This document shows positions 1 to 33,715 of a DNA stretch of 33,715 bases, piece by piece (positions within the stretch are counted from its first letter, which is position 1; every line of letters starts with the position of its first letter). The position numbers and the translations under genes are program-made. This DNA is from a bacterium (lineage in GTDB: Bacteria; UBA10199; 2-02-FULL-44-16; DYJF01), in the NCBI GenBank assembly GCA_041739675.1, contig JBGSNL010000087.1, forward strand, positions 1 through 33,715. Direction: 5' to 3'. The notes beneath the pieces are model-generated. The model worked only from the letters and a program-made list of their open reading frames with translations. It searched no databases and was not told where the DNA came from.

Positions 1-1
1 C

Positions 2-583
2 GCAGCGCCTGCAGCAGCAGCTCCTTCTACGGGCGGATGCAAATCGGATCTACCCGGCGTTTGCGATCATTCGCAGGTTCCAGCAGGGGCGGTGCGTCTT
101 GAGGATGTGAAGCCCGGTACCCGCCCGAAAGCGGTAACGGGAGAAGCCCCGGTGGCAGCACCCGCGCCGGTTACGAAGGCGGCGCCTGCACCGGCACCCG
201 CACCTGCGCCGGTCACGAAGGCAGCGCCAACATATGAAGAGCCGGCTCCCGCGCCGAAATATCCGCCGCCTCCGCCTCCGGTTGCGCCAAAGCCGTCATA
301 TCCTGTGGCTCAGCCCGCTCCTATGCCCTCAACTGGCGGGTGCAAATCGGATCTGCCCGGTGTTTGCGATCATTCGCAGGTTCCGGCAGGGGCCGTGCGC
401 CTTGAAGACGTGAAACCGGGTACGAGACCTGCGGCCGCTGCTGCAACTTCGCCGCAGCCTGCGCCACCCGCACAGGAATACTCGCCTCCGCCGAAGAAAT
501 CCTCCGGAGGCATACAGGAAGCCCCGGTAGGTGCGACAAGCGAATCGACAGATCAGAAAAAGACTCAGCAGCGTTGGCAATAA
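2..583 (+). CDS. Pro/Ala-rich repeat protein, 5'-truncated by the window edge
   Basis: The frame of ORF 92..583 is open back to base 2. It contains two identical 35-aa Cys-pair motifs (PSTGGCKSDLPGVCDHSQVPAGAVRLEDVKPGTRP) separated by PA-rich linkers. Stop is TAA at 581-583. Confidence 0.8.
   Translation, partial: AAPAAAAPSTGGCKSDLPGVCDHSQVPAGAVRLEDVKPGTRPKAVTGEAPVAAPAPVTKAAPAPAPAPAPVTKAAPTYEEPAPAPKYPPPPPPVAPKPSYPVAQPAPMPSTGGCKSDLPGVCDHSQVPAGAVRLEDVKPGTRPAAAAATSPQPAPPAQEYSPPPKKSSGGIQEAPVGATSESTDQKKTQQRWQ
23..127 (+). repeat. Intragenic 105-bp repeat, copy 1
   Basis: Same amino-acid sequence as 326..430, differing only by synonymous changes. Confidence 0.9.
326..430 (+). repeat. Intragenic 105-bp repeat, copy 2
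   Basis: Same 35-aa motif as 23..127. Confidence 0.9.
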
Positions 584-588
584 GGGGA

Positions 589-641
589 GGGGACACTTCT
601 CATTTTCGCATGTACTACTCGCGAACAGGAGAAGTGTCCCC
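589..641. repeat. 53-bp palindromic (REP/RPE-like) element, family A, copy 1
   Basis: Perfect 13-bp terminal inverted repeats GGGGACACTTCTC...GAGAAGTGTCCCC. A second copy lies at 28601..28653 (45/53 identical by hand alignment). Confidence 0.9.
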
Positions 642-665
642 CGCTCGTTTTTAATCTCTAATATC

Positions 666-3712
<3,047 letters not shown>

Positions 3713-3713
3713 T

Positions 3714-4292
3714 CTAAAAAACAGACAGCGTCTTTCTAACTCTCTGCTTCGCCCCTTCGCGGTTTCCAACCGGTTTGAATCCCGCCTTTTTAAACATCGA
3801 TTGCGTGCCTGTCCAGGCAAACGCTGCGGGAATCGCTTTATCATAATTGTAGGGTTTTACGGGATATCCCTCTACAATCTTTGCGCCGTGTTTTTTTAGC
3901 GTCTTGAGCGCGCCGTCAAGCAGAACGCCTCCGACTCCCTGTCCGCGATATTCTCGTTTGACGAAAAAACAGGGTATTGACCAGACATTATCCGCATCGT
4001 CGCATCTGAGACTCGGCGCGCGGTCGAGTTTGAGATAATCTTTTCGCCTGTCAAATGAGCACCAACCGACAGGCTTGTCCTCATGATATGCTAAAATTCC
4101 GTGCGCCTTTCCGGATGTGATCAATTTCTTCATCCGCCTCTTTGCAGGGGTTCCTTTTATTGCAGCCCATTTCTCGTTCTTGTCGGTTCGCCACGCCATG
4201 CACCAACAACCTCCGCAGGCGCCGTTCGCGCCGAACAGCTCTTCAAAATCGTTCCACAACTCCGGCCGAAGCTCTTTCGTTATAATTTTCAC
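3714..4292 (-). CDS. GNAT-family N-acetyltransferase
   Basis: GGCWCM motif, CFFVKREYRGQGVG acetyl-CoA motif, VEGYP, FKKAGF. Start chosen at GTG 4292, downstream of an AGGAGG SD. Confidence 0.88.
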   Translation of the reverse strand: MKIITKELRPELWNDFEELFGANGACGGCWCMAWRTDKNEKWAAIKGTPAKRRMKKLITSGKAHGILAYHEDKPVGWCSFDRRKDYLKLDRAPSLRCDDADNVWSIPCFFVKREYRGQGVGGVLLDGALKTLKKHGAKIVEGYPVKPYNYDKAIPAAFAWTGTQSMFKKAGFKPVGNREGAKQRVRKTLSVF

Positions 4293-4440
4293 ACCATCCT
4301 CCTGACGAAACATTAGCTCAACGCAGCTCCTTAACTCAATCTTAATCCTAATCGTCTTTATTGTTGCTGACCATTTGAAATACCAATTTTCTTGCATAAA
4401 ACGTCTCAAAAAGTATTATGCCTGCAAGGAGGGGGAAACT

Positions 4441-4905
4441 ATGAAGAATCTGGCATTTGTATTGGTTGCATCGTTGGCAGTAGCTCTTTCAGCTTGCGGA
4501 GGAGGCGGAGGCGGATCGGGCGGCGCCTGTCCCTCGACCGAACCGGCATCGTGCATCACGGGGCTCTCGGGCGAGTGGGAGGTGACGGACACCACCTCAA
4601 CTGATTCGGAATATTGCTCCGGCGCTGACGGCTTCACCAACACTTATACTGTCACTGTCACGCAGGTGGGTTGCGCACTCACTGTCGTGGTTCCCGGCGC
4701 AGGAACGTTCAGCGGCTTCGTCGACGGCAACACACTGTGCTGGTCGGGAAGCTATCCCTTCATGGACGGAACAACGACCATAACGGGCATGACACTTGAG
4801 AGCAACAGTACCGGCACGGCGTTCACGGGTTCGTCGAGCTGGACGTGGACAGACGGGATCGGCAACTGCGAGGGGTCTACATCTTCTACAGGTTCCAAGA
4901 CATAA
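4441..4905 (+). CDS. Putative lipoprotein, beta-rich Ser/Thr/Gly/Cys domain
   Basis: SD AAGGAGG; signal peptide with lipobox LSAC, followed by a poly-Gly linker. Confidence 0.85.
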   Translation: MKNLAFVLVASLAVALSACGGGGGGSGGACPSTEPASCITGLSGEWEVTDTTSTDSEYCSGADGFTNTYTVTVTQVGCALTVVVPGAGTFSGFVDGNTLCWSGSYPFMDGTTTITGMTLESNSTGTAFTGSSSWTWTDGIGNCEGSTSSTGSKT

Positions 4906-4922
4906 GCCATTTCATTTCAAAC

Positions 4923-4954
4923 AAAAAGCCCCTGCATTGTGCAGGGGCTTTTTT
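4923..4954. terminator. Bidirectional Rho-independent terminator
   Basis: AAAAAGCCCCTGCA-TTG-TGCAGGGGCTTTTTT directly after the lipoprotein gene. Confidence 0.9.
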
Positions 4955-4966
4955 ATAAAATACCGC

Positions 4967-4993
4967 GCAACCTTTTCGGTCCCCCACCGATAA
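4967..4993 (+). promoter_or_regulatory. Sigma28/FliA-like promoter motif, copy 1
   Basis: GCAAC-N14-ACCGATAA, with the same spacing as three other copies. Confidence 0.55.
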
Positions 4994-5008
4994 GAAGGAT
5001 AGTAGTGC

Positions 5009-5037
5009 TTGCTATTGGGCCTGACTTGGGTTAGAAG
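5009..5037 (+). promoter_or_regulatory. Putative sigma70 promoter of the DEAD-box helicase gene
   Basis: TTGCTA-N17-TAGAAG, about 120 nt upstream of the ATG. Confidence 0.4.
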
Positions 5038-5156
5038 GGCCCGCAACTACGGTGGTTTCAAACGGAATCTCTCCCCTGTTTTAAATCACAAAAAACAAAC
5101 TGCCTGTGGAGCCGGCGTCATGTCGATGCCTTACACAGGTGTATAAAGGATGTGAA

Positions 5157-6410
5157 ATGAAGAACCAATCGTTTGACCAACTGGGCCTGGCCCAGCCGAT
5201 CTTTCGCGCCGTCATGGCGGAAGGATACGAACGCCCGACGCCAATTCAGGCCGCGGCGATTCCGCACTTGATGGAAGGGCGCGATCTCATCGGATGCGCG
5301 CAGACGGGAACGGGCAAGACCGCAGCGTTCGCGCTGCCGATCTTGCACCGGCTCCATGCCGCGCACAAAAGGGCGCAGCCTCGCGGCGCACGGGTGCTGG
5401 TTTTGACCCCCACGCGCGAGCTTGCCTCGCAGGTGAGCGAGAGTTTCAAAACCTACGGCCGTCATCTTAACCTCACTCAGGCCCTTGTCTTCGGCGGCGT
5501 CGGCTACGCCCCTCAGGTGAAATCGATCTCCCGCGGCGCCGACGTTCTCGTGGCAACCCCGGGAAGGCTCTTAGATCTCATGAACAAGAGGCACGTTGTT
5601 CTTTCAGGGGTAGAGGTCTTCGTGCTGGACGAAGCCGACCGCATGCTGGATATGGGTTTTCTGCCCGATATCAGGAAAGTAATCGCGGCGCTGCCCAAAT
5701 CCCGCCAGACTCTGCTCTTTTCGGCGACCATGGCGCCGGATATTCTGAGACTCGCCGAGGGGATACTCAAGGATCCCGTGAACGTGGCGGTGACGCCGTC
5801 CGCGTCCACCGTGGAAACCGTTGAGGAGCACATCCTTTTCGTCGACGAAGGAAACAAGCGTGCGCTTCTTACGGAGCTTTTGAAATCGGCAGCAATCAGT
5901 CGCGCGCTCGTGTTCACGCGTACCAAGCACGGCGCGGACCGCCTTGTGAAACAGCTGGGGCAAGCCGCAGTGGATGCCAAGGCGATTCACGGCAACAAGT
6001 CGCAGAGCGTGCGCACCGCGGCGCTTGAGAGCTTCCGCAAGGGCCGTTGCCGCGTTCTCGTGGCGACGGATATCGCCGCGCGCGGTATCGACGTGGATGA
6101 CATCACGCACGTGATCAATTACGATCTTCCCAACGAACCGCAAAGCTACGTTCACCGCATCGGCCGCACGGCGCGCGCCGGCGCGAGCGGAATAGCAATT
6201 TCGTTTTGCGGCGTGACCGAGAAATCCTATCTCCACGATATCGAACGGCTTCTCAAGCGCTCAATTCCCGTGCGGCAGGATCATCCCTATCACTCTGAGA
6301 GCGCGGCCAATGCTACGGGCGGGAAGGGCGCAAGAAACGCTAAGAACCCCAATCGGGGGAAAGGGACCATGTCCCGCGCAAAACGCGCGCGTTTGCCCCG
6401 GAAATGGTAG
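5157..6410 (+). CDS. rhlE: DEAD-box ATP-dependent RNA helicase, RhlE-like
   Basis: Q-motif GYERPTPIQ, AQTGTGKT, PTRELA, DEAD, SAT, ARGID, HRIGRTARAG. SD AAAGGA precedes ATG 5157. Confidence 0.9.
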   Translation: MKNQSFDQLGLAQPIFRAVMAEGYERPTPIQAAAIPHLMEGRDLIGCAQTGTGKTAAFALPILHRLHAAHKRAQPRGARVLVLTPTRELASQVSESFKTYGRHLNLTQALVFGGVGYAPQVKSISRGADVLVATPGRLLDLMNKRHVVLSGVEVFVLDEADRMLDMGFLPDIRKVIAALPKSRQTLLFSATMAPDILRLAEGILKDPVNVAVTPSASTVETVEEHILFVDEGNKRALLTELLKSAAISRALVFTRTKHGADRLVKQLGQAAVDAKAIHGNKSQSVRTAALESFRKGRCRVLVATDIAARGIDVDDITHVINYDLPNEPQSYVHRIGRTARAGASGIAISFCGVTEKSYLHDIERLLKRSIPVRQDHPYHSESAANATGGKGARNAKNPNRGKGTMSRAKRARLPRKW

Positions 6411-6435
6411 CGGCTCCACGGCCCTATCAATTTTA

Positions 6436-6462
6436 GCAACTTATTTTCGGCTCCGCCGATGA
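6436..6462 (+). promoter_or_regulatory. Sigma28/FliA-like promoter motif, copy 2
   Basis: GCAAC-N14-GCCGATGA, ending 9 nt before the ATG at 6472. Confidence 0.65.
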
Positions 6463-6471
6463 TATCCGCGT

Positions 6472-7665
6472 ATGGCACTGGACATAGGCTGGAAAAAATT
6501 GCTCTCCGATTACGTCCCCGAGGCGGATATTTACGGCGGCGTTTATCTTGACGGCGACGGCAGTATGGAGACCGTGGATTTGAGCGGGGACGGCATCGTA
6601 AGCGAGCAGGAGGCAAAAAGCTTCTGCATTGCCAACCGCGATGGCCTGGCCCGTTTCATTCCGTTTCTTAAGGTCACGCAGGGTTTTACTGCCGACAATC
6701 CCATGCACACCCTCATCCTCTACGAATTCCAGACAATGGGATACAGCGATTTCGAAGTCGAGACTCTCTACAAAGAGCTGCGCGGCCTTCTTGAGGAGAT
6801 GAGGCGAGAAACCGAATATGAATCGGATCTGGTGCAAACCTTTCCGTTTCTCGGAGAAAATGGGGAGCTAACGCAATTCGACCGCATGTCGATTGTGCGG
6901 GAAGTGATGGTGAAAAGTGGAATTACCTTCGGCGGTGCTGAGCAGACGCTCTTCACCGGTCATTTTTTCAAACGTCATTGCAATTGTGCCACGGGAAGCT
7001 ATTCGCTCAATTTTTTTTCGCACGAATTGGGGCAAAAAGTCGATCTGGTGGAGCTCCGCGACCACGTCATCGCAAGGTCGACAGAGGGGCGAGTGAATAT
7101 CGATATGCGATACGGCGGCGCGTTGCATCCCGATTCTTACTACGAAAGACGCTACACTGTGAGTCCTTTCTCCGAAGAAATAGGAGTTTATCTCAAGAGC
7201 CTCAACGAAAGGGAGCTCAATTCGCTCTTTCTCATGGGGCTAGGCTCGGCGCTTGATTTGATCGACGATCGGTTACTCGATGCGGCGGAGATTTATGCAA
7301 TGTCCATCAGCGAGAATGTGTTCAATGTGACCTCTTGGAGCAATCTCGGTGCGCTGATGCTCAGGGTGGGCAAGCTTGACGAGGCAATTGAATATTCTCT
7401 GCAGGCGGTGGAGCTCGATCCCAATTTTGCGGAAGCATGTGTCCTGATTTCGCTCATCTATATAATGAAAGGCGAGAGGCAGGAGGCGCTTGAGTATCTG
7501 GAAAAAACGCTTGAGGTGGACGGCGAAAACGCCGCCGTCAGAAGCTTCTACGGGCGGCTCAAGGCGGTGACGGACGAGGAAATTGAAAACTCGTGGATAG
7601 AGTTTGTAAAGGAGAACGTCGAACTGCTGCACGAAATTGAACATTCATACGTCATTCGAGGCTGA
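6472..7665 (+). CDS. Hypothetical protein: EF-hand-like DxDG motifs, transglutaminase-like (SirB1-type) core, TPRs
   Basis: DGDGS...DLSGDG; NCATGSY...HELG...DHVIAR...VNID; C-terminal TPRs (WSNLGALMLRVGKLDEAIEYSLQAVELDP). Paralog of 15395..16948. Confidence 0.8.
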   Translation: MALDIGWKKLLSDYVPEADIYGGVYLDGDGSMETVDLSGDGIVSEQEAKSFCIANRDGLARFIPFLKVTQGFTADNPMHTLILYEFQTMGYSDFEVETLYKELRGLLEEMRRETEYESDLVQTFPFLGENGELTQFDRMSIVREVMVKSGITFGGAEQTLFTGHFFKRHCNCATGSYSLNFFSHELGQKVDLVELRDHVIARSTEGRVNIDMRYGGALHPDSYYERRYTVSPFSEEIGVYLKSLNERELNSLFLMGLGSALDLIDDRLLDAAEIYAMSISENVFNVTSWSNLGALMLRVGKLDEAIEYSLQAVELDPNFAEACVLISLIYIMKGERQEALEYLEKTLEVDGENAAVRSFYGRLKAVTDEEIENSWIEFVKENVELLHEIEHSYVIRG

Positions 7666-7951
7666 CAGCTCCGATCACACCTCGTACCTTCTCTTTGCTC
7701 AAACCTTTAATAAAGATAAGTTTTGTCCGGCCGGTCTCTCCGCGGAGAATTGATATATGTGATTTGGGGATGCCGAGGATATGGGCCATGAACTCGATGA
7801 GCGCCTCGTTTGCGCGGCCCTCCACGGGCGGTGCGGCCAAAGCGACTGCCAGCGCCCCGTTTCGCTCACCTTTGATTCTGCTTCTTCCGGCCTTGGGAGT
7901 CACGTAGCACTCGATCGTCACGCCGTCCTTGTGTTCCTTTATCTCGATCAT
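7652..7951 (-). CDS. yggU: DUF167/UPF0235 (YggU-like) protein
   Basis: VTPKAGRS, APPVEGRANEAL and GETGRTK motifs. Confidence 0.9.
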   Translation of the reverse strand: MIEIKEHKDGVTIECYVTPKAGRSRIKGERNGALAVALAAPPVEGRANEALIEFMAHILGIPKSHISILRGETGRTKLIFIKGLSKEKVRGVIGAVSLE

Positions 7952-8008
7952 ATCCGGTATTTAGAATAGCGTTGACAGAAAGTCAGCAATAAAGCTACTT
8001 CAGAGCCG

Positions 8009-11000
8009 ATGCTGCACGCTCCTTTCGTACATCTGCACGTTCATACATATTACAGCCTCCTAGACGGCGCCTGTCCCATCGAGGCGCTTGCGCTCCGCGC
8101 TAAAGAGCTCAAAATGCCCGCAATCGCCATGACCGATCACGGCAATCTCTTCGGGGCAATCGAGTTCTACCAGACCATCCAGAAGCACGGTATCAAACCC
8201 ATAATCGGCTGCGAGGCCTATGTCGTTTCAAAGGGGTCAAGGAAGGAGAGGGGCGCGGGGCAGGAAGGGTTCACGACCCACCTTGTTTTGCTCTGTAAAA
8301 ACCGCGCAGGATATAAAAATCTCTGCCGTTTAATAAGTTCAAGCTATTTAGAGGGGTTCTACTATAAGCCTAGAATAGATAAAGATTTATTGCGCGAACA
8401 TAATGAAGGTCTGATTGCGCTTTCAGCCTGCCTCAAAGGGGAAATTCCAAGGGCTATAACCGACGGAAAAATGAATGAAGCGGCCGCCGCGGCAAAGGAA
8501 TACGCCTCGATATTCACCGACAACCGCTTCTTTCTGGAGCTGCAGGATCAGGGGATCGAAGGCCAGGACAAGGTGCGCAAGGGCCTGATGGAGCTGGCAA
8601 AAGAGCTGGGCCTGCCGCTCGTCGCCACAAACGACGTCCATTATCTGAAAAAAGAGGATGCATCGGCGCAGGACGCGCTCATGTGCATCCAGACGGGAAC
8701 GACGATAGACGCGAAGGACCGCATCCGTTTAACGAGCGATCAGTTCTACCTCAAATCGCACGACGAGATGAAAGAGCTCTTTGCCGACTGCCCTGAAGCG
8801 ATCTCGAACACACTTGGAGTCGCGGAGCGATTAAATCTCGATTTCGATTTCAAGACCTACCATTTCCCGAAATTCGTCCCGCCGGCGGGCGTGGATCTTG
8901 CGCAGTATCTTGAAGGGCGGGCGCGCGAGGGGCTCGCCAAACGCTGGCCGTCAATCGTCGCCGTCCAGAAGAAAGACGAAAACGTTCTCAAGCAGGAATA
9001 TGAGGCGCGCCTTGTAGAGGAGCTGGCCCTTATCAAGTCGATGGGATTTGCCGGATATTTTTTAATCGTCGCCGACTTCATCGGTTTCGCGAAGGGCGAA
9101 AAAATCCCCGTTGGGCCCGGGCGCGGCTCCGCCGCGGGCTCGCTCGTAGCGTACTGTCTCGACATCACCGACATCGATCCTCTCGTGCACGGTCTTCTCT
9201 TCGAGCGGTTCTTAAATCCCGAACGCATAAGCATGCCCGACATGGACATCGATTTTTGCATGCGCCGAAGAGACGAGGTGATCCACTACGTCGCGAAAAA
9301 ATACGGCAACGTCTCCCAGATCATCACGTTCGGAAAGATGAAGGCGCGCGCGGTCGTGCGCGACGTCGGGCGCGTCATGGGGATGGCCTACGGAGAGGTG
9401 GACCGCATCGCGAAGCTGATTCCGGCGACGCTTAATGTGACTTTGGATCAGGCGTTGGAGATTGAACCCAAGCTCAAAGACGAAGTGAAAAGATCCGCGG
9501 AAGTGAAGCGGCTGATAGAAATCGCGCGCTCGCTTGAGGGTTTCCCTCGCCATGCCTCCACCCACGCCGCGGGTGTCGTCATCTCCGATGAGCCTCTCTC
9601 CGAATTCCTGCCGCTCTATCTTGGTAGCCACGACGAAGTCGTGACACAGTTTGATATGAAGGCGGTCGAGAAGGTTGGGCTCGTCAAATTCGATTTTCTG
9701 GGGCTCAAAACGCTCACAGTCATCGATGACGCCGTGAAGCTTATTGAGAGAACGCGCGGCGAGAAAATCGCGATTGAGCTTTTGCCGTTCGACGATCCTC
9801 TTGTTTACTCGGAACTCTCTGAAGGGGACACGGCGGGCATTTTCCAGCTTGAAAGCTCAGGGATGACAGATCTCGTGACGCGCCTCAAGCCCAACGTCTT
9901 CGCGGACCTTGTTGCACTTGTGGCGCTATTCCGTCCGGGCCCTCTGGGCAGCGGAATGGTGGACGATTTCATTAACAGAAAGCACGGCAAGACGCAGATA
10001 AGATATGAGCTCACACAGCTCGAACCGATCCTCAAGGACACCTACGGCGTTATTGTCTATCAGGAACAGGTGATGCAGATCGCAAACCGTCTCGCAGGGT
10101 TTTCGCTGGGCGAGGCCGATATCCTCCGCCGCGCGATGGGAAAGAAAAAGGCCGAAGAGATGGCCCTGCAGAAGGAAAGGTTTGTCGCCGGGTGCGTCTC
10201 TAACAAAGTTTCCAGGCCGAAGGCGGAAAAGCTCTTCGATCTGATCGCGAAATTCGCCGAGTACGGTTTCAACAAATCGCACAGCGCCGCGTACGCGCTC
10301 GTGGCGTATCAGACCGCGTATCTCAAGTTCCATTATCCCACTGAGTTCATGGCGGCGCTGCTCACCGCTGAAAAGGACAGCGCGGACAAGATTTTGCAAT
10401 ACATCGGCGACTGCAAGTCGAGGGCGATAAGGGTCTTGCCGCCGGACGTCAACGAGAGCGACAAGGATTTTTCGGTCGTGGGCGATAGCACTATACGCTT
10501 CGGCCTCGCTGCGGTTAAAAACGTGGGCGAGTCCGCGATAGAAAACATAGTTGCGGCGAGAAACGAGGCGGGCCCGTTCACGTCGCTTTTCGATTTCTGC
10601 GAAAGGGTGGATTCGAGAAAAGCGAACAAGCGCGTGATCGAAAGTCTCATCAAGTGCGGCGCCTTCGATTTCGCGGGGGCCCCGCGCGCAGCGATGGCGG
10701 CGTCTCTCGACCGCGCCATGGAGACCGCTTCTTCGCGTCAGCGCGACAGGATGTCGGGCCAGTCGAGAATTTTCGATCTCATGGGCGGAAGTGCCTCCCA
10801 GCCGCAGAAACCAGAAGACGTTCCCGAATGGCCCGAGAGAGAGCTCCTGGCATTTGAAAAAGAGTCTCTCGGATTTTACATCACGGGGCACCCGCTGGCG
10901 CAGTTTGAAACGATGCTGAAACAGTACGCGAATTTCGATACCGCAACGCTTGCCGATGCAAAGGACAAGCAGGAGATAAAAATCGGCGGTGTCTCTGCAA

Positions 11001-11470
11001 AGCTGCGCGAGATAACTACGAAGCGCGGCGACCGCATGGGTTTTGTGACGATGGAGGATCTCAAGGGCACGGTGGAGATCGTTGTCTTCTCCGACGTCTA
11101 TGCAGCCTCCCATCCGCTGATAAAAAGCGAAAGGCCGTTTTTCGTCGTCGGACAGGCCGATATCGACGGCGAGGCGGTGAAGATAATCGCGCGCCAGATC
11201 CTGCCGCTGGAAGAGGTCTCCGAGTACCTCACGAAAAGTATCCATTTCATTTTGCACGCGCCGGAGATAAGCGCAAAACACATTCAGCAATTGAAGAACG
11301 TGCTTTCCCGTTTCCCCGGAAAATGTCCGGGCTTCGTGCATCTGGTGGGTGCGAACAAGACGGAGACCGTTCTGGCGCTCCCCGATGATTTGAAGCTTCA
11401 CCCCACACCGCAACTTGTGTCGTCTATAGAGAAACTATTTGGCCACAATGTCACGCGATTCGTTTCCTAA
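8009..11470 (+). CDS. dnaE: DNA polymerase III alpha subunit
   Basis: PHP domain FVHLHVHT/TDHGNL, GPGRGSAAGS, PDMDIDF, KFDFLGL, YGFNKSHS, C-terminal OB fold. Confidence 0.98.
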   Translation: MLHAPFVHLHVHTYYSLLDGACPIEALALRAKELKMPAIAMTDHGNLFGAIEFYQTIQKHGIKPIIGCEAYVVSKGSRKERGAGQEGFTTHLVLLCKNRAGYKNLCRLISSSYLEGFYYKPRIDKDLLREHNEGLIALSACLKGEIPRAITDGKMNEAAAAAKEYASIFTDNRFFLELQDQGIEGQDKVRKGLMELAKELGLPLVATNDVHYLKKEDASAQDALMCIQTGTTIDAKDRIRLTSDQFYLKSHDEMKELFADCPEAISNTLGVAERLNLDFDFKTYHFPKFVPPAGVDLAQYLEGRAREGLAKRWPSIVAVQKKDENVLKQEYEARLVEELALIKSMGFAGYFLIVADFIGFAKGEKIPVGPGRGSAAGSLVAYCLDITDIDPLVHGLLFERFLNPERISMPDMDIDFCMRRRDEVIHYVAKKYGNVSQIITFGKMKARAVVRDVGRVMGMAYGEVDRIAKLIPATLNVTLDQALEIEPKLKDEVKRSAEVKRLIEIARSLEGFPRHASTHAAGVVISDEPLSEFLPLYLGSHDEVVTQFDMKAVEKVGLVKFDFLGLKTLTVIDDAVKLIERTRGEKIAIELLPFDDPLVYSELSEGDTAGIFQLESSGMTDLVTRLKPNVFADLVALVALFRPGPLGSGMVDDFINRKHGKTQIRYELTQLEPILKDTYGVIVYQEQVMQIANRLAGFSLGEADILRRAMGKKKAEEMALQKERFVAGCVSNKVSRPKAEKLFDLIAKFAEYGFNKSHSAAYALVAYQTAYLKFHYPTEFMAALLTAEKDSADKILQYIGDCKSRAIRVLPPDVNESDKDFSVVGDSTIRFGLAAVKNVGESAIENIVAARNEAGPFTSLFDFCERVDSRKANKRVIESLIKCGAFDFAGAPRAAMAASLDRAMETASSRQRDRMSGQSRIFDLMGGSASQPQKPEDVPEWPERELLAFEKESLGFYITGHPLAQFETMLKQYANFDTATLADAKDKQEIKIGGVSAKLREITTKRGDRMGFVTMEDLKGTVEIVVFSDVYAASHPLIKSERPFFVVGQADIDGEAVKIIARQILPLEEVSEYLTKSIHFILHAPEISAKHIQQLKNVLSRFPGKCPGFVHLVGANKTETVLALPDDLKLHPTPQLVSSIEKLFGHNVTRFVS

Positions 11471-12740
11471 AAAAAGCCGTAAGATGGTCGGAAGGGCCCG
11501 CGGCGCGGAGCGCGTCTTTGTCGTGGGAGTCAAGCACGGGCGCATGACGATGGATCAGATGGAGCGCTCATTCGAGGAACTTCTGCACCTCGTTAAAACG
11601 GCGGGCGGGCAGGTTGTGGGCCATGCATATCAGGACGTCAAAAGGATCGACCCCGCGACTTTTCTGGGGCGCGGCAAAGTGGAGGAGATTTCGGAGCTGA
11701 TAGCGCAGACGAAGGCCGATCTCTTTGTGATCGACGAAGAGCTCTCTCCGGTTCAGAACAGAAACCTTGAGGAGAAGCTCAAGGTCTTCGTCCTCGACCG
11801 CACCGCGGTGATTTTGGACATCTTTGCCATGCGCGCGCGCACGGCGGAAGGAAAGCTGCAGGTAGAGCTGGCGCAGCTTGAATATCTCGCCCCGCGCCTT
11901 GTGGGGCGCGGCCTCATGCTCTCGCAGCAGGCGGGCCGGATCGGAACAAGGGGCCCCGGCGAAACCGCGCTCGAATACGAAAGACGAAACATAAGGGACC
12001 GCATCACGCATCTGAGGCGCCAGATAGAGAAGGTGAGGGCCTCGCGCGAGATCCACCGGTTGAAGCGCAACGCTGTGCCTATACCCATGGTGGCTATCGT
12101 CGGCTACACGAACGCCGGCAAATCCACGGTGATGAATAAGCTCACGCGTGCCGATGTTTTTGTCGAGGACAAGCTCTTTGCCACACTCGATCCGACGGTG
12201 AGAAGGCTCAAGCTTCCGAGCGGGCGGGAAGTCCTTCTTGCCGACACGGTGGGTTTCATAAGGCGTCTTCCCCATCAGCTTGTCGCTGCGTTCAAGGCGA
12301 CGTTCGAGGAGATCGCCTACGCTGATTTATTAATCGAGATACTCGACGTCTCCGATCCGGATGCCGCCCAACAGGCGAAGGTAGTGAACGGGGTTCTGGA
12401 GGAGATGAACCTCAACCACAAGCCCCGCATCTGTGTGCTCAATAAGATCGACCGGCCGGAAAGATTCCAGTGCGGCGAAGGCGGCATTCCTATCTCCGCG
12501 CGCACAGGGGAGGGGGTGGATAGCCTGATCGATAGCATCGAGTCTCAACTTCGCACGGGTTTTTTTCGCATGAAACTTTATCTCCCGCATGACAGGGGCG
12601 ACGTTCTCTCCATGATTTACCGCATCGGCCATGTCTATGAGGCGCGCCATCGCGGCCACCACGTGATCGTGGATTGCGAGCTTCCGGAAAAATACGCTAA
12701 CAAATACAAAGGATTCGAGAAAACAACACGCTTGTCTTAG
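11448..12740 (+). CDS. hflX: Ribosome-associated GTPase HflX (start uncertain: 11448 or 11484)
   Basis: GKLQVELAQLEY, RGPGET, GYTNAGKST, LFATLDPT, DTVGFI, NKID. Confidence 0.95.
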   Translation: MSRDSFPKKSRKMVGRARGAERVFVVGVKHGRMTMDQMERSFEELLHLVKTAGGQVVGHAYQDVKRIDPATFLGRGKVEEISELIAQTKADLFVIDEELSPVQNRNLEEKLKVFVLDRTAVILDIFAMRARTAEGKLQVELAQLEYLAPRLVGRGLMLSQQAGRIGTRGPGETALEYERRNIRDRITHLRRQIEKVRASREIHRLKRNAVPIPMVAIVGYTNAGKSTVMNKLTRADVFVEDKLFATLDPTVRRLKLPSGREVLLADTVGFIRRLPHQLVAAFKATFEEIAYADLLIEILDVSDPDAAQQAKVVNGVLEEMNLNHKPRICVLNKIDRPERFQCGEGGIPISARTGEGVDSLIDSIESQLRTGFFRMKLYLPHDRGDVLSMIYRIGHVYEARHRGHHVIVDCELPEKYANKYKGFEKTTRLS

Positions 12741-12766
12741 GTGCCGGAATGATATAAAAACCCGAT

Positions 12767-13348
12767 ATGACAGTTGCCAACATCCTGACCACAATCCGCC
12801 TGATTTTGACGCCCGTGTTCATTGTCCTTTTCATCGCCGGCCAGCATACGTGGGCGATCCTCGTTTTCTGCGTTGCGGGATTCACCGATCTTATAGACGG
12901 GACGGTGGCCCGGATGCTCAAACAACCCTCGGTCAAGGGGGCGCTTCTCGATCCTTTGGCCGACAAGTTTCTGGTCCAGTCCTGCTTCATCTGCCTTTTC
13001 TTCGCCGGCATCGTTCCATGGTGGTTTTTCCTTCTGGCCTTCGGCCGCGATCTGATGATCGTCTCGGGAATCTTTTATCTTGAGTACAGGAAATTTGCGC
13101 TGCCGTACCGCGCCACATGGTCGTCAAAGATAGCGACTCTCTTTCAGTTGGCCGTGGCCATCATCGGTCTCATACTCTGGTGGCAGCCCTCCATTGCGAT
13201 CGGCCTTCTGACCTTGCCCCATTTCTATTTCGGAATGATCATCGCCACCGCTTGTCTGCTCGTCATCAGCGGCACGCAATATGTGCTGATAGGTCTTTCG
13301 ATCCTCAAAGAGAACCGCGTGAAAGCTCAAGGCGGGGCAGCGTCATGA
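12767..13348 (+). CDS. CDP-alcohol phosphatidyltransferase (PgsA-like)
   Basis: ANILTTIRL and the family signature TDLIDGTVAR...GALLDPLADK; several TM helices. Confidence 0.92.
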   Translation: MTVANILTTIRLILTPVFIVLFIAGQHTWAILVFCVAGFTDLIDGTVARMLKQPSVKGALLDPLADKFLVQSCFICLFFAGIVPWWFFLLAFGRDLMIVSGIFYLEYRKFALPYRATWSSKIATLFQLAVAIIGLILWWQPSIAIGLLTLPHFYFGMIIATACLLVISGTQYVLIGLSILKENRVKAQGGAAS

Positions 13349-14433
13349 GCCGGCTCAAACTCAAGCTCGCCGTCAGCGATTTCCATCTTGGAAAAGGCCC
13401 CTATCTCACAAACGGCGAGAGAAACTACCTCGAGGATTTTTTCTACGATCAGAAGTTTGCGGAATTTCTGGGCTACTACAGTGCCGAGGAGTATGAGAAG
13501 GCCGACGTCGAGCTCATAATCCTGGGCGATTTTTTTAATCATCTGCAAGTTGACCCGCGCGAGCTTCATCCCGAGCTCATGACGGAGCGCGTGACGATCG
13601 CCCGGACCGGCGCCATCATGGACGGCCATCCGATGATCTTTGAAGCGCTTTCGAAATTTGCCGCCGCGCCAAACCACAAGATCACCTTTATCATCGGCAA
13701 CCATGATATCGGGCTCGTGTGGCCTTCGGTTCAGAGATTTGTGGTGGATCGCATAGGCGGCGAGACGAAGGTGCACAGGATGCCGCAGTACGTGGTCGAC
13801 CGGGTTTGCTTCGAGCACGGCAACCAGCAGGTCGCGGAGAACTGGATCGATTTTCAGGACCCGTTCATTACACAGGGCGTTTCCGAGCCGATCGTGAAGC
13901 TTCCGTGGGGCGATCTCTTCGTCATACGTTTTTTGAACCGCGTGAAGCGCGGCAGGCCCTACATCGACAAGATATATCCCTTCAAGAGATATCTCAGATG
14001 GGCCCTCATCCACGACACGATGTTCGCCCTGAAGACTTCAGCGTACGGGATCTGGTATTTTCTCCAGGTTCTTATGGGGGCGGGGGAAAACAAGAGGTTC
14101 CATCCGCGGCGGACGCTCAAGATCGTGAAGGAGTTCTCGTTCCCGGTCAGGATGCATCGCGCGGCAAAGCATGTGCTCACTTCGCACCCCGAGTGCGACG
14201 TTGTCGTCTTCGGCCACGCCCACCACGCGGTTGCGCGCCAGTTCAAGGACAGGCGCGAGTATTTCAACACGGGCATCTGGAACGAGATGATAAGCATGGA
14301 CGTCGTCACTTTCGGCAGATTGCTCCGCTTCACGTTTGTGGAGATCCGCTACGAAAAAGATAATATCCCGCAGGGCGAGCTCAAGGAATGGAAGGGGTGC
14401 TATCGCGAAGTGGAGGACGTGGTTCTCATATGA
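13345..14433 (+). CDS. Calcineurin-like metallophosphoesterase (LpxH-like motifs)
   Basis: SDFHLG, LGDFF, GNHD, HG, GHAH, NTG motifs. ATGA overlap with the upstream stop. Confidence 0.88.
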   Translation: MSRLKLKLAVSDFHLGKGPYLTNGERNYLEDFFYDQKFAEFLGYYSAEEYEKADVELIILGDFFNHLQVDPRELHPELMTERVTIARTGAIMDGHPMIFEALSKFAAAPNHKITFIIGNHDIGLVWPSVQRFVVDRIGGETKVHRMPQYVVDRVCFEHGNQQVAENWIDFQDPFITQGVSEPIVKLPWGDLFVIRFLNRVKRGRPYIDKIYPFKRYLRWALIHDTMFALKTSAYGIWYFLQVLMGAGENKRFHPRRTLKIVKEFSFPVRMHRAAKHVLTSHPECDVVVFGHAHHAVARQFKDRREYFNTGIWNEMISMDVVTFGRLLRFTFVEIRYEKDNIPQGELKEWKGCYREVEDVVLI

Positions 14434-14603
14434 TCCTCCGCAAAGCTGGCGCCGGAAAATGCTTCTCTCGCTACGGAGGCTCGCCTCAGACGCCGTCTCG
14501 CCTCCTGCGTTTCATTGCACCGCAGCATCATATGGCTACTGAAAGCGGCGCAATTCAACGCCGCTCGAGAAACATTTCCCGTCGCCAACTTTGCAGAGGG
14601 TCA
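14431..14603 (+). repeat. ~173-bp structured interspersed element, family B, copy 1
   Basis: Long imperfect terminal IR (TGATCCTCCGCAAAGCTGGCG... / ...CGCCAACTTTGCAGAGGGTCA). Its 82-nt core 14486..14567 matches the reverse complement of 27872..27953 with 5 mismatches. Confidence 0.85.
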
Positions 14604-14604
14604 A

Positions 14605-15282
14605 ATGATTGATTGTTTTGATCTGGGACTGATAGGTTATAGCGAAGCATGGCGGGTTCAAGAGGATCTCCGCTTGAAGCGGGAGAAGGAGGAGATTTGC
14701 GACCGACTCCTGCTTCTTGAGCATCCGCCTGTTTTCACGCTGGGCAGGCGTGAGTGTGATGAGGATATCGTTTCCACGCGCGAGCTCATAGCCAAGGACG
14801 GCATCGATATCGTCAAGACGAACCGCGGCGGGCGCATCACTTACCACGGCCCGGGCCAGCTTGTGGGATATTTCATCTGCAACGTGAATGAAGTGGTACG
14901 CCATTGTGTCATTGCGAGCGGAGCGAAGCAATCCCCCGGCATCAAGGGGTTTGTCTGGTTCATCGAAGAGTTGCTGCTGCGGGTCTTGGCTGATTTCAGT
15001 GTCAAGGGATCGCGTGACCCGGATCACCCGGGCATCTGGGTGGGGCGCGATAAGATAGCCGCCATCGGCCTTCACGTCTCGCACGGCATCACCCAACACG
15101 GCTTTGCCCTCAACGTGAACCCCGATCTTTCCCACTACCGCCACATCATCCCGTGCGGAATCAAGGCAAGGGGGGTGACCTCTCTGGCATGCCTCCTTGA
15201 AAAAGCCCCCTCGGTAGATGAGGTCAAACATGCAATCCACGCCCACCTTAAAGCTTTTTCTCAAGATCAAATAACCTTATAA
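14605..15282 (+). CDS. lipB: Lipoyl(octanoyl) transferase
   Basis: LLLEHPPVFTLG, RGGRITYHGPGQLVGY, KIAAIG, HGFALNV, IIPCG. Start at ATG 14605; the upstream ORF extension is read-through of the repeat. Confidence 0.95.
   Translation: MIDCFDLGLIGYSEAWRVQEDLRLKREKEEICDRLLLLEHPPVFTLGRRECDEDIVSTRELIAKDGIDIVKTNRGGRITYHGPGQLVGYFICNVNEVVRHCVIASGAKQSPGIKGFVWFIEELLLRVLADFSVKGSRDPDHPGIWVGRDKIAAIGLHVSHGITQHGFALNVNPDLSHYRHIIPCGIKARGVTSLACLLEKAPSVDEVKHAIHAHLKAFSQDQITL
14907..14935 (+). repeat. Short palindromic element, family C, in frame within lipB
   Basis: TGTCATTGCGAGCGGAGCGAAGCAATCCC encodes VIASGAKQS in a loop that is short in typical LipB. The same 5' 13-mer occurs at 27575. Confidence 0.75.
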
Positions 15283-15335
15283 ATCAATCTAGTAAATACT
15301 AATATATAAACCGTGACTGCAAGCCATAAAATCAC

Positions 15336-15362
15336 GCAACCTTTCCGGAAAAAAGCCGATAA
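15336..15362 (+). promoter_or_regulatory. Sigma28/FliA-like promoter motif, copy 3
   Basis: GCAAC-N14-GCCGATAA (perfect FliA -10), followed by SD GGAGG and ATG 15395. Confidence 0.75.
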
Positions 15363-15394
15363 TAAAACTAAGTGGATTATCTGGAGGTATTTTT

Positions 15395-16948
15395 ATGCCG
15401 GGGACCACATTACCCATATCAAATCAGACGCCTGAGCCCAGCCACGGCGGGCAGGACCATCCGTATCCGGATTCGATACTTCCCTGCGGCTATTTCAATG
15501 ATTACTTCATTGAAAAACTGATCGTCAGCGATGAGGACGGTTCTCAACCTCTTGCGGGGAGAATATATTCGTCTTACTGGAACGAATTGATTCACGATGG
15601 ATTCAGAGATTTGTCTAATGAAGAAGCTTTTTTTATCGATCAGAACAAACAAGATTATTCGTTCATGGATGTATGTCAGATGAGGACGCGCTCCGGTTAT
15701 CATTTGTTTGCAGTGATGGAAAAACCTTCTGCAAACTTCATTGAGGTACCTTTGGCCATCGAGCCCGAGGGGTTGTTATATGGCATAATTCATTCCCCTT
15801 TTGCTGAATCAATTTCAAACGCCTATGTATTGATGAAACATCTCGATTGGCAGACTACATTTAATTTATTTCAAGGGTTTTACCCGACAGCATTGAGCCG
15901 GGATTATAAGGTTGTCGACTCCATGGACGTCGATTTCGACGGCAAGTTCGAGGCAAATGAGGAGGTGGACAAAGACGGCGATAGTGAGCTTTCCAATTCG
16001 GAGATCATCGATTTTTTCCTGAGAAACTGGAACGTCCTTGCCGAAAAAGCACCGTTCTTCAGTTTCGGCATTACAAACCCGATCCATAGGATAATTGCAA
16101 ACGAGCAGGAGACCCTGCATCTGACAGACGAGCAAGTGTCGGAGGTTTACTCGAAGTTGAGGGAGGTGCTGAATAATGTCCGACTGGCCGAGGCGAAGCG
16201 TGCGGCCTACAATATCCTGATTTCACCCTGGGAAATACTTGGAGATGTTCTTTCTCCCGGATTTTCGAGCAGCTTACTTCCTTTCAAGTCCATCGAGCTC
16301 TCAAAAGTTTCCATAATGCGTTCGGTCCGCGAGGCGATGATATCGTCGGGAATTTCTAATGTGCCACGCTCCTCCGATTCCTTTGTCCGGAGTATTCTCG
16401 ATGGGCAGTTTGATTGTGACAGCGGCTCATACGTTTTGTTGGCGATAGCACATGAGTTGGGATGGCCCGTACGCACTGTCCTTTTTCCGGGAAACGAAGA
16501 GTCCAATTACACGAATCATATGTTTACCAGATGGATAAATGAGGACGGAAGTTATGTAAATTACGATATTGATGATGATTCATCGATACATGATTTTAAA
16601 TATTTAGCCGTGGCAGACTATGAAGCATTGAGTGCGGGCCTCTATTTTCATAACATGACCGATTCAGAGATCTACGCGCTCGATTACTATGTCATAGCCG
16701 ATCTGTCAGATAACGAAATCGAAGCTCTTAATTCGGCGTTGGCCTATGACCCATATCTTACTCTTGCGTTGAGAGATAGGGCAAGGTTGGAATTTTTGAA
16801 TGACGATTTGGGTGGAGCATTGTGGGATTATATGGCGTTGCTATCCATAAATCCCAACGACAGTGATGGGACAAGAGGGATTCTTATGTTGTCCCATCGT
16901 CTCTTGGAAGTTGGTTGGAGTGTTCTGGAAGGTCTATTCAATTGGTAG
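15395..16948 (+). CDS. Hypothetical protein: N-terminal extension, EF-hand-like motifs, transglutaminase-like core, TPR
   Basis: DVDFDG...DKDGD; FDCDSGSY...HELGWP...NHMFTRW...VNYD; C-terminal TPR-like region. Paralog of 6472..7665 and visibly more AT-rich than its neighbours. Confidence 0.8.
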   Translation: MPGTTLPISNQTPEPSHGGQDHPYPDSILPCGYFNDYFIEKLIVSDEDGSQPLAGRIYSSYWNELIHDGFRDLSNEEAFFIDQNKQDYSFMDVCQMRTRSGYHLFAVMEKPSANFIEVPLAIEPEGLLYGIIHSPFAESISNAYVLMKHLDWQTTFNLFQGFYPTALSRDYKVVDSMDVDFDGKFEANEEVDKDGDSELSNSEIIDFFLRNWNVLAEKAPFFSFGITNPIHRIIANEQETLHLTDEQVSEVYSKLREVLNNVRLAEAKRAAYNILISPWEILGDVLSPGFSSSLLPFKSIELSKVSIMRSVREAMISSGISNVPRSSDSFVRSILDGQFDCDSGSYVLLAIAHELGWPVRTVLFPGNEESNYTNHMFTRWINEDGSYVNYDIDDDSSIHDFKYLAVADYEALSAGLYFHNMTDSEIYALDYYVIADLSDNEIEALNSALAYDPYLTLALRDRARLEFLNDDLGGALWDYMALLSINPNDSDGTRGILMLSHRLLEVGWSVLEGLFNW

Positions 16949-16963
16949 CGTAAAGGAGACCAG

Positions 16964-17875
16964 ATGTCGGCTGAGTTTCGGCCAGTAATCGAGCTTTGTC
17001 AGTTTGAGATGACGCCGGAGGAGAATGCTCTCTGCGCCGCATCTGTAGAGGACTACAAATCCAAGCTCATTGCCTATTGCTCCTACACGCAGCAGCACGA
17101 AAATCCTGCGGATCAATTTTGCCTGATCGCTCTGCCGGAGCCTGAGATAAGGACACAAAACATTTTGGGAGAGAGTGCGCGCAGAGGGCGCCAGCTCGTC
17201 ATCCCGCAGCTGCCGGTAGATTTTGACGATCTGCCCGAGATGCTTCAGGACAAAATTGACGAAGACACTTACACCGCCATCATGGAGAATGAAGCACCGC
17301 CGCTTCCCGGCGAGGAGACTGGTTATGGTTTGTGGATGGGGTCTCTGCGCTTCCAGTACGATCTTTTCGGGACCAACACGGAGATCGTTGGCGAGAGCGC
17401 GGGCCCATCGCATCCCAACACCGATGACTCGACTGAATATCTCTCGCACTTCGGCTCAAGGCTGGAAGTGAGGTTCCGTTTTCCTTTCGGCCTCACTCTC
17501 ATGACGGGCGCGGACTATATGTTCGACTATTCCAAAAACGGCGCTAATCTCCACACGATAGATTGGGTGGGAGGAACGGGCTATTCTTTCATGACAAGCG
17601 ATTCTTCGGAGCTTGAAATCTCCGCTATAGGAAGGGTCGGCTATCTTACCTCAGACGGAGATGTATATAATGAAAACCTTGGTGAAAAATTTAGATTTTC
17701 AGCCCTCGATGCGACCATCGGCATGCGCGTCGACCTGATCCTGCGCTTCGGCAATTTTTGCTTTCTGGCGGGGCTCGAAGGTTTCAGGGCCTTCACGAAC
17801 GCGAAAGTTGACGGTCTGACAATCGAAACGTTTCCATACTCATTCATGGTGACATTAGGTGCTGGTGTGATATAA
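16964..17875 (+). CDS. Hypothetical protein with a C-terminal outer-membrane beta-barrel-like region
   Basis: SD AAAGGAG. The C-terminal half has alternating amphipathic strands ending in YSFMVTLGAGVI. No signal peptide. Confidence 0.7.
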   Translation: MSAEFRPVIELCQFEMTPEENALCAASVEDYKSKLIAYCSYTQQHENPADQFCLIALPEPEIRTQNILGESARRGRQLVIPQLPVDFDDLPEMLQDKIDEDTYTAIMENEAPPLPGEETGYGLWMGSLRFQYDLFGTNTEIVGESAGPSHPNTDDSTEYLSHFGSRLEVRFRFPFGLTLMTGADYMFDYSKNGANLHTIDWVGGTGYSFMTSDSSELEISAIGRVGYLTSDGDVYNENLGEKFRFSALDATIGMRVDLILRFGNFCFLAGLEGFRAFTNAKVDGLTIETFPYSFMVTLGAGVI

Positions 17876-17902
17876 GAATTGGCCTCATGAAAAGGGGGCC
17901 AT

Positions 17903-19375
17903 ATGAAAAAAGCCGCGATTGTTCTCTTTTTTGCACTTCTGATTTCAAATCCTTCATCAGCGCAAGTGATTCCGACCGCAGATATAACTCCTGACCCTCT
18001 GGTCTTCGCAGACACTCTGGTGGGCGAGACTTCCGAAGCGGGAACCTTCACTGTTACAAACACCAGCTCTTATCTTCCGCTTCTCGTCTTTCAAGTGAGG
18101 ATCGCCGATCCGGCGATTTTTTCGATCGATAGCGACGGCTGCACCGGCCAGACGATACAGCCGGGCGACAACTGCACAATAGATGTCACCTTCACGCCCG
18201 ACAGACAGGGTTTTTACAACTCTTCACTGTCGATCATAAGCCTCAGCCGCAGCATCATAGATTTTGCGATCATGGAGGGCAGGGGGATCGCGCCCGCAGT
18301 GACTTTGTCTTCGACATCGATCGACTTCGGCGACCAGACAGTGGGAAGAAGCGGCAGCCCGCGCATCGTTTTGCTGACCAACAGCGGATCGGCGACGCTC
18401 AATATCGAGTCCATAGTTCCGACGGGGGTTTTCACCGAGACCGACGATTGCGGCGCGGCAGTCGAGCCTCAGGCGAGCTGCACTCTTTCAATAACCTTCA
18501 CGCCTACTGCGGTTGGTGAGTTCACGGGAGATGTGACGATAACCGACGATGCGGAGGACAGCCCGCAGACAATAGATCTCAGCGGTACGGGTGTCCCCGA
18601 GGGAACGCCAGATGTCGGGCTCTCAACTACGGAGATCGATTTTGGAAGTCAGCCGGTCGGTACAACAGGAACTCCTGTGGTCGTTACGGTCACGAGCACG
18701 GGGACCGTTGCGGTCAACATTGCAGCCGTCACAGCGAGCGGAAATTTTGCCGAGACCAACGACTGCATCGGGGCTCTGGCGCCCGACGCACAGTGCACGA
18801 TAAACGCCACCTTTACGCCTCCGCTTGCGGGCGTTTTCACGGGAACGATAGTGATTGATGACGATGCATCGGATTCGCCGCAGACGATAAATCTCACAGG
18901 TACGGGCTTCGACAACGGGGCGCCGACCGCCGATCTTTCAGTCGCGAGTCTCAATTTTGGAGAGCAGGTGGTGGGTGAAAAGAGCGCCGTTCAGACTGTC
19001 ACGCTGACGAATAACGGGACGGCCAATCTTATAGTCGCCGAAGTGTTGATAGGAGGAGACGGCAGCCACAGCTACAGCGAAACGGACAACTGCGAGGGTG
19101 CTACTATAGCCGTCGGTTCATTCTGCACGATCGAAGTCAGTTTCACGCCGGCCCAGGAAGGGGCAATAAGCGCGTCTGTGAGTATCGCAGACGATGCAAC
19201 GGGCAGCCCACAGCTTGTTGCGCTCACGGGGACCGGCACCGAGCAGACAAGCGGCGGCGGCTGTTCGCTGGCAAACGGCCACAGCGGCCGAACGCTCTGG
19301 GGCGCCATCATTCTTGTTCCGATTTTCGTTTTCCTATTTGGATTTAGAAACCGATTCGGCAGGCTGGAAGGTTAG
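17903..19375 (+). CDS. Surface protein with four Ig-like ASH/choice-of-anchor-D repeats and a C-terminal GGGC-TM-basic sorting signal
   Basis: Signal peptide; repeats of the form DFG.Q.VG...TN.G...DC...C.I...FTP...G...I.DDA..SPQ...L.GTG; ends in SGGGCSL, a TM helix and RNRFGR. Confidence 0.88.
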   Translation: MKKAAIVLFFALLISNPSSAQVIPTADITPDPLVFADTLVGETSEAGTFTVTNTSSYLPLLVFQVRIADPAIFSIDSDGCTGQTIQPGDNCTIDVTFTPDRQGFYNSSLSIISLSRSIIDFAIMEGRGIAPAVTLSSTSIDFGDQTVGRSGSPRIVLLTNSGSATLNIESIVPTGVFTETDDCGAAVEPQASCTLSITFTPTAVGEFTGDVTITDDAEDSPQTIDLSGTGVPEGTPDVGLSTTEIDFGSQPVGTTGTPVVVTVTSTGTVAVNIAAVTASGNFAETNDCIGALAPDAQCTINATFTPPLAGVFTGTIVIDDDASDSPQTINLTGTGFDNGAPTADLSVASLNFGEQVVGEKSAVQTVTLTNNGTANLIVAEVLIGGDGSHSYSETDNCEGATIAVGSFCTIEVSFTPAQEGAISASVSIADDATGSPQLVALTGTGTEQTSGGGCSLANGHSGRTLWGAIILVPIFVFLFGFRNRFGRLEG

Positions 19376-19567
19376 CTTTCCTTCCGGCACCGTAGGGTCG
19401 GACGGCGAGGCCGGCTCTTCGAAGACCTCAATATAATCGGCATTGGGTTCGCTGTTGGGAAGCGTCTTGAGATATGCCTGATAATCCTTGGGACTCACGA
19501 CACCCCTGCGTACCAATTGTTCAAGCGTGCGCAGATCGTACATCTCGTCTTCTCTCACCTTTGTCAT
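19334..19567 (-). CDS. Small hypothetical protein
   Basis: SD AAAGGAG upstream of the start; protein-like sequence YDLRTLEQLVRRG..YLKTLP; co-oriented downstream of the diadenylate cyclase gene. Confidence 0.7.
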   Translation of the reverse strand: MTKVREDEMYDLRTLEQLVRRGVVSPKDYQAYLKTLPNSEPNADYIEVFEEPASPSDPTVPEGKLTFQPAESVSKSK

Positions 19568-19605
19568 CTGAATCTAAATCTCCTTTCATAAACTCAATCT
19601 GTTTT

Positions 19606-20499
19606 CTAAGTCTTTGTCGGTCCCTTTTCAATGTGCATCACAATCTCGCCGTCCTTGAATATCCTCACGTCACCGGAGGATTCGCTGATAACAAAAGCAA
19701 TCGCCTTGGTCAAGGCCGTGATGCCAGCCGCCGCAATATGCCGGCTGCCCAGACCGCGGGGTAGCGTGGATTCGTCGATTGCGGCTCCCAGATAGCGCCC
19801 TGCGGTGATGACCGTTCCGTCGTCCCCGATGATAAAAGCCCCGTCCATCGCCGCAAACTCGCGCATCGTCTCTTTGAGCGAGGGTAGCAGAATATTGCGC
19901 TCCTCTTCGTCATAGCCCTTGAACGGGTTCATTATCATTTGTTTAGACAACTGCAGCACTTTGTCCGAATCTCCCAAAACGAAGATCGTTCCCACCGGCT
20001 TTCCTTCCCGCCCCTTGTCCGCCAGCTCCACAACAATATTCAAAACTGTTTGAAAGAGCTCCGGCTTCACGGCCTCGGCCAGCTTGATGATAGCGCGGCT
20101 GGTTATGATTTCCGATTCACGGGAGGTGTCAACGATATGGATGAGATCTAGAAGCCCGAGATCTGTCTGTCCCACACAGAACACAATTTTTGCCCCGGGC
20201 TCGACTATCTCCTGTGAGAGGGCGAGTGTCGTGGCGATCTTGATCATGGACACGCGGCTCAAATGGATTTTGGGAAGATTGATTACTGTCCTTGCGTGCG
20301 CGGCCAGAGACTCTTTGTGTTCCTCCATCTGCTCGAACTTTTTCCTGCGGGAAAGCAAAATGATATCGAATTTTTTTGTGATTCGCTCGTCGAACTCCAG
20401 ATCTTCCAGCGGATCGGCATGGATCATCACGGCATCGGCCTTGATTTGAGAGGCCAGCTTGAACGCCGTTTTGATCATCAATTCATTTTCAACTAACAT
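19606..20499 (-). CDS. dacZ: Diadenylate cyclase (DisA_N/DAC domain, DacZ-type architecture)
   Basis: GREGKPVGTIFVLGD, NPFKGY, MDGAF, GLGSRHIAAAGIT, ISESSG. Start at ATG 20499, preceded by TTGAAG-N17-TATTTA. Confidence 0.85.
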   Translation of the reverse strand: MLVENELMIKTAFKLASQIKADAVMIHADPLEDLEFDERITKKFDIILLSRRKKFEQMEEHKESLAAHARTVINLPKIHLSRVSMIKIATTLALSQEIVEPGAKIVFCVGQTDLGLLDLIHIVDTSRESEIITSRAIIKLAEAVKPELFQTVLNIVVELADKGREGKPVGTIFVLGDSDKVLQLSKQMIMNPFKGYDEEERNILLPSLKETMREFAAMDGAFIIGDDGTVITAGRYLGAAIDESTLPRGLGSRHIAAAGITALTKAIAFVISESSGDVRIFKDGEIVMHIEKGPTKT

Positions 20500-20552
20500 G
20501 GCAAAGCGTAAATAACCGATTTTTCGAGGTACTTCAAGCAATTTCGGGTTGA

Positions 20553-20581
20553 TTGACCTTTCATTTCAAATGAATTAATCT
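20553..20581 (+). promoter_or_regulatory. Sigma70 promoter of dsbD (leaderless layout) with a 7-1-7 palindrome in the spacer
   Basis: TTGACC-N17-TAATCT-N8-ATG; TTCATTT-C-AAATGAA at 20560..20574. Confidence 0.7.
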
Positions 20582-20589
20582 GCGTTTCT

Positions 20590-22239
20590 ATGAAACGAAT
20601 TTTTACCCCCATTTTTGTCGCCGTCCTGTTCTTGGTGCCGCTTGTCTCCCGCGCGGCGATTAGCCCCAATTCCCCGTTCGGCATCATCTGGGATGAAGAG
20701 CCCGTAAAGGTCGAAGCGGGCAGGAAATTCAAGGTGGACATCACCGTACGGGTTCCGCCCGACCACTATATCTACGCGGACAGGATGGATCTCGATTTTG
20801 TGAGCCTTGAGGGTTTGAGGATCGACGACATCAAGTTTCCCAAGCCGGGAACCCGGCAGGATCCGTTTTTCGGCAAGACTATGGAGGTCTACAAGAACGA
20901 CGTGACAATCGAGATCACGGGCCATGTGCCGGAGGATTCGGAGGCGGGTGAGCGTGAGCTCTCCGCGCGGTTGAGTTTTCAGGGTTGCTCTTCAAAACTG
21001 TGCTTGAGGCCGGAGGAGCAGGAGCTTGTTTTCAGGGTCGATGTTGCAGCGGCGAAAGAACCCGCAAAGCCCGCGCACGAGCTTGCTGCCGAAAAAGAGG
21101 TGGTGGCGGCGCCCGAGGGCGGCGGTCTGAGGGCGTTTCTCAAGTCGCATGATTTCAGCGCGATCGCCAAACGCGGCTTCGCGTTCTCGATACTCATCGT
21201 GTTCCTCGCGGGCATACTTGTCTCTTTCACCCCGTGCATCTGGCCCATAGTTCCGATTGTCCTTCTCATCATAGGTGTGGAGGCGCAGAGGAAGTGGTAC
21301 AAGAACATTGCGCTTGCAGCCACGTTCGTGGCGGGCCTTGTGATAATAAACGCGGGTATGGGTTTGGCTGCGGTGGCCACCGGCAAAAGCCTGGGTTTTC
21401 TCTTCCAATCGAGGATATTCCTTGCCGTGGTAGTTTTGTTTTTCGTCGCCATGGCGCTTTCGATGTTCGGCCTCTACGAATTCCAGCCTCTGAGATTTTT
21501 GCACAACGATCTTCGCAAACTTGGCGGAAAGGGATTCCGAGGCGCGCTTCTCATGGGCCTTGCCACGGGTCTTATCGCGTCTCCGTGTGCGAGCCCGGTT
21601 CTGGCGGCACTTCTGGGCTATGTGGGCTTGAAGCAGGATTACGCCCTGGGCTTTGTCTTGCTCGTTGCGTTTGGGCTCGGCATGGGTCTGATGTTTGTCG
21701 TCTTCGGCTCCGCCTACGGTGTTTTCGCGGAGCATTTCAGGACGAAGCGCTGGTCGATCTGGGTGAGGAGGGCGCTGGGCGTCATACTTCTCATTCCGGC
21801 CGTCTTCTATCTGAGAAGTCTCGTCAGATGGGACGGTGTCTTTCATCCCGGCCTCGATACGGGAAAGCCCCGCGTGGAATGGGTTTCATCGCAGGAAGTC
21901 GGCTTCAAATTCGCAAAACAATCGAACCGCCCGATCATGATCGAATTTTACGCAGACTGGTGCCCGCCGTGCCGCGCTTTAGAGACTTCGTTCTTCAGGC
22001 GCGATGAAATAATAAAGATGTCCTATCTTATGGTTCCGGTCCGCATAGACGCGACCACCGACACGCCCGAAGCAAAGCAGGCGGTTTCGGATTATCACGT
22101 CGTCGGATGGCCGGCATTTTTCTTCCTCTCGCCGGACGGAAAGCTCTACGAAGACCTCACCGTGATATCCTACGATCCGGGGAAACTTGAAAACAGCATG
22201 CGTGAGGCGGTTTCACGCGCCGGGGGCGGTTCTTCATGA
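20590..22239 (+). CDS. dsbD: Thiol:disulfide interchange protein, DsbD-like
   Basis: Signal peptide; N-domain FQGCSSKLC; TM domain SFTPCIWP...ASPCASP; thioredoxin FYADWCPPC. Confidence 0.9.
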   Translation: MKRIFTPIFVAVLFLVPLVSRAAISPNSPFGIIWDEEPVKVEAGRKFKVDITVRVPPDHYIYADRMDLDFVSLEGLRIDDIKFPKPGTRQDPFFGKTMEVYKNDVTIEITGHVPEDSEAGERELSARLSFQGCSSKLCLRPEEQELVFRVDVAAAKEPAKPAHELAAEKEVVAAPEGGGLRAFLKSHDFSAIAKRGFAFSILIVFLAGILVSFTPCIWPIVPIVLLIIGVEAQRKWYKNIALAATFVAGLVIINAGMGLAAVATGKSLGFLFQSRIFLAVVVLFFVAMALSMFGLYEFQPLRFLHNDLRKLGGKGFRGALLMGLATGLIASPCASPVLAALLGYVGLKQDYALGFVLLVAFGLGMGLMFVVFGSAYGVFAEHFRTKRWSIWVRRALGVILLIPAVFYLRSLVRWDGVFHPGLDTGKPRVEWVSSQEVGFKFAKQSNRPIMIEFYADWCPPCRALETSFFRRDEIIKMSYLMVPVRIDATTDTPEAKQAVSDYHVVGWPAFFFLSPDGKLYEDLTVISYDPGKLENSMREAVSRAGGGSS

Positions 22240-24161
22240 GACGATGGCTCACCAGCCGCGAACGAAAAATCGTCGAGGCCTTCGCCGAGGTTTTGATCCC
22301 GCTTCCAGCCGGTTCTTCCGAAATGCCGCGTCTTCTTGATTCGGTGGAAGAGCAGGTGGGCTTCATGACGCGCGAGATGGCCATCATCTACAGGATCTGT
22401 CTGTGGATCCTGGAGCTCGGCGCCTTCTTCTACTACGGAAAATTCAGGGTGATGACCGGTATGGATCAGGAGCTGCGCGTCCGGTATGTGGCGGCATGGC
22501 ACAACACATGGTGGTCGCTGAAAAGAACGATCAAACGTTTTCTGGAGACGATCGTCTTCATGAACTACTACGGCCTGACCGATGTCGCGAAAAACGTATG
22601 CGGTTTCGATCCAAAATTTAAACCACCTCTAGGAGCTAGGGATTTTCCTTCGGCAAATCTTATCCGCGAGTTTCCCGAAAAGGACATAGTTGAAGAGGCC
22701 GACGTCTGCGTGATCGGCACGGGTGCGGGCGGCGCAGTCATCGCAAAAGAGCTGGCTGAGGCCGGCCGCAAAGTTGTCATCCTTGAGGAGGGCGGCTTCT
22801 TCACGGCGAATGACATTGGAATTGATGTCGTGGGACAGACGAAGAGATTTTACCGCGCCGGCGGAGTGATGAACAGTTTCGGTTGGCCGCCGATTCTTGT
22901 CCCCGTGGGCAAGTGCGTCGGCGGGACCACATTTATAAACTCCGGCACGTGCTTCAGAACTCCCGACGCGGTGCTGGAAAAATGGTCCGATCGTTTCGGG
23001 CTCGCGACATGGACTTCCGACCGGATGAGGCCGCATTATGAGGCGGTAGAAAAGGTGATGGGCGTGGCGCCGGCCGAGGAGAGGATCCAGAACCGCGCGT
23101 CAATCCTCTTCGGGAAGGGGCTCTCCGCTTTGGGCCACCAGATGAAACCGATTCTCCGCAATGTGCCGAAATGTTGCGGCAGCGGGATTTGTCCCTTCGG
23201 ATGTCCCACAAACGCAAAGCAGTCGATGAATCTTTCATATATCCCGCTTGCGCTGCAGGCAGGCGCAAGGGTGTTCACAAACTGCCGCGCAAGAAAGATC
23301 GTTTACAAGGGAAGACACGCCACCGAAGTGATTGCACAGTTTGCAGATCGCATCAGCGGAAAGACCGGCCCGAAACTTCGTGTGAAGGCGAAAGTTATCG
23401 TTGCTGCCTGCGGCGCGCTCTACTCGCCGGTGCTTCTCATGGCATCAGGTGTTCCAGACATCAGCGGGCAGATAGGAAATAATCTCACCCTCCATCCGGC
23501 GGCGAAGGTGAACGCACTCTTCGATGAAGAGGTGAGGGGCTGGGAAGGTATCCCGCAGGGCTACTTCTCTGAGGCGTTGGCGAACGAAGGTATCATGATC
23601 GAAGGTGTCTTTTTGCCCCCCGCGTTTACGGCATCCACTATCCTTGTTACGGGAAGGGCGCATCGCGAAGTGATGGAGAATTACAACCGTCTGGCCCTCT
23701 TCGGCATGATGGTTTCCGATACGAGCCGTGGCAGAGTGATCAAGGGGATTAAAGGCCATGCAATCGCGCTCTACAACATCAACCGCGCGGATCTGCCAAA
23801 ATACCGTCGCGGGATACAGTTTCTGGCCGACGCTTTTTTCGAAGCGGGCGCGAGAAAAGTTTTCTTACCCTTCCACACGCTGCCTGAAGTTACAAGAGAG
23901 CAGGGTGTGGGACCCATTGTGGAGCACAAGCTTAGAAACAAGGACCTCGATCTGCAGGCCTTCCATCCGCTGGGCACGTGCAGAATGGGCGCCGATCCGC
24001 GCGAGGCGGCGCTCGATCCCACTGCGCGTCTTTACGGGCTCGATAATCTCTTCGTGGCGGACGGCTCGATCTTCCCCACCTCTCTGGGTGTGAACCCAAT
24101 GCTCACCATCATGGCCGCCGCCCACAAAATTTCCGAGAATATAAATCGTAATATTCTATAG
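22236..24161 (+). CDS. GMC-family FAD oxidoreductase with an N-terminal extension
   Basis: GTGAGG, GKCVGGTTFINSG, CCGSGICPFGCP, HPLGTCRMG, DGSIFPTSLGVNP. ATGA overlap with dsbD. Confidence 0.93.
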   Translation: MRRWLTSRERKIVEAFAEVLIPLPAGSSEMPRLLDSVEEQVGFMTREMAIIYRICLWILELGAFFYYGKFRVMTGMDQELRVRYVAAWHNTWWSLKRTIKRFLETIVFMNYYGLTDVAKNVCGFDPKFKPPLGARDFPSANLIREFPEKDIVEEADVCVIGTGAGGAVIAKELAEAGRKVVILEEGGFFTANDIGIDVVGQTKRFYRAGGVMNSFGWPPILVPVGKCVGGTTFINSGTCFRTPDAVLEKWSDRFGLATWTSDRMRPHYEAVEKVMGVAPAEERIQNRASILFGKGLSALGHQMKPILRNVPKCCGSGICPFGCPTNAKQSMNLSYIPLALQAGARVFTNCRARKIVYKGRHATEVIAQFADRISGKTGPKLRVKAKVIVAACGALYSPVLLMASGVPDISGQIGNNLTLHPAAKVNALFDEEVRGWEGIPQGYFSEALANEGIMIEGVFLPPAFTASTILVTGRAHREVMENYNRLALFGMMVSDTSRGRVIKGIKGHAIALYNINRADLPKYRRGIQFLADAFFEAGARKVFLPFHTLPEVTREQGVGPIVEHKLRNKDLDLQAFHPLGTCRMGADPREAALDPTARLYGLDNLFVADGSIFPTSLGVNPMLTIMAAAHKISENINRNIL

Positions 24162-24193
24162 TTAGATACTATTATTTAAAGGAATTGATTAAT

Positions 24194-24724
24194 ATGAAAA
24201 AAATCGGTTTTCTGATTTTTTCGATCGCGGCCTTAACTTTTTTAAAGGGAGGTGCGGCCATGGCATTCGAACTCAAAAGCAGTGTCTTCAATGACAAGGG
24301 TGCGATTCCGTCAAAGTATACGTGCGACGGAAACGATGTTTCGCCGCCGCTGACCTGGAGTGGGGCTCCAGCCGGCACAAAGAGCTTTGCCCTGATAGCC
24401 GACGATCCCGACGCGCCGATGGGAACATGGGTGCATTGGGTGATGTGGAATATCCCCGCGGTGACAACCGGCCTGAAAGAGGCGACGGACAAGGGTGCGT
24501 CGCTTTCGGACGGCACAAAACAGGGGACAACCGATTTCAAACGCACCGGCTACGGCGGGCCATGTCCGCCTTCGGGCACGCATCGCTACTATTTCAAGCT
24601 CTATGCGCTGGACACTGTGCTGGATCTGGATCAGACGACCACAAAGTCGAAGCTTGAGTCATCGATGAAGGGCCATGTTCTTGGACAAGCTACATTGATG
24701 GGGACCTACGCGCGATCAAGATAG
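24194..24724 (+). CDS. YbhB/YbcL-family PEBP (Raf kinase inhibitor-like) protein
   Basis: YTCDG..SPPL.W, DPDAP, WVHW, YGGPCPP, HRYYFKLYALD. N-terminal signal peptide; alternative internal start at 24260. Confidence 0.93.
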   Translation: MKKIGFLIFSIAALTFLKGGAAMAFELKSSVFNDKGAIPSKYTCDGNDVSPPLTWSGAPAGTKSFALIADDPDAPMGTWVHWVMWNIPAVTTGLKEATDKGASLSDGTKQGTTDFKRTGYGGPCPPSGTHRYYFKLYALDTVLDLDQTTTKSKLESSMKGHVLGQATLMGTYARSR

Positions 24725-25618
24725 GTTGGCGAGTAACGCGACGCCTGCGACGGCAATGGCGGCGCCGATGGCCGCGCGCCAGGTGATCCTCTCTTTGTAG
24801 ATGAAGTGGACCATCGGAAGGATCAACACGGGCATCGTTGAGATGAGTGTCGCCGCAATTCCCGCAGGAACAAGTTTCAGAGCCAGAAGCGAGAGCCATA
24901 TTCCGATGAACGGCCCCGTGACCGCACCGCCGGCTAGATAGAGCATCGCGCGCCTGTTTTTGAAATCCGAGATGACTTTTCCTGTTTGCCCTCTTACCAG
25001 ACTGATGAACCAGAAACCTGCCGCGCCTGTTGCCACGCGTATCAAGGTGGCGGAGAGCGGATCGATCCCTGTCGGTCCCACCATGGCGGGTTTTGCCATG
25101 ATGTAACCCAGCGCCTGCAACGCCGCCGCAAGTATTGCGAACGTGACGCCGCGCGCGTAGTGGGACGACCTTATCTTTCTTTTTTCCGCGTTCTCCTCGC
25201 CCAAGACCAGAAGAGAGCCGCCGACGGTCACAAGCATTGCGAGCCATGCCATCCCGTTGAGTTTTTCTCCCAGTATCGGCCACGCCAGAAGCGCGGCCAT
25301 GAAAGGATTCGAGTTGAAGATCAGAATTCCGATCCGGGGTCCTATATCGACGTAGGATTGAAAGAGAAACGTGTCGCCGATGACGACACCGATAAGCCCG
25401 CTTGCCACGAGAAGGCCCACCTCGCGGCTGCCGGCCGCCGGCCAGAGCCTTCCAAAAACGACTAGGTGAGCGCACAAAAGGAGAATCGTGCCGAACAGGA
25501 CGCGCCAGTTGTTCATCGAAAAGGCGCCGATGCGCCTTGAGGCCGACGTGAAAAACATGGCGCACGCCGCCCAGCTGACCGCTGTCGAAAGACCTGCCGC
25601 AATACCCACCGGATTCAT
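24716..25618 (-). CDS. DMT/EamA-family transporter
   Basis: 300 aa, about 10 TM helices, two EamA halves (ILGEKL and IYKERIT motifs). Confidence 0.92.
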   Translation of the reverse strand: MNPVGIAAGLSTAVSWAACAMFFTSASRRIGAFSMNNWRVLFGTILLLCAHLVVFGRLWPAAGSREVGLLVASGLIGVVIGDTFLFQSYVDIGPRIGILIFNSNPFMAALLAWPILGEKLNGMAWLAMLVTVGGSLLVLGEENAEKRKIRSSHYARGVTFAILAAALQALGYIMAKPAMVGPTGIDPLSATLIRVATGAAGFWFISLVRGQTGKVISDFKNRRAMLYLAGGAVTGPFIGIWLSLLALKLVPAGIAATLISTMPVLILPMVHFIYKERITWRAAIGAAIAVAGVALLANLS

Positions 25619-25626
25619 GGGGGAAG

Positions 25627-25655
25627 CAACTAGGGGAAAAGAGGGTTTTAGTCAA
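25627..25655 (-). promoter_or_regulatory. Sigma70 promoter of the DMT gene (leaderless layout)
   Basis: TTGACT-N17-TAGTTG-N8-ATG on the minus strand. Confidence 0.6.
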
Positions 25656-25662
25656 ATAATCC

Positions 25663-25689
25663 GCAACTTTTTCAGGAATTTGCCGAAAA
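25663..25689 (+). promoter_or_regulatory. Sigma28/FliA-like promoter motif, copy 4
   Basis: GCAAC-N14-GCCGAAAA, upstream of ATG 25740. Confidence 0.65.
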
Positions 25690-25739
25690 TAATAGGTGAG
25701 GGAGCAAAAGGGGGAGTTTTCCAGCTTCGGAGATCTAAC

Positions 25740-26396
25740 ATGACGATAACTAATGAGTTTTTTGGCATCCGTTGCATGCCGAACTGGGCGCAGGAGCTGG
25801 ATCCTATTCTTCATCGGTACGCATGTCCCGAGGGTACAAATGAGTATGCCGAGTCAGATTTGGCCGCGGGGCAAATGATGAAGGCCATGCGCGGCGTCGA
25901 AGCCCGTTTTCTCAATCTGCTTTTGGGCACCGACTATACGGATAATTCGCTTATACAGGCCAACTGCCGCGAGGCCGAAGGCGGAGTCTGCGTTTACACG
26001 AGAAGCGAGGGATCCGCACTCCTCAATCTTGATGCTTTCAGGCCCAGAGAGGGCTACTATGTGAAAGCTTCATACTTCGTAACCTCTGCCGGCGAAAAAG
26101 AGGAAGGACCCCAGGAGACGTTCTACAACGAGAATGCACGGATTGCCGAACTTGGAATTCAGATATTGAGATTTCCGGTGACGCGCTGGCTTGCTGAAGC
26201 ATCCGTCAGAATAGCCGGCGCCGCGGAAGATTTTATGAATCGCGGCGGCTCGCGGTATCCGAGAGAATTTCAGACGGGAATTGAAGAGCCGATCGACGTT
26301 CCCGTGGCCGCGCCAGTTGTTGCAGAAACGCACCGCAGGCGCACGTACAGAGAAGCCATAGCAAGATGGGAACAGGATGACGGAATTTTGAGATAA
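25740..26396 (+). CDS. Hypothetical protein, tandem paralog 1
   Basis: SD GGAG before ATG 25740; shares C...GGxCV...FxPxEGY with the next ORF. Confidence 0.72.
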   Translation: MTITNEFFGIRCMPNWAQELDPILHRYACPEGTNEYAESDLAAGQMMKAMRGVEARFLNLLLGTDYTDNSLIQANCREAEGGVCVYTRSEGSALLNLDAFRPREGYYVKASYFVTSAGEKEEGPQETFYNENARIAELGIQILRFPVTRWLAEASVRIAGAAEDFMNRGGSRYPREFQTGIEEPIDVPVAAPVVAETHRRRTYREAIARWEQDDGILR

Positions 26397-26406
26397 GGGA
26401 GATATT

Positions 26407-27000
26407 GTGAGCTTGGCCGGAAATGTATCGAGACACGATTGCTCGATCAGTGCTTCTGAGGAGGGTTTGTCTCTCAAGCTTCATGACGACGTACTGTGCG
26501 CCGGTGCGCCGATAATTGAAGAGGGAGAGTGGACCGGCGAGCAGTTGCGTGCGCAGCGCGCCGCGGAAATAGCGATAATCAACGACACGCTTGTGCATGG
26601 GCATCATGATTCACGCTGGTATGTGGACACGTTCACCGAGGATTCCTTTGTAATCGTCGATTGTCCGAGGGCTTCAGGCGGCATCTGTGTAGTCAGCGAC
26701 TGGCGGGGAAACTACGTTGCGGTGACGTCCTTCAAGCCCGGCGAGGGTTACTTGAGGGATGAGATTTTTTATCGCACCGACTTCGCTGTCGAGGTGCTCA
26801 CCCGCAAGGATGAAGGAGCGCCGCTGCCCTTGAGCGCGTTCAATCCCGATCTCTCGAAAGCGATAGCCTTGATAAGACAATCCCGCGCGATTTTCGATAA
26901 TCCGGAGACGGTGAAAAAGGCGGCGGAGATCGTCAACGGCGCCCTCAGCATTTTCATTGATTTACTCCTGTTGCCTTTCCGCTATTTTTTATACGATTGA
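26407..27000 (+). CDS. Hypothetical protein, tandem paralog 2
   Basis: SD AAGGGAG before GTG; CPRASGGICV...FKPGEGY; hydrophobic C-terminal tail. Confidence 0.72.
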   Translation: MSLAGNVSRHDCSISASEEGLSLKLHDDVLCAGAPIIEEGEWTGEQLRAQRAAEIAIINDTLVHGHHDSRWYVDTFTEDSFVIVDCPRASGGICVVSDWRGNYVAVTSFKPGEGYLRDEIFYRTDFAVEVLTRKDEGAPLPLSAFNPDLSKAIALIRQSRAIFDNPETVKKAAEIVNGALSIFIDLLLLPFRYFLYD

Positions 27001-27034
27001 CACCCCCCTCCAGGCCGTGATTTAAGCCTGCATT

Positions 27035-27574
27035 ATGGAAGAGTTGATCCGCAGATTGCTGCTTGAGTTGGGCGAGGACCCCAACCGCGAAGGTCTGCAA
27101 AAGACCCCGACGCGTGTGAGGGATTCTCTTCGCTTTCTGACCGAAGGCTACACGCAGGACCCCAAAAAACTCATCGAAAATTCCTGTTATTCCGACAAGC
27201 ATGAGGAGATGGTGCTGATCAAGGATATTCCCCTATACAGTTTGTGCGAGCATCACATGCTTCCGTTTTTCGGACATGCGCACGTCGCGTATATCCCCAA
27301 CGAAAAGATAGTCGGCATCTCGAAGATCGCGCGAATGGTAGATTTATTCGCCCGCCGCCTTCAGGTGCAGGAGCGGCTCACCAATCAGATTGCGGGAACT
27401 CTAATGGATGTCCTGGGGCCGAAGGGTGTTGCCTGCGTCATCGAAGCCGAACATCTATGTATGCAGATGCGCGGCGTCCAGAAGCGCGGCACCGCCATCA
27501 TCACCTCTGCAATGTTAGGCGCGTTCAGATCCCGCCCTGAAACCAGAGCAGAATTTATGAATTTGATTAAGTGA
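27035..27574 (+). CDS. folE: GTP cyclohydrolase I
   Basis: [41 protein letters not shown]. Confidence 0.97.
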
Positions 27575-27641
27575 TGTCATTGCGAGCCACAGCGGACACA
27601 TTATCGTTCGAGCGGAGTCGAGCACTCCTGAACAGCGCAAT
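27575..27641 (+). repeat. Family C-related palindromic element with an expanded interior
   Basis: Begins TGTCATTGCGAGC immediately after the folE stop and closes with GCGCAAT. Its interior contains CGAGCGGAG, as in the lipB copy. Confidence 0.5.
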
Positions 27642-27683
27642 TTACGCTGGCCTGATATTATCAAAGAGTGATAATAACTATGC

Positions 27684-27788
27684 AGCGTGAATCTTGATTG
27701 AGAACACACGTTTCTTGAGAACCAAACAACGAATTAGCCCTTGAGTGTAAACATGAACAGGCCCGCGGCGATCCCGCGGGCTTTTTTT
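27684..27788 (+). ncRNA. Candidate small RNA (or long folE 3' UTR)
   Basis: ORF-free stretch between TG-n-TAATAA (27669..27677) and a strong terminator; repeated TTGAG motifs. Confidence 0.3.
27761..27788 (+). terminator. Rho-independent terminator
   Basis: GCCCGCGG-CGATC-CCGCGGGC-TTTTTTT. Confidence 0.9.
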
Positions 27789-27842
27789 GCCCTTTAAGCG
27801 TTCATCCCTGTGGCGAGTCGGCGGTGGAAGCATATTTCATAT

Positions 27843-28041
27843 CAAAGAAAGTGGCGTTGGGGGACTTTTCCCGAGCGGCGTTGAGTTGCGCCGCTTTCAG
27901 TAGCCATATGATGCCGCGGCGCAATGAAACGCAGGCGTCGAGACGGCGTCTGACCTGCCCGCCATGCGAAGCCGCAAGGCGAGGCAGGCGGGGGCGAGGC
28001 GCCGTAGCGAGGGAAATGTCACCCAAAAGCCACTTTCTTTG
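27843..28041 (-). repeat. Structured interspersed element, family B, copy 2
   Basis: Core matches 14486..14567. It has its own terminal IR, CAAAGAAAGTGGC...GCCACTTTCTTTG. Confidence 0.85.
27954..27992. repeat. 39-bp hairpin element (family D) nested in family B copy 2
   Basis: CCTGCCCGCCATGCGAAGCCGCAAGGCGAGGCAGGCGGG is absent from copy 1 at the aligned site TCTGA^GGCGAG. Confidence 0.8.
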
Positions 28042-28075
28042 GAATGTGATAGAGATGCTGCCTGAAGCCGACGAG

Positions 28076-28729
28076 CTATAAGGTGCGCTGGTATTTTTGG
28101 TAATAGATCGTTCTGCCCATGTTGATCCACTTATTCGCGAAAAAGGTGGGGTAAGCGTCGTCGGAGCGGTTCGTCATGACTTCAGGATAGCATGTTTCAA
28201 GAAGGGCGATCGCACCGATTTCATCGGCCACGGCTTCGGCATATGGCTTGTGGTCCGTCGTAAAATTTAGATTTCCATAAAATTTTAAGACGTGGCAGCA
28301 GTCCTCCAGAAAATCCCGCGACAGCACCCTATTTTTTTCATGGCGGCGTTTGGGCCACGGATCGGGAAAATTGACGTAGATAGCATCAACTGAATTTTCG
28401 CCGAAAAATCTGGGAAGCGCGCATCTGGCGTCGTCCTGAATAACCGTAATGTTTTTCAGTCCGCGGCTCTCGACACGGCTTATGAGCTTATCGACTCTCT
28501 TTCTCTTGATCTCAATTCCCACTACCGACTTGTCGGGATTCGTCTCCGCCAGATGAAAAAGAAAATCCCCGCGCCCCGGCCCGACCTCGACAATAATGGG
28601 GGGGACACTTCTCATTTTCGCATGGGGATCAGGTGAACAGGAGAAGTGTCCCCCTCCTGCGGCCGGATAGACAAAAGGCGTTCTGCTTATCTCGCCCGCC
28701 GGTAGCTGTATATACTTCAGTGCCGCCAT
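28076..28729 (-). CDS. trmB: tRNA (guanine-N7)-methyltransferase
   Basis: VEVGPGRGDFL, GIEI, NFPDPWPKRRHEKNR, TD..PY. Start at ATG 28729. Confidence 0.93.
   Translation of the reverse strand: MAALKYIQLPAGEISRTPFVYPAAGGGHFSCSPDPHAKMRSVPPIIVEVGPGRGDFLFHLAETNPDKSVVGIEIKRKRVDKLISRVESRGLKNITVIQDDARCALPRFFGENSVDAIYVNFPDPWPKRRHEKNRVLSRDFLEDCCHVLKFYGNLNFTTDHKPYAEAVADEIGAIALLETCYPEVMTNRSDDAYPTFFANKWINMGRTIYYQKYQRTL
28601..28653. repeat. 53-bp palindromic element, family A, copy 2, in frame within trmB
   Basis: Same terminal IRs as 589..641; translated as GHFSCSPDPHAKMRSVP. Confidence 0.9.
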
Positions 28730-28836
28730 GACGCACACATATATCAATGGGGGACGATTTGAAACAGGAAAAATGCGCCGGAAAAGGCTTGCACGCCGCG
28801 CTCGGAGAGAGATATACGCATTTGCGAGACATAGTC

Positions 28837-31623
28837 ATGATCCGCGTTTTGCCCACAATCAATCTCGCTTCCCAGATGGCAGGCATGAGCCGATTGGCCG
28901 CTTTCCATGCGACAGTGTTTCATCGGGTTCGCCTTCCTGTGAGACGGAATATACGTCCGCCTCTCCCTCGGGTTGTTCACGAACTCCGCTATTCACCTTC
29001 GCCGGGCAGTTTCGCCCTTGCTCGGCGCGACATTAAAAGGCCGACTGAAGACGCACGTCCTAGTCTCGATCGTCAGGTTGTCCGATTTATTGACTTGAAT
29101 CAGCCGCTGACATCAGAGGCGTTTGTTAATGCAGGGTTTTCAAACCCCACAAAGGCAATTCTGATGGCCGACGGTGCTTATGATGATGGGGTATTGTTGT
29201 TCGATCCTGCGAAGACCTTTATTGCGTCGGCGCTGATGTTCGTGGATTCAATTTCCGCCTCGATTTCCCATATCGCCTTGAAGTACGGCTCGCGCGGTCT
29301 TGAGCATTACCATTACACATATCATCCGATGGAGGAGATGCGCATTCAGGCGGAGATCGACGGCTTGAGAGTTGCCGATGAAGCATTAGGTCACCGAAGA
29401 ATACCTCACATCTCTCGTGGCGCGCTCATAAGGATCATCGAGCAGATCGCGAAGGCATACGGCCTGCCTCATCCTCGACTTCTTACGGGCGACGATTTCA
29501 AGCTCAAGTTGGCTGGTTGGAACACTCAGGTGCAGGGTCTGTATAAGTTCTTTTGGAAGCTTCTTTCTCAAGAACAGGGCGCGGGCCGGATCGTCGACTT
29601 CATGCTTGACCGCTTGGGTGTCGAGCGATTGGAGGAATTGCCGCCTCCGGTTCAGGCCAGATTCTTGGGGGCGGGACCATCAAGGATCAATTGGAAATTT
29701 GTCGGACCTGAAGTGAAGGCGTACCTCCTTTCCCGACTGGCCGAAGAGGCCGGTGTCGTGCATCCGCGATTCTTGACCAGCGATCATTTCAGGGAGCTCA
29801 AGATAGAAGAGCTGGGTTCCAAGCTGATCGGCTTATATGATATTTACGTTAAGCGGGTCAAAGAGCCCGGTAAGGCAGTGAAAGCCATGCTCGACGACGC
29901 CGGCATTGAGCCGTTTGAGAGCCTGCCGTGGGATGTGCAACTCGAGGGTTTCCGTCAACGCGACAACATCAAATGGGCACTGGTGCCCGCAACTACACAG
30001 CTCAAGTTGCTGGAGATGGCGAAGGATTTGATGTCGGTCAAGAACGGTTTGAAGTGTCCGCATCTTCGAGCCCTTATCACTGATGAATTGAAGGTTTTGA
30101 TAATCAAGGAAATAAAGGTGGGTCTCGGTGGATTGCACGACTATTACAGGCGGAGGATGCCGGAAGATTATGAAGGCACTGTCCTTGATTTCATGCTCGA
30201 TCAGCTGGGTGTGGAGAAATTTGAGAACCTTCCGTATGAGCTGCAGTGCTCGTGTTTGAGGTACGATCAAAACCGCCAATGGGACAGGGTGCCCGCACCT
30301 TTGATCCTGAAATTCATGGAAAGGTTGCGGGAAATACTCGGTCTGCCCCACGTGAGATTCATTTCCGGCCAACAGATGCAAAGAACCGTAATACCGGAGA
30401 TAGGCCAGTCTCTTGGCGGGCTTTACACTCATTTTCGCCTGAAGAGAATGGCGGACGATAAGAGGGAGATTGTCGATATCATATTGGATTATGCCGGCGC
30501 CCCAAGATTCGACGAGATGCCGTTTGCGTTGCAGCTCCAGTGGACCCAGCGTCCGGTCGGAAAGCTCACCAGCTGGCGTCGAGTCTCCGACGCGGTGATT
30601 CTTCATTATCTGCGGGAGCTGATGAGAGGCGCGCGCGCAAGAACCTCCGACGATCTCGTGGCGGGAGATTTCACTTTGAGAGTGGGAGGGAGGGAGCGGG
30701 GATTGATCGGTCTGTATAACTATCTTTCTGGCACAAGAGCGGAACTGGGTGTGCCTGAGAGGACGATCGACTGGGCCTTCTCGCACTATGGGGTGGATGT
30801 GCAGTTTGCGATCGAGGCAAAGCGCATGAGTGGGGGAAGAACAATGCTGGACCCGCGAGAAAAGCTGTTTTTGATTGAGATGGCGAAGATGGGCGACAGA
30901 ACCGCAATGGATCACCTGGTCTATTTTTATGAGCCGCTGCTAAGGAGCATAGTGCACAGCGTACTATCGATGATGCCTAGGTCGCAATTCACTGCCGGCG
31001 AGCTTCTCCAGCTTGGACGCATTGAATTCGCCCACCTGGTGGAGCTTTACGATCCTGCGATTGCCAGCCTTGAAACGTACGTGAAAGTATCGCTTTCATT
31101 ACGTCTCAAGAATGCGATTAGGCGGGACAGTGGGGATGTGCACGTGCCGGCGAGTTATCTGGGGTTCATGCTAAGAGTCGGCAAGATTAGCAGCGAATTG
31201 GCGGCGAAACTGGGCCGCTGGCCGACAGAAGTGGAATTAGCCGAAGAACTCGGCGTGAAAGTCGACAAGCTCATGTCGATGCGTGCGCTGCGTTCTACGC
31301 AAATCTCTCTATTTTCGCCGCCGGCGGGCGGAGATGATGAGCGAACGTATGAGGACGTGATAGCGGATGAGCGAGCGGTTCGTCCGGACATCGGGCACCC
31401 CGTTGCGGATATGAGAGAATTGATCGAGCGTGCAATAAATGGTTCGGGACTCGGTGAGAGAGAGAAATTTATTCTGCGGCAAAGCAGTTTCGAAGGTCAT
31501 GGACTCGAGGAGATCGGCCGGATGGTTGATTTGTGCGGAGAAAGGGTGAGGCAAGTAATTGTAATTGCCATGAGAAAGATTGCCGAGGGCCCCTACGCCG
31601 AGATTTTGAAAGAGCTGCTCTGA
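28837..31623 (+). CDS. Giant sigma70-family RNA polymerase sigma factor-like protein with N-terminal tandem repeats (start uncertain; ORF open from 28747)
   Basis: The C-terminal ~260 aa (from 30844) carry sigma regions 1.2/2 (AKMGDRTAMDHLV...ELLQLG...YD...TY), 3 (LGRWPTEVELAEELG...ISL) and 4 (LGEREKFIL...LEEIGRMVDLCGERVRQV...AMRKI). Five 94-102 aa repeats lie upstream. Confidence 0.85.
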   Translation: MIRVLPTINLASQMAGMSRLAAFHATVFHRVRLPVRRNIRPPLPRVVHELRYSPSPGSFALARRDIKRPTEDARPSLDRQVVRFIDLNQPLTSEAFVNAGFSNPTKAILMADGAYDDGVLLFDPAKTFIASALMFVDSISASISHIALKYGSRGLEHYHYTYHPMEEMRIQAEIDGLRVADEALGHRRIPHISRGALIRIIEQIAKAYGLPHPRLLTGDDFKLKLAGWNTQVQGLYKFFWKLLSQEQGAGRIVDFMLDRLGVERLEELPPPVQARFLGAGPSRINWKFVGPEVKAYLLSRLAEEAGVVHPRFLTSDHFRELKIEELGSKLIGLYDIYVKRVKEPGKAVKAMLDDAGIEPFESLPWDVQLEGFRQRDNIKWALVPATTQLKLLEMAKDLMSVKNGLKCPHLRALITDELKVLIIKEIKVGLGGLHDYYRRRMPEDYEGTVLDFMLDQLGVEKFENLPYELQCSCLRYDQNRQWDRVPAPLILKFMERLREILGLPHVRFISGQQMQRTVIPEIGQSLGGLYTHFRLKRMADDKREIVDIILDYAGAPRFDEMPFALQLQWTQRPVGKLTSWRRVSDAVILHYLRELMRGARARTSDDLVAGDFTLRVGGRERGLIGLYNYLSGTRAELGVPERTIDWAFSHYGVDVQFAIEAKRMSGGRTMLDPREKLFLIEMAKMGDRTAMDHLVYFYEPLLRSIVHSVLSMMPRSQFTAGELLQLGRIEFAHLVELYDPAIASLETYVKVSLSLRLKNAIRRDSGDVHVPASYLGFMLRVGKISSELAAKLGRWPTEVELAEELGVKVDKLMSMRALRSTQISLFSPPAGGDDERTYEDVIADERAVRPDIGHPVADMRELIERAINGSGLGEREKFILRQSSFEGHGLEEIGRMVDLCGERVRQVIVIAMRKIAEGPYAEILKELL

Positions 31624-32393
31624 TCCTTCAATTCAATGTATAAGAGTGTTCCGCCGACGACCATGGGGGCCGCAAAAATGAGGTTGAAGAAGGGAATGAC
31701 GAAGGCGGAGCCGAGACCGATCATGGCCCACTTGTTCTCAAGGCCGAATCTGACCCGTTCGCGGAAGGGAAGGACCTTTCTTCCCATCGGAAGATCGGCG
31801 TAGGCAAATCCCAGATCCCATGCGCCGAAGGTCAAGGTGAGTGCGACATAAAGAGGTCCTCCGGCAACGGGGATGACGTTCAAGACAAATAGCACGACCG
31901 GTATTGAAAGCAGGATTGCCGCCTTGATCGTTTCAATTCTTATCGTGCGCACAAGATCGGTGGCGAATTTTTTCCATGAGAAGGGGGGCGGTTCGGTTCC
32001 GGCGACCAAGGTTTCAACACGTTCGGAAAGTGCGTCGTTGAACGGCGAGGCGACGATAAGGCCCAAGACATAAGAGACGATTAAGAGAAGAACCAGAGTT
32101 AAGATTACGATTAAGATTTGGAATAAAAGATTAAGAATCCAGAGAAGGGCGTCTGCGAGGTGCAGATACCACGCCGTAGGATTTTCGATATCGAGATGGC
32201 CGAGATGAGCGGTGAGCCAGCCGTATATATCGCCGTAATAATGAACAAACGCAAAGATCATGATTACGAGCAGGGCCAAATTTATAAGAGTGGGAAGAAT
32301 GGCCCACTTCCAGAGCTTGGGGTGCGAAGCCAGATATGTGAAGCCTTCCACGAGACAGCCAAACCCCTTGAAAAATTCCTTCATCCTAGACAT
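31593..32393 (-). CDS. EI24/CysZ-like membrane protein
   Basis: LWKWAILPTLIN, IVASPFNDALSERVE, IPFFNL...VVGGTLLY. Start chosen after TTGCTT-N17-TATGAA. Confidence 0.88.
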   Translation of the reverse strand: MSRMKEFFKGFGCLVEGFTYLASHPKLWKWAILPTLINLALLVIMIFAFVHYYGDIYGWLTAHLGHLDIENPTAWYLHLADALLWILNLLFQILIVILTLVLLLIVSYVLGLIVASPFNDALSERVETLVAGTEPPPFSWKKFATDLVRTIRIETIKAAILLSIPVVLFVLNVIPVAGGPLYVALTLTFGAWDLGFAYADLPMGRKVLPFRERVRFGLENKWAMIGLGSAFVIPFFNLIFAAPMVVGGTLLYIELKDQSSSFKISA

Positions 32394-32429
32394 ACCGGTC
32401 TTCATAGAGTAAATTATGACGAAAAGCAA

Positions 32430-33329
32430 ATGGCTAACAGTTTCGACAATTCGGTCGACAACTATATCATGCATCTCCGCGTTGAGAGGCATCTCTCGGC
32501 GAAGACTGTTGAGGCGTATTCGCACGATCTCAGGCGTTTTTCCGAGTTCGTAGGCAAAAAGGGAGCCGCGTTGCCGGGCGATGTCAGCGAACCGCATGTC
32601 CTTTCATTTTTAGTCCTCCTTCATCGTGAAAAAATCGGAAGTCGAAGCGTGGCGCGCTACCTCTCGGCGCTTCGCGGTTTTTTCAAATTTCTCATCAAGG
32701 AAAAGGAGATCAAAAACGATCCTATCGCAAAGATCGAATCGCCGGCGCGCTGGCAGAAGCTTCCCAAATTCCTGACGCTCTCCGATGTCGATTCGCTTCT
32801 GGCCCAGCCCGATAAAAAAACCGACTTGGGGCTTCGCGATCATGCGATCATTCAGGTCATGTATGCGTCGGGCCTTAGAATCTCCGAGCTTGCGGGTTTG
32901 ACCCTTGAGCGGCTCAATTTGCAGCAGGGGTTCGTGATCATAATGGGCAAGGGGTCGAAGGAGCGCCTGGTCCCCGTGGGAAGATCGGCGCTCGATGCCG
33001 TGAATGAATATCTGGGTAGCGCGCGGCCCCGCTTGACGAAGGGCAGGTTGAGCGATCATCTCTTTGTTGGAAGGGAAGGAGAGGGGCTTTCGCGCCAGAG
33101 GCTCTGGGAGATAATCAAGGCCAATGCCAAAAAAGCGGGAATCAAAATAAACGTGACGCCGCACATGCTCCGCCACTCATTCGCCACCCATCTTCTGGAG
33201 CGAGGCGCCGATCTCAGGAGCGTCCAAACGATGTTGGGCCACGCCGACATCGCCACAACGCAAATTTACACCCACGTCACGACGAAACACCTGCAAGACC
33301 TCTACAAAAAATTTCACCCGCGCGCTTAA
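32430..33329 (+). CDS. xerD: Site-specific tyrosine recombinase XerD
   Basis: RD.A....YASGLRISEL, GKGSKERLVP, TPHMLRHSFATHLL, LGHADIATTQIYTHV, HPRA. Start at ATG 32430. Confidence 0.93.
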   Translation: MANSFDNSVDNYIMHLRVERHLSAKTVEAYSHDLRRFSEFVGKKGAALPGDVSEPHVLSFLVLLHREKIGSRSVARYLSALRGFFKFLIKEKEIKNDPIAKIESPARWQKLPKFLTLSDVDSLLAQPDKKTDLGLRDHAIIQVMYASGLRISELAGLTLERLNLQQGFVIIMGKGSKERLVPVGRSALDAVNEYLGSARPRLTKGRLSDHLFVGREGEGLSRQRLWEIIKANAKKAGIKINVTPHMLRHSFATHLLERGADLRSVQTMLGHADIATTQIYTHVTTKHLQDLYKKFHPRA

Positions 33330-33377
33330 CCTCTTTCATTCATTGACGAATCGGCATTTCTCTGATACCCACGCCCC

Positions 33378-33715
33378 ATGGGTCAGCGGGTTATCGATCT
33401 ACTTCTGTTTTATCCCCTGTTTCTGTTCTCCCTTTCCTGCCACGAAGCGGCACACGGCTGGATCGCGGACAAATTCGGGGATCATACTGCGCGCCTGATG
33501 GGTAGGGTCTCACTCTCGCCGTTCCCTCACATGGACCTCATCGGCACGGTTTTTCTGCCCATTTTCGGCATTCTCACGGGCGCGCCTGTGATCGGCTGGG
33601 GAAAGCCAGTGCCCGTCAATCCATATCATTTTAAAGATATGCGGAGAGATAGTCTGTGGGTCGCGGCCTGCGGGCCTTTGAGCAACTTTCTTCTGGCCCT
33701 CGTCTTCGCGGGGCT
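33378..33715 (+). CDS. Site-2 protease (peptidase M50) family protein, 3'-truncated by the window edge
   Basis: Manual translation from ATG 33378 gives ...SCHEAAHGWIADKFGDHTA...GWGKPVPVNP...VAACGPLSNF, with an HExxH motif. Confidence 0.9.
   Translation, partial: MGQRVIDLLLFYPLFLFSLSCHEAAHGWIADKFGDHTARLMGRVSLSPFPHMDLIGTVFLPIFGILTGAPVIGWGKPVPVNPYHFKDMRRDSLWVAACGPLSNFLLALVFAG

Follow-up and report, generated by a model that had tools for sequence, protein, structure and literature searches.

The window analysed here, a stretch of 33,715 nucleotides from a 1.9-Mb genome that is 94.6% complete (G000), carries on its plus strand an intact open reading frame at positions 28837-31623, whose product of 928 residues is composed of a leader and N-terminal module, five tandem repeats of about 95 residues (residues 186-660), and a C-terminal sigma70 module. 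The initial annotation had described this gene as a giant sigma factor with tandem repeats fused to a sigma70 domain, and we confirmed this architecture. The gene is not an assembly fusion of two genes, a doubt raised in that annotation, because eight homologs of full length were found, with 42-63% identity. The divergent neighbour on the minus strand (28076-28747) encodes a TrmB-type tRNA methyltransferase, is syntenic in genome G001, and also lies near a repeat-less family copy in G020; the convergent neighbour (31593-32597, minus strand) encodes a membrane protein of the CysZ/EI24 family, and G001 has an open reading frame at the equivalent place. Both are housekeeping genes, as are the flanking genes of the other family loci, which differ from genus to genus. 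Elsewhere in the window, two hypothetical genes (6472-7665 and 15395-16948) are paralogous, with 30% identity over 189 residues (E 4e-14); the product of the former ends in TPR repeats, and the latter, for which no Pfam match was found, sits in a stretch of lower GC content.

The repeat array is preceded by a conserved cap helix with a Tyr-His-Pro motif (29302-29394), which was present in all repeat-bearing sigma members with a complete N-terminus and missing from both repeat-less members. Repeats 1 to 5 are encoded on the plus strand at 29395-29676, 29686-29964, 29968-30270, 30274-30555, and 30568-30816, respectively, repeat 3 being the best conserved (mean pairwise identity 0.48) and repeat 5 lacking the last helix, in line with the degeneracy of the last unit noted previously. 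Modelled as a single unit (pLDDT 95.4, pTM 0.86), repeat 2 is predicted to form two helices, a short hairpin, and three further helices. This predicted fold had no match among solved structures, so the repeat, which the first reading had not recognised either, apparently represents a new fold, as far as the model can tell; the structural comparison of the unit returned weak rows resembling helix-turn-helix (HTH) proteins.

Across homologs, the same RpoD-like sigma module is preceded by 0, 1, 3, 4, or 5 repeat copies, which answers positively the earlier question of whether the repeat co-occurs with sigma domains at variable copy number. The repeat is also fused to SF1 helicases and to other sigma-like tails, and it stands alone in other proteins; it is thus a mobile module, and it is optional for the sigma, since the repeat-less family members stay intact. 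Units within one protein share 19-32% identity, versus 37-70% between equivalent units of homologs, which rules out a programmable array of the TALE/PPR type with near-identical interchangeable units. A nucleic-acid-reading role of the repeats, in the direction of the DNA-reading array suggested initially, is plausible in view of the fusion partners and the weak HTH-like rows. In repeat proteins of the Saganbacteria type (P0025, P0026, P0028, and P0034; loci L054 and L055), another common N-terminal domain was seen by eye, and the C-terminus is either an SF1 helicase or nothing recognisable. An Omnitrophota protein of 5714 residues (P0043) has three repeat units followed by a faint region-2-like stretch (3.7 bits, not significant), as well as a distinct sigma domain towards the end of the chain, the relevant residues being 1992-2400 and 5112-5297.

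The sigma module comprises a region 1.2/2 fold (30832-31128), region 3 with the 3.0 helix-turn-helix and the 3.2 finger (31174-31386), and an RpoD-like region 4 helix-turn-helix (31447-31581). The assignment of the C-terminal domain to the sigma70 family was borne out by the presence of the region 2 domain fold of this family, by region 3, and by a match of region 4 to PF04545 over the cut-off, this region being matched in 9/9 members of alignment A1 at E<=0.1. The best NCBIfam score was obtained with the RpoD C-terminal model (61.7 bits versus a cut-off of 354), and none of the 25 families listed, including RpoS, FliA/WhiG, SigB/F/G, and RpoH, was over its cut-off. In both phyla that share the family, the nearest non-family sigma is an RpoD-type gene. 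By its sequence, the protein is a fast-evolving member of the sigma70 family, closest to RpoD.

For a comparison of individual residues, 18 family sigmas were aligned to the RpoD of the source genome, with residue numbering and a core-binding role of region 2.2 that we take to be those of sigma70 proteins in general. The region 2.2 equivalents of Leu404 and Gln406 are invariant (18/18; Leu723 and Gln725 in the protein studied here), an Asp or Glu occupies position 403 in 17 sequences, and Glu407 is found in 1/18. The Tyr430 equivalent, present in our protein, is kept in 16/18 and that of Thr429 in 14/18, and the equivalents of Trp433, Trp434, and Gln437 are lost in our protein and in all others (0/18). 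Of the arginines in region 4, Arg586 is retained in 16/18, Arg588 in 11/18, and Arg584 in 7/18 sequences. Region 3.0 is deleted in nine of the 18 homologs, all of which keep the 3.2 finger; explaining this pattern on the tree takes six changes (bootstrap range 5-7, no fewer than 3 being forced; region 3.0 columns left in). Region 2, with an identity of 0.34, is the least conserved folded part of the sigma after region 3. On this pattern, the polymerase side of the protein looks conserved and its promoter side relaxed. In the available portion of a published study, F427, Y430, W433, and W434 make up the pocket for promoter melting, and their loss is associated with strict promoter requirements (PMC10911233). 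Purifying selection acts on repeats and sigma alike; in most pairs, dS is close to saturation.

A separate N-terminal module, overlooked (like the worn promoter-melting residues and the type III secretion genes) in the initial annotation, which had treated about 670 residues as one N-terminal part and was right on the repeats, occupies residues 8-155 (28858-29301, plus strand) and consists of an acid-free leader, a low-confidence linker, and a helical domain. We found 13 matches to this module in 7/22 genomes of the order, namely in seven repeat-sigmas, two repeat-less sigmas, and four small proteins of about 200-270 residues with mutually unrelated hydrophobic tails (L098:1150-1992(-), L099:1306-1965(-), L100:1273-1995(-), and L095:1420-2277(+)). 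A profile built without these four proteins scores them at 21-52 bits, and shuffled sequences at most at 8.6; they are candidate membrane-inserting exported proteins. The module was found in this order only: none of the 146 genomes of the Margulisbacteria-labelled phylum has it, and family members there begin with a leader of about 15 residues. No second protein with this module was found in the source genome. The first acidic residue of the leader is at position 49, which is equalled by 1.3% of 1345 crude open reading frames; among 12 inspected leaders, 10 are acid-free for at least 21 residues and two contain an acidic residue among their first 9 positions. In a tandem gene pair of G001 (L012:10388-15897), the 5' module has a dS of 0.46-0.78 versus 1.0-1.5 for the repeats and sigma, and this much closer likeness suggests either gene conversion or a front end that was exchanged recently.

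The repeat was detected in 6/93 genomes of the source phylum, all from one order, and in 8/146 genomes of the Margulisbacteria-labelled phylum, four of which have a family sigma; other carriers are labelled WOR-1, Saganbacteria, and Omnitrophota, and one record is named Methanoperedens. Family genes are patchy, duplicated (with tandem pairs in G001 and L021), and without fixed genomic position. A quick tree was built from 208 sigma columns and rooted on RpoD; all ten members belonging to the source order group together in it (SH-aLRT 84), nested inside the others, a placement that fits transfer of the family gene into this order. The eight five-repeat members are supported at 100/99 in a whole-protein tree, and branch lengths in the family far exceed those of RpoD. 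The literature consulted yielded no description of a repeat-sigma family, and in the accessible part of a preprint on giant genes of Omnitrophota (10.1101/2023.11.21.568195) the word sigma occurs 0 times.

A type III secretion system of the non-flagellar kind is encoded in the source genome, as judged from the SctV, SctR, and SctN models, which were over their cut-offs; the SctV gene scores 792 bits versus a cut-off of 692, and the FlhA model gives 692, below its cut-off of 772. Genes for SctS, SctT, and an SctL-like protein are located on contig C87, where the type III cluster (374-9482; L080) includes a FliA-like sigma at the contig end. The sctV gene lies apart from this cluster, on contig C31 (11468-13624; L077), and adjoins genes for FHA-domain proteins; on the same contig (4080-7836), four short, mutually similar open reading frames, which resemble four-helix-bundle 'intervening sequence' proteins, are grouped around an FHA-domain gene. 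An SctV/FlhA gene was found in 91/93 genomes of the source phylum and in 135/146 Margulisbacteria-labelled genomes, and flagellin in 0/11 repeat-carrying genomes tested, the source genome among them. Five Margulisbacteria-labelled genomes (G093, G209, G229, G235, and G236) have an FlhA-like export gene with no flagellin found, and their system is possibly a flagellum-derived export system.

Among known systems, the protein resembles sigma70 groups 1-3 (RpoD, RpoS, SigB/FliA) in its region 1.2/2 fold and in regions 3 and 4; it differs from them in scores far below the cut-offs of named subfamilies, in the lack of region 1.1/NCR, in the lost Trp dyad, and in about 660 extra residues made up of an unrecognised module and the repeats. 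A primary (group 1) sigma was rejected on the missing region 1.1/NCR, the dyad Trp433-Trp434 (0/18), and the low RpoD score, and the true RpoD of the source genome is encoded on contig C38; the genome also has an RpoH-like sigma, a FliA-like fragment, and one more region-2 gene. An ECF (group 4) sigma was rejected on the presence of region 3, of which homologs without 3.0 keep the 3.2 finger. MzaA, likewise a large sigma70-type protein (model of about 700 residues), reportedly has an N-terminal ankyrin-repeat part. The MzaA model matched only the sigma part (30 bits versus a cut-off of 800), no mza neighbours were seen, and our repeat is not ankyrin; PADLOC gave no match for the repeat-sigma and, among four neighbours scanned, only a methyltransferase-type match on trmB. 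Judged by these scores, the protein belongs to no named sigma70 subfamily nor to MzaA; mzaABCDE is presented as an anti-phage system in the portion of the preprint available (10.1101/2022.06.16.496414).

We consider the protein to be, with a probability of about 0.42, an accessory sigma that acts in the cell producing it, where it binds the core polymerase and is directed to its targets by repeats that bind nucleic acid. The sigma module would dock on core RNA polymerase, as its fold and residues suggest, and the five-repeat array would grip nucleic acid, as its fusion partners suggest, and so help to guide a sigma in which the residues for promoter contact have eroded; together they would start transcription at a few stringent promoters, like an upstream activator tethered to sigma. 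What the sequences themselves show is the sigma fold, the conserved region 2.2 residues, the loss of the melting tryptophans, a region 3.0 lost more than once, purifying selection on repeats and sigma, and the modular architecture. A working model may be sought in dCas12f-sigmaE, where, according to the parts of the reports available (PMC13472631; 10.1101/2025.06.10.658880), an attached RNA-guided module supplants -35 recognition; by analogy, an attached targeting module could here largely supplant the promoter recognition of the sigma. As those parts describe it, however, the targeting component of dCas12f-sigmaE is a separate RNA-guided protein and its sigma is of the ECF type, whereas ours would be a fused protein repeat with a putative targeting function.

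Since the N-terminal module is swappable and common to unrelated proteins, injection into other bacteria is a possibility alongside the accessory role. The module would then serve as a tag for type III export, and the sigma would enter a bacterial host or prey and, by binding the RNA polymerase there, divert or block transcription, a reading that we regard as rather unlikely but as the strongest rival of the accessory sigma. It is favoured by the injectisome-type genes of the source genome, by the flagellin-less carriers, by the SctV/FlhA genes in both phyla sharing the family, by the presence of one module on repeat-sigmas, repeat-less sigmas, and hydrophobic-tailed proteins, by its replacement with a short leader in the other phylum, by the late first acidic residue, and by the patchy, duplicated, position-free genes. 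Families of type III effectors with a common N-terminal translocation domain exist, and the likeness to them extends to one N-module on unrelated cargoes, no evident Sec signal, patchy and duplicated genes, and injectisome-type genes in the genome. A bacterial sigma as cargo, however, would imply a bacterial target of export, and we know of no sigma factor delivered by type III secretion. Moreover, carrier G011 (96% complete) has no SctV/FlhA match, the export gene of four Margulisbacteria-labelled carriers scores nearer FlhA than SctV, the source genome has no second N-module protein, two of the leaders have an early acidic residue, and co-occurrence with the export gene gives no contrast because this gene is near-universal in both phyla. 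Export nevertheless accounts better for the patchy genes and for the swapped, common front end than an accessory sigma does. In its full form, equally doubtful, uncultured groundwater-type bacteria with type III secretion and no flagellin would inject a repeat-aimed, RpoD-derived sigma to reprogram the polymerase of host or prey, its gene having crossed phyla and gained the export module of its new owner.

It is improbable that the protein is an auto-inhibited pro-sigma, in which a tethered anti-sigma or sensor, made up of the N-module and repeats, keeps the sigma masked until ligand binding or a protease cut. The extra fused sequence could regulate the sigma as in pro-sigmaK, pro-sigmaE, and extended ECF sigmas, although there it consists of short propeptides or known C-terminal domains; no separate anti-sigma gene adjoins any inspected locus, repeat-less members lack the cap helix along with the repeats, and the membrane-tailed N-module proteins could tether partners. 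Against this, no dedicated protease gene was found among the neighbours in the window, the repeat also occurs on helicases and alone, its copy number goes from 0 to 5 while the sigma stays intact, and the distribution of the tailed proteins does not follow that of the sigma genes, G008 having a tailed protein without a family sigma and G000, G001, G007, and G011 the reverse. Still less probable is a polymerase sink, a sigma that docks on the core, cannot open promoters, and parks or starves polymerase for dormancy or as a brake. The invariant core-facing and variable promoter-facing residues, the low identity of region 2, and the long branches would suit such a protein, but Tyr430 and Thr429 persist, as do the 3.2 finger and region 4, all of them under purifying selection, and working alternative sigmas likewise lack melting residues, as stated in the part of PMC10911233 available.

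The natural variants with 0, 1, 3, 4, or 5 repeats and those with region 3.0 deleted make the question directly testable. Export, if true, would mean a sigma factor delivered between bacteria, which would be categorically new; the type III systems present in almost every genome of two uncultured phyla would thereby have their first cargo open to testing, and a candidate tag for export. The accessory sigma aimed by its repeats, if true, would represent a new route of promoter choice via a fused repeat of apparently new fold, and the repeat would be a new nucleic-acid-binding module of tunable copy number that also serves helicases.
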